Below, piece by piece: positions 1 to 64,000 of a stretch of DNA of 64,000 bases (position 1 is the stretch's first letter; every line of letters begins with the position of its first letter). This DNA comes from Polyangiales bacterium. GTDB lineage: Bacteria > Myxococcota_A > Polyangia > Polyangiales > Polyangiaceae. The stretch is from contig JBBRLQ010000022.1 in NCBI GenBank assembly GCA_038231275.1, positions 1-64,000 on the forward strand, read 5' to 3'. The notes beneath the pieces were generated by a model, which searched no databases, was not told the origin of the DNA, and saw nothing but the letters and a program-made list of their open reading frames with translations. Made by a program: the position numbers and the translations under genes.

Positions 1-1
1 C

Positions 2-433
<432 letters not shown>

Positions 434-682
434 CCGCCCGGGACAGGCCCACCCGCGCCGCACGCCCGCCGCTCGCGCGATCAAAAGAGTCGCGGGATGC
501 GACCGGCTCCGCGTAGCGGGTCATTGCCCGCGGAGTCGATCGCACCCCGACCCCCCGATCCTGAGCAAGGCCCGCGCCACCGCGCGATTGGCCAGTTTTT
601 CCCGCGTTCCGGAGGTGGCGCGTGCAATTTCTGACGGCGCGTCCCCCAAATCCGAGTATGAGGCGCGGGGAAGAGGCGGCTT

Positions 683-2188
683 ATGTTCCAGGAGCAGCTC
701 GAGCACGAAGACGGTCGCGTGGAGCTCAAAGAAGGCGTCGTCTTGGACGATCCCGCCCTCTTCAACGAGGACCTCGCCCCCACGAGCGTGAGCAAGCGCA
801 CGTGGACGACGTACACGTACGCCGCGCTGTGGATCTCGATGGCGCACTGCATCCCGACCTACATGCTCGCGTCGGGCCTCGTCGCCCCCGAGCCGCGCGG
901 CCCCGGGATGAACTGGTGGCAAGCGCTCCTCACGATCCTCGTCGGCAACGCGATCGTGCTCGTGCCGATCCTCGCGAACTCGCACCCCGGCACCAAGTAC
1001 GGCATCCCCTTCCCCGTCTTCGCGCGCGCGGCGTATGGCGTCTTCGGCGCGAACGTCCCCGCGGTGATGCGCGCCCTCGTCGCGTGCGGGTGGTTCGGCA
1101 TCCAGTGCTGGATCGGCGGGCAAGCGCTCTCGACGTTCTTCCGATCGCTCATGCCGCAGACGTACGCCGCGCTCAACGCGGAGCCCATCGCCGGCCACGG
1201 GATCACGGAGTGGGTGAGCTTCCTCCTTTTTTGGGGGCTCAACATCCTCATCGTCTACCGCGGCATGGAGCTGCTTCGCAAAGTGGAGAACTGGGCGGCG
1301 CCGTACGTGCTCGTGATGACGGCCGCGCTCGTCGTGTGGGCGATCACAGAGGCCAAGGGGCTGGGGCCGATGCTGACCGCGCCGAGCCATTTTGCGACGT
1401 TCGGCGACTTCTGGAAGAAATTCGTCCCCAGCGTGACCGCGATGATCGGGTTCTGGGCGACTTTGTCGCTCAACATGCCGGATTTCACCCGCTACGGGCG
1501 ATCGCAGCGCGAACAGGCGATCGGGCAGGTGGTCGCGCTTCCGACGACGATGACCGTCTTCGCGGCGATGGGCGTCTTCATCACCAGCGCCTCGGCGGTC
1601 ATCTACGGCGAGGCGGTGTGGGATCCGGTCGATCTCGTCGGCCACTTCACGTCGCGCATCGTCGTCGCCGTCTCGATGTTCACCGTCGTCGTCGCGACGC
1701 TCAGCGTGAACATCGCGGCGAACGTCGTGTCGCCGGCCAACGATTTTGCGAACATGTCGCCGAGGCGCATCAGCTTTCGCACCGGCGGCCTCATCACCGG
1801 CGTGATCGGCATCCTGATGATGCCCTGGAAGCTCATCGCCGATCCCAGCGGGTACATCTTCAAATGGCTCCTCGGGTATTCAGGCGGCCTCGGCTCGATC
1901 GCCGGCGTGCTCATCTGCGACTACTGGTTCGTGCGCAAGAAGCGCCTCGCGCTGGCCGATCTGTACCGGCGCCACGGCGAGTACGCGTACGCGAGCCTCG
2001 GGACGAACTGGTCGGCGGTGATCGCGACGGCGTGCGGGTGCTTCTTCGCGTGGGTCGGGCTGCTCGTGCCCGCGCTGCGCGTCATGTTCGACTACGCGTG
2101 GTTCTCGGGAAGCATCGGCGCAGCGGCGATCTACGCGCTCCTCATGCGATCGCACCGTCCCAGCGACGCGAGCCTCAGCGCACCCTGA
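683..2188 (+). CDS. NCS1-family nucleobase:cation symporter (uracil/dihydropyrimidine permease, PydP-like)
   Basis: 501 aa, about 12 hydrophobic segments. NCS1 motifs NEDLAP, GTKYGIPFPV, GWFGIQ, LSLNMPDFTRY, NIAANVVSP. Confidence 0.93.
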   Translation: MFQEQLEHEDGRVELKEGVVLDDPALFNEDLAPTSVSKRTWTTYTYAALWISMAHCIPTYMLASGLVAPEPRGPGMNWWQALLTILVGNAIVLVPILANSHPGTKYGIPFPVFARAAYGVFGANVPAVMRALVACGWFGIQCWIGGQALSTFFRSLMPQTYAALNAEPIAGHGITEWVSFLLFWGLNILIVYRGMELLRKVENWAAPYVLVMTAALVVWAITEAKGLGPMLTAPSHFATFGDFWKKFVPSVTAMIGFWATLSLNMPDFTRYGRSQREQAIGQVVALPTTMTVFAAMGVFITSASAVIYGEAVWDPVDLVGHFTSRIVVAVSMFTVVVATLSVNIAANVVSPANDFANMSPRRISFRTGGLITGVIGILMMPWKLIADPSGYIFKWLLGYSGGLGSIAGVLICDYWFVRKKRLALADLYRRHGEYAYASLGTNWSAVIATACGCFFAWVGLLVPALRVMFDYAWFSGSIGAAAIYALLMRSHRPSDASLSAP

Positions 2189-3506
2189 TCTTCGGCGCGT
2201 GGGCCTGACGGGTGCGCAGCGGATGGCGTGACGCCGCGACCGGGCCGGCACTCGCTTGCGGCGCGACGACGGCGGGGCCGTGCGAGGTGACGCTCCACCC
2301 GACGACCCCGCACGTGACGAGGGCGGCGCCCGCGGCGATTCCGATGACGGCGCCCCATAGCGGCGACAATCGGGACATGGCCCCCGGTGGCGGCGCGTCC
2401 GAGTAAGACGCCGGCAGCAGCGACGGGGACGGCGTGTACGCGTACGGAGTCCCCATCACCTGCGCGCGCACGGAGCCCTCGGACGCGTAGCCGACCGAAG
2501 GCGCCGGCGGAACCGGGGGGGGCGGAGGGGGCGGCGACGGCGCTGGCGGCGCAGCGATCGCAGGGGGCGTCGTCTCGACGGGCTCGGGCGGAGGCACAGT
2601 CGCGAGCACGCAGACGAGCGACGCGCGCCCTCGCTCGCCGTCGGCGACGTCATGGAGAATTCGCGCCATCTCCGCGGCGTCGAGCCTCCGACGCGCGGGA
2701 TCCGGCTCGAGCCCGCGGCGGAGCGCGTCGGACACGGAGCGAGGGAGGTCCGGCCGCTGCGTCTCGACGGGCGGAATGCTCGGCTCCGCCATCGCGCGGA
2801 GGAAATCGATTTCGGAGAGCCGACCGCGCGTGAACGCCGGCGCGCCGACGAGAAGCTCGCGCAAGAGCAGGCAGGCCGCGTAGACGTCGACGGCCGGCGT
2901 GATCGTGCCGCCCAGCACCTGCTCGGGGGCCATGTACCCGTCGGTGCCCTTGATGAGGCCGTCCTGCGTGTCGCTCGGCGTCCCGCTCACCTTGGCGATG
3001 CCGAAATCCGCGAGCTTCACGAACCCATCGCTTGGTACCAGCACGTTGCCCGGCGACACGTCACGATGGATCACCGGCGCCGGAGCGCCTGTCGCGGGAT
3101 CCCGAGCCGCGTGGGCCGCTGCGAGCGCGGAGAAGACGCGGCGCGCAACGTAGAACGACGCCTCGTCGGGGAGCCGCTGACCGCGCGACCGCAGCGTCGT
3201 GCGGAGCCGCGCGAGAGTGACGCCATCGACGTGCTCGAGCACGAGGGCGAGCTCGTCACCGTCCTCGAAAAAATCGTAGAGACGAACGATCGCGGGGTGG
3301 CCGAGGCGCGCGTAAGCCATCGCCTCCTGCGCGAGCATCCGCGCCATCGTCGGATCGGAGCGGTGGCGTGGGAGCAGGCGCTTCACGACGACCTGGCGCT
3401 CGAAGCCGAACGGCCCGCGCGACGTCGCGAGGAGGACTTCGCTCGTTCCCCCCATGCCCAGGCGGCGCACCACCGTGTATGGGCCAATCTTCGCCGCGTC
3501 CGACAT
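2175..3506 (-). CDS. Ser/Thr protein kinase with Pro-rich linker and C-terminal TM segment
   Basis: LGMGGTSEV, VVVKRL, HRDVSPGNVL, KLADFGIAK, GYMAPEQ. ATG at 3506 (MSDAAKIGPY) preferred over 3554. Confidence 0.92.
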   Translation of the reverse strand: MSDAAKIGPYTVVRRLGMGGTSEVLLATSRGPFGFERQVVVKRLLPRHRSDPTMARMLAQEAMAYARLGHPAIVRLYDFFEDGDELALVLEHVDGVTLARLRTTLRSRGQRLPDEASFYVARRVFSALAAAHAARDPATGAPAPVIHRDVSPGNVLVPSDGFVKLADFGIAKVSGTPSDTQDGLIKGTDGYMAPEQVLGGTITPAVDVYAACLLLRELLVGAPAFTRGRLSEIDFLRAMAEPSIPPVETQRPDLPRSVSDALRRGLEPDPARRRLDAAEMARILHDVADGERGRASLVCVLATVPPPEPVETTPPAIAAPPAPSPPPPPPPVPPAPSVGYASEGSVRAQVMGTPYAYTPSPSLLPASYSDAPPPGAMSRLSPLWGAVIGIAAGAALVTCGVVGWSVTSHGPAVVAPQASAGPVAASRHPLRTRQAHAPKIRVR

Positions 3507-3575
3507 CGTCGCCGTGCTTCTACACTCCGAAGCGACCGTTTCTCCCCGTCTCACGTTCGAGGAGGATGCTAACCG

Positions 3576-5768
3576 TCATTTAGACGCCGCAGAGACGTCC
3601 GCGAGCACGCGACGAAGCTCTGCAAAATCGAACGGCTTGCCCACCCGGCGGTTCGGCACCGAATCGAGGAACGCGCGCGCGGCCGGGGTGAAGGCGCCGG
3701 CGGTCATGAAGACGAACGAGCCCGCGGTGTCGGGTCGCGCGGCGATGGCCTGGCGATAGACCTCGACTCCGCTCACTCCCGGCATCATCAGATCGCAGAA
3801 CACGACGTCGAAGGTCTCCCCTTCGAGCCGCGCGAGCGCGTCCTCCCCCGACGTCGCCAGCACGAGCTCGTGCTCGCGGCCGAAGATCTTCTGGAGGACG
3901 CGCCCGATGGGCGCCTCGTCGTCCACCACCAGGATGCGCAGCGGCGTCGGCGACGACGGGAGCTGCACGGCGGCGCGTGCACGGACCGTCGGAGTGGCGG
4001 CGGCGGGCAGCGTCACGCGCGCGACGGTGCCCCGCCCGGCCTCGCTCTCGAGCTCGATGGAGCCTCCGAGGGCGTCGACGATCGCGTGGCAGATGGATAG
4101 GCCTAGGCCGGTGCCCACGCCGACCGGCTTGGTCGTGTAGAATGGGTCGAAAACGCGCGCGAGATCGCTCGACGGAATGCCGACGCCCGAGTCTTGGATC
4201 TCGACGACCGCAGCGCCGGTGGGGCTGGTGCGCGTCCTCACCCGCAGCGTGTGCTCAGCTCCTTCAGGGAGGGACTGCACGGCGTTGACGAGCAGGTTCA
4301 AGAACACCTGCGCGAGCCGCGCGTCGCTCCCGAGCACCCGCGGGACTTCGCCGTAGTCACGCACGAGGCGCGCGCGGTGGCGGATCTCGTTCTCTGCCAT
4401 GTGCAGCGCCGTGTCGAGGACCGTGCGCACGTCGACGGGTCGCCGCGTGTCCTCCGCCGGGCTCGAGAACGTCCGCAGATCGGCGACGATGTCCCGTACG
4501 CGTCGTCCGCCGCTGACCGCGTCCTGGATCGCGGGCAGCAGCTCCTCGAGGCGATCCATGAGCGGCCCCGCCTCGGGGAGCGCGCTCAGCTCGACGACCG
4601 CGCGCTGCACGAAATCGAGGTTCGCGAGCACGTACGCGAGGGGGTTGTTGACCTCGTGCGCCACGCCGGCCGCCAGCGTGCCCACGCTGACCATGCGATC
4701 GGCGTGTTGCAGCTGCACTTGGATCCGGCGCCGCTCGGTCACGTCACGCGCGAACAAGAGCGTGGCCTCCGCGCCGTCGAAGTCCACGAAGTGCTGCGTC
4801 GCCTCCACGAAGAGGAGGGTCCCGTCGCGGCGGAGCATGCGAAGCTCGCTCGACGTGCCGGTCAACCGATCGAGCCGCGCGCGATCCTCGACGGCCACGA
4901 GCTCACGGAACGGGAGGTCGACGAGCTCGACGGCGTCCTCGTAGCCGAGGATGCGCCCGGCGAGGGGGTTGGCGTAGACGATCGAGCCGACACGATGGAC
5001 GAAGATCGCGTCGGGCGCGCGCTCGATGAGGCGCCGGAAGCTCGACTCGCTCCGCTCGAGCGCTTGCTCCACGGCGCGCCGTTCCGTGATGTCCTCGGCG
5101 ACCGACAGCACGACGACCCGCCCGCCGATCCGTACGGATTGCGAACGGACCTGGAACCAAATCGCGCGGCCGTCCAGCGTGACGAAGCGGAGCTCGCGAA
5201 GCAAGACGGGCTCGCCCGTCGACAAGACTCGCTGCACCTGCGCGCCGAATGCCTCGCGGAGCGCCGGGGGGTAACCAAGCTCGTCGAAGCGCTTGCCCGC
5301 GAGCTCGGAGGTCGTGCGGCCAAGCAGCTGCGCGTGCGCCTCGTTGGACAAGACGCAGCTGCCGTCCTCTCCGAACACCACGACCGGCGACGGGAGCGCG
5401 TCGAAGAACGTCTGCGCGAGCGGCTCGTCGGTGGTGGTGACGGCGCGCAAGCGGCAATAGAGGAGGTCGCCGTGCGGGTCGACCTGCCACGACATCCAGC
5501 GGTAGCTTCCGTCGGGCTGCTGCCAGCGCGCGTCGAACGTCCCGCGGGTGCCGCGCGACGCGAAGCGCTGAAGCGCCCCTTGCGTGCGCTCGCGGTCCTC
5601 GGGGTGAACCATCTCGACGCAGGGCTTCCCCACGATCTCGGCCTCGGCGCAGCCGAAGACAATCAAGAGAGACGCGTTGACGTGGTGGACCCTCCCCTCC
5701 GCGTCGAGAACGCAGAGCGCCTCGCGCGACTGGGAAAAGAAGCTCTCGAAGACCGCGGCCGTCACCAA
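3576..5768 (-). CDS. Hybrid sensor histidine kinase (3 PAS + HisKA + HATPase + receiver)
   Basis: Three PAS/PAC repeats (HPEDRE, EDITERR, RDVTERR); H-box AHEVNNPL; NLLVNA; DSGVGI; GTGLGLSI; receiver LVVDDE, CDLMMP. Confidence 0.93.
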   Translation of the reverse strand: MVTAAVFESFFSQSREALCVLDAEGRVHHVNASLLIVFGCAEAEIVGKPCVEMVHPEDRERTQGALQRFASRGTRGTFDARWQQPDGSYRWMSWQVDPHGDLLYCRLRAVTTTDEPLAQTFFDALPSPVVVFGEDGSCVLSNEAHAQLLGRTTSELAGKRFDELGYPPALREAFGAQVQRVLSTGEPVLLRELRFVTLDGRAIWFQVRSQSVRIGGRVVVLSVAEDITERRAVEQALERSESSFRRLIERAPDAIFVHRVGSIVYANPLAGRILGYEDAVELVDLPFRELVAVEDRARLDRLTGTSSELRMLRRDGTLLFVEATQHFVDFDGAEATLLFARDVTERRRIQVQLQHADRMVSVGTLAAGVAHEVNNPLAYVLANLDFVQRAVVELSALPEAGPLMDRLEELLPAIQDAVSGGRRVRDIVADLRTFSSPAEDTRRPVDVRTVLDTALHMAENEIRHRARLVRDYGEVPRVLGSDARLAQVFLNLLVNAVQSLPEGAEHTLRVRTRTSPTGAAVVEIQDSGVGIPSSDLARVFDPFYTTKPVGVGTGLGLSICHAIVDALGGSIELESEAGRGTVARVTLPAAATPTVRARAAVQLPSSPTPLRILVVDDEAPIGRVLQKIFGREHELVLATSGEDALARLEGETFDVVFCDLMMPGVSGVEVYRQAIAARPDTAGSFVFMTAGAFTPAARAFLDSVPNRRVGKPFDFAELRRVLADVSAASK

Positions 5769-5831
5769 CGTCCGAACGGCCTTCTTGGACGCCCCTTGAG
5801 AGCGAACGAGCGGTCGCGCTCGGAATCGGGG

Positions 5832-7223
5832 TCAGAGCGCGAACGTGCCGCGTTTCACGAAGCGGCCGTCGCCGGTCTTGCCGGTGTACTTGCCGTTCTC
5901 GACGACGACCTTGCCGTGCGACAGCACGTGTGTCGGGAAGCCGACCACTTCTTTCCCCTCGTAGGGCGTGTAGTCGACGCGCATGTGCAGCGTCTTGTCG
6001 CTGAGGATGTGCTTCTTCTCGGGGTCCCACACGAGCAGATCGGCGTCGGCCCCGACCGCGATCGTCCCCTTCTTCGGGTAGAGGCCGAAGATCTTCGCGG
6101 GCGCGGTGCTCGTGATCTCGACGAAGCGGTTCATCGTGATGCGGCCGGCCCGGACGCCGCCGTCCCACAGCATGTACATGCGCGTCTCGACGCCAGGCAT
6201 GCCGTTGGGGATCTTGGCGAAGCTGTCCTTCCCGAGCTCCTTCTGGCCCTTCATGCAAAAGGGGCAGTGGTCGGTCGAGACGACCTGCAAATCATGCGTG
6301 CGGAGACCGCGCCACAGGTCCTCCTGCATGCTCTTGGGTCGCAGGGGGGGCGTGCACACGAACTTGGCGCCCTCGAAGCCGGGCCGCGCGAGGTCTTCCT
6401 CCGACAGAAAGAGGTACTGCGGGCACGTCTCCGCGTACGCCGGCATTCCGCGATCGCGCGCCTCGACGACCTGCTTGAGCGCGCGCTCGGCCGACAGGTG
6501 GACGATGTACACCGGCGCGCCGGCCATCTCCGCGAGGCACAGCGCGCGGTGGGTCCCTTCGGCCTCGGCGATCTGCGGGCGGGTGAGCGCGTGGTAGATC
6601 GGCGAGGTGTGCCCCTTCGCGAGGGCTTGCTGGACCAGGATGTCGATCGGGATCCCGTTCTCCGCGTGCATGCAAATGAGGGCGCCAAGCTCCGAGGCCC
6701 GCTGCATTCCGCGGAAGATCTGTCCATCGTCGACGAAGAGGACGCCCGGGTAGGCCATGAACATCTTGAACGACGTGATGCCCTCCGACACGACCTGCCC
6801 CATCTCCTCGATGGTCGCGTCGTTCACGTCGGTCATGATCATGTGGAAGGCGTAGTCGACGGCGGCCTTGCCCTCGGCCTTGCCGTGCCAGAGGTCGAGC
6901 CCCTTCCGGAGCGGATCGCCCTTGGTCTGGATCGCGAAGTCGACGATGCAGGTCGTGCCGCCGTGCGCGGCGGCCAGCGTGCCGGTCTGGAAGTCGTCGC
7001 TCGAGGTGGTGCCGCCGAACGGCATGTCCATGTGCGTGTGAACGTCGATGCCGCCGGGGAGCACGTATTTCCCCTTCGCGTCGATCGTCACGTCCCACGG
7101 GCCGGGCGGCGCTGCGTCCACGCCGAAGATCGCGGCGATCTTGCCGTCGACGATCGCGACGTCGGCCGCGTACGTGTCCACTGCCGTCACAACCGTTCCA
7201 CCCTTGATGAGCGTGCGCGTCAT
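5832..7223 (-). CDS. hydA: Dihydropyrimidinase / D-hydantoinase
   Basis: PGGIDVHTH, SFKMFMAY, MHAENG, YIVHLS, ETCPQYL, STDHCPF, IPNGMPGVE. Confidence 0.96.
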   Translation of the reverse strand: MTRTLIKGGTVVTAVDTYAADVAIVDGKIAAIFGVDAAPPGPWDVTIDAKGKYVLPGGIDVHTHMDMPFGGTTSSDDFQTGTLAAAHGGTTCIVDFAIQTKGDPLRKGLDLWHGKAEGKAAVDYAFHMIMTDVNDATIEEMGQVVSEGITSFKMFMAYPGVLFVDDGQIFRGMQRASELGALICMHAENGIPIDILVQQALAKGHTSPIYHALTRPQIAEAEGTHRALCLAEMAGAPVYIVHLSAERALKQVVEARDRGMPAYAETCPQYLFLSEEDLARPGFEGAKFVCTPPLRPKSMQEDLWRGLRTHDLQVVSTDHCPFCMKGQKELGKDSFAKIPNGMPGVETRMYMLWDGGVRAGRITMNRFVEITSTAPAKIFGLYPKKGTIAVGADADLLVWDPEKKHILSDKTLHMRVDYTPYEGKEVVGFPTHVLSHGKVVVENGKYTGKTGDGRFVKRGTFAL

Positions 7224-7291
7224 GACCGCCGAGGATAGACGAGGAGTCGTTTGGCCGGAACGGGCAAACCGCTCGAGGGTAGAATGGCCTC

Positions 7292-9178
7292 ATGAGGAGC
7301 CTTGTCGTCGCCCGATCGGCGGAGCGCGTCGCCGCGATCGTCGACGTCCTCCGCCGCGAGGGCTTCGCGGTCGACGTGGCGCCGCCGCCGGTGACCAAGG
7401 AGCACACCGACTTCGCGGCGATTTTCCTCGACGACCAAGACGGCGAGACCGCCGCGACGCTCGACGCGTTGCGCGCGCTGTCCGACGCCGACGCGCCCCC
7501 CTTCGTCGCCGTTCTCGGCGTCCCCAGCGGCGACGAGGTCGCCGCGACGTACGTGCGCAGCGGCGCGCAGACCTGCCTCCCCGTCGAGCCCGGCGAGTTC
7601 GAGCGCCGCATGCGCTTCATCACGAACGCGATCCAGGTCCGCGCGAAGCTCAGCGCCGCGATGCGCGAGCTTCGCGCGACCGAGGAGCGCTGGCGCGTCG
7701 CGATCGGCGCGCTCGACGAGGGCATCATCATCCAGGCCGCCGATGGCCGGGTCACCAGCATGAACGCGGCGGCGGGCCGCATCCTCGGCATGACCCCCGA
7801 GGAGGTCGAGGCGCGGGCGTGGCGGAGGCCCGAGTGGGTCGTGCGCACCGTCGACGGCCGTCGCGTCCCTCTCGACGATCTGCCTGGGGCCCGGGCGCTT
7901 CGCGAGAAGCGGCCGATCGCCGGCGAGGTGTACTGCCTCACGGGCCCCCGCGGCGACACGCTGTGGGGGCTCGTGAGCTCGCACCCCATCCTCGACTCGA
8001 GTGCCGGCACCAGCGCCGCTGTGGTCACGACGATCCGCGATCTGACCGAGCAGCGGCGCCTCGAGATGCACGTCATGACGACCGAGCGCCTCACGTCTTT
8101 GGGACGCCTCGCCGCCAGCGTCGGCCACGAGATCAACAACCCCCTGACCTACGTGCTCGGCGGGATCGACGGCGTCGCCAGGCGCCTGCGCGCGCTCGGC
8201 TTGCGTGAGGAGGTCGAGATGCTCGACGAGGCGATGCTCGGCGCCGACCGCATCCGCACGATCGTCCGCGACTTGCGTGTATTCTCCACGCGTTCGGCCG
8301 AGGCCTACGGACCGGTCGACGTGCGCCGCGTCGTCGAGTCGTGCACGCGCATGGCGATGGCCGAGATAAGGCCGCGTGCGCGCCTCGTCGCGACGCACGG
8401 CGAGGTTCCGCTCGTCCGCGGCAACGAGGCGCGATTGGCGCAGGTGGTCCTGAACCTCCTCGTGAACGCGGCGCAGTCCCTCCCCGAGGGAGGCCTTGGC
8501 GACAACGTCGTCGCGGTGGAGACGCGGCGCGAGCCGGACGGCAGGGTCGCGATCGTCGTGCGCGACACCGGCGTGGGCATCGCGTCGGAGAACCTGCCCC
8601 TCGTAACGGAGCCCTTCTTCACGACGCGCGCGGAGTCGGGCGGGACCGGCCTCGGGCTCTCGATCTGCAAAGCGCTCGTCGCGGCGCAGGGGGGCGAGCT
8701 TCGTATCGCGAGCCCGCCGGGCGGAGGAACCGAGGTGACGGTGCTCCTCCTCGCCGCCACCGACGAGGCCGCGGTCGCGGCGCAGGACGATGTCGTTGTG
8801 GTGCCGACCGCACGACACCGTGTGCTCGTCATCGACGACGAGCCCTTGATCGCGCGGCTCATCGGCGAGTGCCTCCGCGGCTGCGAGGTCACGATCGCGA
8901 CGGGCGGTCGGCAGGCGATCGGCATCCTTCGCGACGGGCTCCCCTTCGACGCCGTCGTCTGCGATCTCATGATGCCGGAGACGAGCGGCGTCGACGTGCA
9001 CGCCTTCGTCCTCAGCGCGCGCCCCACGCTGGAGCCGCACATGCTCTTCATCACGGGCGGCGCCTATACGCCGCGCGCGCTCGCCTTCGTGGCGTCGGTA
9101 GCGGCGCGCTGCCTCGAGAAGCCGTTCACGCCCGACGCGATCGTCCTCTCCGTCGAGCGCGCGGTGAAGGGCTTCTGA
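7292..9178 (+). CDS. Hybrid sensor histidine kinase (degenerate N-terminal receiver-like region, PAS, HisKA, HATPase, receiver)
   Basis: GHEINNPL, NLLVNA, DTGVGI, GTGLGLSI, LVIDDE, CDLMMP. Confidence 0.92.
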   Translation: MRSLVVARSAERVAAIVDVLRREGFAVDVAPPPVTKEHTDFAAIFLDDQDGETAATLDALRALSDADAPPFVAVLGVPSGDEVAATYVRSGAQTCLPVEPGEFERRMRFITNAIQVRAKLSAAMRELRATEERWRVAIGALDEGIIIQAADGRVTSMNAAAGRILGMTPEEVEARAWRRPEWVVRTVDGRRVPLDDLPGARALREKRPIAGEVYCLTGPRGDTLWGLVSSHPILDSSAGTSAAVVTTIRDLTEQRRLEMHVMTTERLTSLGRLAASVGHEINNPLTYVLGGIDGVARRLRALGLREEVEMLDEAMLGADRIRTIVRDLRVFSTRSAEAYGPVDVRRVVESCTRMAMAEIRPRARLVATHGEVPLVRGNEARLAQVVLNLLVNAAQSLPEGGLGDNVVAVETRREPDGRVAIVVRDTGVGIASENLPLVTEPFFTTRAESGGTGLGLSICKALVAAQGGELRIASPPGGGTEVTVLLLAATDEAAVAAQDDVVVVPTARHRVLVIDDEPLIARLIGECLRGCEVTIATGGRQAIGILRDGLPFDAVVCDLMMPETSGVDVHAFVLSARPTLEPHMLFITGGAYTPRALAFVASVAARCLEKPFTPDAIVLSVERAVKGF

Positions 9179-9194
9179 GCCACGAGCCCGCGCC

Positions 9195-10634
9195 CTAGCT
9201 GACGAGCGACGACGGGGGCGCCTGCTCGCGGAGCTCGTCGGCGACCTCCCGCAGCTCGATGCGGAGCGTGCGCGCGGTCTCGTGCCGATCCTGCGGACGC
9301 TTCGCGAGCGCGCGCATCAGGATGTCCTCGAACAGCGGATCGATCCCCGGCACGAACTCCGAGGGCCGGCGAGGCGGCTCGGTCTCGTGCTTCATGAAGA
9401 GCTCGGCCAGCGTCGCTGCGGTGAACGGGTGCGCGCCGGTCGCCGCCTCGTACATCGTCATCCCGAGCGCGTAGATGTCCGTCCGCGCGTCGAGCACGGC
9501 GCCGCGGATCTGCTCGGGCGACATGTACGCCGGCGAGCCGCAGATCATGCCCCCGATGGTCAGCTCCTCTTCCGTGGCGCCACCCGACCCGTTCTTCAGC
9601 TTGGCCATCCCGAAGTCGCAGACCTTGACCAGATCGGTCGCTGCGAAATCGTCGTCGACCGCCGGCACCAGCAGAAGGTTCTCCGGCTTGATGTCGCGAT
9701 GGATGATCCCCTCCTGATGCGCGACCGCCAGCGCGCTCGCCACTTGGATCCCGATCTCCACGACGCGCAAGAGCGGCAGGCGCCCTTCGGTCTGGAGGAT
9801 CGCCTCGAGCGAGCGCCCGGCCACGTACTCCATCACCAAGTAGAGGAGGCCGTCCGGCTCCTGACCGAAATCGAGGACGCGCGTGACGTTGCGGTGATCG
9901 AGCCGGCTCGCCGCGCGCGCCTCGGCCTTGAAGCGCTTGACGAACTGCACCTCGTGTTGGTTTTGCGCGTGCAGGACCTTCACGGCCACCGCGCGACCCA
10001 AGTCCGTATGCATCGCGCGGTACACCGCGCCCGCGCCGCCGGCGCCGAGGAGCGCCTCGAGCTTGTATTTCCCAGCGACCACGCGCGACAAGAGCGGATC
10101 CTTCGGGGGCGGGGCCGCGACCACGACGACGGAGAGAGCCGCCGGACGCAGGCCGGACGGAGTGGCGGGCGGCACACCGGCCGCGGGGCCGGGCGAGGGA
10201 GGCACCGACTCCTTGACCCCCTCGATGAAGCAGCGGTCGACGACCGTGTCCTCCGACGGCGGCAGCGAGAAGGCGACCGGGATCGACTCCGGCCGCGCGG
10301 CTGCGTCGGCCTCCTCGGGCGGCGGGACCGAGTCGGACTCTGCCGGCACGTCGAGCTGCTCGGAGATGAGGTAGAGCTCCGCCGCCTGCACGCGCGTGCG
10401 AGGCCGAAATCGGAACGGGATGAGGCCGTCCGCCGGATCTCCCGCCCGCTCGCCCATGACGGAGACCTTTCGGTCGAACCCCGTCACCTCGAAGTGAAAG
10501 ACCGCCTCATCGGGCATCTCTGCCAACAGGTCGGCCGGCAACCGTGTCACGCCGTGACGAAGCGCGGCGCGCACGACGCGGCCGAGAATGCCGACGTGGG
10601 ACAGCCGGACGACGAGCTCCGCAGGGGTACTCAC
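9195..10634 (-). CDS. Ser/Thr protein kinase with uncharacterised N-terminal domain
   Basis: LGAGGAGAVY, VAVKVL, HRDIKPENL, KVCDFGMAK, YMSPEQ. Start uncertain (GTG 10634 chosen; ORF extends to 10712). Confidence 0.9.
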   Translation of the reverse strand: MSTPAELVVRLSHVGILGRVVRAALRHGVTRLPADLLAEMPDEAVFHFEVTGFDRKVSVMGERAGDPADGLIPFRFRPRTRVQAAELYLISEQLDVPAESDSVPPPEEADAAARPESIPVAFSLPPSEDTVVDRCFIEGVKESVPPSPGPAAGVPPATPSGLRPAALSVVVVAAPPPKDPLLSRVVAGKYKLEALLGAGGAGAVYRAMHTDLGRAVAVKVLHAQNQHEVQFVKRFKAEARAASRLDHRNVTRVLDFGQEPDGLLYLVMEYVAGRSLEAILQTEGRLPLLRVVEIGIQVASALAVAHQEGIIHRDIKPENLLLVPAVDDDFAATDLVKVCDFGMAKLKNGSGGATEEELTIGGMICGSPAYMSPEQIRGAVLDARTDIYALGMTMYEAATGAHPFTAATLAELFMKHETEPPRRPSEFVPGIDPLFEDILMRALAKRPQDRHETARTLRIELREVADELREQAPPSSLVS

Positions 10635-10841
10635 GGGGAGCGACCAATATAAGAGGGGTAAAGGGAGATTGGGGGCCCTCGTTTCCCCAAGCGCTGGCCC
10701 ACCTGGACGCACCTTTGCTCAAGCGCATGCGCCACGACATGGCGGCCGCGTGTTGTGCCGCGTCGGCACACCGTACCGAGCTCTTTTTCGCGGAAATTGT
10801 CGGGGTTTCGCCTGGTACGTCCCGTGCTGAGTGACACCCTC

Positions 10842-11348
10842 GTGAACCCATCCATCCCGCTTCGTAGGAGCCTCCTCGCGTCGCTCGTTGTATCGCTGCT
10901 CGTGGCATGCGGAGGCTCTGTGGCGCCCGACCTCGGGGGCTCGTCCTCGTCGAGCGGCGGCAGCAGCAGCGGCAGCTCGGGAGGCTCGTCGTCGAGCAGC
11001 TCCTCGTCGGGCGGTAGCTCTTCGTCCTCTTCGTCCTCGTCCTCGTCTTCGTCCTCCTCCTCGTCCTCGTCCTCGTCCTCGTCTTCCTCCTCCTCCTCCT
11101 CCTCCTCGAGCAGCTCGGGCGGCGACGCCGGTAAGTGCACGGAGGGCTCGCTCGGCGATCCCTGTCCATGGGACTGCCCGTTCGGTCCGCGCGCGCGCTG
11201 CACCGGCGGCAAGTGGACCTGCCCGAAGCCCACCCCCGACTGCGACATCTGCACGGGCCCCGTTCCCTTCTGCACCTGCGGCTCAGCGACCTGCGACACC
11301 GCCTCGCAGTCGTGGGTCTGCGCGGCGAGCTGCGTCGACGCCGGCTGA
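10842..11348 (+). CDS. Lipoprotein with poly-Ser linker and small Cys-rich C-terminal domain
   Basis: Signal/lipobox SLLVAC-GG, long Ser tract, then a Cys-rich tail ending CVDAG. Confidence 0.75.
   Translation: MNPSIPLRRSLLASLVVSLLVACGGSVAPDLGGSSSSSGGSSSGSSGGSSSSSSSSGGSSSSSSSSSSSSSSSSSSSSSSSSSSSSSSSSSSGGDAGKCTEGSLGDPCPWDCPFGPRARCTGGKWTCPKPTPDCDICTGPVPFCTCGSATCDTASQSWVCAASCVDAG
10941..11117 (+). repeat. Low-complexity TCN/AGC repeat encoding a poly-Ser/Gly linker
   Basis: Direct reading of (tcgtcc)n/(tcc)n runs inside the lipoprotein ORF. Confidence 0.9.
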
Positions 11349-11382
11349 TCGGGATTCCGTCCTCTTCTCCTTTGACTTCTCC

Positions 11383-11411
11383 TTGACCCATTCTCCACAG
11401 GGTGCATAACT
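11383..11411 (+). promoter_or_regulatory. Putative sigma70-type promoter upstream of the mmsA-ureidopropionase-preT-preA operon
   Basis: TTGACC (11383-11388), then 16-17 nt, then CATAAC/ATAACT, in a locally AT-richer intergenic region. Confidence 0.35.
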
Positions 11412-11489
11412 GTCCCCTTTCCGCGCGGAGCCCCCTTCGAGGCCAGCGGGAAAATCTCGGGGAGTTGTGGGCAGTTAAGGAGCGGGAGC

Positions 11490-12950
11490 ATGCAGAAGCA
11501 TTACGTCGAGAAGGTCCGCAATTACATCGGCGGCGAGTGGACGAATTCGACGAGCAGCGAGTACGCCTCGATCACCAACCCCGCCACGGGCGACGCGCTC
11601 GGCAGCGTCCCGATGGGCACGAGCAAGGACGTCGACGCCGCCGTCGCGGCTGCGAAGAGCGCATTCAACACCTGGCGCGATGTCCCGGTGTCCGTGCGCG
11701 CGCGCTACCTCTTCGATCTCCGCAACTTGATGGAGCAGAACTACGAAGAGCTCCTCTCGATCTGCACGCAAGAGCACGGCAAGACGATCGACGAGAGCAA
11801 GGGCGACGTCCGCCGCGGCATCGACAACGTCGAGACCGCCGCAGGCATGCCCGGCATGATGATGGGCGAGTGCCTCGAGCAGATTGCGAACGGCATCGAC
11901 TCGGTCAGCTTCCGCCAGCCGATGGGCGTCTTCGCCGCGATCGCTCCGTACAACTTCCCGTCGATGGTCCCGTTCTGGTTTCTCCCGTACGCGATCGCGA
12001 CCGGCAACACGTTCGTCGTGAAGCCGAGCGAGCAGGTCCCCTTCTCGCAGCTCCGCCTCTTCGAGCTCCTCGACAAGCTGAAGCTCCCCAAGGGCGTCGT
12101 GAACATGGTGAACGGCGGCAAGGACGTCGTGAACGCCATCCTCGAGCACAAGGATATCGCGGGCGTCTCGTTCGTCGGTTCGAGCGCGGTCGCCGAGCAC
12201 GTCTACGACCGCTGCGGCGCGACCAAGAAGCGCTGCCAGGCCCTCGGCGGCGCGAAGAACTTCACGATCGTCACCGACGACTGCGACTGGGACAAGAGCG
12301 TCGCCAACATCATCGATAGCGCGTTCGGGTGTGCGGGGCAGCGTTGCCTCGCGACGAGCATCGTCCTCGGCGTCGGCCCCGCGCACGCCAAGCTCCGCGA
12401 GAAGCTCGCGGAGGCGATGAAGCGGATCAAGGTCGGCGAAGGCCACCAGCCCGGCGTCACGATGGGCCCGGTGATCAGCGCCAAGCACCGCGAGAAGGTG
12501 CTTGGCTACATCGAGAAGGGCATCAAAGAGGCCCAGCTCGTCGTCGATGGCCGCGCCTGCAAGGTCGACGGCTTCCCCAAGGGGCACTGGGTCGGCCCGA
12601 CGCTGTTCGACAAGGTCACGCCCGACATGGTCATCGGCAAGGAAGAGATTTTCGGACCGGTCCTCTCGATCATGGAAGCGAAGGACCTCGACCAGGCGAT
12701 CGCCCTCACCAACGCGCACCCGCTCGCGAACGCCGCGTCGATCTACACGTCGAGCGGCGCGGCGGCGCGCAAGTTCACCCGCGAGATCCACCCTTCGATG
12801 ACCGGCATCAACATCGGCGTCGCCGCGCCGATGGCGTACTTCACGTTCGGCGGCAACAAGGGCTCCTTCTTCGGAGACCTGAAGGCCCACGGCAAAGACA
12901 GCGTCTCCTTCTACACCCAGAACAAGACCTCGATTCAGAGGTGGTGGTAG
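11490..12950 (+). CDS. mmsA: CoA-acylating (methyl)malonate-semialdehyde dehydrogenase
   Basis: APYNFPSMVPFW, KPSEQVP, SFVGSS, GGAKN, FGCAGQRCLA, EEIFGPVL, GINIGVAAP, FGGNKGSFFGD. RBS AAGGAG upstream. Confidence 0.94.
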   Translation: MQKHYVEKVRNYIGGEWTNSTSSEYASITNPATGDALGSVPMGTSKDVDAAVAAAKSAFNTWRDVPVSVRARYLFDLRNLMEQNYEELLSICTQEHGKTIDESKGDVRRGIDNVETAAGMPGMMMGECLEQIANGIDSVSFRQPMGVFAAIAPYNFPSMVPFWFLPYAIATGNTFVVKPSEQVPFSQLRLFELLDKLKLPKGVVNMVNGGKDVVNAILEHKDIAGVSFVGSSAVAEHVYDRCGATKKRCQALGGAKNFTIVTDDCDWDKSVANIIDSAFGCAGQRCLATSIVLGVGPAHAKLREKLAEAMKRIKVGEGHQPGVTMGPVISAKHREKVLGYIEKGIKEAQLVVDGRACKVDGFPKGHWVGPTLFDKVTPDMVIGKEEIFGPVLSIMEAKDLDQAIALTNAHPLANAASIYTSSGAAARKFTREIHPSMTGINIGVAAPMAYFTFGGNKGSFFGDLKAHGKDSVSFYTQNKTSIQRWW

Positions 12951-12952
12951 CC

Positions 12953-13816
12953 ATGCCGCGCAACGTCACCGTCGGGTTGATTCAGGCAGCGACCCCGTTC
13001 GATCCGAGCTGGAGCGTCGACAAGGTCAAGAAGGCCGGCCTCGACGTCCACATCCCGTTCATCGAAGAGGCGGGCAAGAAGGGCGTTCAGATCCTGGGCC
13101 TCCAGGAGATCTTCAACGGCCCGTACTTCTGCCCGTCGCAAGACACCAAGTGGTACGACGCCGCCGAGTCGGTGCCCGGTCCGACGACCGAGCTGATGCA
13201 GACGTACGCCAAGAAATACAACATGGCGATGATCGTCCCCGTCTACGAGAAGGAGCAGGCGGGCATCCTCTACAACACCGCCGCCGTCCTCGATCACGAC
13301 GGGAAGTACCTCGGCAAGTACCGCAAGAACCACATCCCGCACACCAACCAGTTCTGGGAGAAGTTCTTCTTCAAGCCCGGCAATATGGGCTACCCGGTGT
13401 TCCAGACGCGCTACGCCAAGGTCGGCGTCTACATTTGCTACGACCGCCACTTCCCGGAGGGCGCGCGGCTCCTCGGCCTCAACGGCGCGGAGATCGTGTT
13501 CAACCCGTCGGCCACCGTCGCGGGCCTCTCGCAGTACTTGTGGAAGATCGAGCAGCCGGCGCACGCCGTCGCCAACGGGTACTTCGTCGCCGCGTCGAAC
13601 CGCGTCGGCACCGAGGCGCCGTGGAACATCGGCAAGTTCTACGGAACGAGCTACGTCGTGAACCCGCGCGGCGAGTTCCTGGCGACCGCGAGCGAGGACA
13701 AGAGCGAGCTCGTCGTCGCGACGTGCGATCTCGACCAGATCGAAGAGGTCCGGAAGACGTGGCAGTTCTACCGCGATCGCCGCCCCGAGACGTACGAGGG
13801 CATGACCAAGCTGTGA
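12953..13816 (+). CDS. Beta-ureidopropionase (nitrilase superfamily, N-carbamoyl-beta-alanine amidohydrolase)
   Basis: Nitrilase triad motifs LQEIF, YRKNHIP, ICYDRHFPE; FWEKFFFKPG. ATG 2 nt after the mmsA stop. Confidence 0.92.
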   Translation: MPRNVTVGLIQAATPFDPSWSVDKVKKAGLDVHIPFIEEAGKKGVQILGLQEIFNGPYFCPSQDTKWYDAAESVPGPTTELMQTYAKKYNMAMIVPVYEKEQAGILYNTAAVLDHDGKYLGKYRKNHIPHTNQFWEKFFFKPGNMGYPVFQTRYAKVGVYICYDRHFPEGARLLGLNGAEIVFNPSATVAGLSQYLWKIEQPAHAVANGYFVAASNRVGTEAPWNIGKFYGTSYVVNPRGEFLATASEDKSELVVATCDLDQIEEVRKTWQFYRDRRPETYEGMTKL

Positions 13817-13857
13817 GCGGCAACCCCTCGAATTCCACGCTTGCCTGAAGATCGCCC

Positions 13858-15204
13858 ATGACGTCACGCTTCCAGCTCCCGGACGACCGCGTAGAAAAAG
13901 CACTGCCCGACAAGAAGCCGCTCCTCGGCCTGGCCGAAGCGCGGGCCGAGGCAGAGCGGTGCCTCTACTGCGTGGACGCGCCGTGCATCAAGGCGTGTCC
14001 CACCGAGATCGACGTGCCGACCTTCATCAAGAAGATCGCGTCGGGCAACGTCCGCGGCTCCGCGCGCACTATCTTCGAGCAGAACCTCCTCGGCTACTCA
14101 TGCGCGCGCGTATGCCCGACCGAGGTTTTGTGCGAAGGCGCGTGCGTCTACAACGGCTGGCAGAAGGCGCCGATCAAGATCGGCCGCCTCCAGCGCTACG
14201 CGACGCAGCACGCGACCGCGCAGGGCGAGCCGGCGATGTTCACGGCCAAAAAGGCGCCGACGAAGGGGCGCCGCCGCAAGGTCGCGCTCATTGGCGCCGG
14301 GCCGGCCTCGCTCTCATGCGCGGCGTACCTCACTCTCGAAGGGCACGAGGCGACAATCTTCGAGCGCCTCGCGGTCCCCGGCGGCCTCAACACGAACGGC
14401 ATCGCGCCCTACAAGCTCCACGCAGAAGATGCGCTCCACGAAATCGAGTGGGTGCTCGATCTCGGCGTCGCGATCGAGACCGGCAAAGAGATCGGCCGCG
14501 ACATCTCGGCCAAGGATTTGCTGGCGACGTACGACGCGGTGTTCATCGGCGTAGGGCTCGGCAAGGACACGCCGCTCGGCATCCCGGGTGAGGACGGACC
14601 CTGCGTGCACGGCGCAGTGCAGTGGATCGAGCGGATGAAGACGCTCAAGAAGAGCGACGCGAAGCTGCACCTCGGCCGCGTGATCGTCGTCGGCGGCGGG
14701 AACACGGCGATCGACGTCGCCCGCGAGAGCGCGCTGCTCGGCGCCGAGCACGTCACGATGGTCTACCGCCGTGGCGCCGAAGAGATGAGCGGCTACCTCC
14801 ACGAGATGGACGGCGCGCGCAAAGAAGGCGTCACGCTCACCGGCAACACCCTCCCCCACTCGTTCGTCCGCGACGCGCAGGGCAAGCTCACTGCGCTCCG
14901 CGTCGTCACCGCGCGCGACGGGAAAGCCGTCCCCGGCACCGAGCACGACATCCCCTGCGACGCGGTGGTCGTCGCGATCGGCCAGGCCAAGCTCCGCGAT
15001 CTGGCCGCGCAGTTCCCGGGTGTCGAGGTCGACGCGCGCGGCTGCATCAAGGCGGACCCCAAGACCGGCGCGACCGGCAACCCCAAGGTGTGGAGCGGCG
15101 GCGACTGCATCAACGGCGGCAAAGAGGTCGTCAACGCGGTCGCCGACGGCCGCAACGCCGCGCGCACCCTCACCGCCATCTGGGCAACCAAGGCCAGCGA
15201 GTAG
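13858..15204 (+). CDS. preT: Dihydropyrimidine dehydrogenase, GltD-like flavoprotein subunit
   Basis: RCLYCVDAPCIKACP, CARVCP..LCEGAC, IGAGPA, VVGGGNTAID, GGDC; immediately upstream of preA. Confidence 0.92.
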   Translation: MTSRFQLPDDRVEKALPDKKPLLGLAEARAEAERCLYCVDAPCIKACPTEIDVPTFIKKIASGNVRGSARTIFEQNLLGYSCARVCPTEVLCEGACVYNGWQKAPIKIGRLQRYATQHATAQGEPAMFTAKKAPTKGRRRKVALIGAGPASLSCAAYLTLEGHEATIFERLAVPGGLNTNGIAPYKLHAEDALHEIEWVLDLGVAIETGKEIGRDISAKDLLATYDAVFIGVGLGKDTPLGIPGEDGPCVHGAVQWIERMKTLKKSDAKLHLGRVIVVGGGNTAIDVARESALLGAEHVTMVYRRGAEEMSGYLHEMDGARKEGVTLTGNTLPHSFVRDAQGKLTALRVVTARDGKAVPGTEHDIPCDAVVVAIGQAKLRDLAAQFPGVEVDARGCIKADPKTGATGNPKVWSGGDCINGGKEVVNAVADGRNAARTLTAIWATKASE

Positions 15205-15207
15205 CCA

Positions 15208-16557
15208 ATGGCGGATCTATCCACCGATTTCTGCGGCATCAAGAGCATCAACCCCTTCTGGCTCGCCTCGGCCCCGCCGACCAACACCGGCGAGCAGATC
15301 ATGCGCGCGTTCGACGCCGGCTGGGGCGGCGCGGTGTGGAAGACGCTCGGCGATCCGATCGTCAACGTCACGAGCCGCTTCGGCGCCGTCGACTACGCCG
15401 GCCAGAAGATGATGGGCCTCAATAACATCGAGCTCATCACCGATCGCCCGCTCAACGTGAACCTGGCGGAGATCCGCGAGGTCAAGAAGCGCTACCCGAA
15501 ACACGTCGTCATCGCGTCGCTCATGACCGAGACCAAAGAGGACTGGCGCGTCCTCATCCAGAAGTGCGAGGACGCCGGCGTCGACGGCCTCGAGCTCAAC
15601 TTCGGCTGCCCGCACGGCATGTGCGAGCGCGGAATGGGATCGTCCGTCGGCCAAGAGCCCAAGCTCCTCACCGAGATCACGAGCTGGGCGAAGTCGTTCG
15701 CCAAGACACCAGTCTTCGTGAAGCTCACGCCCAACACGGGCGACATCGTGGAGGCCGGCCAAGCGGCGGTGCATGGCGGCGGCGACGCGATCAGCCTCAT
15801 CAACACGATCAAGAGCATCGTCGGCGTCGATCTCGAGCGCATGGTCCCAGTACCGCGCGTGGGCAACGGCTCGAGCAACGGCGGCTACTGCGGCCCCGCG
15901 GTGAAGCCCATCGCCCTCCACATGGTCGCCGCCCTCGCGCGCGACGAGATCGCCGGCAAGGTGCCGATCAGCGGCATCGGCGGCGTCGCCAACTGGCGCG
16001 ACGCGGCGGAGTTCATCGCCCTCGGCGCGTCGAACGTGCAGGTCTGCACCGCGGTCATGCACTACGGCTACCGCATCGTGGCGGACATGATCGAGGGCCT
16101 GTCGGAGTTCATGGACCGCCAGGGCATCGCGAGCATCGCCGCGCTGCGAGGCCGCGCCGTGCCCTCGTACAAGGAATGGGGCGAGCTCGATCTCGGCTAC
16201 AAGCTCGTCGCGAAGATCGATCCCAAGACGTGCATCGGCTGCCAGCTCTGCGTGACGGCGTGCAACGACGGGGCGCACCAGTGCATCTTCACGGGCCCCG
16301 GCGAGCGCGATCGCCCGCCGCACGCGCACACGAAGGGCAAGGCCATCTCGCCGAGCCCCCTCCCCCTCGGCAAAATCGCGGGGGATCGCGTGCCGTGGAT
16401 CGACGAGCCGGAATGTGTAGGATGCAACCTTTGCCAGCTCGTGTGCCCGGTCCCCGGCTGCATCTCGATGGTGGAGCTCCCGGGCGGCAAGCACGAGACG
16501 TGGAACGATCGCGTCGCCGCCGGCACCGCCAAGGTCCCCGGCGGCATCCACGACTGA
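15208..16557 (+). CDS. preA: Dihydropyrimidine dehydrogenase, FMN/Fe-S subunit
   Basis: NPFWLASAPPT, GLNNIELI, ELNFGCPHGM, KLTPN, GGYCGPAVKP; C-terminal CIGCQLC and CVGCNLC..VCP ferredoxin motifs. Confidence 0.95.
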   Translation: MADLSTDFCGIKSINPFWLASAPPTNTGEQIMRAFDAGWGGAVWKTLGDPIVNVTSRFGAVDYAGQKMMGLNNIELITDRPLNVNLAEIREVKKRYPKHVVIASLMTETKEDWRVLIQKCEDAGVDGLELNFGCPHGMCERGMGSSVGQEPKLLTEITSWAKSFAKTPVFVKLTPNTGDIVEAGQAAVHGGGDAISLINTIKSIVGVDLERMVPVPRVGNGSSNGGYCGPAVKPIALHMVAALARDEIAGKVPISGIGGVANWRDAAEFIALGASNVQVCTAVMHYGYRIVADMIEGLSEFMDRQGIASIAALRGRAVPSYKEWGELDLGYKLVAKIDPKTCIGCQLCVTACNDGAHQCIFTGPGERDRPPHAHTKGKAISPSPLPLGKIAGDRVPWIDEPECVGCNLCQLVCPVPGCISMVELPGGKHETWNDRVAAGTAKVPGGIHD

Positions 16558-16773
16558 CGACGAGCTAGTTCGGCCGCTACTTCGGCGACAACTCCGGATC
16601 GCGAAGGATCGCGCCGTCGACGCCCCACGAAGGCTTCGCGGTAGAGCGTGCACGTCGTCGGCGCGGCCTTCGTGCAGTCCGTCCATGTGGCCCACCCTTT
16701 TCTTTTCGTACGGTAGGCACAGAACTTCCATCTGCCTACACCGTCGGAAATGATCGCCCACGGAGCTCGTCCC

Positions 16774-18045
16774 ATGAAGCCCCAGCTTTTCGCGTGTTTG
16801 TCTCTCGTGCTCGTCGCCGCGTGCGGTGGCGCGGCGTCCAGCGAAACTGGATCGGCAGACCAGGATGCGACGCAAAAGCACAAAGGCGATCACGGGGCGT
16901 CGAGCGACACCTTCCCCGCGTTCACGGTGGAGACGCCGCAGATCAAGAACAACGGCGGCGCCGTCCTCACGAGCCCGAGCATCGTCACCATCACGTGGGC
17001 GAGCGACGCGAACGGCGCGACGTACGAAGACTTCGGCGACGCGATCGGGACGACGTCGTATTGGCGCGAGGCGACGAGCGAGTACGGCGTGGGCGCGGCG
17101 TCGAGCGGCGCGTCCAACCACGTCCGCATCGCGACCGACCCGCCCGCGGCGATGACCGACGACGCCCTCGAGCAGCTCATCGCGACGAACGTGAAGGAGG
17201 CGGCGACCAGCGGCTGGCCGTCGTGGGACGATCAGAAGCTCTACGTGCTCTACGTCCCCGCCGGCGTGAAGGTCACGTCGAAGGACACCGGCAAGGACGC
17301 GTGCGACGACGCCGAGGGCTACCACACCGAGGTGCAAGCGGGCTCGAAGATGGTCGTCTACGCCATCGTGAACGAGAACTGCAAAGACGAGGGACAGTCG
17401 GTCATCGACTACGCGACCGCCGTCGCGGCGCACGAGCTCGGCGAGGCCGCGACCAACCCGCACACGAACACCGCCGAAGCGTGGGACGGCTTCGACGATC
17501 TGCACGCCGGCTACGAGCTCTTCCAGCAGCACCAGAGCGAGGACGGCGACGCGTGCGAGTTCTTCGACGACGCGTCGTACCGCCAGACCGAGGCCGGCTT
17601 CTCGTTCATGGTGCAGCGCATGTGGTCGAACGCCAGCGCCGCCGCCGGTCACGATCCATGCGTGCCCGTCTCGGGAGGCGCGTACTTCAACGTCGCGCCG
17701 CAGGACCTCGCGACGGTGGACGCACTCCAGCCCGATCGAAAGACGAAGCAGGCGTTCGGCGTGCACGTGCCGGTCGGCAAGAGCAAAGACATCGCCCTCG
17801 GCTTCTTCAGCGACTTCGCGAGCGAGCCGTGGACGATCGCCGCCGTCGAGGGCGACGGCATGAGCGCAACGAAGACGAAGCACCTCGACGTATCGCTCGA
17901 CAAGACCACCGGCCAAAACGGCGAGAAGGCATGGCTCACCGTGCACGCGAAATCACTGGGTCCCAAGCGCGGCACGCTCGTCACCGTCGTCTCCACGTTA
18001 GGAGACAAAAAACATTTCCAACCGATCCTGATTCAGACGAACTGA
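16774..18045 (+). CDS. Secreted lipoprotein with HELxE motif (EXORDIUM/Phi-1-like, possible metallopeptidase)
   Basis: Lipobox LVAAC-GG; GYHTE, AHELGEAATNP, DGDACE, VQRMWSN..A.G.DPC. Confidence 0.7.
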   Translation: MKPQLFACLSLVLVAACGGAASSETGSADQDATQKHKGDHGASSDTFPAFTVETPQIKNNGGAVLTSPSIVTITWASDANGATYEDFGDAIGTTSYWREATSEYGVGAASSGASNHVRIATDPPAAMTDDALEQLIATNVKEAATSGWPSWDDQKLYVLYVPAGVKVTSKDTGKDACDDAEGYHTEVQAGSKMVVYAIVNENCKDEGQSVIDYATAVAAHELGEAATNPHTNTAEAWDGFDDLHAGYELFQQHQSEDGDACEFFDDASYRQTEAGFSFMVQRMWSNASAAAGHDPCVPVSGGAYFNVAPQDLATVDALQPDRKTKQAFGVHVPVGKSKDIALGFFSDFASEPWTIAAVEGDGMSATKTKHLDVSLDKTTGQNGEKAWLTVHAKSLGPKRGTLVTVVSTLGDKKHFQPILIQTN

Positions 18046-18067
18046 AGCTCGTCCGACTCGACGTCGG

Positions 18068-19006
18068 TCAGTGCCAGTGGTCGAGCGGGAGGGGCGCGTC
18101 GAGATCGTGTGCGGTCTCGACCGGCGGCTGGGCGCGCGTGTTCGCTTTGTAGGTGTGCTCCTTCGCGGGGAAGGCGCCGGAGCGGACCTCCTCGACGTAG
18201 GTCTTCATCGCGGCGACGGCGGCGTCGCCGAGCTCGGCGTAGCGCTTCGCGAACTTGGGCGTGTGGCCGCGCGAGAGGCCGAGGAGATCGGTGCAGACGA
18301 GCACCTGGCCGTCGCACGCGGGGCCGGCGCCGATGCCGATCGTGGGAATGGTCACTTCTTGGGTGACGCGGGCCGCGACGTCCGGCGGCATGGCCTAGAG
18401 GACGATGCAGAACGCGCCGGCCTGCTCGAGGATGCGCGCGTCGTGGACGATGCGCTCGGCCTCTTCGTCGCCGCGGCCCTGCACCTTGAAGCCGCCGAGC
18501 GCGTGGACGCTCTGCGGCGTGAGGCCGACGTGACCTACGACCGGGATGCCCGCGCGCACGATGCGGTGCACGTGCTCCGCGACCTCGGCGCCGCCTTCGA
18601 GCTTCACGCTCTCGAACGCGCCGTCTTTCATCAGCTTGCCGGCGCTCTCGACGGCTTGCAGCGCGGAGACCTGGTAGCTCATGAACGGCATGTCCCCGAC
18701 GACGTGCGCCCCGACGACGCCGCGCGCGACCGCCCGGCCGTGGTAGCAAATCTCGTCCAGCGTGACGGGGATCGTGTTCGCGAGGCCCTGCACGACCATG
18801 CCGAGCGAATCGCCGACGAGGATCATGTCGACGCCCGCCTCGTCGACCAGGCGCGCCATCGTGAAGTCATACGCGGTGACCATCGCGATGGCGGGGCCGC
18901 CACCGATACCGCCACCTCCTGACGCGCCGTTGAGCTTGCGCGCGCGGAGTTGCGGGACGGTGATCTTGGAGCGTCGCCCGGCAGGCGTTCCAGAGTTCGC
19001 GTACAT
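18068..19006 (-). pseudogene. panB: 3-methyl-2-oxobutanoate hydroxymethyltransferase interrupted by an in-frame TAG (18395-18397)
   Basis: MVTAYDF, ILVGDSLG, GDMPFMSY, VKLEGG, GHVGLTPQ, then AFCIVL*AMP, then TIGIGAG..CDGQVLV..DLLGL in the same frame. May be a true lesion or a base-call error. Confidence 0.88.
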
Positions 19007-19149
19007 ACCGATCCTGGTCGCGGCCGGGGAAGCGTCGCGGGGCGGTGTGCCTCCACGCGCGTGATCGGTCTGCGCCTATACGATCCCGTAGCTCCTGGAA
19101 GGACCGATGGCAAGGGGGTATGCTCCTACATGGCGGCGATGTCGCGAGA

Positions 19150-19875
19150 ATGAGGCGGGATTTGCACGGAGAAGAGGCCCTGACGCCGGCGCTCGACCTG
19201 GAGCGGCATGCCCCGCGCGCGCTGCTGATCGGTCTCCTCCTCGCGGGCCTCCTTCACGCGACCGCGGTCGCGTACGGCAAGCTCATGCCTCCCGAGCCTC
19301 GGCCGCGGATGTTCCCGATCGTCGTGCGCCCGATCGAGATCGACCTCACGCCGCCGCCGGCGCCGGTCGTGATCGTTCCGTATGATCTCGAGGAGACGAC
19401 GATCGAGGTCCCTCGACCCGCCGCGACGCCGACGCCGACGCCGACTCCGACTCCGACTCCGACTCCGACTCCGACTCCGACTCCGACTCCGACCCCGACG
19501 CCGACTCCGACTCCGACCCCGACCACGACCCCGACCCCGACCACGACCCCGACCGCCGTAGTCCCCCTCCCTCCTCGGCCTCACGGTCCGGATCGCTCCA
19601 GCCCCGCGCGCCTCGGCGGCAACGTGAGCTGGAAGTGCCCCTTCCCCAAAGAGGCAGATCCGGAGATGCGCCACGTCGTCGTGCGCGCGCAGGCGGAGGT
19701 TCGGCCCGATGGGACCGCGATCGCGGTGTCCATCCTCGACGATCCGGGGTACGGCTTCGGCCGAGAAGCGCGGCTCTGCGCGATGCAGCACACCTACGTG
19801 CCGGCGCGGGGACACGACGGAGAGCCGTCCCAAGGTTTCACCGTGCCCTTCAGCGTGCATTTCGACAAATATTGA
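19150..19875 (+). CDS. TonB-like energy transducer (N-terminal TM, Pro/Thr linker, TonB C-terminal domain)
   Basis: TM ending LLH; (TP)n spacer; CPFPKEA...VRPDG...DPGYGFGREA..CA...PAR..DG typical of TonB C-terminal domains. Confidence 0.8.
   Translation: MRRDLHGEEALTPALDLERHAPRALLIGLLLAGLLHATAVAYGKLMPPEPRPRMFPIVVRPIEIDLTPPPAPVVIVPYDLEETTIEVPRPAATPTPTPTPTPTPTPTPTPTPTPTPTPTPTPTPTTTPTPTTTPTAVVPLPPRPHGPDRSSPARLGGNVSWKCPFPKEADPEMRHVVVRAQAEVRPDGTAIAVSILDDPGYGFGREARLCAMQHTYVPARGHDGEPSQGFTVPFSVHFDKY
19426..19554 (+). repeat. Hexanucleotide tandem repeat (CCGACN)n encoding a Pro-Thr linker
   Basis: About 20 copies of ccgact/ccgacg/ccgacc visible directly. Confidence 0.92.
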
Positions 19876-19940
19876 GGCGCGTCGCCCTTCCGACGTGCGA
19901 GTGGATCTCCGCTAGAGACCCCTGGTAGGGTGCCCCTTCG

Positions 19941-20420
19941 ATGCGTCGATCCTGGATGGCCTTCGCCACGTTCGCGACCCTCGCCTTCTCGGCAGGCGTG
20001 GGCACGGGATGCGATCGTCCTCCGTCGGCCGATGGCCTCCGCGAGTGGACGCCCACCGATCACGATCGCAACGACGAGAAAGAGAAGCTCCAGGCCGGCG
20101 CGCAGGCGACCTCTCAGAGGGGCGCGCCGCGTGCGCCGGGGAGCGGAGGCGGAAATGCGGGAGGCGGCGCGGCCCTCGCGGACGCGACCTGGAAGATGCA
20201 GTGCGCGCGATGCCACGGCGCGACCGGCCACGGCGACGGTCCCGAGGGACCGATGGTGAAGGCGCCCGACCTCACGAACGAGGCGTGGCAGGACAAGGTG
20301 CAGGACGCCGAGATCGCCGCCACCATCAAGGCCGGCAAGGACAAGATGCCGAAGTTCGAGCTCCCCGATACGATCGTGCAGGGGCTCGTCGCACGCATTC
20401 GCGCGTCGCGGGGGCGATGA
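19941..20420 (+). CDS. Monoheme c-type cytochrome lipoprotein
   Basis: Signal ending GVGTGC; CARCH heme motif; G.GDGP, PDLT, MPKF (distal Met). Confidence 0.88.
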   Translation: MRRSWMAFATFATLAFSAGVGTGCDRPPSADGLREWTPTDHDRNDEKEKLQAGAQATSQRGAPRAPGSGGGNAGGGAALADATWKMQCARCHGATGHGDGPEGPMVKAPDLTNEAWQDKVQDAEIAATIKAGKDKMPKFELPDTIVQGLVARIRASRGR

Positions 20421-20788
20421 TTGAAGCTCGGCAGGCGCAAGCTCGCCCCGATCCTGCTGGTCGCCGCGCTCGCGCTCATCTGGCTGATCTTCGGACGGAA
20501 GGCCCCGGCCGATCAGGTCGTCCACGTGGTGCTCGGCGATCGCGCGCCGCGCATCACCGCCATCGCGCTTCGCTATACCGCGGAGGGGGAGACGGAGGCC
20601 GCCCGCGAAGCGACGTTCCGCTATGCGCTGGGCCAGGCGCCCCGCATCGTGACGCATGAGCCGCGCCTCGCGGGCGGGAACTACATGGTCGAGATCGAGC
20701 TCAGCGAAGGAAACGATCGCGCAGAGGTGCGACGTAAGGTTAAGCTCGACGGCAGCCCCGTGAGCCTGGACGTCAAAGAGTCTTTGCC

Positions 20789-20792
<4 letters not shown>
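20421..20792 (+). CDS. Hypothetical membrane-anchored protein
   Basis: TTG start abutting the cytochrome stop; N-terminal TM; stop overlaps the next ATG (ATGA). Confidence 0.65.
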
Positions 20793-22168
<1,376 letters not shown>

Positions 22169-22256
22169 CGGTTCGCGGCTGATTTCCCCCTAGATCTGCT
22201 GCGCGGAATGGTTCCGGCAGGCCGGTGGGCCGGGTCGCGCGTAGGCTGTGGGTGGG

Positions 22257-25112
22257 ATGGACGAGGACACAGTAAAGGAGGGGGCGCCGCGGGGTCACAC
22301 GGCGCCACTCGGGCCGTCGCTGACGGCCGCCCCGCGCCCGCCGGTGGTCGCCGGCTACGATCTCCTTCGCGTCCTTGGGCGCGGAGGGATGGGGATCGTC
22401 TGGGAGGCGATCGAGCATCGCCTCGAGCGGCGCGTGGCGCTCAAGGTCCACGCCGGGGAGTGGTCCGCGACCCAGGTCGCGCGCATGTGGTCGGAGGCGC
22501 GCCTCGCCGCGCAGGTCGCCGATCCCGGTGTCGTCGCCGTGCACGATCTCGGCGCGACGATCGACGGCGCGCCTTACTACACGATGGATCTCGTGGAGGG
22601 GACCGATCTGCGCGCGGTCCTCAAAGACGGCCCACTCCCGCAAGCGCGGGTGCTGACGCTCGGCTCGGAGATCGCGCGCGCGCTCGGCGCAGCGCACGAG
22701 CGCGGGATCGTGCACCGCGATCTCAAGCCCGCCAACGTCCTCGTCGACGCGGTCGGGCGGCCGCGGATCTTGGACTTCGGTCTCGCCTACAGCAAGGCTG
22801 CGGGACGGGATCTGTTCGAGAGCGCGATCATCGGGACGCCCGCGTACATGGCGCCGGAGCAGCTCGCCGGCGAGGCGGTGGACGCGCTCGTCGACGTTCA
22901 CGCGATCGGCATCCTCCTCTACGAGATGCTCACCGGCCGCCGCCCCTACGAAGCGCTCACGCGCGAGGAGCTCACGAAGAAAATCCTGGAGCACACGCCC
23001 ACGCCGCCGAGCCAGCTCGCGCCGGGCGTTCACGCCGACGTCGAAGAGATCGTGATGCGCTGCCTCGCGAAGAAGCCGCAGGAGCGCTGGCAGCAAGCGC
23101 GCACGCTCGCCACGACGCTCGACGATCTGGCCCAGGGCCGCCCGCTCCACAAGAGCCTGAGCGCGCGTCCGTCCTTTCGCAAGCTCGCGGCCACGCCGAT
23201 GCCTCCAGGCGAAGGCGAAGAGGGCGAGCGTCACTCGATGGCCGGCGAGGACGGTCTCGTTCGCGACGAGGCTCCCGTTCACTTCACCTGGAAGTGGGAC
23301 CTGCGGGCGAGCCCCGCGGCGATCTGGCCGTTCGTGGCCAACACCGAGCGCCTCAACAAGGCCGCGGGCCTTCGCCCCGTCCGCTTCACCGACACGATCG
23401 AAGAGGACGGAAGCCCGCACCGCACCGGCGAGCTCTCCGCGCTCGGCATGAACGTGCGCTGGCGCGAGCATCCGTTCGAGTGGGTGAAGGATCGCGAGCA
23501 CAGCGTGTTCCGGCGCTACGAGCGCGGGCCGTTCGCGGCGCTGTGGAACCGCGTGCGTCTCGAGCCGAGCAAGACCGGCGGGACCCACCTCGTCCACGAG
23601 GTGTGGCTCTTGCCGCGCGGCGTGATCGGGCACGTGGCGTCGAAGGTAGAGGTGGAGCGCCGCCTCGCGCGGGGGCTCGACAAGGTGTACCGACAGATCG
23701 ACGACGCGCTGGCGTCGGGAGGCGGGCAAGATCCGTTCGAGCCGCCGCATCAACCGACCGAGGCGCAGCGGGCTCACGTCGAGCGCAGCGTGCTCGCGCT
23801 GGAGCGACGCGGCGTCGGCGGCGCGCTCGTGAAACGCCTGGCGGCTCTCCTCCTCGAAGCGCCCGGCAAACGCCTCGAGCGCCTTCGACCGTACGAGCTC
23901 GCAGACCTCTGGAGCGCGCCACGCGAGGACGTGCTCGATCTCTTCCTCCACGCCGCCAACGCCGGATTGCTCGATCTCGCGTGGGACGTCATCTGCCCGC
24001 GCTGCCTCGGCCCCCACGAGTCCGCGCTCGGCCTCGGGACGATCGCGCGCGAGGCGACGTGCGGCCCGTGTGCGACGCGCTACGAGCGCGACCTCGCGGA
24101 GTCGGTGGAGCTGATTTTTCGCCCGCACCCCGAGGTGCGACACGTCGAGCTCGAGAGCTACTGCGCGGGCGCGCCGGGTTTGCGTCCTCACGTCTTCGCG
24201 CAGCAGCGCCTGGCGCCGGGAGAGACGCGCCGCCTCGTCGTGCGGCTGCCCGCGGGCACGTTCCGTCTCTCTCGCGCGCGCGGCCACGGCTGGGACTTCA
24301 CCGCGAGCGCGTGCGGATTTCTCGCCGACGCCACCGCGCACATCGAAGACGCGGCCATCGCGGCGAGGCCTGCCGTCGTCCGTACCGGCGACGTCGCCTT
24401 CACGCTCACCAACGACACTGCCCACGAGGAGCTCGTTCGCATCGAGATCCCCGGCGCGCGCGGCGACGGGGTCAGCGCCGCCGTCGCGATGACGACGCCG
24501 TTCTTCCGGGATTTTTTCTCGAACGAGGTGCTCGCCGAGGGAGAGCACGTCGCCATTCGGCGCCTTGCGTTCCTGTTCCTCGAGGCGGACGGAGGCGGGC
24601 GGGTGCTCCGCGACAAAGGAGACGCGGCGGCGTGGAGCGCGATGCAGCGCCTCGATGTGCTGGTCCTCGCGGAGGCGCGAGCTCATCGTGGCGCCGTCGC
24701 GCCGTCGGCAGCGGGGTCGTACCTGGTCGCGTTCAGCACGGCCGGGCACGCCGCGGCGGCCGCGGTGGCGATCTTGAAAGGCGCGGTGGAGGCAGGCCTC
24801 GATCTTGGCGCCCGCGCGGCGCTGCACGAAGGGCCGTGCATCGCGCTCACCCGCGGCGCGAGGCCCGAATATTTCGGTCGAACACTGCACCGCGGCGCGC
24901 ACCTCGTCGCCGACGCCGCGCCGGGAGGGCTCGCCCTCTCTGCCGCGGTCGCCGCGGATCGCGACGTCATCACCGAGCTCCTCGCCGCGGGCGCGCGCCT
25001 CGAGGTCGTGACGAGCACCTCCGGTCCCTACGCGGGCTCCCGCGTCACGCGCGCCGTCATCGACGCCGCACCGACCGCCGAGCCCGCCGTCAAAACAGCG
25101 CCGACACCGTGA
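22257..25112 (+). CDS. Ser/Thr kinase fused to SRPBCC-like, DUF5939-like Zn-binding and degenerate class III nucleotide cyclase domains
   Basis: Kinase LGRGGMGIV, HRDLKPANV, DFGLA, YMAPEQ; then NTERLNKAAG..WREHPFEW; WDVICPRC..CGPC..VELIF..YCAGAP; then cyclase-like HEGPCIA..EYFGRT. Confidence 0.85.
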   Translation: MDEDTVKEGAPRGHTAPLGPSLTAAPRPPVVAGYDLLRVLGRGGMGIVWEAIEHRLERRVALKVHAGEWSATQVARMWSEARLAAQVADPGVVAVHDLGATIDGAPYYTMDLVEGTDLRAVLKDGPLPQARVLTLGSEIARALGAAHERGIVHRDLKPANVLVDAVGRPRILDFGLAYSKAAGRDLFESAIIGTPAYMAPEQLAGEAVDALVDVHAIGILLYEMLTGRRPYEALTREELTKKILEHTPTPPSQLAPGVHADVEEIVMRCLAKKPQERWQQARTLATTLDDLAQGRPLHKSLSARPSFRKLAATPMPPGEGEEGERHSMAGEDGLVRDEAPVHFTWKWDLRASPAAIWPFVANTERLNKAAGLRPVRFTDTIEEDGSPHRTGELSALGMNVRWREHPFEWVKDREHSVFRRYERGPFAALWNRVRLEPSKTGGTHLVHEVWLLPRGVIGHVASKVEVERRLARGLDKVYRQIDDALASGGGQDPFEPPHQPTEAQRAHVERSVLALERRGVGGALVKRLAALLLEAPGKRLERLRPYELADLWSAPREDVLDLFLHAANAGLLDLAWDVICPRCLGPHESALGLGTIAREATCGPCATRYERDLAESVELIFRPHPEVRHVELESYCAGAPGLRPHVFAQQRLAPGETRRLVVRLPAGTFRLSRARGHGWDFTASACGFLADATAHIEDAAIAARPAVVRTGDVAFTLTNDTAHEELVRIEIPGARGDGVSAAVAMTTPFFRDFFSNEVLAEGEHVAIRRLAFLFLEADGGGRVLRDKGDAAAWSAMQRLDVLVLAEARAHRGAVAPSAAGSYLVAFSTAGHAAAAAVAILKGAVEAGLDLGARAALHEGPCIALTRGARPEYFGRTLHRGAHLVADAAPGGLALSAAVAADRDVITELLAAGARLEVVTSTSGPYAGSRVTRAVIDAAPTAEPAVKTAPTP

Positions 25113-26349
25113 TGCCGAGGATGTACGCGCGCGCGTTGCCGATCGGCTGACCGCCGAGCGTGAACTCGTCGTACGAGAGGACGAGCATGTCGCCGGACAG
25201 CCCGGCGCGGAAGCTCTCCATGATGCCGAGGATCCGCCCGTTCTTGGCCTGCGCCGTGTACATCACGCGCGCGCCGACCAGCCAACTCGAGAACGGCGAC
25301 AGCTCGCGGTCGCCGGTCCAGTACTGCCCCTTCGGCCCGAGCGGGCGATCGCCGCCCGTGTAGTCGTCGCTCCAGAAGAGCGCGCCCGACTGCTTGTAGT
25401 AGCGACCGCGCGCCATCACGCGGAGCGACTCGCCGAGGTATTTTTCGAACTCCGCCTCCACCGTGAGGCTTCGGACGTCCCAGGTGTCGTAATACCCGCG
25501 CACGCCGAGGCGCGCCGCCGCCTTGATCGGCTTCAAGAACAGGTTCCCGCGCACGGCCAGTGCCTCGCGCGCTCGGTTCTCCGGCTCGTGCTCCTGCGCC
25601 TTCAGCCCTTCGCCGAGGATGACGCTGCGGTACGGGCTGCTCTGGAACCCGCTGTTCACCTGCGCGGTGTAGACGAGCTGGGTGACGAAGATCGGCGTCC
25701 ACGCCTGCGACCACGTGCCCTGGAACCCGTCGACGCCGATGTCGCGGGTCGTGCGGAGGGGATTGCTCTTCGTGAAGCAGCCGTTCGAGTCCTCGAGCGC
25801 GCGCCAGCGGGCCGGCGCATCGTTTGCAGACTGCACGCGATCGCACACGCGATCGAAGTTCCGCGCGTAGCTGATCTCGAACTGCGAGTTGTGCTCGTAG
25901 GTGTCGGTGCGTGCGGCGACGTTGAACGAGTTGGATTTGTAGTCGTTCTCCGTCGAGTACGCGTACCCGCCGGTGAGCTCCACGTTCTCCTTTTTCAACG
26001 TGAAGCCGCCGCGCGCCATGTTGCGGAGATCGTGGACGCTCGCGGCGGTGACGACGTCTGCACCCGGGTGCGTGTTCTGGTACGCCGGGCCCGCCTTCAC
26101 CGCGATGCTGGCGCCGCTGACGACGTCGGCCTCCCATCCCGCGCGGATCTTGAGCCAGTCGGTCGGCGCGACCTCGAGATCGGCGCCCGGCGTGTACACG
26201 GTCATCTTGGTGCGCGTCGGCGACTCGTGGAAGAGCGTGTGCGTCGTGTCGAACGTGACGACCTCCGCGCGTGCGGGGGCCGCCGTCGCGACGAGCGCCG
26301 CGATCCCTGCCCCGACGAGCGCGACGAGGCGACTCAGTTGCACCCGCAC
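25090..26349 (-). CDS. DUF3570-family outer-membrane beta-barrel protein
   Basis: Signal peptide ending ARA-E; ADVVSGAS, STENDYKS, RGYYDTWD, RYYKQSGA, DRELSPFSS; C-terminal F. Start overlaps the DUF4266 3' end. Confidence 0.82.
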   Translation of the reverse strand: MRVQLSRLVALVGAGIAALVATAAPARAEVVTFDTTHTLFHESPTRTKMTVYTPGADLEVAPTDWLKIRAGWEADVVSGASIAVKAGPAYQNTHPGADVVTAASVHDLRNMARGGFTLKKENVELTGGYAYSTENDYKSNSFNVAARTDTYEHNSQFEISYARNFDRVCDRVQSANDAPARWRALEDSNGCFTKSNPLRTTRDIGVDGFQGTWSQAWTPIFVTQLVYTAQVNSGFQSSPYRSVILGEGLKAQEHEPENRAREALAVRGNLFLKPIKAAARLGVRGYYDTWDVRSLTVEAEFEKYLGESLRVMARGRYYKQSGALFWSDDYTGGDRPLGPKGQYWTGDRELSPFSSWLVGARVMYTAQAKNGRILGIMESFRAGLSGDMLVLSYDEFTLGGQPIGNARAYILGITVSALF

Positions 26350-26546
26350 CCTCCGCCCACGGCGCTCGATCCGCCGTAGGCCCCTTCGCGATTCTCCAGC
26401 GCGTGCCGCAGCTGCGCGGCCGCGTGCGGGTCCCCTTCGAACTGCATCACCGGATCGGCGAGCACGGCGCGCTCCTGCGGCTTTACCGTCACGCACCCAA
26501 ATGTGCTCGCCGCAATTACGATACAAATCATACGGACGGGGATCAT
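26334..26546 (-). CDS. DUF4266-family small lipoprotein
   Basis: GC-VTVKPQERAVLADPVM...REGAYGG....GGGCGCN* is the characteristic DUF4266 pattern. Confidence 0.88.
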   Translation of the reverse strand: MIPVRMICIVIAASTFGCVTVKPQERAVLADPVMQFEGDPHAAAQLRHALENREGAYGGSSAVGGGCGCN

Positions 26547-26547
26547 C

Positions 26548-27336
26548 TTAGAAGTAAACTCCCATCCCACCGGAGTAGGTCTGCGCGTTCTTGAACGAGT
26601 CGGCCGTGAAGAGCGTGAGGTTCGTCACCTCGACGCGGACGAGGATGCGCCCGCGCAGCGCCAGCAAGAACCCGCCGCCCGCGCGTCCCGCGTAGAGGTC
26701 CTGCCGCTTCAAGACGAACGAGTCGGAGTTCGGGAAGACGCTGAGGCCGCCGCCGCCGATGCCGACGAAGGGCGAGAGCGGCCAGCTCGGCGCGAGGTGC
26801 ACGGTCACGCCACCCCCGTAGAGGATCTGCGCGCCGTCGGCCGTGAGGGCGTCGCCGATGAAGCCGTCCAGCGTGATCGTCTTGTGGAGCACGAGCGACG
26901 GGCGCGCCTCGATGTACCCGAATCCTTGCACGCCGCGATCGGTGATCGGGATCCTGAGCATGCCTGCCACGATGGCGAGGCCGCCCCGCGCGCCCTCGAG
27001 CGGGGGCGGCGCGAAGAGCCCGGGCCGCGACGGCGCGTCCGCCTCGCCGGCCTTCACGGCGAACGGCTGTACCTCGTCCCCGAGCGCGTACGCCGCGCGT
27101 CCGTCGGGCAAGATGACGCGAAGCCAGAATCCTCCGCCCGTCCGCCCGTCGAGCGCGAGCGTCTCTCCTCGGTGCGCGGTGTAGATGACGCGGTACGAGA
27201 CGCCCGGCCCCGACCGGATCTCCGCGGCGTCGACCACCACGCGGGCGAACGCCTCCGGTTCTCCATCGGCCCGGGCCGGCGCGCTCGCGAGGAGGACCCA
27301 CGCGGAGACGAGCAGCGCGAAGAGTCGGGCGATCAT
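26548..27336 (-). CDS. Secreted SH3b-domain protein with C-terminal outer-membrane beta-barrel
   Basis: Signal ending ARA-D; IRSGPGVSYRVI...WLRV (SH3b); amphipathic strands ending GMGVYF. Confidence 0.75.
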   Translation of the reverse strand: MIARLFALLVSAWVLLASAPARADGEPEAFARVVVDAAEIRSGPGVSYRVIYTAHRGETLALDGRTGGGFWLRVILPDGRAAYALGDEVQPFAVKAGEADAPSRPGLFAPPPLEGARGGLAIVAGMLRIPITDRGVQGFGYIEARPSLVLHKTITLDGFIGDALTADGAQILYGGGVTVHLAPSWPLSPFVGIGGGGLSVFPNSDSFVLKRQDLYAGRAGGGFLLALRGRILVRVEVTNLTLFTADSFKNAQTYSGGMGVYF

Positions 27337-27848
27337 GGCTTGGTGGCCCAGGTGCGGATGACGTCGACGATCGGATCGTCCTTCGCGAACACGGCTCGCG
27401 GGTGGTTCGAGCCGGTCGGCCGGATGAAGAGCGGCGCCGTCAGGTAATCGCGGCTCATCTCGATCGACGCGGCCTCCAGGTTCCCCTTGGCGGCGTTCAC
27501 GACGACGCCGACCGGATGATCGCCGCCGCCGCAGTCGACCGGATCGTGATTGACGAGCGCGAGCCCCGAGACCGCCGACGAGTTGAAGTGACAGCCGTTC
27601 GCGCCGTCGCCGGCTCCTTGATCCCCCGAGCCGCACTTGCGCGCGAAGAGGAGCTCCGGCTCGACGTGGCAGAAGAAGTAGTCCTGGTTGAACTGCTCCT
27701 GCGGCACGACGAAGTTCGTCCCAGGATCGACCGTCGTGCACGCGAAGCTCGGTGCGCCGATCGAAAGAGCAAGGATGAGCCCTCCGACGCCGAAGGGGGC
27801 GACCCCGCCGAGCCCGGCGTGCCGTCTTCCTCCTCCTCCGTCGTCCAC
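27333..27848 (-). CDS. Lipoprotein, possible atypical c-type cytochrome (CX13CH)
   Basis: Lipobox-like SFAC; YFFCHVEPELL..KC(X13)CH; PTGSNHP; IRTWA. Stop overlaps the next start. Start codon uncertain. Confidence 0.6.
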   Translation of the reverse strand: MDDGGGGRRHAGLGGVAPFGVGGLILALSIGAPSFACTTVDPGTNFVVPQEQFNQDYFFCHVEPELLFARKCGSGDQGAGDGANGCHFNSSAVSGLALVNHDPVDCGGGDHPVGVVVNAAKGNLEAASIEMSRDYLTAPLFIRPTGSNHPRAVFAKDDPIVDVIRTWATKP

Positions 27849-28186
27849 GCGTCCGACGATACGCCACCGGGAAATCGCCCCGCAACTTCCACTCGCGGCC
27901 GTGTGCCTCTGCCCGCGGTTTCGTGTTCGCGCCGACACACACGCACTTCTTGCTCGCCACCACCAACCACGGTCATTTGCGCGTGATTGTTTTTCTTTGT
28001 CGTTTCGTTGCCCTACACGCGCCCACCTGGAACGAGCATTGCGATGACGGTTGGTCGCTTTTCCTTGATCGCATCGGCTCCGGGTCTGTAGAAGTTGGAC
28101 CCCCGGGTACAAGCTGTCGTAGCCTATCTTACATGTAGGGCGTAGTCGGCCCCACCTGCCGCAACCCTGCTGGAGAACGCCACGAA

Positions 28187-28330
28187 ATGAAGAAGCTGAC
28201 CCCCTGGTACCTCGTCGCCCTCGCGCCTATCGCGGTGGCGGGCTGTAGCGGTGCCTTTCTCGGGCAAGTTACGGTGCTGGTGGTGACCGTGGCGATTTTT
28301 GTCGGGACGTTGAGCTTGGGGCGGGCCTGA
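28187..28330 (+). CDS. 47-aa small membrane lipoprotein (not in the ORF track)
   Basis: GGAG RBS; MKKLTPWYLVALAPIAVAGC-SGAFLGQVTVLVVTVAIFVGTLSLGRA*; lipobox followed by a second hydrophobic helix. Confidence 0.7.
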   Translation: MKKLTPWYLVALAPIAVAGCSGAFLGQVTVLVVTVAIFVGTLSLGRA

Positions 28331-28483
28331 AGATTCGGTTCGCGTCGTTTAGAGGCGCGCTTTGTTTGTGCGGGCCCTGCGGGCCCCTCCAACACTAGAA
28401 GTGTTGGAGCCCTCCCCGCCTCGCCTTTCGGCGAATCGTGCTTCGCACGGCGAGAAGAGGGAGAGATAGGCTTCGACGGTACG

Positions 28484-29563
28484 ATGGACCCCGAGGGCAG
28501 GCTTAAGCGTCTCGACGAGTTTTCGCTCGTGGATTTGGAGTCGGTTCGGCTCATTCTACGCGGGGATTCGGTCATCGACTGGCATCGGCTGAACCTCTCG
28601 AGCGAGGACGAGGCGCACGAGCTGCTCGTCGCTCAGGAGATGCACCCCGAAGAGCCGGGCGATCGCGCGCGCATGGAGTCGGTGAAGAACGAGGCGATCA
28701 GCTACCTGCGTCGCCACTTCGAGTACCCGATCCCCAAGCCCGTCGAAAAGGCGAGCGTCGAAGAGATGCTCCTCCTCGCGAGCGGCCAGGGTCATCGGCA
28801 GATGTGCGCGTGCACGATCCTGAAGTGCATGCACATCATCCAGCACCTGGACGGGCGCGAGCTCCTGTTCGTGCTGCCGCTCTCCGACCAAGAGGTCTTC
28901 CACGTCGTCGAAGAGAAGGTGTACCGCGTCATCGGATCGATGCTCGCGGGAGGCTTCCCCATCACCGAGTTCATCGGCGGTCGGAAAAACAAGGACTCCC
29001 TCTACACGAAGCTCCTCTCGAAGCAGGAGACCGTGGCCGCTCAGATCTACGACAAGCTGCGCTTCCGCATCGTCACGCGACAGCGAGGCGACGTGTTCCC
29101 GGTCTTGCAGTACCTCACGAAGCGCCTCTTCCCGTTCAACTACGTGATGCCTGGGCAGAGCATCAACTCGATCTTCCAGTTCAAGCAGTTCTGCCAGCAG
29201 AACCCGCACCTCCGGCCGATGCTCCCGGAGATGCAGGCGGGCCGCGACGACGATCTCACGCCGAGCGACAACCGCTTCAGCGCCGAGAACTACCGGATCC
29301 TCCACTTCGTCGTCGACATGCCGGTGCGCCTGCCGCGAAAGATCATGGAGCGCGCGCCGTCGTCGGCGTGGCCGCTCGGATCGATCATCTTCGTCATCTG
29401 CGAGTTCCAGGTCATCGATCGAGAGACCGAGGAGGCGAACGAGCAGGGTGAGGCGTCGCACGCGAAGTACAAGGAGCGCCAGAAGAAGGCGGTCATGCGC
29501 CGCCTCCAGCTCGGCATGCGCGAGATGAAGATCCCACCCCCCAGCCGCCGCCGCAAAAGCTAG
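28484..29563 (+). CDS. TIGR04552-family protein (RelA/SpoT-like nucleotidyltransferase fold)
   Basis: LILRGDSVIDW, KNKDSLYTKLL, IYDKLRFRIVT, YRILHFVVD, EFQVID, ASHAKYKERQ. Confidence 0.8.
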   Translation: MDPEGRLKRLDEFSLVDLESVRLILRGDSVIDWHRLNLSSEDEAHELLVAQEMHPEEPGDRARMESVKNEAISYLRRHFEYPIPKPVEKASVEEMLLLASGQGHRQMCACTILKCMHIIQHLDGRELLFVLPLSDQEVFHVVEEKVYRVIGSMLAGGFPITEFIGGRKNKDSLYTKLLSKQETVAAQIYDKLRFRIVTRQRGDVFPVLQYLTKRLFPFNYVMPGQSINSIFQFKQFCQQNPHLRPMLPEMQAGRDDDLTPSDNRFSAENYRILHFVVDMPVRLPRKIMERAPSSAWPLGSIIFVICEFQVIDRETEEANEQGEASHAKYKERQKKAVMRRLQLGMREMKIPPPSRRRKS

Positions 29564-29569
29564 GGAGCG

Positions 29570-31120
29570 TCAGTCCGCGGTGTACCGCAGAATGACCGGC
29601 AGGAAGAAGAGCACCGAAAAGACGAGGAGCGCGATGACGGTGACCATGATGCCGGTCGTCACCGACTTCTTGTCGTAGGCGTCGAGCGCCGACTGGTGGA
29701 CGGCGAAATCGTGCTGCGCGGCCTCGGCGGCGCGTCCCAGGCGAACGATCTCCTCGCGCGCGCCGTCGAACTCGGTGCCGAAGGTCTGGCTGTCGCCGAC
29801 GACCGCGCGGGCGAACTGGGCGAAGGCCTGGTTCATCGTCTCGCGCGCCGCATCGGCCGCGTTGGCCTGGCCGCCGACGTGGTTCTTGAACCACTCTTCC
29901 AGCGCGGCGCGCTCGTTGCGGGCGGCGGTGAGTCGCGCCTGCGCGTCGGCGACGTTCTGCTTGGCGGCGCCGTGACGCGCGATGAGATCGTTGATGACCG
30001 GCTGCGCCTGCGCGATCTCCTTCGCGCGCTGCTCGCGCTCGACGGCGCGCGCGGTGACCTGCGCCTGGAGCTGCACGGGGTCGAGCCCGGCGAGCGAATC
30101 GGACGGGCCAAAATCCGGCGACGACGCTTGCGGCGTGCGGGTTCCGCTGATCGACGGCATCCGCGGGGAGGAGCCCATCGCCATCGCTGGCGACATGCGC
30201 GGATCGGTCTGCGGAGGAGGCGCGAAGCTCGAGAGCGCGGCGCGCACGGCACCTTGCATGTTCCGCGCGTCCGGCCACCTCTGCGTCTTCTCGAAGGAGA
30301 GCGCACGATCGATGATCGCGACCACGGACGGCGGTATGCCCGTGACGACGGAGGCCAACGACCGCGCCGGACGCGTCGCGCTGTAGACGAGCTGCTCGGT
30401 GCCGGTCTGCGCGTCGTGGACGTGGAGGCCGGAGACGAGTGTGAACATCGTCGCGCCGACGGCCCAGAGGTCGGTGCGGCCGTCGATCTCGCCCCAGCGC
30501 GCGAGCGCCTGCTCAGGGGCCATGAAGGCCGGCGTGCCGATGACCTGGCCGGCCCGCGTCGCCTGCTTGGCGTCCTGCGCCGTCTCGAAGACGCGCGCGA
30601 TGCCGAAGTCGAGGACCTTGAGCATGCCCTCGCGCGTGAGAAATAGGTTCTCCGGCTTGATGTCGCGATGGACGATCCCTTTGATGTGCGCCAGCGCGAG
30701 GACGTCGAGGAGCTGATCGGCGAAGCCCAGCACCTCGCCGAACGGGAGGCGACCTGCGTGGCGCTCCCAGCGCTGATCGAGCGTCTCCCCTTCGAGCAGC
30801 TCCATCACGAGGAACGCGTTGCCGTCCTCGCTCACGTCGTCGTCGAGCACGCTCACCGCGCCGGGGTGCTCGATCACGTTCGCCGCGTAGCCCTCGCGGA
30901 GGAAGCGCGTGCGCGTGTCCCCTTCCCGCGAGAACTCGGCGTGAAGCATCTTCACCGCGACGCGCTTCTTGTTGCGGTGCGTGGCGGAGTACACCGCGGC
31001 CATTCCTCCGACGCCGAGAAGCGCGTCGAGGTGCCACTTGTCCTTCAAGACGGAGCCGAGGCGCGACTGCGCGCGGAGGCGTTGCTGGTCGACGATGTTC
31101 GTGTTGAGGGTTTGGGTCAC
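29570..31120 (-). CDS. Ser/Thr protein kinase with C-terminal coiled coil and TM anchor
   Basis: LGVGGMAAVY, HRDIKPENL, DFGIAR, FMAPEQ; heptad-rich tail and hydrophobic C-terminus. Confidence 0.92.
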   Translation of the reverse strand: MTQTLNTNIVDQQRLRAQSRLGSVLKDKWHLDALLGVGGMAAVYSATHRNKKRVAVKMLHAEFSREGDTRTRFLREGYAANVIEHPGAVSVLDDDVSEDGNAFLVMELLEGETLDQRWERHAGRLPFGEVLGFADQLLDVLALAHIKGIVHRDIKPENLFLTREGMLKVLDFGIARVFETAQDAKQATRAGQVIGTPAFMAPEQALARWGEIDGRTDLWAVGATMFTLVSGLHVHDAQTGTEQLVYSATRPARSLASVVTGIPPSVVAIIDRALSFEKTQRWPDARNMQGAVRAALSSFAPPPQTDPRMSPAMAMGSSPRMPSISGTRTPQASSPDFGPSDSLAGLDPVQLQAQVTARAVEREQRAKEIAQAQPVINDLIARHGAAKQNVADAQARLTAARNERAALEEWFKNHVGGQANAADAARETMNQAFAQFARAVVGDSQTFGTEFDGAREEIVRLGRAAEAAQHDFAVHQSALDAYDKKSVTTGIMVTVIALLVFSVLFFLPVILRYTAD

Positions 31121-32070
31121 GGCCCACCCTTGCGCGGATCGTTCGGGCCGAACGCGCTGCGCAGATCGATGTCGAGGCGCTTCAGCTTGGCCTCCGCGCG
31201 CTGGACCGTGGCCTGGGCCATCGCGAGCTCGTCGGCGACGCGGCGCTCCTCGGACTGGACGACCGACGCCGCGGCCTGGAGCTCGGCGATCTTCTGATCA
31301 ATCTGCGCGAGCTTGCGGCTGTGGGCGTCCATCTCGCCGATGAGCGCGCTGTCTTTCTGGCGGAGCGTCTGCTCGTTCAGGCGAAGCAAATCGAGCGTCC
31401 GTCCGTACTGCGGGTTTCGCTCGGCGGCGCCGCGCGCGCGCTGTCCGAGCGCCACCAGCGCCTGGTCGATGGCCTTGGACGCGCGTTCGGCCTGCTGGCG
31501 GCGCTGCTTCAGCGCCTCGCGAAGCTCACCGAGGCGCTGGCGGACGCGCCAGGCGTAGCGCGGCGCCTGCCAGAAATGCTTCGGTGGATCGCCGAAGTTG
31601 CCGAGCATCTTCGCCTCGAACGATTCGACAGGGGCGACCGAGGGGCGCCGCTCCGCGACTCCGGCGGGGATCGGGCGGAACGACGGTTGGTGCACGGCGG
31701 GCGACATCGAGTGACCCTTCGCCGCGTTCTGGAGCGCCATCGCCCGAACGGGCGGGCCGCCTTTGACGTCGAGCTCGAGCGAGAGGCCCGCGCCACCCGA
31801 GCCGCCGCCGAACGCGTCGTCCTCGTCCTCGAACATCGCGCCGCGACCCATATCCTGCTGGACTTGTGGTGCGGATGTGCGGGCGGGAGGAACCGACCGG
31901 CCGTCCTCGAGCTCGACCATCCGGCCACCGGCGTGAGAACGCGGCGAACCGAAATCGAGATCAGGGACCGCCGAAGGCCCGTTCGGACGCCCCGTCGCCT
32001 TTCGGCCGCAACGGCGGCATGCCGAGTTCGGATCGTAGCCTTCGGCCTGGCACCAGGGGCAGGCCGACAT
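31117..32070 (-). CDS. Hypothetical protein, N-terminal Zn ribbon and C-terminal coiled coil
   Basis: MSACPWC...CRRCG; long heptad region; stop overlaps the kinase GTG start (GTGA). Confidence 0.72.
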   Translation of the reverse strand: MSACPWCQAEGYDPNSACRRCGRKATGRPNGPSAVPDLDFGSPRSHAGGRMVELEDGRSVPPARTSAPQVQQDMGRGAMFEDEDDAFGGGSGGAGLSLELDVKGGPPVRAMALQNAAKGHSMSPAVHQPSFRPIPAGVAERRPSVAPVESFEAKMLGNFGDPPKHFWQAPRYAWRVRQRLGELREALKQRRQQAERASKAIDQALVALGQRARGAAERNPQYGRTLDLLRLNEQTLRQKDSALIGEMDAHSRKLAQIDQKIAELQAAASVVQSEERRVADELAMAQATVQRAEAKLKRLDIDLRSAFGPNDPRKGGP

Positions 32071-32185
32071 TGTGTGGATGATAGCCCAAAGGTCTCGCCG
32101 TCCGCTCAACTCTCTCTGGGGGTTCGGAGGCGCAGATTTCTTGCCCGGCGGGCATCGAACTAGTGCTACGTCCTCCCACACGCCC

Positions 32186-32698
32186 ATGCGCATCTACAGC
32201 TCCAAGGTCCCGACGATCGCGCAAGAGATCACGCGCACGCTCCTCGCCGCGAACGACATCGAGTCGGCGTCACCGAAGGAGGTCGAAGCGGACGTGGCGG
32301 CGGTCCTGAACAGCTACCTCGCGACCGACAAAGAGGTCACCGAGGCGACGAAGGATCTCCTCGAGCGGACCAACCGATCGCAGAGCGAGTTCAGCCGCGT
32401 CAAATCGCAGATCGCCGAGACCAAAGGCATCAAGACGGGCGAGGACACGCTCGACTACTTGCTGGACCAGATCGTCGAGATCTTCAATCACTCGGCGAAC
32501 GTCGACGAGATCTTCGCGCAGGACCACGAGCTGCGCCGCAAGATGGCCCCCATCTTCAAGAAGCACATGCTCATGGACGAGGCGCTCGACAACGAGGTGC
32601 GCGCGCAGCTGAAGCACGTGACCGAGGGCTCGCGCACGTGGGACATCGAGTACGCGCGCGTGATGGAGCAAGTGAAGCAGAAGCGCGGCGTGCGCTGA
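32186..32698 (+). CDS. DUF507-family protein
   Basis: MRIYSSKVP... with two similar helical halves ending EGSRTWDIEY...KRG; sits before yicC as in deltaproteobacteria. Confidence 0.75.
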   Translation: MRIYSSKVPTIAQEITRTLLAANDIESASPKEVEADVAAVLNSYLATDKEVTEATKDLLERTNRSQSEFSRVKSQIAETKGIKTGEDTLDYLLDQIVEIFNHSANVDEIFAQDHELRRKMAPIFKKHMLMDEALDNEVRAQLKHVTEGSRTWDIEYARVMEQVKQKRGVR

Positions 32699-32741
32699 CT
32701 CGCCGCGCGACGGCTCGAATCTCGACCAAGGAGGTTCCCTC

Positions 32742-33614
32742 TTGCGAAGCATGACGGGATTCGGGGCGGCCGCGGCGCCGCTCGTGCACGGGAGGCTCGT
32801 CGTCGAGATCCGCGCGACGAATCACCGCTTCGTGGACGTCCGCGTGAAGCTCCCCCACGCGCTCGTCGAGCTCGCGACCTTCGCGGAGGCGGCGCTGCGT
32901 GAGCGCGTGTCGCGAGGGCGGTTCGATCTGAGCGCGCACCTCGATGGCGCGGCCCTCGCGGCGCCGGTGCTCGACAAGGAACGCGCGCGCTCGGCGTTCC
33001 GCGCGCTGACGGAGCTGCGCGACGAGCTCGCCCCGGGGCAGGAGGTTCCGCTGTCGCTCCTCGCGAGCGTCCCCGGGATCTTCGCGCCTCCGCTGGAGGG
33101 TCACCTCGACGAAGCGAAGGTCGCGGTCCGCGGGGCGATCGCGGGCGCGCTGGCGGCGCTGGACGCGATGCGCGACGAGGAAGGCGCGAACCTGGGGCGC
33201 GACATGCAGGCGCGCCTCCAAGCGGTCCGCACGTCGCTCGAGATCGTTCGCGCGCGGATGCCCGACCTCGCGATCCAGCACAAACGCCGCCTCCTCGAGC
33301 GCGTCGAGCGCCTGTCCCTCACCGGGGAGCTTGGCGCCGACGGGCCGCGGGTCGAGCAGGAGATCGCACTTTTCGCCGACCGCGTCGACGTCTCCGAGGA
33401 GCTGACGCGCATGGGCAGCCACCTCGATCAGGCGTCCTCGCTCCTCGGACGCGCCGAGCCGGTGGGGAGGCGCGTCGATTTTCTCCTCCAGGAGATGACC
33501 CGCGAGTCGAACACCATCGGCGCGAAATCGCCGGACGCCGCCGTCTCGCACGCCGTTGTCGAGATCAAGGCGGAGATCGAACGGATGCGCGAGCAGGTGC
33601 AAAACGTCGAGTAA
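32742..33614 (+). CDS. yicC: YicC/YloC-family endoribonuclease
   Basis: RSMTGFG, TNHRF, DVSEELTR, GRRVDFLLQEMTRESNTIGAK, EIERMREQVQNVE; AAGGAGG before TTG. Confidence 0.93.
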   Translation: MRSMTGFGAAAAPLVHGRLVVEIRATNHRFVDVRVKLPHALVELATFAEAALRERVSRGRFDLSAHLDGAALAAPVLDKERARSAFRALTELRDELAPGQEVPLSLLASVPGIFAPPLEGHLDEAKVAVRGAIAGALAALDAMRDEEGANLGRDMQARLQAVRTSLEIVRARMPDLAIQHKRRLLERVERLSLTGELGADGPRVEQEIALFADRVDVSEELTRMGSHLDQASSLLGRAEPVGRRVDFLLQEMTRESNTIGAKSPDAAVSHAVVEIKAEIERMREQVQNVE

Positions 33615-33644
33615 TGTGGAAGTCTTCGTGGTCCCGGCAGCGCC

Positions 33645-34265
33645 ATGGACAACGACTTCGTGCTCCTCATCCTGTCGTCGCCGAGCGGCGCCGGGAAGAC
33701 CACCCTCACGCGGAAGCTGCTCGAGAGCTTCCCGGAGCTGCGCTTCAGCGTCTCGCACACGACGAGGTCCCCGCGCGCCAACGAGGTCGACGCGCGCGAC
33801 TACCACTTCACCGACCGCCGCGGCTTCGAGGCGATGGTCGAGAAGGGCGCGTTCCTGGAGTGGGCCGAGGTCCACGGGAATCTGTACGGCACCTCCCTCG
33901 CCGAGATCGATCGCGCGAAGGCCGACGGCTGCCGCGGGATGATCTTCGACATCGACTACCAAGGCGCGCGCCAGATCCGCGCCAAGCTGCCCGACGTCAC
34001 CGGCGTCTTCATCCTGCCTCCGTCGATGCAGGAGCTGGAGCGCCGCCTCCGCGGACGCGCCAGCGAGACCGAGGAGGTCGTGCAGCGCCGCTTCGCCGTC
34101 GCCAAGCTCGAGATCGAGCACTACGCGTTCTTCGACTACGTCATCGTGAACGACGCGGTCGAAAAGGCGTTCGATCAACTGAGGGCCGTCATCCTCGCCG
34201 AGCGCGCCAAGAGGACGCGCCGCGCGAGCCTCGCCGAAGCGCTCCTCCGCGAACGAAAAGCCTAA
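33645..34265 (+). CDS. gmk: Guanylate kinase
   Basis: SSPSGAGKTT, SVSHTTR, YHF, EWAEVHGNLYGT, DIDYQGA, FILPPS. Confidence 0.96.
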   Translation: MDNDFVLLILSSPSGAGKTTLTRKLLESFPELRFSVSHTTRSPRANEVDARDYHFTDRRGFEAMVEKGAFLEWAEVHGNLYGTSLAEIDRAKADGCRGMIFDIDYQGARQIRAKLPDVTGVFILPPSMQELERRLRGRASETEEVVQRRFAVAKLEIEHYAFFDYVIVNDAVEKAFDQLRAVILAERAKRTRRASLAEALLRERKA

Positions 34266-34283
34266 AAACGTAGGACGGAACAT

Positions 34284-35141
34284 ATGCAATCTGCACGCTT
34301 CACGCTCGCCGTCATCGGCGGCAGCGGCCTCTACGACATGGACGGCCTCACGGGGGTCGAGGAGATCACGGTCGAGACGCCGTTCGGTCCGCCCTCCGAC
34401 AAAATCGTCCGCGGGCACCAGGGCGACACGACGCTCCTCTTCTTGCCGCGCCACGGACGCGGCCACAAAGTCGCTCCCCATGAGATCAACTACCGCGCGA
34501 ACATCTGCGCGCTGAAGATGAGCGGCGCGACGCACCTCGTCAGCGTGAGCGCCGTCGGCTCGATGAAGGAGGCGATCCCGCCGGGCGATCTCGTCGTCCC
34601 CGATCAGTTCATCGATCTGACGAAGAAGCGCACGACCACGTACTTCGAGGACGGCATCGTCGGCCACGTGGTCTTCGCCGATCCCGTGTGCCCGCTCATG
34701 GCCGGCGCGCTCGGCGACGCGGCGTCGAAGGCGGGCGGCAAGGTCCATCGCGGCGGCACGTACGTGGTGATGGACGGCCCGCAGTTCTCGACGCGCGCGG
34801 AGAGCCTCCTCTACCGCTCGTGGGGCGTGTCGGTCATCGGCATGACCGCGATGCCCGAGGCAAAGCTCGCCCGTGAGGCCGAGCTTCCGTACGCCACCCT
34901 CGCCCTCTCGACGGATTACGACTGCTGGCACGAGAGCGAAGAGGCCGTCAGCGTCGAGGCGGTGATGGCGGTCATGAAGAAGAACGTCGTCGTGGCGCGA
35001 GGGACGATCGGAGAGCTCGCGAAGGCGCTGCCCGATCCGGCGAAGAGCCCGGCGACCGGCGCGCTCCGCGGCGCGATCATGACGGCGCCCGACCAAATCA
35101 GCGCGGCGGCCAAGAAGCGCCTCGCCTGGCTGCTCGGATAG
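34284..35141 (+). CDS. mtnP: S-methyl-5'-thioadenosine phosphorylase
   Basis: IGGSGLY, FLPRHG, NYRANI, PDQFID, GPQFSTRAES, IGMT, TDYDCWH. Confidence 0.94.
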   Translation: MQSARFTLAVIGGSGLYDMDGLTGVEEITVETPFGPPSDKIVRGHQGDTTLLFLPRHGRGHKVAPHEINYRANICALKMSGATHLVSVSAVGSMKEAIPPGDLVVPDQFIDLTKKRTTTYFEDGIVGHVVFADPVCPLMAGALGDAASKAGGKVHRGGTYVVMDGPQFSTRAESLLYRSWGVSVIGMTAMPEAKLAREAELPYATLALSTDYDCWHESEEAVSVEAVMAVMKKNVVVARGTIGELAKALPDPAKSPATGALRGAIMTAPDQISAAAKKRLAWLLG

Positions 35142-35236
35142 CGCGAGGTCGCGAAGAAGCCTCCCCGGAGGACGCCGATTTAGGGCGATTTTCGTGTGAT
35201 TTTCGCCGGCGTTCGCAATATGGTTCGCGCTCGCAA

Positions 35237-36193
35237 ATGTCGTCCCCCTCGTCGCCTCGTAAGCCCGAGCCCCTGCTCGTCGTCGGATCGCTCGCGTTCG
35301 ACGATCTCGAGATGCCCTCCGGCACGTTCAAGGACGTGCTCGGCGGCGCCGCCACCTACTCGTCGCTCGCCGCGTCGCTGATCGGCGCGCACGTCCGCTT
35401 GGTCGGCGTCGTCGGCACCGATTTCGACGAGGCGCACCTCGAGCGCCTCCGCAAGCGCGGCTGCGACACGCTCGGCGTCGAGCGGGCCGAGGGCAAGACG
35501 TTCCGCTGGCACGGCCGCTACGCCAACGACTTGATGAGCCGCACCACGCTCGACACGCAGCTCAACGTCTTCGCCGATTTCCGGCCGAAGATCCCGGCGG
35601 CGTACAAGAGCTCGCCGTACGTGCTCCTCGGCAACATCCACCCGACGCTCCAAGTGAGCGTCCTCGATCAGGTCGACAAACCGAAGCTGGTGGCCGCCGA
35701 CACGATGAACTTCTGGATCCACGGCGAGCCCAAGGCCCTGGCCGAGATGCTGAAGCGCATCGATCTCCTCATCATCAACGACGAGGAGGCCCGCGACCTC
35801 TCGGGCATCCACAACCTCGTCAAGGCGGCCGCCGACGTCAAAAAGCGCGGCCCCTCCAAGCTGATCATCAAGCGCGGCGAGCACGGGGCGCTCCTCTTCG
35901 ACGACGGAGGCGTCTCGTTCGTCCCCGCCTACCCGCTCGACGACGTGAAAGACCCGACCGGCGCCGGCGACTCGTTCGCAGGCGGCCTGATGGGGTACAT
36001 CGCCCGTTACGGCCTGGAATCACCGCACGCGCTGCGGCGCGCGATGTACTTCGCGTCGGCGCTCGGGTCGTTCTGCGTGGAGGACATCGGCCCCGCCCGC
36101 CTCGCGGCGATCACCAAGGCCGACCTGGCCCGGCGCATCGACGCGTTCGCCCAGATGGTCGATCACGGCGCAAAGCTCTCGTTCGTGGACTGA
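35237..36193 (+). CDS. PfkB-family carbohydrate/nucleoside kinase
   Basis: VGSLAFD, LGGAATY, DTMNFWI, IINDEEA, KRGEHGA, DPTGAGDSFAGG. Confidence 0.92.
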   Translation: MSSPSSPRKPEPLLVVGSLAFDDLEMPSGTFKDVLGGAATYSSLAASLIGAHVRLVGVVGTDFDEAHLERLRKRGCDTLGVERAEGKTFRWHGRYANDLMSRTTLDTQLNVFADFRPKIPAAYKSSPYVLLGNIHPTLQVSVLDQVDKPKLVAADTMNFWIHGEPKALAEMLKRIDLLIINDEEARDLSGIHNLVKAAADVKKRGPSKLIIKRGEHGALLFDDGGVSFVPAYPLDDVKDPTGAGDSFAGGLMGYIARYGLESPHALRRAMYFASALGSFCVEDIGPARLAAITKADLARRIDAFAQMVDHGAKLSFVD

Positions 36194-36254
36194 GCGTGGT
36201 AGGGTCTTTCAGGTCGTAGAGTAGTTCTTGGAGTCATCGAGGAGGCTTTCGTCC

Positions 36255-37469
36255 ATGCGCGTGACGGGCTTGGCGAAGTTTGGGGCGAAGTTCGGCGTGG
36301 CTGCGGTCATCGGCGGCGTTGCGGTCGTCAGCGCGTCACTCGGCGCGTGCGAGGATGAGCATCGGCGATCGACGGCGACCGTGGGCTGCCTCGGCACGTG
36401 CTGCGCGGGACCGGGCGAGTTCCCGGCCTCCGACTGCGATCCGTCGAGCAACGCGTGCGTGCAAGACACCGCAGGCGCCTGCGCGATCGACAACACGAAG
36501 TGCGGCGCGGGCTCGTGCCTTCCGCTGGCCAGCAACTCCGGAAACGTGCTCGATTTCCGCTTTCGTCGTCTGAACATCATCAGTCCCCCGTCGCTTACCT
36601 ACTCGGTGAACCCGACGCTCCAGACCGCCGTGATCGACTCGGCAGTCGACCTGAAGGCCAAGCAATGCGGCGAGGTCGGCAAGGGGACGTTCAGCTGGCT
36701 CCTCCGAATCGACAAGGCCGCGAAGACGCTCACGACGGGCGGCGCGCCTCCCTCGACCGATCCGTTCAACGCCGGTTACTGCTTCTACAACCACACCGTG
36801 AACGTCGGCGGGACGCCCATCGCGGTGAAACAGGTCACGGTCGGCCTCGACCCGAGCAGCACCGACACGGTCTTCACGTCGCTGTCGATCCCGAAGCTCT
36901 TCGTACCGATCTTCCTCGACGCGACCGGCAGCTCGGTCATCATCCTCCCGCTCTCGAACCCGGTGATCAAGAACCTGACGGTGAGCGACAACGGCAACTG
37001 CGTCGGCTCCCTCAACACCGTCGCCCTCGCCAAGGACTGCACCGACGTCTTCAGCGACTGCTCCAAGTGGCATACCGCCGGATCGCTCGGCGGGTACATG
37101 TCGCTCGAGGAGGCGGACACCGTCTTCATCAAGGAGCTGAACCAGTCGCTCTGCGTCGTGCTCACCCAAGCCGCGCCGCTGACGAAATGCGCGCGCGATC
37201 CGGCCGGCAAGGTGTCCGCAAAGGGTGACTTCTGCTCCACCACAGGCAAGCCCGGCGGCTGCCAGGACAGCTTCTGGCTGTCGGCGACGTTCGCGGCCTC
37301 TGCGATCAAGATCAACGACGGCTCGACGACCGCGACATGCCAAGGCGGCGCCGACGTCGACGCGGGAACCGACAGCGGCTCCGACACCGGCAGCGGCGGG
37401 GACACCGGATCCGACACCGGCGCGGACGCGGGCTCCGACGCGCCTGCCGACGCCTCCGACGCCGGCTAA
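36255..37469 (+). CDS. Cys-rich secreted lipoprotein with DAG/DSG-rich tail
   Basis: Lipobox LGAC-E; many paired Cys; C-terminal DAGTDSGSDTG...DAG repeats. Confidence 0.75.
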   Translation: MRVTGLAKFGAKFGVAAVIGGVAVVSASLGACEDEHRRSTATVGCLGTCCAGPGEFPASDCDPSSNACVQDTAGACAIDNTKCGAGSCLPLASNSGNVLDFRFRRLNIISPPSLTYSVNPTLQTAVIDSAVDLKAKQCGEVGKGTFSWLLRIDKAAKTLTTGGAPPSTDPFNAGYCFYNHTVNVGGTPIAVKQVTVGLDPSSTDTVFTSLSIPKLFVPIFLDATGSSVIILPLSNPVIKNLTVSDNGNCVGSLNTVALAKDCTDVFSDCSKWHTAGSLGGYMSLEEADTVFIKELNQSLCVVLTQAAPLTKCARDPAGKVSAKGDFCSTTGKPGGCQDSFWLSATFAASAIKINDGSTTATCQGGADVDAGTDSGSDTGSGGDTGSDTGADAGSDAPADASDAG

Positions 37470-37698
37470 GCGTTCCGAGACTCGTTCGAGGCGACCTCGC
37501 GCAGCCGTCGTAGGGCGCGTGGTCCGCGGCGCGATCCTGTCCGAACCGCGTCTCGGGCCTATTGACGCAGCCGTTTTCGCGCTGCGTTACACGTGTTTTG
37601 TGTACAGTTCCCGCGGCGGGCGGCGTGCCCCCGTGTCAGACTTTGGGCGTTTTCCGTGGACCCGGTTGGGGCCGGGGAACGCGGAAGTTGGAGGTCTC

Positions 37699-40600
37699 AT
37701 GCTTCGTTGGTGGCGGCATGCTTTCGCGATCTTGGTCGTGCTCCTGGTCGCCTCGTGCAGCGGCGGCGGGTGCTCGAGCGGCTGCTCGGGATGCGGGACG
37801 ACTCCCCTGCCCGGCGGCTTCCAGAAAGCCAACGCCATCGACAACGCCGCCGCCGTCCGCGTGACGCGCAGCGGCCTCGATTTCCTCGCGGCGAACATCC
37901 CCACCGTCGCGTCGCAGGTCATCAAGGCGAACAACGGCGTCGTCACCTTCGAGATCCCGAAGTCGACGTCGCACCAGACGTTCATCGGCATCGGCGTCGA
38001 CATCGTCATCTGCCGCAACGGCCCCAACGCGAACAACAACCCGCCGGAGTGCATCGCCGAGATCAACATCAAGGGCATGAAGCTCCACATGGACGCGATC
38101 ACGCCGCACTCCATCAAGGTCACCGGGACGGTGCCCGTGCGCCTGCAAGACCTCCCGATGAACGCCAGCGTGATCGGTGACTTCGAGGTCGGGCTCGGCA
38201 ACGGCGGCTGCAACGGCGGTACCCCCAAGTTCGACTACAAGGAGTTCCCCGTCGACATCGAGATCCCGCTCATCAAAGAGACGCGTGCGCCGCGCGACGG
38301 GTACACGAAGATCGACGGCGACAACGCGATCATCAACGTCGACATCCAAAAGGGCGACGTCTCGATTTGCAAGGACTGCGGCATCATCAGCCCGGTCTGC
38401 GACGCGGTCCTCAACTTCGTGAAGGACCTCGCGTTCAACACGCTGATCGGCGGCGTCACCGGCCAGCTGAAGAGCGCGATCAAGTCCGCGTTCTGCACCA
38501 AGGCCAACACGGCGCTGAACCCGTCGTGCCCGCCTGGCAGCCACGACGACGCGGCGGGAGACGGCGGCGTCGACGCGGGCGCCGGTGGCACCTGCGTGTA
38601 CGACGATCCGGCGGCGAAGGGCGCGTGCGTGCCGATGGAGCTCGGGACCGACGGCCACATGGACCTCGGCGCGGCGCTTCAGAGCTTCTCGCCCGGTACC
38701 GCGGGCGGCCTCGATTTCGGGCTCGCCGCAGGCGGCGACATGGACCCCGCGCCGCGCAAGCCCGCGGATGACGTCGGCTACAAAGGGCACACGCCGAACG
38801 GGATGACCCTGGGGTTCCTCGGCGGCACGCTCCCGCAGCCGCAGTCGGCGTGCGTCCCAAAGGCCGACAACCCGATCCCGACGGGCATCCCGGTGCCGGA
38901 CGAGATGGTGCAGGACACGCAGACCCCGTGGCCGGCGACCGATCCCACCGGGCCGCACCTCGGCATCGCGCTCGCGGGGCGCTTCTTGAACCACGCGCTC
39001 GGCTCCGCCTACAACAGCGGCGTCTTGTGCCTCGGCGTGTCGACCGAGCAGGTCGCGCAGTTGAACAGCGGACTCTTGAGCGCGCTGATTCCATCGCTCA
39101 AGAAGCTCACCTTCGAGAAGACGGGCGCCCCTGTCGCGATCGCGACGCGCCCGCAGCAGCCGCCAACCATCACCATCGGCGGCGGGACCGACATAAAGAA
39201 GGACCCGCTGCTCCTCATCCTGATCCCCAAGTTCAACATCGATTTTTACGTATGGAGCGACGATCGCTTCATTCGCACGTTCACGATGACGGCGGATTTG
39301 ACGGTGCCGATGAATTTGCAGACCGGCAAGGATCCCAAGAAAAACCCGAATGGCGGCCTCCTGCCGGTGCTGGGCGACATCGGGCTCCAGAACGCCAAAG
39401 TCACCAACGCCGAAGAGATGCTGACCGACGATCCCGCGCTCATCGGCGCCGCGCTCTCGTCGATCATCCAGGGCTTCGCCGGGCAGGCGCTCGGCGGCGG
39501 GCTCAAGCCGATCGATCTCTCGAGCTCGCTCAAGTCGCTCGGCCTCGCGCTCACGATCCCCGACGGCGGGATCCGAAAGCTCCACAAGGGCACCGACGAC
39601 TTCCTCGCCATCTTCGCGGACCTCGGCACGCAGCCGCCGGCCGCGATCGTCGAAGCGGACACGACGGCGCGCCTCGTCGGCAAGATCGTGCACGCGGAGG
39701 CGATGGGCCTCACGACCGCCAACGATACGAAGCTGCCGGAACTGCACCTCACGCTCGGCTCGTCGGCGGCCAACGTCGAGTACACGTGGTGGATCGACGA
39801 AGGCACGCACAGCGCGTGGTCGCGTGAGACGGATCTGACGATCAAGGATCGCTACCTGTTCCTCCAGGGCAAGCATGTGCTGAACGTGTCGTCGCGCGTG
39901 ATCGGGCTGCCCGACACCGAGGACGCCACGCCCGCGGAGGTGCCGTTCACGATCGACACGCTCGCGCCGTACGTGAAGGTGACGCGCGGCAAGACCGAGG
40001 GCACGGCGACCCTCGACGCGTGGGACATCGTCTCGCCGACGTCCGCGCTGCGCGGGCGATTGCGCACGACCGACGCGCTCGGCAAGGTCTCTTCGTGGAG
40101 CGACTGGCGGCCGTTCGCCGAGCTTGTCGACCTGAACGCGCCCGGCGCGCACGCGGTCGACGTCGAGGTCGCGGACGAAGAGGGCAACGTCGGCAGCATC
40201 TCGCAAGGCCTCATTCGTGGTCACGGCGACACGACGCTCGGCGCCGGCGGCTCCGGCTGCGGGTGCAGCACGCCGGGCACTGCGCCTCGACTCGAGTCGG
40301 CCGCCGCGCTCGCGCTGCTCGGCGCGTTCACGTTCCTCCTGATGCGTCGGCGGCGTCGCGTTCACCCCGGCCTCGTCGGCTTGGGCGCCATTTGCGTCGT
40401 CGCCGCGACCACCGAGGGCTGCGCGTGCGGAAGCGGCGACGGCGGCGACGACGGCAAGACGCACTGCGGCCCCGACTGCAACACCAAGTGCCAGGACCCG
40501 CTGCCCGTCGGCCTCGTCGGCGCGTACACCTCCGTCGCGAAGGCGAAGGACGGCAGCGTCTGGGTCGCCGGGTACAACGAAGAGTACGCGGCACCCACCG

Positions 40601-41925
40601 GCGAGCCTTCGCTGTACGGCGATCTCGTCGTCGGCAAATACGACAAGGGCAAGCAGCTCGTCTCGTGGATCACGATCGACGGTCTCCCCGCCCCGCGCAC
40701 CGACAACACCTGCCCCGACAGCGATCCGCACAGCTGGCGCGGCGGCGAGTCGGAGCCGGCCGACGACGTCGGGCTCTGGACCACCACCGTCTTGAACGGT
40801 GACGACAATCCGATGGTCGCGTACTTCGACGCGACGCACAGGGCGCTGAAATTCGCGTCGTGCGGCGGTGGGTGCGACGATCCCCACAACTGGTCGTCGC
40901 ACGTAGTCTCGCAGAAGGCCGGGAGCGACATCGGTCGCTACGCGAAGATGCTCCTCGTGAGCGGCAACCCCGTCATCGCCCACCTCGTGATGGAACCGGG
41001 CAACGCCGGCAAGATTCGCACGAAGGTCGTCCTCGCGCGCGCGACGAACGGGTCACCCAAGGCGACCACCGACTGGACGATGGAGACGGTGACCGCCGAC
41101 GAGAACGGCCCCTGCCGCGCCAGCCTGTGCGCGAGCGATCAGGTGTGCGTGAAGGACACCGGCGCGTGCCAGGCCAAAATCTCGGGCTGCACGCCGGCCG
41201 ACTGCGGCACCGGCAGCGCGTGCGTCACCATCGCGAGCAAGGCGACGTGCAGCACCGTCATCGGCGACGCCAGCGGCGAGAGCTACCCTAACGCGATCGG
41301 CGACTACATCAGCGTCGCGCAGGGGCCGACCGGCCTCGGCATCGTGGTGTACGACCGCATCCACGGAAACTTGCTCGGCATGCACAGCGAAGGTGGCGGG
41401 TGGAAGACGTCGATCCTCGACGGCGAGACCGGCACGCGCGGCAAAGACGCGAAGGACACCGGGGACGACGGCATCGGCGCGTCGCTGTTCATCGACAGCA
41501 AGAACCAGTGGCACGTCACCTACGTCAACGGCATCACCGAGACGCTCAACTACCTCGTGGCGCCTGGCGGAGCGAGCCCCAAGCCCGAGCCGATCGACGA
41601 CGGCGACGGCACGAAGGTCGACGGCAAGGCGTTCGCGGACGGAAAGCACGTCGTGGGCGACGACTCGTACGTCACCGCGGACGACAGCGGCAACGTCACC
41701 GTCATGTACCAGGACGCGACGGTGGGCACGCTTCGCGTGGCGAACGGCGCTCCCCAAGGCGGCGGCGCGCACAAGTGGACGATCAAGGTCGTGAGCCAGC
41801 CGAACAAGTTCGCCGGATTTTTCCCGCACCCCATCCCCGGCCAGCCGGACATCGCCAACTGGTTCCGCAGCATCGATCCGGCGACGAAAGAAACCACCGG
41901 CGACGTGGCGTTCATCACGCCCTGA
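37699..41925 (+). CDS. Large secreted/lipoprotein (~1400 aa) with internal MYXO-CTERM; BPI/LBP-like N-half, beta-propeller-like C-half
   Basis: GGAGG RBS before ATG 37699; signal LLVASC; GCGCS..TM..RRRRR at about 40255-40359; propeller-like motifs (GAYTSVA, VGLWTT, IGRYAKM, IGASLFID). Confidence 0.8.
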   Translation: MLRWWRHAFAILVVLLVASCSGGGCSSGCSGCGTTPLPGGFQKANAIDNAAAVRVTRSGLDFLAANIPTVASQVIKANNGVVTFEIPKSTSHQTFIGIGVDIVICRNGPNANNNPPECIAEINIKGMKLHMDAITPHSIKVTGTVPVRLQDLPMNASVIGDFEVGLGNGGCNGGTPKFDYKEFPVDIEIPLIKETRAPRDGYTKIDGDNAIINVDIQKGDVSICKDCGIISPVCDAVLNFVKDLAFNTLIGGVTGQLKSAIKSAFCTKANTALNPSCPPGSHDDAAGDGGVDAGAGGTCVYDDPAAKGACVPMELGTDGHMDLGAALQSFSPGTAGGLDFGLAAGGDMDPAPRKPADDVGYKGHTPNGMTLGFLGGTLPQPQSACVPKADNPIPTGIPVPDEMVQDTQTPWPATDPTGPHLGIALAGRFLNHALGSAYNSGVLCLGVSTEQVAQLNSGLLSALIPSLKKLTFEKTGAPVAIATRPQQPPTITIGGGTDIKKDPLLLILIPKFNIDFYVWSDDRFIRTFTMTADLTVPMNLQTGKDPKKNPNGGLLPVLGDIGLQNAKVTNAEEMLTDDPALIGAALSSIIQGFAGQALGGGLKPIDLSSSLKSLGLALTIPDGGIRKLHKGTDDFLAIFADLGTQPPAAIVEADTTARLVGKIVHAEAMGLTTANDTKLPELHLTLGSSAANVEYTWWIDEGTHSAWSRETDLTIKDRYLFLQGKHVLNVSSRVIGLPDTEDATPAEVPFTIDTLAPYVKVTRGKTEGTATLDAWDIVSPTSALRGRLRTTDALGKVSSWSDWRPFAELVDLNAPGAHAVDVEVADEEGNVGSISQGLIRGHGDTTLGAGGSGCGCSTPGTAPRLESAAALALLGAFTFLLMRRRRRVHPGLVGLGAICVVAATTEGCACGSGDGGDDGKTHCGPDCNTKCQDPLPVGLVGAYTSVAKAKDGSVWVAGYNEEYAAPTGEPSLYGDLVVGKYDKGKQLVSWITIDGLPAPRTDNTCPDSDPHSWRGGESEPADDVGLWTTTVLNGDDNPMVAYFDATHRALKFASCGGGCDDPHNWSSHVVSQKAGSDIGRYAKMLLVSGNPVIAHLVMEPGNAGKIRTKVVLARATNGSPKATTDWTMETVTADENGPCRASLCASDQVCVKDTGACQAKISGCTPADCGTGSACVTIASKATCSTVIGDASGESYPNAIGDYISVAQGPTGLGIVVYDRIHGNLLGMHSEGGGWKTSILDGETGTRGKDAKDTGDDGIGASLFIDSKNQWHVTYVNGITETLNYLVAPGGASPKPEPIDDGDGTKVDGKAFADGKHVVGDDSYVTADDSGNVTVMYQDATVGTLRVANGAPQGGGAHKWTIKVVSQPNKFAGFFPHPIPGQPDIANWFRSIDPATKETTGDVAFITP

Positions 41926-41955
41926 GCAGTCTCGAGCTCCCGCCCGAGAAGGAGC

Positions 41956-42207
41956 CTACGCCGCGCGCCCGTCCAGCTCGTCGAGCGTGCGGAGCGCAGG
42001 ACCCGACTCGCGCTCGCGCTCGGCCATGACGATCTCGAGGAGCTCCGCGCGCGTGACGACGCCCATCTCGAGGACGGCACGCATGTACCCGTCCACGTAG
42101 CCGTGGGCCCGGGCGAGGCGCGCATAGGCCTCGCCGGCGCTCTTGGCCTTGAGCACGTCGCGCAGCATCAGCTTCAGCTCGGCGATCATCTCGGTCTTGG
42201 TGCGCAT
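41956..42207 (-). CDS. Small hypothetical protein (83 aa)
   Basis: MRTKTEM...ARAHGYVDGYMRAVLE...; GC3-rich codon usage; fills the intergenic gap. Confidence 0.7.
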   Translation of the reverse strand: MRTKTEMIAELKLMLRDVLKAKSAGEAYARLARAHGYVDGYMRAVLEMGVVTRAELLEIVMAERERESGPALRTLDELDGRAA

Positions 42208-42390
42208 GGCCAACCCGTAAGGGAGGGCGCGCCGAATGGCCAAGTTTCCGATCGAATAGTGGAGGTTTCGTGGGCGTTATTGAGCGAACGTCGAGTGACC
42301 GGAACCGGCAATCGACGGTAGCGACCCACAAGGAGACTAGCTCAGTCGTTCCATTCACCGGACGGTTGCGCTAGTAGACGAAGAGCTCGG

Positions 42391-43701
42391 ATGACCCCGA
42401 ACGACGCGCGCGCCTACGAGGTCCTGACGGGCCACGCCAAGCTGAGTCAGCTGGTGACGATCACGCGCGATATCTTGGGCTCGGCGGCCGAGACCAAGCG
42501 CGCGGAGTGGGCGGACGCAGCGCGCGTGAAGGCGAAAGCCGAGGAGCTCGGGGTCACGCACGACGATGCGTCGACCGAGCTCGGAAACGTGCTCACGGTG
42601 CTCGAGAAGGGGCCGCAGACGGAGTCGGAGCGGGCGCTCGGCGCGGCGCTGTGGGCGCACGTGCTCGCCGACGTGCCGCCCAAGACGAGCGAGGACGAGG
42701 ACAAGGCCGCCGACGATCTCCTGTGGCTCGCGGGGCGGACGCCGTTCGACGCCACCGGGCTCGTCGATCGCGCCCTCGGCGACTCTTCCGACGAGATGTG
42801 GTCCGCGGTCGCGGATCGCGTACGGCGGATCGAGGCCGGGACGCTCGCGCCGCTCGGTCGAGGCGAGGCGTTGTGCGGGTGCGCGGCGATCGCGGTGTCC
42901 GAGTCGGCGGCGGCGCGCAAGCAGGCTGCGGCGCTCTCGCGTGAGCTCAAGGACCCGAGCCTCGCCCGCCTGATCGCGCCGCGCGAAGAGCCGGCGCCGG
43001 CGCCCGCGTCGCTACCTAAGCAAGAGGCGAAGGCCGAAGACACGAAGCCCCTCGCGCTGGTCGCGGAGAAGAAGCCGGAGGAGAAGAAGCCGGAGGAGAA
43101 GAAGCCGACGGTGGTGATCGACGCAGGCCCGCCGCTCGCCGACGAGCGGATCACCGGCGAGATGCTGCCGACGCCGCGAGGACCGGTCGCCACCGCCGCG
43201 CTCGCCCTGACCGGCATCCTGTTCGTTCTCCACGCCGCGCGCCTCGTGGGTCGCTTCGCGCTTGCCTACAAGCGCCCCGCGGAGGTCACGCTCTCCGGCG
43301 AGAGCGTTCGCATCCGTGCCCGGACCGAGATGCTGGGCCGTACGCTGCGCGAGCGCGAGACGGTGATCTCGCGCGCCGCGCTCGCACGCGCCACCCGCGA
43401 GGTGCGCTATCCGCGGATGTCGTTCTACGCCGGGCTCCTCGCGCTCGCGGTCGGCAGCTACGTCGGCGTCGCCACGCTCGTCGATGGCGTGAGGTCGGCC
43501 TCGCCGTCGCTCCTCCTCACGGGCCTGGTCGTCATCGCGCTCGGCATCGGGCTCGATTTCCTGCTGGGGAGCCTCGCCCCGGGCGCGACGGGCCTCGTTC
43601 GCGTCGCGTTCGTGCCGCGCAAGGGACCGATCATGTGCGTCGGCAACGTCGACGCCAAACGCGCCGACGCGGCCCTGAAGCGCCTCTCGCACGCACGATA
43701 A
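42391..43701 (+). CDS. Hypothetical membrane protein (helical N-domain, KKPEE-repeat linker, 3 TM segments)
   Basis: 436-aa ORF with GC3 bias; hydrophobic segments near the C-terminus; (KKPEE)x3. Confidence 0.7.
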   Translation: MTPNDARAYEVLTGHAKLSQLVTITRDILGSAAETKRAEWADAARVKAKAEELGVTHDDASTELGNVLTVLEKGPQTESERALGAALWAHVLADVPPKTSEDEDKAADDLLWLAGRTPFDATGLVDRALGDSSDEMWSAVADRVRRIEAGTLAPLGRGEALCGCAAIAVSESAAARKQAAALSRELKDPSLARLIAPREEPAPAPASLPKQEAKAEDTKPLALVAEKKPEEKKPEEKKPTVVIDAGPPLADERITGEMLPTPRGPVATAALALTGILFVLHAARLVGRFALAYKRPAEVTLSGESVRIRARTEMLGRTLRERETVISRAALARATREVRYPRMSFYAGLLALAVGSYVGVATLVDGVRSASPSLLLTGLVVIALGIGLDFLLGSLAPGATGLVRVAFVPRKGPIMCVGNVDAKRADAALKRLSHAR

Positions 43702-43718
43702 CCGGACCCCAGCCGGAC

Positions 43719-45410
43719 CTATCCTCCGACGCGCTCACCGACGACCACGTCGAGCTTGCCGCTCGTGGCGCGGAGCTCGAAGCGTACGGCGCGCGCGCCG
43801 CTGGCCGCCGCGCAGGCGCGCACGGCCGTCGCGGTGGCGGCGTGCGAGCGATCGATTTCCTCGTTGTTCGAGACGTCGAAGACGCGGAGGTCGAGGCCGG
43901 TTCCCTCCCCTTGCGCGCCTGCGGAGACGCGAACGCATTTGCGGGCGGGCACTTGCGTCTCCCACGAGAGGAGCTTGGCGGAGTCCACGGTCGCACCGCG
44001 CACGCCGAGCGCGGCCCCCTCGTGCATCATGCCGGCGCCGTCGACCGCGCGCGCGAGCATGCGCGCCGCCGCGAGCGGATGCTTGGTGAACTCGCCGTCC
44101 TGCCAACGCTCCTTGCGCGCGAGGACCGAGAACGGACCGGGGCGGCCGCGCGTCTCGAGGTCGAGGCGGACTTTTCCCTTTCCACACGCGAACAGCGTCG
44201 CGCCGTCGGGACCCTCGGCGCTCGTCACGAGGGTGCCCGCGTCGTCCCACACGTTCGCCTCGACGAGCGCGAGCGGCGCACCGGCAACGACGTCGACTCG
44301 CGTGCACGCCGGCGTCGGCCCGAGATCGAGCGGCAGCGACGCGCGACGGCCGATCGTGAGCGCGCCGGACGTCGTCATTCCCGGCGCCGCGTACCCGGCC
44401 TTCGCGAGCGCCGCGTTGCGGGCGTTGCGTGTCTGCTCGAGCGGCTGCGCCGGCGCCACCCCGGCCACGTCCGCGCGCGCGGACAGATCCCGCGCCGTTC
44501 CACCGCGGGCGCGCGCCACGACGACGGCCGCGAGGCCGCGCCCCACGTGCGGGCGAACCGACACGCTGCCCGTGAACGCGACCGGCGAGCACACCGTCGC
44601 CGCGCGATCGGCGCCGCCTTCTTTGGCGCGCGCGACCACGCGCCCGTCGCCGTCGAGGACCTCGACCTCGAGGAGCGCCACCGTCTCGTCTGGGACGACG
44701 ATGAGATCCACGCAGCCGTCCGCTTCGATGGGGAACGTCACATACCCCGACGCGCGCGCGTCGAGGGCGATCGCGAGGCGCTTCACCTCTTCCCACGTCC
44801 CGCCGAGCGCCGCGCGCCGGCCGCGCACCTTGTCGTCGAGCCCCGGCCAGGCCTCCGCCGGCCGCGGACCTTCGCCGTAGCCGCCGCGCGCTCCGACCGC
44901 CCGCGCAACTTCGATCGCGCGATCGGCGGGCACGAGCTGAGCGCCGAGCGCCACGAGCCCCTCCCCCGCCGCCACGTGCGCTGCGAGGTAGACGCGCTCG
45001 GGATGGGGAGGACACAGGAGCAGCGTGGGACGAGGATCGGGTCCTTCGTCGACGGCGACCGGGTTGCCTTCGTCGGCGAACGCGGCGATGTCGAGGTCCT
45101 CGACGCTCCCCGACGCGCGACCGTACGCGAGCAGACACAGGTCGGTCGGGATGTCGACGAACGCTCCGACGCGCTCTCCCTCCACCATCTCGCCCGACGC
45201 CGCGACGGAGAGCGGTCCTGCGCCAAAGCGCGAAGCGCGCTGCGGGAGATCGGCGAAGAGGACGCGCGACTCGAGATCGCCGACGGTCACACGCGGCGCG
45301 GGGAGGGGGGCCTTCACAGGTTTCGCGGGCGGAGGACGAGCTCCGCCGCATGCGGCGTTGGCGAGGGCGAGCGACAGCGCACCTGCGACGAGCATAGCGC
45401 GCGCCTTCAC
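43719..45410 (-). CDS. Lipoprotein with tandem Cys-containing beta-sandwich (PPC-like) modules
   Basis: Lipobox NAAC-GG; recurring C..(DLD)..D..G......C modules; start overlaps the upstream stop (GTGA). Confidence 0.72.
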   Translation of the reverse strand: MKARAMLVAGALSLALANAACGGARPPPAKPVKAPLPAPRVTVGDLESRVLFADLPQRASRFGAGPLSVAASGEMVEGERVGAFVDIPTDLCLLAYGRASGSVEDLDIAAFADEGNPVAVDEGPDPRPTLLLCPPHPERVYLAAHVAAGEGLVALGAQLVPADRAIEVARAVGARGGYGEGPRPAEAWPGLDDKVRGRRAALGGTWEEVKRLAIALDARASGYVTFPIEADGCVDLIVVPDETVALLEVEVLDGDGRVVARAKEGGADRAATVCSPVAFTGSVSVRPHVGRGLAAVVVARARGGTARDLSARADVAGVAPAQPLEQTRNARNAALAKAGYAAPGMTTSGALTIGRRASLPLDLGPTPACTRVDVVAGAPLALVEANVWDDAGTLVTSAEGPDGATLFACGKGKVRLDLETRGRPGPFSVLARKERWQDGEFTKHPLAAARMLARAVDGAGMMHEGAALGVRGATVDSAKLLSWETQVPARKCVRVSAGAQGEGTGLDLRVFDVSNNEEIDRSHAATATAVRACAAASGARAVRFELRATSGKLDVVVGERVGG

Positions 45411-46705
45411 CGCGACGCTCCCCAGATGCCGCTGTCGATGCGGAAGAGCGCGAGGCCCCATGCGAGCCCGGTGCCGCGGGCGTCGACCTCGATGCGGGCG
45501 CGCGACTGCTCGCGCGCGCAGAATGCCACCGCGCCGGCCTCGTCGTTGATTCCACGCTCGTCGCTCGATTGCCGCGCGCCGACCATCGCGCGGACGCCGA
45601 CGCCCCGCGCGTGTCCCTGCGTGACGGCGGCGACGGCGACGTAGCAGCCCCCTGGCTCGAGCTCGACCGGGACCACGGTGGAGCCCGTCGAGCCTTGCGC
45701 GAGCGCGACGGCGGGCACTGGCGGGCTTCCGATGTGGCGCGCCAGCATCGCGCCGGCCATCTTGCCGCGAGCCTCCGGTCCCCACGCCCACGGGAGGTTG
45801 CGCGGCAACGGCCACGACGCGTGCGTGAAGAGCACCGTCGACCCGGGCGGCGCGCCCGTGAAGGTCAGCGCGCCCTCGGTCTCCTTGCCGAGGCACGTCT
45901 CGATGTGCACGTCGGGCGCGTCGGTGCGATCGCGACCGAGCATCGTCTCGTCCTCTTCGTCACGAAGCTCGGCGTCGACGTCGAGGCGGAAGCGACGGTT
46001 CTGCGTGGCGGAGCGCGGATCGTTGGCGAATAGCTCCAGGCGATGGCACCCGGCGTCGAGCCCCACGTGACCTTCCCCGTTGCCGTCGACGCCGGCCGTC
46101 CAGCCTTCGCGCGTGGCGATCGCGGCGCCGTCGCGTCGCGCGCGACCCTCGGCGACATCGGCGCGGTGCGCGGGCGGAAGGAGCGGAGGGAGCACGCCGG
46201 GCTCGGCGGACGGTGGCGTCACCCCGCCGGTTCGCTCCGGCAACACCGTGCGCAGTGGCGGAACCGGGCTCCGCGAGTGGGCGACGAGGATCTCGATCGC
46301 GCCACGCCCCGCGTCGCTCGTCACGACGATGCGTTTGAGCGCCGGCCCATCGCAGCGGCCGATCTGCACGACGCCCGCGACGCTGGCCGCGCGCGCGCCT
46401 TCGTCGGGCGCGAGCGGATCGTCGTCTGTGCCGCCGATCTTGACGTGGAAGCTGAGACCACGCGCGCCCACCATTGCGACGGTCGTGCAGGTGCCCTCGG
46501 GCGCCGCCGGCACCGCGAAGATCGCAGTCTCGTCCTCGTAGACGAAGCGCGTCGGCGAGCGCGTGACCTTCGCGCCGACGCGCTGCCACTCGTCCTGCAC
46601 GCGCGATGCGACGTCACGAAGATCGGCGCGCGCGGGGCGCGTGACGATGCCGGCCCCCGACGCGAGCCCGAACATCACCGCCCACGTGCCGAGGTTTCGA
46701 GTCAC
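45407..46705 (-). CDS. Secreted protein with tandem Cys-containing beta-sandwich modules
   Basis: Signal ending ARA-D; modules CTTVAMVG, GCHRLELF, GCYVAVAA resembling the downstream lipoprotein. Confidence 0.7.
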   Translation of the reverse strand: MTRNLGTWAVMFGLASGAGIVTRPARADLRDVASRVQDEWQRVGAKVTRSPTRFVYEDETAIFAVPAAPEGTCTTVAMVGARGLSFHVKIGGTDDDPLAPDEGARAASVAGVVQIGRCDGPALKRIVVTSDAGRGAIEILVAHSRSPVPPLRTVLPERTGGVTPPSAEPGVLPPLLPPAHRADVAEGRARRDGAAIATREGWTAGVDGNGEGHVGLDAGCHRLELFANDPRSATQNRRFRLDVDAELRDEEDETMLGRDRTDAPDVHIETCLGKETEGALTFTGAPPGSTVLFTHASWPLPRNLPWAWGPEARGKMAGAMLARHIGSPPVPAVALAQGSTGSTVVPVELEPGGCYVAVAAVTQGHARGVGVRAMVGARQSSDERGINDEAGAVAFCAREQSRARIEVDARGTGLAWGLALFRIDSGIWGASR

Positions 46706-46764
46706 CCACCTCTCACGATACACGATGCCGAACGCGCTCGCCCGGCGCCGCGCGAGGTCGAAGC

Positions 46765-47280
46765 TCAACCTTCCACGATCAGCGGGGCCTCCACGAAGCC
46801 CCGACGCAAAGGATCCCACACGAAGAGCTTCCGATCGTCGACGACGCCGGCGCGCACGCTCGTGACGAGGTACGCGAGCTCGTACGTCGGCTCTTCTCCG
46901 CCGGCGGTCGCGGCCGCGGCGTCGGTGTCGGAGAAGTAGGACCCGACGTCGAGGTGCGAGTGGTAGAGCACCTTCACCGGCCGGCCGTTCGCCTCCCCTT
47001 CGCGCACCGCCCGCGCAAATTTCATCGGATCGAGGTCGAAGTACATCCGCCCCGTCCGCGGGTACGTCTCCGGATCGAGCGCGTGGAGCTTGTTCGCGCG
47101 GTTCTCCATCGGCACGACCTCGTCGATGCGGAGCGCGTCGCCGGCGGGGCCGCGGAGCAGCCCACAGCTCTCCTCGTCTCGCGCATACGCGGCGCGCGCC
47201 TCCTCGAACACGCGGTCGAGGAGCTCCTTGCCGATGACCACGCCGGAGACCGCCCACGGATGGCTCGTCACGTCTCGCAT
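46765..47280 (-). CDS. JAMM/MPN+ metallopeptidase (Mec-like CysO-cysteine peptidase)
   Basis: EESCGLL...YHSHLD...SDTD = E-xn-HxH-x7-S-x2-D JAMM motif. Confidence 0.9.
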   Translation of the reverse strand: MRDVTSHPWAVSGVVIGKELLDRVFEEARAAYARDEESCGLLRGPAGDALRIDEVVPMENRANKLHALDPETYPRTGRMYFDLDPMKFARAVREGEANGRPVKVLYHSHLDVGSYFSDTDAAAATAGGEEPTYELAYLVTSVRAGVVDDRKLFVWDPLRRGFVEAPLIVEG

Positions 47281-47300
47281 CGCCTCATCCTCTCGTGGCT

Positions 47301-48245
47301 TCACCAGACATATTTCTTCTCCCACTTCATCGGCGCGAAATACCGGTCGCCGCGGTCGGCCACGATGACGACGACGCATCCGCCTGCTCCGCTCTCCTGC
47401 AGCTCCTCCGCGAGGCGCACGGCGGCGAACACGTTGGCGCCCGACGAGTGGCCCACGTTGAGCCCTTCCTTCTGCGCGAGCAGCTCGGACATGTTCCACC
47501 CGTCCTCGGTCTGGACGCGCACGGTCTCGTCGGGGATGCCCGCGTCGTAGATGGCGGGCACGATGCTCGACGCGAGGTGCTTCAAGCCCTCGAGCCCGTG
47601 CATCGCCTCGGTCGGCTCGACGGCCAGGCACCGGATCTTCCGCGCGTGCTCCTTCAAGCGCCGCGTCGTCCCCATCATCGTCCCCGTCGTGCCGATCCCG
47701 GCGATGAAGTGCGTGATGCGATCGCCTAGCGCTTCGACGATCTCTGCGCCGGTGCCGAAGTAGTGCGCGAGTGGGTTTTGCGGGTTCGAGTACTGGTCGG
47801 GGTAGTAGTAGCGCCCCGGCTCCTCCTTCACGATGCGCTGCACGTGGAGGATGGCGCCGTCGGACCCTTCCATTGGATCGGAGAAGACGATCTCGGTGCC
47901 GAACGCGCGCGCGATGTCCTTGCGCGCTTTGGACACGTTCATCGGCATCACCAGGCGCACCTTTACGCCGAGCGCGGCGCCGAACAGCGAGTAAGCGACG
48001 CCGGTGTTGCCGCTCGTCGAGTCGATGAGGATCTTGTCGCGCGTGAGCTCGCCGGACGCGAGCGCCTCCTGCATCATGCGGAGCGCCGCGCGATCCTTGA
48101 CGCTGCCGCCAGGGTTGCAGAACTCGAGCTTCGCGTAGACCGGGACGTCCGGGCACTTCTCGGTCACCTTGCGGAGGCGCAAGAGCGGCGTGCGGCCGAC
48201 CGCGTCCACGATCGACTCCGAGCGAAACGCGCGCGCGAGGCTCAC
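47301..48245 (-). CDS. cysM: PLP-dependent cysteine synthase, CysM-like (sulfur-carrier dependent)
   Basis: VGRTPL, NPGGSVKDR, DSTSGNTG, DQYSNP, GIGTTGT, HGLEGLKHL, GHSSGA, DRGDRY; Trp-ending C-terminal extension. Confidence 0.85.
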   Translation of the reverse strand: MSLARAFRSESIVDAVGRTPLLRLRKVTEKCPDVPVYAKLEFCNPGGSVKDRAALRMMQEALASGELTRDKILIDSTSGNTGVAYSLFGAALGVKVRLVMPMNVSKARKDIARAFGTEIVFSDPMEGSDGAILHVQRIVKEEPGRYYYPDQYSNPQNPLAHYFGTGAEIVEALGDRITHFIAGIGTTGTMMGTTRRLKEHARKIRCLAVEPTEAMHGLEGLKHLASSIVPAIYDAGIPDETVRVQTEDGWNMSELLAQKEGLNVGHSSGANVFAAVRLAEELQESGAGGCVVVIVADRGDRYFAPMKWEKKYVW

Positions 48246-48523
48246 GACGCCCCGCCGATCCAGGCGCGACGAAGCGCGACGAGCGCCGCGTGCGCCCCCG
48301 TCGCCACATCGCGCGCCGCAGGATCCGCGATCTCGAACGGCAGCACGTGGACCTCGGAGGCCTCGCCGTCGACGCTCGCGCCCGCGGCCTCGAGGTACCT
48401 CCGCTCCACGCGCGCGGCCTCCCCGCGGGTCGCCAGTGCGAGCGAGGTCCCGGCCAGGCGCGCCTGACCTGCCTCGCCGACCTCGACGAGGCGCGTCTGC
48501 CGCGTGTAGCGCCGCGCCGCCAC
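48242..48523 (-). CDS. Mini ThiF/MoeB-like protein (93 aa; RYxRQ segment, no nucleotide-binding loop)
   Basis: RYTRQTRLVEVGEAGQARL...YLEAAG aligns by eye to the MoeB N-terminus. Starts 2 nt after the Ubl stop; its own stop overlaps the cysM start. Confidence 0.75.
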   Translation of the reverse strand: MAARRYTRQTRLVEVGEAGQARLAGTSLALATRGEAARVERRYLEAAGASVDGEASEVHVLPFEIADPAARDVATGAHAALVALRRAWIGGAS

Positions 48524-48525
48524 GA

Positions 48526-48798
48526 TCAGCCGCCGGCGATCGCGGGGACGATGCTGATTTGATCGCCACCCTTCACTTCGGTGCCGAGCCCGTTCAGGAA
48601 GCGAACGTCCTCCTCGCCGACGTAGATGTTGATGAAGCGCCGAACGCCCTTCGCGTCGAGCAGGCGATCCTTGATGCCGGGGTGCCGCTTCTCGAGATCC
48701 TCGATGACGGCGCCGACGGTGCCGCCATCGGCCGGGACCTCGTCCTTGCCGCCGGTGAGCGGGCGGAGCGGGGCGGGAATTCGAACGATCGTGCTCAT
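48526..48798 (-). CDS. Ubiquitin-like sulfur carrier (CysO/MoaD/ThiS family)
   Basis: MSTIVRIPAPLR..TGG...RFINIYV.EEDVRFL.GL.T...GD.ISIVPAIAGG*; C-terminal GG; AAGGAG RBS. Confidence 0.93.
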   Translation of the reverse strand: MSTIVRIPAPLRPLTGGKDEVPADGGTVGAVIEDLEKRHPGIKDRLLDAKGVRRFINIYVGEEDVRFLNGLGTEVKGGDQISIVPAIAGG

Positions 48799-48812
48799 GG
48801 TCTTCTCCTTGG

Positions 48813-49547
48813 TCATCCTTCGCAAACACTCGAGTCGGGCGGCGCGTAGCGGGCAGGGTCGATGTGATCGATCGTTCCGATGCGCCGGACGCCACAAAGC
48901 GCGCACCCGAGGCGGGCGGGGACGCGGCGGCGGCGGAGGGCGTCGGTCTTGCCGTCGAACGTGACGAGCGTGCCGGCCACGTCGGCGCCGTCGATCATGG
49001 CGAGCGCCAGATCCGCCTGGAGCGCCCCGACCACGCCGACCATCGGGCCCACAACGCCGGCCTCCCCGCAGTTCGGGGCGTCGCCCTCCGGGAGATCCTC
49101 GAAGAGGCAGCGGTAGCAGGGCCGCCCTCCCCGCGCGACAGCGAACGCCGTGCCGTGCCAGCGTACGGCCGCCGCGTGCACGATGGGGACCTTGGCGATC
49201 GCGCACGCATCCGCGGCGAGGAACTTCGTCGCGAAGTTGTCGCTCCCCTCGACGACCAGATCGTATCCGCCGACGAGATCGACGGCGGTAGCGGGGAGGA
49301 GCCGTGTCCGATGCTCCTCGACCTTCATGCCAGGCGCCTCGCGCGCGAGGGCCTTCGCGGCGGCACCGACTTTGTGCGCGCCGACGTCGGCGTCGGTGAA
49401 GAGGATCTGACGATGGAGGTTGGTGACATCGATCTCGTCGTCGTCGCACAGACCGAGCGTGCCGACGCCGGAGCGCGCGAGCACGAGCGCGGAGGGGCAC
49501 CCGAGGCCGCCGACGCCAACGACGAGGACGCGCGCGCGCGATCTCAC
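48813..49547 (-). CDS. ThiF/MoeB-family E1-like adenylyltransferase lacking the N-terminal RYxRQ segment and a rhodanese domain
   Basis: VLVVGVGGLGCP, TNLHRQIL, GSDNF, PCYRC, NCGEAG, CALCG. GTG start overlaps the cysK stop and follows a GGAGG RBS. Confidence 0.9.
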   Translation of the reverse strand: MRSRARVLVVGVGGLGCPSALVLARSGVGTLGLCDDDEIDVTNLHRQILFTDADVGAHKVGAAAKALAREAPGMKVEEHRTRLLPATAVDLVGGYDLVVEGSDNFATKFLAADACAIAKVPIVHAAAVRWHGTAFAVARGGRPCYRCLFEDLPEGDAPNCGEAGVVGPMVGVVGALQADLALAMIDGADVAGTLVTFDGKTDALRRRRVPARLGCALCGVRRIGTIDHIDPARYAPPDSSVCEG

Positions 49548-50530
49548 GGCGCCTCCTCCGGGAAGTAGTCGGCGAGGCTGAAATACCGCTCTCCGGTGTC
49601 GCACATGACCGTCACGACGTGCTTGCCCGGCCCGAGCTCTCGCGCGACGTCGTCGGCGACGAACGCGGCGGCGCCGGCGCTGATCCCGACGAGGAGCCCG
49701 CTCTCACGCGCGAGGGCCAGCTTCGCCTTCCACGCGTCCGCGTCGGACACGGTTCGCACCTCGTCGACGACATCCGCATGATAGTTCTTCGGCACGAAGC
49801 CGGCGGCGAGTCCCTGGATTTTGGTGGGTCCGCGCTCTCCGCGCGAGATCGTCGCGCACGCTTCCGGCTCGACGGCCACGATGCGGGGACCACCGCGCGT
49901 CGCGGGTCCGAGCTCCGCGCGCAGCGCCTTGCCGACGCCGCTGATCGTCCCGCCGGTCCCTACGCCGGCGACGAACGCGTCGATCGACAGATCGCGCATC
50001 GCGTGGAGGATTTCGCGCGCGGTGGTCTTCGCGTGCACCTCGGGGTTGGCGGGGTTGCCGAACTGATCGGGCAAGAACGCGCCAGGCGTCACCTCCCCAA
50101 GCGCGCGCGCCGCGCGGATCGCCCCTTCCATCTGCTCTTCGGCCGGCGTCAGCACGATCTTCGCGCCGTAGGACTCGAGGAGCTGGCGGCGCTCGAGGCT
50201 CATGCTCTCGGGCATCGTCAGGATGCACGTGTACCCCTTCACGGCGCACACGAGCGCGAGCCCGATGCCGGTGTTGCCACTCGTCGGCTCGATGACGACG
50301 CCGCCCGCTTGGAGGCGTCCGCTCTTCTCCGCCTTCTCGATCATCGCGAGGCAGATGCGATCCTTCAGCGAGCCGCCGGGGTTCAAGTGCTCGAGCTTCG
50401 CCCACACCGTCGCGCGTGGCGCCACGGCGGCGTCCCGCGCGGGCGCGAGACGAACGAGCGGCGTCTGCCCGACGAGATCGAGCATCGACTCGGCGATGAG
50501 GAGCGGCCTCGGCGTCGGTGCGGCGCTCAT
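49544..50530 (-). CDS. cysK: Cysteine synthase A (O-acetylserine sulfhydrylase)
   Basis: VGQTPLV, NPGGSLKDR, EPTSGNTGIGLA, MPESMSLERR, QFGNPANP, GVGTGGT, KIQGLAAGFVP, DTGERY. Confidence 0.93.
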   Translation of the reverse strand: MSAAPTPRPLLIAESMLDLVGQTPLVRLAPARDAAVAPRATVWAKLEHLNPGGSLKDRICLAMIEKAEKSGRLQAGGVVIEPTSGNTGIGLALVCAVKGYTCILTMPESMSLERRQLLESYGAKIVLTPAEEQMEGAIRAARALGEVTPGAFLPDQFGNPANPEVHAKTTAREILHAMRDLSIDAFVAGVGTGGTISGVGKALRAELGPATRGGPRIVAVEPEACATISRGERGPTKIQGLAAGFVPKNYHADVVDEVRTVSDADAWKAKLALARESGLLVGISAGAAAFVADDVARELGPGKHVVTVMCDTGERYFSLADYFPEEAP

Positions 50531-50532
50531 GA

Positions 50533-50985
50533 TCAGATCACGTAGACGCTCGGCGAGCGCGCTCCGCGGACGATCCCGGCTTGCTCCGCGCGCGCGCACA
50601 CGTCCGCGAGCGTCAACTTCGAGGAGCAGGCCTCCATGTCGTGGGTGAGATCGTCGAGGATCTGATCGCACAGCTCGCGCAGCTCGGGCGGAGCGGCCGC
50701 GCCCTTTCGCGAGGCCTTCGGCGTGGCCCCCTCGGTCGCCTTCAGCACGTCGCCCACCCGGATCTCCGCCGGCGCGCGCGTGAGCTGGTAGCCCCCTCGC
50801 GGGCCGCGCTTCGATGCGACGAGCCCCTCGCGCCGGAGGTCCTGGAAAATCTGCTCCAAGAAGCGCAGCGGGATGCGCTGCCGACGCGCGACGTCCTTGA
50901 TTTGCGCCGGGACGGCGGCGCCGTGGAAGGCGAGATCGCTCAGCGCCCGAACGGCGTAGCGACCCTTGCTGGAGACGCGGATCAT
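50533..50985 (-). CDS. Rrf2-family transcriptional regulator (CymR-like)
   Basis: SSKGRYAVRAL.DLA, FLEQIF..L...GLVASKRGPRGGYQL; lacks the IscR-type Cys triad; heads the cys operon. Confidence 0.92.
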   Translation of the reverse strand: MIRVSSKGRYAVRALSDLAFHGAAVPAQIKDVARRQRIPLRFLEQIFQDLRREGLVASKRGPRGGYQLTRAPAEIRVGDVLKATEGATPKASRKGAAAPPELRELCDQILDDLTHDMEACSSKLTLADVCARAEQAGIVRGARSPSVYVI

Positions 50986-51001
50986 GGTGTCGACCTGAGG
51001 A

Positions 51002-51029
51002 TTTCTAATTGTTGCATAGGAATTGTCAA
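51002..51029 (-). promoter_or_regulatory. Putative sigma70 promoter / Rrf2 operator for the cys operon
   Basis: Minus strand TTGACA-N16-TAGAAA in an AT-rich island, with ACAATT repeated twice. Confidence 0.5.
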
Positions 51030-51069
51030 GAATCATTGGGCCTGCCAAAAGTGCTACTGTTTCGGCCCA

Positions 51070-52068
51070 ATGCTGGGCTCCGACGAGGCGCGCGACCTCC
51101 ACGATCGTTTCCCCGCGATCGATCTTCACGCCGACACCCTCATGTGGACGCGGTGGCTCGGCTACGACCTTCACGCGCGCCACTCGCCGCCGCTTCCCTT
51201 CGCGGCGCTCGGCGGGCACGTCGATCTTCCGCGGATGCGCGACGGCGGGATGGGTGCGCAGTTCTTCGGGCTCGTGTCGCTGCCGATCGTCGATCGCGCG
51301 CGCGGCTCGGCGGCGGTGGTCGACGCGCAGATCGACGCCCTCGACGAGACGATCGCGCGTCGCCCGGGCCTTCGCCTGGTGAAGAGCGCCGCGGAGGTCG
51401 AGGCCTGCCGGGCGAACGGCGAGCTCGGCGCGCTCCTCGGCATCGAGGGTGCCCATGCGCTCGAGGGGAGCCTCGACCAGCTCACGCATTTCGCGCGGAG
51501 GGGCGTCCGCTACCTCGGCATTTTGCACTTCAGCGCGAACGAAGCGGGCGCGCCTGCCTACGGCCGCGGCCGCGACGACACCGCCGGCCTCTCGCGCTGG
51601 GGCCACGAGCTCGTCCGGCGGTGCGAGAGCGAAGGCGTGCTCGTGGATTTGGCGCACATCAACAAGCGCGGCTTCCTCGACGCGTGCGCCGTGGCCACGA
51701 AGCCGCCGATCGTGAGCCACACCGGCATCCTCGGCGCCTTCGATCACTGGCGGAACATCGACGACGAGCAGCTGCGCGCGGTGGCCGATCGCGGCGGGTG
51801 CGTCGGCGTCATCTTCTGCCCGCGCTTCGTGGGCGGCGACGGCCTCGAGCCGGTCGTGCGTCACCTGAAGCACGTACTCGACGTCGTCGGCGAGGACGTG
51901 CCGGCGCTGGGGAGCGACTGGGACGGCTTCATCATTCCCACGCGGCCGCTGAAGGATCCGACGGGCCTCCCACTCCTCACCGACGCGCTCCTCGCCGCCG
52001 GTGTCTCGTCGCGCGCGATCGGCAAGATCCTCCGCGGCAACGTGATGCGCGTGCTCGCGGAGGCCTGA
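51070..52068 (+). CDS. Membrane (renal-type) dipeptidase, peptidase family M19
   Basis: IDLHADT, GHVDLPRM, GIEGAH, VDLAH, SHTG, RNIDD, LGSDWDG. Confidence 0.92.
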   Translation: MLGSDEARDLHDRFPAIDLHADTLMWTRWLGYDLHARHSPPLPFAALGGHVDLPRMRDGGMGAQFFGLVSLPIVDRARGSAAVVDAQIDALDETIARRPGLRLVKSAAEVEACRANGELGALLGIEGAHALEGSLDQLTHFARRGVRYLGILHFSANEAGAPAYGRGRDDTAGLSRWGHELVRRCESEGVLVDLAHINKRGFLDACAVATKPPIVSHTGILGAFDHWRNIDDEQLRAVADRGGCVGVIFCPRFVGGDGLEPVVRHLKHVLDVVGEDVPALGSDWDGFIIPTRPLKDPTGLPLLTDALLAAGVSSRAIGKILRGNVMRVLAEA

Positions 52069-52075
52069 GCGGGCC

Positions 52076-52741
52076 TCAGGTGACCTCGACGTGCTCGACG
52101 TCGAGGCCGCTGCGGGCGAGGCGCTCGCTGATCCGTGCTTTCCATTCTTCGCGATCGGCGCCGGCGGGGGCGTCGATTTCGACGCGTACGCGGCCTCCGT
52201 CGGCGTGGACCAGCACCGTCGCGCCCGCGAGCGCTCCCGAGCCGAGCTCCATCCGCACCGACCCGCGCCGACCGTCTCCCGCCCACGCGATGCGCCTCAC
52301 GAGCGCCGGCAAGAGATGCTCGAGCGACGCCCGCGCGTGAACCTCGGGCGCCGAAGCGGCAGGGAGGATCGCGACGCCCGCGACCTGGGGCGGCGCGAGC
52401 TGAGCGAGGTGACGCGCCGTGGGATCGAGCGGCTCGTCGTGGTGCGCCCGTCGGCGATGCGTCTCCTCGGAATGCGCCGGCGGCCTCGGCCTCGTTGACT
52501 CCCGCCCATCGCCGCGCGGAGAGGCGCGATGAGCCGCGTTGGCCGTCGCATGGGCAGCCATCGCGGGCGGCCCCTCGGTACGCCCTTTCGGTCCTGACTT
52601 CGACGTCGCCGCGGGACCACGAGGTCTGATCAGGAGGTTGCGAAAAGGAACCGCCGGTCCGCCGTGCGCCGCGCTTGGCGTCGCCGCGGACCCCTTCGGA
52701 GTGGCAGGAACGCGCGAGGGGGTCGCTGGCGAGGTCGTCAT
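52076..52741 (-). CDS. Hypothetical protein with FliK/SctP-like C-terminal domain
   Basis: Low-complexity N-terminus; C-terminal VRMELGSGALAGATVLVHADGGRVRVEI...L...GLDVEHVEV. Start uncertain. Confidence 0.45.
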   Translation of the reverse strand: MTTSPATPSRVPATPKGSAATPSAAHGGPAVPFRNLLIRPRGPAATSKSGPKGRTEGPPAMAAHATANAAHRASPRGDGRESTRPRPPAHSEETHRRRAHHDEPLDPTARHLAQLAPPQVAGVAILPAASAPEVHARASLEHLLPALVRRIAWAGDGRRGSVRMELGSGALAGATVLVHADGGRVRVEIDAPAGADREEWKARISERLARSGLDVEHVEVT

Positions 52742-52871
52742 GCTCCCCCATCGGCACGACCGGCGTTTCGTTGCTCGAAATCCAACCGGCTTGACCCCAG
52801 GGCGCGCTGGGATACCGTGAAGGGGTGCGAGGAGTCGCTCTCCCACATCGGGGGACATCGGAACTGGATTG

Positions 52872-54194
52872 ATGGGGAGTCCAGACGTGCCACTGCAAGC
52901 GTGGACGGTCGCCGCGGCGATCTCCGTCGCTCTCCTTGGTTCCCTCTTCGCGGCGGGGGACGCGGCGCTGACGTCCCTGCCGGAGGGGCGCCTGCAGGCG
53001 CTCACGGAGCTCGGTGGGACCACCGGGGCGGCCTACTCGCGCTACGCGAAGGATCGAGCGCGCGTCTTGTCACGCTGGCTGGTCGGGCGCGTCATCGCCA
53101 TCAGCCTCACGGCGGCACTCCTCGCCGATTTTGCCGATCACGCGTTCTCCGCCCGCGTCGGGCCGCTCGTCGCCATGCTCGGCGCGGTCGTCACCTACGG
53201 AACGTTCGCCGAGGTCCTCGGGACCCTCGCGCGGCGACGCCCCGAGCAGCTCGGCACGCTGGCGCTCCGTTTCCTTCTGCCGCTCGAGTGGGCGGTCGTC
53301 CCGCTCGCCGAGCCGCTCGCCTTCTTGGGGCGCTTCATCAGCTCGCGCCTGCCGGAAGAGTCACCGCGCGACGCCGCGCGCCTCACGGAGACGGAGGTGG
53401 AGTGGGTCGTCGCCGAGGGCGAGAAGAGCGGCGCGCTCGCGGAGGAGCCGGCGGAGATGATCCGCAACGTGCTCGACTTCAAGGACCTCACGGCGCGCGG
53501 CGTCATGGTCCCGCGCCGCAAGCTCAGCGGGATCGAGCTGTCGACGAGGCTCGACAAGGTCGTCGAGCTCGTGTCGACCGAGAAGCACTCGCGCTACCCT
53601 GTCTACCGCGAGACCCTCGACAACATCGTGGGCCTCCTCTACGCGAAAGATCTCTTCGCCGTGGTGCGCGACGGCGAGATCGACAAGAAGACCCTCGGCG
53701 ATCTCATCCGCGCGCCGGTGCTCTTCGTCGCCGAGTCGCAGCCGGCGGCGAGCGTGCTGCGCGAGATGCGCGCGCGGCGCCTGCACATGGCGGTCGTCTC
53801 CGACGAATTCGGAGGGACGGGCGGCCTCGTCACGGTCGAGGACATCATCGAAGAGATCGTCGGCGAGATCCACGACGAGTACGACATGGAGAGCGAGCCG
53901 CTCATCGAGGATCTCGGCGGCGGCAAGTTCATCTGCGACGCGGCGATCCCGCTGGCCGATCTCGCGGTGCGTCTCGGGCGCGAGCTGCCGAGCGACGGCG
54001 ATTTCGAGTCGCTGGGCGGCCTCCTCGTCCACCAGGCGGGGCGCGTGCCGCCGGTGGGAACGAGCTTCATCTTGAGCGGCTTCAAGCTCACGGTGCGCGA
54101 GGCGGACGAAACGCGCGTGGTGAGGGTCGACATCGAACCGGCGCCGGAGGTCGAGCCCGCGACGACGACGGGCGACACCCAGGCGGCTTCGTGA
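52872..54194 (+). CDS. Hemolysin-family CNNM/CBS/CorC protein (Mg/Co homeostasis)
   Basis: N-terminal TMs; VMVPR, HSRYPVY, HMAVVSDEFGGTGGLVTVEDIIEEIVGEIHDEYD; CorC C-terminal domain (SLGG). Confidence 0.92.
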   Translation: MGSPDVPLQAWTVAAAISVALLGSLFAAGDAALTSLPEGRLQALTELGGTTGAAYSRYAKDRARVLSRWLVGRVIAISLTAALLADFADHAFSARVGPLVAMLGAVVTYGTFAEVLGTLARRRPEQLGTLALRFLLPLEWAVVPLAEPLAFLGRFISSRLPEESPRDAARLTETEVEWVVAEGEKSGALAEEPAEMIRNVLDFKDLTARGVMVPRRKLSGIELSTRLDKVVELVSTEKHSRYPVYRETLDNIVGLLYAKDLFAVVRDGEIDKKTLGDLIRAPVLFVAESQPAASVLREMRARRLHMAVVSDEFGGTGGLVTVEDIIEEIVGEIHDEYDMESEPLIEDLGGGKFICDAAIPLADLAVRLGRELPSDGDFESLGGLLVHQAGRVPPVGTSFILSGFKLTVREADETRVVRVDIEPAPEVEPATTTGDTQAAS

Positions 54195-54607
54195 CGCCGC
54201 CGCGCGCGCTGCGCCTCGTCTGCACGCTCGCGGGCGCCCGCGCCAAGTCTCCTCTTCTTCCTCCGCCTCCTCCCTTCGGCCTCGCCGCGTACGTCGACGA
54301 CGATGGCGCCGACATCGCCGTGCTGCTCGACCTCGACGCGGAGGCCTCGGAGCGCGCGCAGGTCGAGGTCGCCGCCGCGCAGATCCCGGCCGCCGACGAC
54401 CAGCCCGCCGGGCGACGCGTCTTCGTCCTCGCCGCGCGCGCGAACGTCGGCGGCTTTTTTGCGCGAATCTTCGCCCGAGGACGCGGGCACGTGACCCCCG
54501 CGGTTCGCGCCACCGCGCTCCTGGCGCGCGGCTACGTGAACCTCGGCTCCGACGACTCCGGCGCGCTCAAGACCGTCTGGGGCGAAGCTACTCCGTCACC
54601 TTCTTGA
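54191..54607 (+). CDS. Hypothetical protein
   Basis: GTG overlaps the upstream stop; 138 aa ending ATALLARGYVNLG...VWG. Confidence 0.55.
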   Translation: MTPPRALRLVCTLAGARAKSPLLPPPPPFGLAAYVDDDGADIAVLLDLDAEASERAQVEVAAAQIPAADDQPAGRRVFVLAARANVGGFFARIFARGRGHVTPAVRATALLARGYVNLGSDDSGALKTVWGEATPSPS

Positions 54608-55772
54608 GCGCGCTCGCGAGCGTATCGGCGCGCTCGACGAGCCCGGGCTTGGTGTCCTGCACGATGTCCCCCGGCGCCTGCTTCTCGCCTTGGATCTCGC
54701 GGAGGATGCCGGCCAGCGCGGCGCCGAGCTGTGCGATCTGCCCCTGCGTCTCGCTGGGGCACACCTTGTTGAACGAGCTCGGCGTGACCGCGAAGCCTGC
54801 GCCCTTGCCGAGATCGCCGCCGTTGTACTTGTCGATCTTGCCGTTGCCGCTCCCGCCCGGATCGGCGAAGACGAACTCCTTCGGCAGCGCGACCTGATCG
54901 CCCTGGATCTTGATCGGATCCTTCAAGGCCGCGAGGATCGCGCTCCCGTCCTTGGTCGCGACGACCATCAAGTTGATGGAGACCGACTGCCCGGCGAGCT
55001 GCTCGCTGATCGGCTTCTGCAGCTTCGTGAGCTGGTTCTGGAGGAAGAGCTTGCGATCGTTGAGCGACTGCACGCTCGTCACGAAGTCGACGAGCTCCTG
55101 TGTGGTCGACGACGGGAAGCCGCTGAAGCGACGCCCGGCGAGCTGCGACCCGTCGAAGTCGACGTTGATGCCGCCCAGATCCTTGATGAGGTCCGTCGGG
55201 TATTTGTGATCGCGCATGAGCTGGTTCTTGCCCGCTTCGACCTTGTCGCCGAGCAGCTTGATCTTGCCGCGGGCCTCGTCGACCTTCCCGGCTAACTCCG
55301 TCGCGTCGCCTTTGCTCTTGCCGCGCGCCGCGCTCTTCTCGCTCGCGCCGCCGGCGACGTAGCCGATCGCGACCCCCATCGCGCCGACGAGCAGCGCGAC
55401 GACGAAGCCCATCCGTCGGGCACCGCGTCGTGCCTCGTGGACCGCTCCCTCGTCGACTTCGATGCGCTGCGCCTGGGGCGGCGGCGCGGCGGCCGCGGGG
55501 GCCCGGTACGGCGTGGCGACGGCGGCGAGCGGGTTCGAGGGATCGATGTCGCGCGACGACGAGCCGCCCCCCCCGCCGAACGGCGGAGGTCCGACCGGAA
55601 CGCCCGGAGGCACCGGCAAGGCCCCGCCCGGCATGGGCGTGGGAGGAGGCAGGGCGACGCCGCCCGACGAGCCTGCGGGCGGAACAGGGATCCCCGCAGG
55701 CACTTGCGCCCCGACCTGCGTCTTTCCCAACCGCGCCTTCAGGTCAATCTTCGGCTTTTTCTCGTCGGCCAT
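54588..55772 (-). CDS. Hypothetical bitopic membrane protein (Pro-rich cytoplasmic N-terminus, periplasmic coiled coil)
   Basis: MADEKKPKIDLKARLG; Pro-rich stretch; one TM; AGGAG RBS; strong GC3 bias. Confidence 0.75.
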   Translation of the reverse strand: MADEKKPKIDLKARLGKTQVGAQVPAGIPVPPAGSSGGVALPPPTPMPGGALPVPPGVPVGPPPFGGGGGSSSRDIDPSNPLAAVATPYRAPAAAAPPPQAQRIEVDEGAVHEARRGARRMGFVVALLVGAMGVAIGYVAGGASEKSAARGKSKGDATELAGKVDEARGKIKLLGDKVEAGKNQLMRDHKYPTDLIKDLGGINVDFDGSQLAGRRFSGFPSSTTQELVDFVTSVQSLNDRKLFLQNQLTKLQKPISEQLAGQSVSINLMVVATKDGSAILAALKDPIKIQGDQVALPKEFVFADPGGSGNGKIDKYNGGDLGKGAGFAVTPSSFNKVCPSETQGQIAQLGAALAGILREIQGEKQAPGDIVQDTKPGLVERADTLASALKKVTE

Positions 55773-55951
55773 GCGTCTCCTCACGCGCGCGCGCGCCGCG
55801 CTCGCCGCGACGTTAGTTTCTCGGGCCCCGCCCTGTCAACGTCACGACGCCGCTATGGAAAACGCAGGGGGCCTTCCCGTCTTGGGCCCGCTGATTGTTG
55901 GACCTCCGCACCTACATATCCTTACACTCACAGGATCGGAGGGCGCAACGC

Positions 55952-56269
55952 ATGGACCGTCGAACGATGCCTCGTGCAAGCCTTGGAACGATCCTTCTCA
56001 ACAAGTACATCGACGGCTTCCCTCACCTGGTAAAGCTCGTCGACGTCTCTGCGAGCGGCATGCTCGTCCGGCGCTACTCGGAGCCGGAGCTGCGCCGCGA
56101 TTTCTACGCGGTCGAGCTCGGTGTCCCCGGGCGGACGGAGCGGATGTGGCTATGGACGCGGCACGTATGGAAGTCCGGAGATCTGCAGGCGCTCCGGTTC
56201 ACGGGCATCGATCCGATGGACCGCGCGCGGCTGAAGAAGATGGTCGCCGAAGTGCGTCGCGCCGCCTGA
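55952..56269 (+). CDS. Stand-alone PilZ-domain protein
   Basis: DRRTMPR (RxxxR) and DVSASG (DxSxxG) c-di-GMP-binding motifs; ALRF. Confidence 0.82.
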   Translation: MDRRTMPRASLGTILLNKYIDGFPHLVKLVDVSASGMLVRRYSEPELRRDFYAVELGVPGRTERMWLWTRHVWKSGDLQALRFTGIDPMDRARLKKMVAEVRRAA

Positions 56270-56760
56270 TCGCACGATCGCGCCTGACGTTCTTGCTGGT
56301 CGCCGCGATGTTCGCGGCGGCCGCGTGCTCGAAGGACCCGGCGCGCGAAGAGGCGCTTCGGATCGAGCGCGATCAGGTCTCGCTGCGCGCGGTCTTGGAC
56401 GCAGAAGGGCGCGTGCAGAAGGCGTTCGACGAAGAGGGGCGCGCCGAGAAGGCCCACCGCGATGACGAGGCGGCGGGGCTGCTCGAGACGCGTGTGATTC
56501 CCGCGATCGACGCGACGCTCGCGCTGGCGCGCGCGGCGACCCCCGAGTCCGCGTGGGGACGCGCGCGGCGTGACGAGGTGGTCACGGCGCTGCTCGATCG
56601 AAAGGAGGAGCTGCCGCGCTACGCGAGGACGCTCCGCGATCACGATCAAGAGGCCCAGCTCGAGAGCGCGCTCAAGCAGGCCGAGATCGAGAAGCGCGTG
56701 CTCAAGGCGACGCACGCCATCGCCGACGGGCCTTCGGGCGACGCAGGGAAGCCGCTGTAA
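56266..56760 (+). CDS. Helical lipoprotein, hypothetical
   Basis: Lipobox AAAC-SK; start uncertain (CTG 56266 overlapping the PilZ stop). Confidence 0.6.
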   Translation: MIARSRLTFLLVAAMFAAAACSKDPAREEALRIERDQVSLRAVLDAEGRVQKAFDEEGRAEKAHRDDEAAGLLETRVIPAIDATLALARAATPESAWGRARRDEVVTALLDRKEELPRYARTLRDHDQEAQLESALKQAEIEKRVLKATHAIADGPSGDAGKPL

Positions 56761-56793
56761 GCATCACGGCCGCCGTGTAGACTCGCAAAAGGC

Positions 56794-57393
56794 ATGGCGG
56801 CGCGCGTCCTCGTCATCGACAACTACGACTCGTTCACCTTCAACCTGGTGCAGTACCTGGGCGAGCTGGGCGCGGAGACGCGCGTGGTGAAAAACGATGC
56901 GATCGATGTGCCGGGCATCCTCGCCGACGCGCCGAGCGGTGTCCTCGTGTCCCCGGGTCCCTGCACGCCGAACGAGGCGGGGATTTCGCTCGCGTGCGTG
57001 ACCGAGGTCGCCGGAAAGATCCCGATCTTGGGGGTTTGCCTCGGGCACCAGGCGATCGGGCAGGCGTTCGGCGGGAAGGTGATCCGCGCGGGCCGCCTGA
57101 TGCACGGGAAGACGTCGCCGATCGAGCACGACGGACGGACGATCTTCCGTGGCCTCCCCGCGCCGTTCGAAGCGACGCGCTACCACTCGTTGCTGGTGGA
57201 ACGCTCGACGGTGCCGGACGCGCTCGAGATCAGCGCGTGGACGGCGGAGGGAGAGATCATGGGGCTCCGCCACAAGACGCTCGCCGTCGAGGGCGTGCAG
57301 TTTCATCCCGAGAGCGTGCTCACGCCGGCAGGAAAGCAGCTCATCGCGAACTGGCTGGGAGCGCTCGGACAGGCCGGAGGCGCGGCCGCGTGA
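56794..57393 (+). CDS. trpG: Anthranilate/aminodeoxychorismate synthase component II
   Basis: [35 protein letters not shown]. Confidence 0.95.
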
Positions 57394-58424
57394 GCGCCGA
57401 CTTCCCTGCCCTCTTCGCAAGAATCGAGGCGCGCGAGCCGACCCCCGATGACGTGCGCGCCGCGTTCGAGGCGATCCTCGCCGGCGCGTGGACGCCGGTG
57501 CAGACCGCTGCGTTCGCGATCGCGCTTCGCCTGCGTGGTGAGACGAACGACGTGATCGTCGCGGCGGCCGAGGTGTTGCGCGCGAAGATGACCGCGCTCG
57601 ATCATGGACTGCCGAAGGTGGTCGACACGTGCGGCACCGGCGGCGACGGCGCGCGGACGATCAACATCTCGACGGCGGCCGCGGTCATCGTGGCGGCGTG
57701 CGGGCTGCCGGTGGCGAAGCACGGCAACCGGTCGGTCTCCAGCCAGTGCGGCAGCGCCGACGTGATCGAGGCCCTCGGGGTGCCGGTCACGCTGCCCCTC
57801 GCCGGCGCGCTTGCGGTGCTCCGCGAGTCGGGGATGGTCTTCCTGATGGCTCCCGCGCACCACCCGGCGCTGGCGCACGCGGCGCAGGCGCGGCGTGAGC
57901 TCGGCGTCCGCACGATCTTCAACGCGCTCGGCCCGCTCGCGAATCCGGCGCGAGCCACCCACCAGCTCGTCGGCGTCTACGAGGACCGGCTCCGCCCCAT
58001 CCTCGCGCACGCGCTCGGCAAGCTCGGCGTCACGCGCGCGTGGGTCGTACGCGGCGAGGACGGGCTCGACGAGGTGAGCCCGTGCGGTCCGACTCGCGTG
58101 AGCGAGCTCGCTGGTGGGCAGGTGCGCGAGCGCGTCGTGACGCCGGAGGAGTTCGGCATCGCTCGCGCCGGCATAGAGGCCGTCGCGGGAGGAGACGCGC
58201 GCACGAACGCCGACGCGATCGAGCAAATTCTCCGGGGTGCCGCGCACCGTGCGACCGACGCCGTCGTCCTGAACGCGGCCGCCGTCTTGGTCGCCATCGG
58301 CGAGGAAGAGAACCCCCTCGATGCCACGGCGCGCGTCCGAGCTACGCTCCGCGAAGGCGCGGCCGGGCGGACCCTCGACGCCTGGCGGACCGCGAGCCAG
58401 CGCTACGCGACGCCCGCGCGATGA
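57390..58424 (+). CDS. trpD: Anthranilate phosphoribosyltransferase
   Basis: [48 protein letters not shown]. Confidence 0.95.
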
Positions 58425-59224
58425 GCCTGCTCGACGACATCCTCGCGTCCAAGCGCCGCGAGATCGCGGTACTGCGCGAAGGGCGCGTAGAAGAGGTCGC
58501 GCAGGCATCGCTCCGCACACCGCTCGACGTGGTGCGTGCGCTGGCGCGACCTGCCGGGGCGCCCCTTCGTCTCGTCGCGGAAGTGAAGCTCCGGAGCCCC
58601 AGCGCGGGCGCGCTGTCGCGGGCGATGAATCCGCCGACGCGCGCGGCCGCGTACGCCGAGGCGGGCGCGACGATGATCAGCGTGCTCTGCGACGGTCCGT
58701 TCTTCGAGGGCTCGTTCGACGATCTGTCGCGTGCGCGGGCACGCCTCGACGCGGGGGGCTTCTCCGTGCCGCTCCTCGCCAAGGAGTTCGTGCTCGACGG
58801 CGCGCAGGTCGCGCGCGCGCACGCCTCCGGCGCGGACGCGGTGCTCTTGATCGCGCGCATCGTGACGGCCGACGAGCTGACCGATCTCGCGCGCGACTGC
58901 CGTGCACGCGGGATGGAGCCGCTCGTCGAGGTCACCGACGAGGCGGAGCTCGCCCGCGCGCTCGCGGCGGAGGCGCGCGTCGTCGGAGTGAACGCGCGCG
59001 ATCTCGACACCCTCACGATCGACAAAGCCCGCGCGGCGCGGGTCCTCGCGGCCGTTCCATCGGGGGTGGTCGCCGTGCATTTGTCGGGGCTCGGGACGCC
59101 GGAGGCCATCGGCGCGGTGGCCGCGAGCAGGTCCGATGCGGCCCTCGTCGGGGAGGCGCTCATGCGCCAGGACGATCCGCGCGAGCTCCTCGCCGCGATG
59201 GTGCGTGCCGCCGCGGGCGGTTGA
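58421..59224 (+). CDS. trpC: Indole-3-glycerol phosphate synthase
   Basis: AEVKLRSPSAG, ISVL, FEGS, LLAKEF, GADAVLLI, LVEV, GVNARDL, LVGEALM. Confidence 0.92.
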   Translation: MSLLDDILASKRREIAVLREGRVEEVAQASLRTPLDVVRALARPAGAPLRLVAEVKLRSPSAGALSRAMNPPTRAAAYAEAGATMISVLCDGPFFEGSFDDLSRARARLDAGGFSVPLLAKEFVLDGAQVARAHASGADAVLLIARIVTADELTDLARDCRARGMEPLVEVTDEAELARALAAEARVVGVNARDLDTLTIDKARAARVLAAVPSGVVAVHLSGLGTPEAIGAVAASRSDAALVGEALMRQDDPRELLAAMVRAAAGG

Positions 59225-59303
59225 CGAGTGCAGCGAAGCGCAGCGGAGCGAAACGCTCCTTGAGCGCGAAGTGGGCCGCCGGCCCGCGGGCGGGTAGATT
59301 CAC

Positions 59304-60191
59304 GTGACCGTGGACCTGCTCCGCTGGATCGACACCTACCTCGACCACCTTCGCGTCGAGCGCAGCCTCGCCGCGAACACGCTCGAGGCCTATGCGCGCG
59401 ATCTCGGCGCGCTCGCGGCGCGCATGCCCGACGACGCGGCGCCCGGCGACATCGACGCCCTCGCGATCGCCGAGCTCCTCGCGCACAACGTGAAATCCGG
59501 CGTCGGTGCCCGCTCGAGCACGCGCCAGCTCTCCGCCCTGCGCGGCTTCTTTCGCTTCTTGATCAAGGAGCGCGCGATCGCCGCGGACCCGACGGCGCTC
59601 GTGGAGCGGCCCCGCCTCGGTCGACGCCTGCCGAGGGTCCTCAGCTACGACGAGGTCGACCGCCTCCTCGCCCAGCCGCCGCACGACACCGATCGCGGCC
59701 TCCGGGATCGGGCCATGATCCACCTGCTTTACGCCTCGGGGCTTCGCGTGAGCGAGCTCTGCGGGCTCAAGCTCGGCGATCTCGATACGCAGACGGGGGT
59801 GGTGCGCGCCTTCGGAAAAGGCGGAAAGCGGCGCCTTGTCCCCGTCGGCGAGGTCGCGCTCGACGCGCTGTCGGTCTACCTCCGCGACGTCCGTAGCAAG
59901 CGGACGACCACGAGCCCCGCCCTCTTCTTGTCGCCACGCGGTGGCCCGCTGACGCGCCAGGGGTTCTGGAAGCTCTTGAAGCGTTACGCGCGCGCGGCGG
60001 GGATCACGACGCCCCTCTCGCCGCACAAGCTCCGCCATTCCTTCGCGACCCACCTGTTGCGGGGTGGGGCCGATCTGCGCGCGGTCCAGGCGATGCTCGG
60101 CCACGCGGACCTCGCGACGACGGAGATCTACACGCGCGTCGCCCAGGACCACGTCCGCGCAGCCCATACCCGAGCGCATCCGCGCGCGTAG
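59304..60191 (+). CDS. xerD: Site-specific tyrosine recombinase XerD
   Basis: NTLEAYARDL, RDRAMI.LLYASGLRVSEL, GKGGKRRLVP, TRQGFW, SPHKLRHSFATHLL, LGHADLATTEIYT. Confidence 0.93.
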   Translation: MTVDLLRWIDTYLDHLRVERSLAANTLEAYARDLGALAARMPDDAAPGDIDALAIAELLAHNVKSGVGARSSTRQLSALRGFFRFLIKERAIAADPTALVERPRLGRRLPRVLSYDEVDRLLAQPPHDTDRGLRDRAMIHLLYASGLRVSELCGLKLGDLDTQTGVVRAFGKGGKRRLVPVGEVALDALSVYLRDVRSKRTTTSPALFLSPRGGPLTRQGFWKLLKRYARAAGITTPLSPHKLRHSFATHLLRGGADLRAVQAMLGHADLATTEIYTRVAQDHVRAAHTRAHPRA

Positions 60192-60277
60192 CCTCCGGTA
60201 TCCGTGCGGGAAGGAGCACGCGGCGCATCTTTTCCATTTCCCGTCCGGTCGACTCCTGTCTACGACTCCATCGGCCG

Positions 60278-61096
60278 ATGCACTTCACTGTCCGCGAGCC
60301 TGAACGAGGGGAGACCCCGGTGATCGTCGAGGTGCCCCATTCGGGCGTCTTCGTGCCGCCGGCGTACCTCTCGACGATGCGCGCGCCGATCGCGTCGCTT
60401 GGCCGCGACGCCGATCTCTTCGTCGATCGGCTCTACGCGGACGCTCCCGACGAGGGCGCGACGCTCATCGTGGCGCACGTCTCACGGTACGTCGTCGATC
60501 TGAACCGCGGCGAGGGCGACGTCGACGCCGACACCGTCGAGGGAGTCGCGAGCACCGTTCGCGCGACGCGTGGCCTCGTCTGGCGACTAACGGGCGATGG
60601 CGACGCCCTCCACACACGGAGGCTCACGCAGCCCGAGCTGCAAGCGCGCCTCGTCGACGTTTACCGCCCCTACCACGCCGCCATTCGCGCAGCGATCGAT
60701 CGCAAGGTCGCGCGTTTCGGCCGTGCCGTCCTGCTCGCCGCCCACTCGATGCCGAGCGCTGGCAGGGGCACCTCCCCGAACGCCGCCGAAGGGGGCCGCG
60801 CGGACGTCGTCCCCGGATCGCGCGGCCGCACGAGCGCGGACCCCCGCTACATCGACCTCGTGGAGGACCACGCGAAGGCGGCCATGTTCTCGGTGCGCCA
60901 CGATGAGCCCTACCGCGGCGGCTTCTCCACGGCGCACTACGGAAACCCGCGCGAGCACGAGCACGCCGTCCAGGTCGAGCTCGCGCGGCGCCTGTACATG
61001 GACGAGCAAAGCCTCGTTCCGCGCCCGGAGTTCGACGCGGTGCGTCGGTGGTGCCGAGAGCTCGTTTCCAAGCTGGGGCAATCAGCGCTACCCTGA
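60278..61096 (+). CDS. N-formylglutamate amidohydrolase family protein (HutG-like)
   Basis: VPHSG, DLFVDRLY, SRYVVDLNR, YRPYH, HSMPS, PYRGGF, QVELAR.LY. Confidence 0.88.
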   Translation: MHFTVREPERGETPVIVEVPHSGVFVPPAYLSTMRAPIASLGRDADLFVDRLYADAPDEGATLIVAHVSRYVVDLNRGEGDVDADTVEGVASTVRATRGLVWRLTGDGDALHTRRLTQPELQARLVDVYRPYHAAIRAAIDRKVARFGRAVLLAAHSMPSAGRGTSPNAAEGGRADVVPGSRGRTSADPRYIDLVEDHAKAAMFSVRHDEPYRGGFSTAHYGNPREHEHAVQVELARRLYMDEQSLVPRPEFDAVRRWCRELVSKLGQSALP

Positions 61097-61109
61097 TCAG
61101 CGCGTACCG

Positions 61110-62141
61110 ATGCGCGAGCGACCGCCAGCTGCTACGGAACCCGGCCCGTCCGCCGAGCCGCCTCCGATGTCGACGACGTCGCTCCCGGCGCGTGCGCGGC
61201 GGAGCTCGCCCAAGCTGTCGGTGAAGCCGCCGATCCTGGCGTCGGACATCCTGCGCGATGAGGTCGCGCCGCGCGCCCCGGCACGGACGACCATTCGGTT
61301 GTGGCTCCTAGCGTTCGCCGCGGCCTGCGCCCTCTCGGCCGTGGCGGCCCGGTTCGGCGTCGGGCCGCACACGTCGCGGGTCTTCGAGGGCTCGCTCGTG
61401 ACGGCCGTGCTCGCGGCGCTAGGGGCGGTCGTCCCGGCGCCCTACGTGGCGCGGGCGACCATGGCGGTGATCGCAGGCGCAGCGCTGCTGGGTCTGGGCG
61501 CTCTCGATCGCGGTCCGCTCGCGCCGCTCGGAAGCTTGGGGATCCTGCACGCCGTCGCGGGGCTCGCTCTCGCGACGCTGTTGCCTGCGGCGCTCCTCTT
61601 CCGCGCGCGTTTTCGCGCGTTCCGGGCGGCGCGGGTCGTCCTCACCGCCGCGCTCGTACTCTCGCTGCCGGCGGTCGTGCTCGCGGTGCGCGGCGCGCTC
61701 GATCCCAGCCTCCCGCTCGCGGTTCGCGTCGCCGACGGCGCCGTCGCGGCGGGCACGCTTACCGGGCTCTTTGGCTTCATGGGGGCCGAGACCAGCGCGG
61801 GATGCGACCGCTGGGCGGCCCTGGTCCTCGCGCTCGCCTCCTTGCGTGTCGCCGCCGGCGCGCCGCAGCTCCTGGCGATGCTCGGCGACCACTCCGCGCC
61901 CGTCGACCCCGGCTACGGCGCGTGGGGTCACGTCATCGCGGCGATCGGCACGTTGGCCGCGACCACCATCGCCGCCTTTGGCCTGTTTCAGCTCCTCGCG
62001 CTGGCGCTCGGAAGCCGCGCCCGAACGGTCGACGTGCACCAGATCGCCGCCAAACCAGACCGCGACTCGGACGCGCGCGCGCGTGGCGATTCGGAGGAAG
62101 AAGCGAACGAGAGGGCCGAGCGGGCCGAGCGAGACGACTGA
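61110..62141 (+). CDS. Hypothetical multi-pass membrane protein
   Basis: About 8 hydrophobic Ala/Leu segments; charged termini. Confidence 0.65.
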   Translation: MRERPPAATEPGPSAEPPPMSTTSLPARARRSSPKLSVKPPILASDILRDEVAPRAPARTTIRLWLLAFAAACALSAVAARFGVGPHTSRVFEGSLVTAVLAALGAVVPAPYVARATMAVIAGAALLGLGALDRGPLAPLGSLGILHAVAGLALATLLPAALLFRARFRAFRAARVVLTAALVLSLPAVVLAVRGALDPSLPLAVRVADGAVAAGTLTGLFGFMGAETSAGCDRWAALVLALASLRVAAGAPQLLAMLGDHSAPVDPGYGAWGHVIAAIGTLAATTIAAFGLFQLLALALGSRARTVDVHQIAAKPDRDSDARARGDSEEEANERAERAERDD

Positions 62142-62242
62142 CCCCTCGCCGCCCCCGCTACCCCTTGAACTTCATAGAAAATCGCTTGACAGAAGCGCCC
62201 CCATCCTCCACGTTGCGCCTCCCTTTCTAGGACAATCACGCC

Positions 62243-62467
62243 ATGGCGAAGAGCGACATCACAGGCAAGCGCAAGCTCCTTGCGCAGAACGTCAGCCATT
62301 CGAACATCAAGACGAAGCGCTGGCAGAACGTGAACATCCAGACGCGCCGCGTTTGGGTTCCGGAGCTGAAGCGCTTCGTGACGTTGAAGCTGACGACGCG
62401 GGACATCCGCACGATCGACAAGATCGGCGTCATGGCGTACGCGAAGCGTCACGGCGTCAAGCTGTAG
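62243..62467 (+). CDS. rpmB: 50S ribosomal protein L28
   Basis: ITGKR...NVSHSNIKTKRWQ.VNIQ; AGGA RBS; TTGACA at 62186 upstream. Confidence 0.95.
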   Translation: MAKSDITGKRKLLAQNVSHSNIKTKRWQNVNIQTRRVWVPELKRFVTLKLTTRDIRTIDKIGVMAYAKRHGVKL

Positions 62468-62537
62468 AGCGAGCGGCGTAGCGTCAGGCCTCGGCGCCGG
62501 AGAGAAATCCGATCGGCCGCGCGCCACGCCGGCTTGA

Positions 62538-63167
62538 TCACGCGAACGCGCGGATGACCATGTCGACGAGCGGTTCGACTGCCTCGGCGGCGCGCGCTTC
62601 GTTGCGGCGGTCGACGTAGCGCATCGCGACCGCTTCCATGGCCGCCACGAGCGCGAAGATCCGCAGCTCGTCGGGCGCCTTCGTGGCGATCCCCATCGCG
62701 TTCGCGCGCGTGACGCCCTCGAAGAGGAGCGCCGCGAAGCGAGATAGGAGCGCCTCGCGCCGGATTTCGTGCTCGGGCCCCGCCGCCCGCACCTCGCGAA
62801 AGAGGACGCGCGCCTGATCCGAGAAGTGCGCGATGAGGCCCATGAACGCTTCCACGCCCGCGCGGAGCTGGTCGTTCGGGTGCTGCTTCGCCCGCACGCA
62901 CTGCTCGATGACGCGAAACGACGCGTTGGCGATGCGATCGTGCAAGAGGAGCAGCACGTCCTTCAGATCGTCGAAGTGCTCGTAGAACGTGCGGCGGCTG
63001 GTTCCGGCCTCGGCGACGATGGCGTCGACCGTCGCGCCCGCGAAGCCTTTCTTCGCGAAGACGCGCGTGGCTGCCGAGAAGAGGCGACGGCGCTGCTCGC
63101 GCGCGCGATCCTCCGGCGTGGTTCGCCGATCGTATTTGCCCCGCCCCGGCGCGCGCGCGGTCGACAC
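62538..63167 (-). CDS. TetR/AcrR-family transcriptional regulator
   Basis: RRRLFSAATRVFAKKGF..ATVDAIVAEAGTSRRTFYEHF. Confidence 0.92.
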   Translation of the reverse strand: MSTARAPGRGKYDRRTTPEDRAREQRRRLFSAATRVFAKKGFAGATVDAIVAEAGTSRRTFYEHFDDLKDVLLLLHDRIANASFRVIEQCVRAKQHPNDQLRAGVEAFMGLIAHFSDQARVLFREVRAAGPEHEIRREALLSRFAALLFEGVTRANAMGIATKAPDELRIFALVAAMEAVAMRYVDRRNEARAAEAVEPLVDMVIRAFA

Positions 63168-63269
63168 CCGCGAATCCTGCCCGAGTCGGGCGTCTCGATC
63201 AAGTCCCCATCATAGGAACGATGACGTTTCTATTGAAGACGAAAGAGCACCGCAGTACTTGAATTACCC

Positions 63270-64000
63270 ATGAGGGTGCAGCCTCGCTTCGGCATGGGTT
63301 CGTTTCTATGTGTCGTCGCGGCCATTGGGTGCGCGGGGCCGGGCGACACCGCTGGGGTCGATGGACCGGGGGACGACGGAGGGATCGGCGGCGTAGGAGC
63401 GAGCAGCGGGGATGCGAGCAGGCCTCCTGCGGCGGACGCGGGCGGCGAGGGCTTCGACGCCGCGCAAAGTGACACGGGGACGACCGACGCGAGCGCGAGC
63501 GACGGCGCGCCGGTCACGGCCCTCTCGTGCTTCCAGAGCATGAAGGCGCCGTGACTGGGCCGGACTACGACCAGTACCATCCGGTCGTCCTCCCGAGCTG
63601 CGCGGGGACGCACCATCAAGAGATCCAGAAGGTCGACCGCCTCGTCTTCCTGGGCGACTCCGTCACCGAAGGCACGCCGCCGAACCTGCCCACGCAGATC
63701 TTCCGCACCCTCGTCGGCGAGGACGTGACGAAGACCTTCGGGACGATCGACATCGCCGACTGCGCGAAGTGGGGCGCGAAGATGGACGATCTGCTCATCG
63801 GCGGGCAGCAAATCCCAAAGTGCTTCCCGAAGGACGTCGATACCCGGAAGACGCTCGTCGTGATGACGATGGGCGGCAACGACATCTCGAACTGGGCGAA
63901 GGACGGCCTCGACACGCCGTCGGCGATCGCGAAGGCCGACGCCTCGGCGGGCCTCTTGCGCGACGCGATGACGTGGCTGAAAGACCCGGTGCGCTTCCCG
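63270..64000 (+). pseudogene. SGNH/GDSL hydrolase lipoprotein, apparently frameshifted near 63545; runs off the window end
   Basis: 63270..63554 encodes lipobox AIGC plus a DAG linker and stops at MKAP*. The frame from 63551 continues with VFLGDSVTEG and MTMGGND (SGNH blocks I and III). Confidence 0.7.

Follow-up and report, generated by a model that had tools for sequence, protein, structure and literature searches.

A truncated E1 and a 93-residue pseudo-E1 as the putative parts of an asymmetric sulfur-carrier E1 enzyme in Myxococcota

E1 enzymes are, to our knowledge, obligate dimers or pseudo-dimers, and the minimal contribution of the second E1 domain has usually been studied in large eukaryotic enzymes. 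In the heterodimeric E1s of eukaryotes, such as SAE1(Aos1)-SAE2(Uba2) for SUMO and APPBP1-UBA3 for NEDD8, an active adenylation domain is combined with an inactive one, and the inactive subunit provides the arginine finger. The E1 enzymes of the Escherichia coli systems MoeB-MoaD and ThiF-ThiS are homodimeric and act on ThiS/MoaD-type carriers ending in Gly-Gly. Their arginine fingers, MoeB Arg14 and ThiF Arg11, come from the N-terminal segment of the neighbouring subunit according to the available text of PMC13139853. The same text describes the yeast ThiF-family heterodimer Tcd1-Tcd2 (ct6A), in which the finger Arg59 of Tcd1 completes the active site of the other subunit; both subunits are full-size, the substrate is tRNA, and R59A has little effect. 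Among bacteria, the E1 BilD of the Bil anti-phage systems is likewise a pseudo-dimer of an inactive and an active part, joined on one chain with the inactive part first, and it has a CYS domain and an E2 as partner; all other known bacterial E1-like proteins are homodimers, as stated in the available part of PMC10557695.

The stretch of DNA analysed here (the window, 64,000 nucleotides), from a soil-type myxobacterium, carries, all on the minus strand and in this order, genes for an Rrf2 protein, a cysK-like enzyme, an E1, a ubiquitin-like protein (Ubl) ending in GG, a 93-aa ORF, a cysM-like enzyme and a JAB protease. The Rrf2-family transcriptional regulator (50533..50985; Pfam Rrf2, E 2.6e-30, 105.7 bits against a cut-off of 30) lies directly upstream of the operon and is likely its regulator, its membership in the operon being suggested by position only. 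The cysK-like PLP-dependent cysteine synthase (49544..50530, 328 aa; Pfam PALP, E 7.8e-73) matches NCBIfam TIGR01139 cysK with 362.7 bits (cut-off 350.95). It is followed by the N-terminally truncated E1, a ThiF/MoeB-type adenylyltransferase of 244 aa (48813..49547; Pfam ThiF, E 4.6e-61), and by a CysO-like Ubl of 90 aa (48526..48798), a ThiS/MoaD-type sulfur carrier (Pfam ThiS, E 2.3e-17, 63.7 bits) whose final residues are AGG and whose matches to NCBIfam SAMP1 and MoaD_arch are both under their cut-offs. The 93-aa ORF, hereafter mini (48242..48523), shows remote homology to the ThiF N-terminus. The cysM-like PLP-dependent cysteine synthase (47301..48245, 314 aa; Pfam PALP, E 6.4e-63, 213 bits) has TIGR01138 cysM as its top NCBIfam match, at 318 bits and thus under the cut-off of 394; it is the presumed user of the thiocarboxylated carrier. 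A JAB/JAMM metalloprotease of the Mec+-like type (46765..47280, 171 aa; Pfam Prok-JAB, E 7.6e-12, 45.6 bits against a cut-off of 25) closes the series. The operon's gene order is kept in 10/11 named loci and in 22/30 loci across the order; the cysK-like gene stands ahead of the E1 gene in the same fractions, with the complete six-gene order in the 22 order-wide loci.

The combination of an E1 with a GG-terminated ThiS-like carrier, a CysM-type synthase and a JAB protease is that of the mycobacterial CysO-CysM-Mec+ system with MoeZ, from which the pathway chemistry is taken by analogy. In mycobacteria, the E1 of the CysO pathway is encoded elsewhere. With both a JAB/JAMM peptidase and a CysM-type PLP enzyme present, the operon probably represents a pathway of the CysO/CysM type, with cysteine synthesis supplied by a sulfur carrier protein. 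Operons of type 4c (Iyer, Burroughs and Aravind 2006; available text of PMC1779556) also combine ThiS/MoaD, E1, JAB and cysteine synthase genes. In these the E1 is fused to a rhodanese domain, whereas the operon E1 of the window carries none in a Pfam scan, lacks the N-terminal arm and is accompanied by mini. A separate rhodanese-ThiF protein is encoded on another contig of the same genome.

The E1 protein begins with VRSRARVLVVGVGGLGCP. Its GTG (49547-49545) overlaps the TGA of the cysK-like gene (49546-49544) as GTGA, and a Shine-Dalgarno sequence, GGAGGAGG, lies 6 nt upstream of the start. The match to Pfam ThiF (PF00899) is strong (206.4 bits, cut-off 28.1) and covers only profile positions 20-230 of 238; all NCBIfam ThiF/MoeB matches begin at profile position 21 or later. 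In an alignment to solved structures, residue 5 pairs with MoeB residue 32 and ThiF residue 29, so that about 27 N-terminal residues are missing. The arginine-finger segment RYxRQ...GxxGQ..L was not found at the N-terminus of the window's E1, and a longer ORF starting at the upstream GTG at 49604 gained no ThiF match in Pfam. Likewise, none of 38 operon E1s with an intact 5' region (35 loci after removal of the window itself and two duplicates) has an in-frame RYxRQ segment upstream. The original prediction of an E1 that starts without this segment, on a GTG overlapping the cysK stop, is thereby confirmed.

The remainder of the domain is intact. Residues G11, G13, G14 and G16 of GxGGxG, as well as D35, R46, Q47 and D103, do not vary across 34 orthologues, nor do two CxxC motifs, and K59 hardly varies. 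By the alignment offset of +27, R46, K59 and D103 correspond to MoeB Arg73, Lys86 and Asp130, to which the available text of PMC13139853 ascribes roles as ATP/Mg ligands. The closest sequence matches in the PDB are ThiF and MoeB (E about 1e-41), with which the protein shares E1 fold and catalytic residues. Judged from its sequence, the E1 of 244 aa is an active-type adenylation domain that is complete but for the N-terminal helical arm, and hence the active subunit.

The mini protein begins with VAARRYTRQTRLVEVGEAGQARL. Its GTG lies 2 nt past the Ubl stop and its TGA overlaps the GTG of the cysM-like gene, again as GTGA. The GC content at the three codon positions (0.83/0.60/0.91) is what a genuine coding frame shows when genomic GC is high. 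An intact ORF is kept across an order at identities down to about 30-35%, and dN/dS ranges from 0.17 to 0.55 in 11/12 pairs, the conservation and purifying selection foreseen originally; mini is nevertheless the fastest evolver of the six genes, with the highest dN/dS in 11/12 pairs. At least 148 small-protein clusters (50% identity) are found among the best 150 matches to the family, and 572 matches reach E<=1e-10. On this comparative evidence, mini is a real gene under purifying selection. The family is otherwise unannotated in Myxococcota, where naming sources give 'hypothetical protein'.

No Pfam match to the 93-aa protein was obtained at E<=1, and its NCBIfam scores (19.1 and 17.6 bits) are far under the cut-offs. 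A profile of 50 mini sequences compared with 14 full-length ThiF/MoeZ proteins, in contrast, aligned residues 2-53 with the N-terminus of canonical ThiF/MoeB (hhalign probability 98.5%, E 2.2e-15), which confirms that the tightly packed ORF behind the Ubl gene starts with the segment missing from the E1. An hmmsearch of the PDB with the mini profile matched the N-termini of Uba4, ThiF and MoeB; profile positions 4-62 correspond to ThiF residues 7-65 and positions 3-68 to MoeB residues 9-74, and R8 of mini accordingly falls on ThiF Arg11 and MoeB Arg14. The profile comparisons point to a likeness far beyond chance between mini and the missing E1 segment.

Three parts make up the protein: the N-terminal RYxRQ..GxxGQ..L helices, a degenerate beta1/P-loop/alphaA/beta2 unit and a long helix, in agreement with the degenerate GxGxxG region and final helix described earlier. 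The long helix is the one that follows the crossover loop in full E1s. Of the nucleotide-binding and catalytic motifs sought in mini, the P-loop GxGGxG has degenerated, and neither the Asp/NLxRQ/Lys/Asp nor the CxxC regions remain. The AlphaFold model (pLDDT 87.9, pTM 0.80) aligns over all 93 residues with Uba4 11..233 (Z 8.5), ThiF 4..215 (Z 7.3) and MoeB 7..218 (Z 7.0) at an rmsd of 3.1; it also superposes on the inactive subunits SAE1 and APPBP1 (90-91 residues, Z about 6). R8 is invariant in 50/50 aligned minis. Among the best 150 cluster representatives, picked by profile score and hence biased to sequences keeping conserved residues, R8 is present in 149, Q9 in 147, and the non-arm residues Y43, G48 and A80 in all 150. 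The minis of genus g82 have Lys at the finger position and His for the following Gln (two loci). Judged by these motifs and its fold, mini is a stripped-down, catalytically dead paralogue of the adenylation domain that retains the arginine-finger Arg.

Both genes occur together, as had been predicted. In a sample of 46 genomes from one order of Myxococcota, mini adjoins 29/31 N-truncated operon E1s, and the 15 genomes that have no such E1 also have no stand-alone mini. The gene comes right after E1-Ubl in 34 of 41 loci examined, a set that includes the window itself and a duplicate of another locus, both with the same gene order, and two loci (L078 and L089) whose stretches end before any E1. 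In three of the 41 (L084, L088 and L092) it follows the E1 gene directly, with no Ubl gene between, as it does in a further locus (L107). The three genomes of genus g79 (G045, G114 and G147) have the order cysK-E1(truncated)-Ubl-cysM-JAB without mini, and a search of G045 with the mini profile gave no other match; a truncated E1 can apparently persist alone, and this genus has lost mini while retaining the truncated E1. In genome G042 cysK precedes a truncated E1, and no Ubl or mini gene lies within 1.4 kb. One carrier of the locus, Labilithrix luteola DSM 27648 (L006), is culturable. The pairing of truncated E1 and mini is an old, order-wide trait in Myxococcota, with related forms elsewhere in the phylum.

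Seven natural fusions of E1 and mini were observed, six of them as protein clusters (P0111, P0170-P0173 and P0228; 51-83% pairwise identity to P0111) and one (L112) from another family of the phylum. In these fusions the active part comes first and the inactive mini part is C-terminal. The AlphaFold model of P0111, a homologue whose E1 part is 52% identical to that of the window, has a pLDDT of 91.5 and a pTM of 0.91, with pLDDT 94-98 in the mini part, which is covered by only 6 alignment sequences; AlphaFold may just reproduce learned E1 dimer contacts. ThiF and MoeB align with 221-229 residues of this model only (9..238, Z 27-28), whereas the single-chain E1s UBA7 (8sea_A), Uba1 (5l6h_A) and UBA6 (7pvn_B) align with 284-306 residues over 7..365 (rmsd 2.8-3.4, Z 24-26.6). 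As these alignments extend across both parts, the arrangement of E1 and mini in the model is that of the adenylation-domain pair in a canonical E1, and the mini part is predicted to occupy the partner-domain position of canonical E1 pseudo-dimers.

The E1 has probably been divided into two unequal polypeptides, with mini as the substitute for the second protomer in an asymmetric pseudo-dimer of a CysO/CysM-type pathway. Mini, reduced to the arm, the long helix and the first beta-alpha-beta unit, against which that helix packs, would stand in for one of the two protomers of an ancestral ThiF/MoeB homodimer. It would sit over the E1's dimer interface and reach with R8 towards the E1's ATP site; the result would be a pseudo-dimer with one active site. 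Acting on the Ubl, this complex would adenylate its terminal Gly-Gly; once thiocarboxylated, the carrier would serve the cysM-like enzyme, and either cysteine release or carrier processing would fall to the JAB protease. The geometry is predicted from the modelled natural fusion; for the pair in the window we infer binding, a 1:1 stoichiometry and a catalytic contribution of R8. Thiocarboxylation and cysteine formation we infer from the mycobacterial analogy. The testable predictions of the original interpretation came out as predicted, and it is supported overall. It had also held that the MoeB Arg reaches into the ATP site of the partner. The provenance of the finger from the neighbouring subunit stands, but the finger is described as non-essential in MoeB and ThiF in the available text of PMC13139853. 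Since, in addition, mini is lost in one genus and carries Lys in another, the arginine finger may not be its essential contribution.

Three other explanations have to be weighed against such a pseudo-dimer. The canonical E1 homodimer could be kept, with two minis docking on it to form (E1)2(mini)2; the N-terminal arm would then simply have been split off or permuted, with the rest of mini serving only as folding scaffold or handle. The truncated E1s without mini in g79 are what intact homodimerisation would lead to, every catalytic motif is still on the E1, and the fused forms carry the arm C-terminally, as in a permutation by duplication. We nevertheless regard this assembly as unlikely, given that mini folds confidently as a self-contained unit of arm and Rossmann part on which the arm packs, and the arm is therefore not free to pack canonically on the equivalent surface of the E1. 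In addition, the fusion model superposes on two-domain E1s with mini at the partner-domain position, which is the homodimer interface, and residues outside the arm (Y43, G48, A80) are present in 150/150 representatives.

Mini might instead act as regulator or adaptor rather than catalytic partner, either a decoy protomer that caps the E1 and switches it off, so as to tune pathway flux, or a bridge from the E1 to CysM, JAB or the sulfur donor. Its most conserved elements, the finger Arg-Gln, GxxGQ and the interface helix, would be needless in a mere cap, and the segment retained by mini is exactly the segment lost by the E1. Such a role would fit its faster evolution compared with the surrounding enzymes, its dispensability in g79, the reported non-essentiality of the finger in the family, and its other physical associations, i.e. 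a Ubl-mini fusion (P0114) and the in-frame fusion of mini to a downstream protein in L088. The covalent fusion to E1 in seven lineages or clusters, however, fits a constitutive subunit better than a switch, and a regulatory role is considered very improbable. That mini is a functionless, decaying duplicate of the E1 gene or a chance ORF is effectively refuted by the comparative data. Spurious ORFs abound in high-GC genomes, Pfam gives no match, and constraint on mini is relaxed relative to its neighbours, yet the ORF is intact across an order at low identity with dN/dS well below 1 in nearly all pairs, has coding-type GC3, tight start and stop coupling to its neighbours and a confident AlphaFold fold, and is represented by hundreds of clusters in databases.

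As an asymmetric pseudo-dimer, the E1-mini pair differs from each of the described systems. Compared with MoeB and ThiF, the catalytic chain is without the N-terminal segment, which a separate non-catalytic chain carries, and on this basis an asymmetric assembly with one active site is predicted instead of a symmetric homodimer. The pair looks like a bacterial miniature of the two-part SUMO and NEDD8 activating enzymes. Its inactive partner has about 93 aa, where SAE1 and APPBP1 exceed 300 aa, and comprises only the arm, a single helix and a single beta-alpha-beta unit. Unlike the eukaryotic enzymes, the pair has no catalytic-Cys domain, no UFD and no E2, and would serve sulfur transfer instead of protein conjugation. 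The differences from BilD are two genes in place of one chain, fusions in the order active-inactive, a miniaturised inactive part and the absence of conjugation machinery. If correct, a bacterial sulfur-carrier pathway would for the first time have an asymmetric E1 encoded by two genes, and an architecture once thought characteristic of eukaryotic ubiquitin-like systems and BilD would be pushed to an extreme. The 93-residue partner appears to retain only dimer-interface elements and the arginine-finger arm, and would then define the minimal set of elements that an E1 adenylation domain needs from its partner, for which the fused forms, the longer intermediates, the Lys-finger lineage and the partner-less lineage offer natural controls. 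A function would also be assigned to an unannotated Myxococcota family of at least about 150 clusters at 50% identity.

The truncated E1s group within the bacterial ThiF/MoeB radiation (weak support, 79), which argues for an origin independent of the eukaryotic E1s. That Myxococcota arrived independently at an asymmetric E1, its inactive subunit whittled down to a 93-residue module of interface and arginine finger, is on balance slightly favoured; the independent origin originally ascribed to this bacterium would accordingly belong to an order-wide trait. The mini family would show how an enzyme is permuted or split via duplication and subsequent reciprocal loss, and the series appears to be still visible in the genomes, from a pseudo-E1 of about 150 aa through minis of 90-120 aa to re-fusions in reverse order and secondary loss of mini. 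In a second order of this class, the operon position of mini is taken by the pseudo-E1 of about 150 aa (L109), which just reaches the Pfam ThiF cut-off (29.3 versus 28.1 bits, positions 1-93 only). The E1 of genome G011 still has a degenerate N-terminal remnant alongside a mini, and like the L109 protein is regarded as an intermediate.

Seven genes of interest lie tightly packed on the minus strand of the window. They encode an Rrf2-family regulator (50533-50985, 150 aa; Pfam Rrf2, E 2.6e-30), a cysK-like cysteine synthase (49544-50530, 328 aa; Pfam PALP; TIGR01139), a ThiF/MoeB-type E1 (48813-49547, 244 aa; Pfam ThiF), a ThiS/MoaD-like carrier with a C-terminal Gly-Gly (Ubl; 48526-48798, 90 aa; Pfam ThiS), a mini-ORF without Pfam match (48242-48523, 93 aa), a cysM-like synthase (47301-48245, 314 aa; Pfam PALP) and a JAB/JAMM protease (46765-47280, 171 aa; Pfam Prok-JAB). 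The GTG start of the E1 gene, with GGAGGAGG upstream, overlaps the cysK stop as GTGA; the mini-ORF begins with a GTG 2 nt past the Ubl stop, and its own stop overlaps the GTG of cysM, again as GTGA. ORF coordinates and start and stop signals thus agree in all details with the original prediction, which had described a truncated E1, the packing of the genes and the mini-ORF. The regulator gene is located immediately upstream of cysK, and its product plausibly controls the operon in response to cysteine or redox state.

Of the 238 positions of the Pfam ThiF profile, the E1 matches 20-230, and none of its matches to the NCBIfam ThiF/MoeB/MoeZ models begins before profile position 21. Aligned to solved structures, E1 residue 5 corresponds to MoeB residue 32 and ThiF residue 29. 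A longer start at 49604 was rejected: it overlaps cysK by 61 nt, adds no ThiF match and is not preceded by a Shine-Dalgarno sequence, whereas the start at 49547 is. The P-loop glycines, D35, R46, Q47, D103 and the two CxxC pairs do not vary among 34 orthologous operon E1s, and K59 hardly varies. In the structure alignment (offset +27), R46, K59 and D103 fall on MoeB Arg73, Lys86 and Asp130, described as ATP/Mg ligands (PMC13139853). Judged from these alignments, the E1 is shortened at its N-terminus and intact elsewhere. The tail after the second CxxC pair (48813-48890, minus strand) has the conserved form I..I...RY....C, with a nearly invariant Y234 and, in most operon E1s including the fusions, a Cys near the C-terminus. 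Because the operon E1s lack a rhodanese domain, it may be speculated that this Cys might carry persulfide sulfur. The same genome encodes on another contig a full-length rhodanese-ThiF protein with a normal N-terminal segment, and has a third, partial ThiF-family match (G000, contig C12, 56465-56854, locus L003) over profile positions 13-145 with 70.5 bits.

The segment missing from the E1 is found in the mini, as originally predicted. A profile of 50 minis matched 14 full-length ThiF/MoeZ proteins with an hhalign probability of 98.5% (E 2.2e-15), mini residues 2-53 pairing with the N-terminal helices, beta1, P-loop, alphaA and beta2; against the truncated E1s the probability was only 4.9%. 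This near absence of signal argues that the bulk of the mini's similarity falls in the exact piece that the E1 lacks. In a PDB profile search, the mini profile aligned through its positions 4-62 to residues 7-65 of ThiF and through positions 3-68 to residues 9-74 of MoeB, placing the invariant mini R8 on ThiF Arg11 and MoeB Arg14, which are reported as arginine fingers reaching in from the neighbouring subunit (PMC13139853). The proposed degenerate copy of the GxGxxG region was likewise recovered in the mini alignment and by hhalign: the P-loop is degenerate, the segment with the ribose-binding Asp, NLxRQ and Lys is deleted, and neither a catalytic Asp nor a zinc site is present. Among the 150 best representatives, whose selection by profile score biases conservation upwards, R8 was retained in 149, Q9 in 147, Q20 in 148, and G19, Y43, G48 and A80 in all 150.

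The AlphaFold model of the mini (pLDDT 87.9, pTM 0.80) gave no Foldseek match at E<=0.001, the best being ThiF at E 0.028; these weak E-values are due to the small size of the protein. The top matches were ThiF, Uba4, APPBP1, SAE1 and MoeB. With VIA-align all 93 residues aligned to Uba4 (11..233, Z 8.5), ThiF (4..215, Z 7.3) and MoeB (7..218, Z 7.0), each with an rmsd of 3.1; for APPBP1 and SAE1, both inactive subunits, 90-91 residues aligned (Z about 6). Given this alignment over the full length, the C-terminal helix of the modelled mini corresponds to the long helix following the crossover loop of full E1s.

A chance ORF was rejected as an explanation for the mini, since it is conserved, has a dN/dS below 1 and shows the GC content of a coding frame. 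Pfam and NCBIfam hold no family for it, and its homologues, where a source names them, are called 'hypothetical protein'. A word-indexed search nevertheless yielded 13 other small proteins (88-119 aa, 43-81% identity), and the mini profile gave 572 matches at E<=1e-10 among 1.84 billion cluster representatives; 148 of the best 150 were proteins of 85-145 aa matched end-to-end. Nei-Gojobori dN/dS of the mini was 0.17-0.55 in 11 of 12 locus pairs and 0.85 in one pair with only 41 alignable codons. The five neighbouring genes ranged from 0.03 to 0.46, and in 11 of the 12 pairs the mini exceeded all five. The mini is therefore under purifying selection, weaker than that on the enzymes around it, and the conservation on which the original prediction depended is present. 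GC by codon position (0.83/0.60/0.91) follows the pattern of a genuine frame.

Sixty-five loci in named genomes matched the mini. The 30 inspected comprised 19 N-termini of long ThiF-type frames and 11 stand-alone minis from Polyangiaceae, Labilithrix and Myxococcales MAGs; in the other 35, which were left out, the match was limited to query residues up to about 61. The order cysK-E1-Ubl-mini-cysM-JAB was found at 10 of these 11 loci, the remaining one (L009) having E1-Ubl-mini with the synthases not adjoining. Across the Polyangiales, the six-gene order was complete at 22 of 30 loci and interrupted by a contig end at four; one locus had E1-Ubl-mini only, and at three the mini followed the E1 directly, without Ubl, cysM or JAB. 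An additional locus (L107) also has the mini directly after the E1. Loci L084, L088, L092 and L107 come from four genomes of the family to which the window belongs; no Ubl, cysM or JAB gene adjoins the E1-mini pair there, so the carrier that it serves may lie at another place. The N-terminal segment was absent in all 38 operon E1s with an intact 5' region (35 loci after excluding the window and two duplicates).

For the converse test, all ThiF-family matches, with their profile starts, and all mini-profile matches were tabulated in 46 evenly sampled genomes of the order. An operon-type E1 without canonical N-terminus occurred in 31, and in 29 of these a mini adjoined it (four as weak matches, one seen only by local HMM search); the exceptions were genomes G045 and G042. 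The remaining 15 genomes gave no stand-alone mini; in them the profile matched only N-termini of the full-length ThiF proteins that they encode. The expected co-occurrence of mini and truncated E1 is thus borne out. Where the search went beyond the order, to another 75 genomes of the phylum, the mini profile matched almost exclusively N-termini of full-length ThiF proteins.

Six protein clusters of 355-367 aa (P0111, P0170, P0171, P0172, P0173 and P0228) join a truncated E1, a linker and a mini in one chain, with identities to P0111 from 83% to 51%; one, from a Polyangiaceae MAG, bears the NCBI name HesA/MoeB/ThiF family protein. A seventh E1-mini fusion (L112) comes from another family within the phylum. 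The P0111 model, calculated from an alignment of 6 fusions and 34 E1s, reached a pLDDT of 91.5 and a pTM of 0.91, with 94-98 pLDDT in the mini part and disorder limited to linker residues 259-267; a MAFFT alignment of P0111, E1s and minis had been discarded for misplacing the minis onto the E1 part (RQ on NLHRQ). ThiF and MoeB aligned to the E1 part only (221-229 residues, model 9..238, Z 27-28). Single-chain eukaryotic E1s spanned the E1 and mini parts together: UBA7 (8sea_A, 21..880) over 297 residues of model 12..365 (Z 25.9, rmsd 2.8), Uba1 (5l6h_A, 20..893) over 300 of 7..365 (Z 25.5, rmsd 3.2) and UBA6 (7pvn_B, 46..919) over 299 of 9..365 (Z 25.0, rmsd 2.9). Since these align over both parts, the two are predicted, for this homologue, to have the arrangement that the paired adenylation domains have in a canonical E1, with the mini in the position of the partner protomer. 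Other pairings also occur. P0175 (355 aa) joins E1 to Ubl and carries both Pfam domains, and E1 and Ubl share one frame without stop at L004 (2709-3734) and L087 (554-1504), possibly fusions as well. In P0114 (211 aa) a Ubl is fused to a mini; since the Ubl part has kept its terminal AIAGG, the operon JAB protease could in principle separate the two.

The operon E1 may have been duplicated, one copy then losing the arm and the other being reduced to the arm and the elements holding it. At L109, from another order of the class, the same operon slot holds a pseudo-E1 of roughly 150 aa with degenerate P-loop, more of the Rossmann fold retained and a Pfam ThiF match barely at the cut-off, over positions 1-93 only; it would represent a surviving intermediate. 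At L102 (G011:C819), a locus that also has a mini, the E1 carries an N-terminal extension of roughly 60 residues upstream of the P-loop, of which the last 25 or so resemble a decayed RQ..L..G..GQ..L segment; the Pfam match starts at profile position 5. This combination of degenerate remnant and mini may be an evolutionary intermediate too. In a quick maximum-likelihood tree, L112 and the long-form L109 branched first, on long, uncertain branches. The six metagenomic fusions fell, with support of 99, inside the clade formed by the family of the window, and are therefore secondary re-fusions.

Some observations speak against the mini being strictly required. Genus g79 of family f22 (G045, G114 and G147) has cysK-E1-Ubl-cysM-JAB with a truncated E1, cysM directly after the Ubl gene and no mini; nested among mini-bearing lineages in the same tree, it has lost the mini secondarily. 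Its sister genus g82 encodes a diverged mini with Lys for the finger Arg and His for the following Gln; at its loci L113 and L114 the order is E1-Ubl-mini-JAB, with cysM and cysK not adjoining. The MoeB and ThiF arginine fingers are reported as non-essential, E. coli TcdA as lacking one, and the R59A exchange in yeast Tcd1 as having little effect (PMC13139853). The loss in g79, the Lys in g82 and the non-essential fingers of MoeB and ThiF suggest that the mini may mainly cap and stabilise the dimer interface, the finger adding a secondary benefit in rate or fidelity.

Asymmetric E1s exist in eukaryotes. Yeast Tcd1-Tcd2 is described as one (PMC13139853), as is bacterial BilD, whose authors describe every other bacterial E1-like protein known as a homodimer (PMC10557695). 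Operons combining ThiS/MoaD, E1, JAB and cysteine synthase were catalogued in 2006, there with the E1 fused to rhodanese; in that paper a term search found neither 'heterodimer' nor 'inactive E1' nor 'myxo' (PMC1779556). Our literature search, with subscription journals mostly outside its reach, turned up no account of a sulfur-carrier operon with an inactive E1 partner, split or miniature. Burroughs, Iyer and Aravind reportedly surveyed the E1 superfamily in 2009, which could bear on novelty. The new element is that the inactive partner of a sulfur-carrier E1 is miniaturised and encoded by a gene of its own; the asymmetric architecture itself was already known.

Just downstream of the JAB gene, the window encodes a 422-aa protein without Pfam family (45410-46675, minus strand), followed by an ORF (43722-45413, minus strand) without Pfam match. 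The 422-aa protein is 40% identical (E 6e-89) to the protein following the mini in-frame in genome G034 (L088, 223-1842), where no stop separates the two and a 539-aa open frame results. Either a fusion or an error of sequencing may explain this frame; in both cases, a neighbour of the 422-aa type is conserved.
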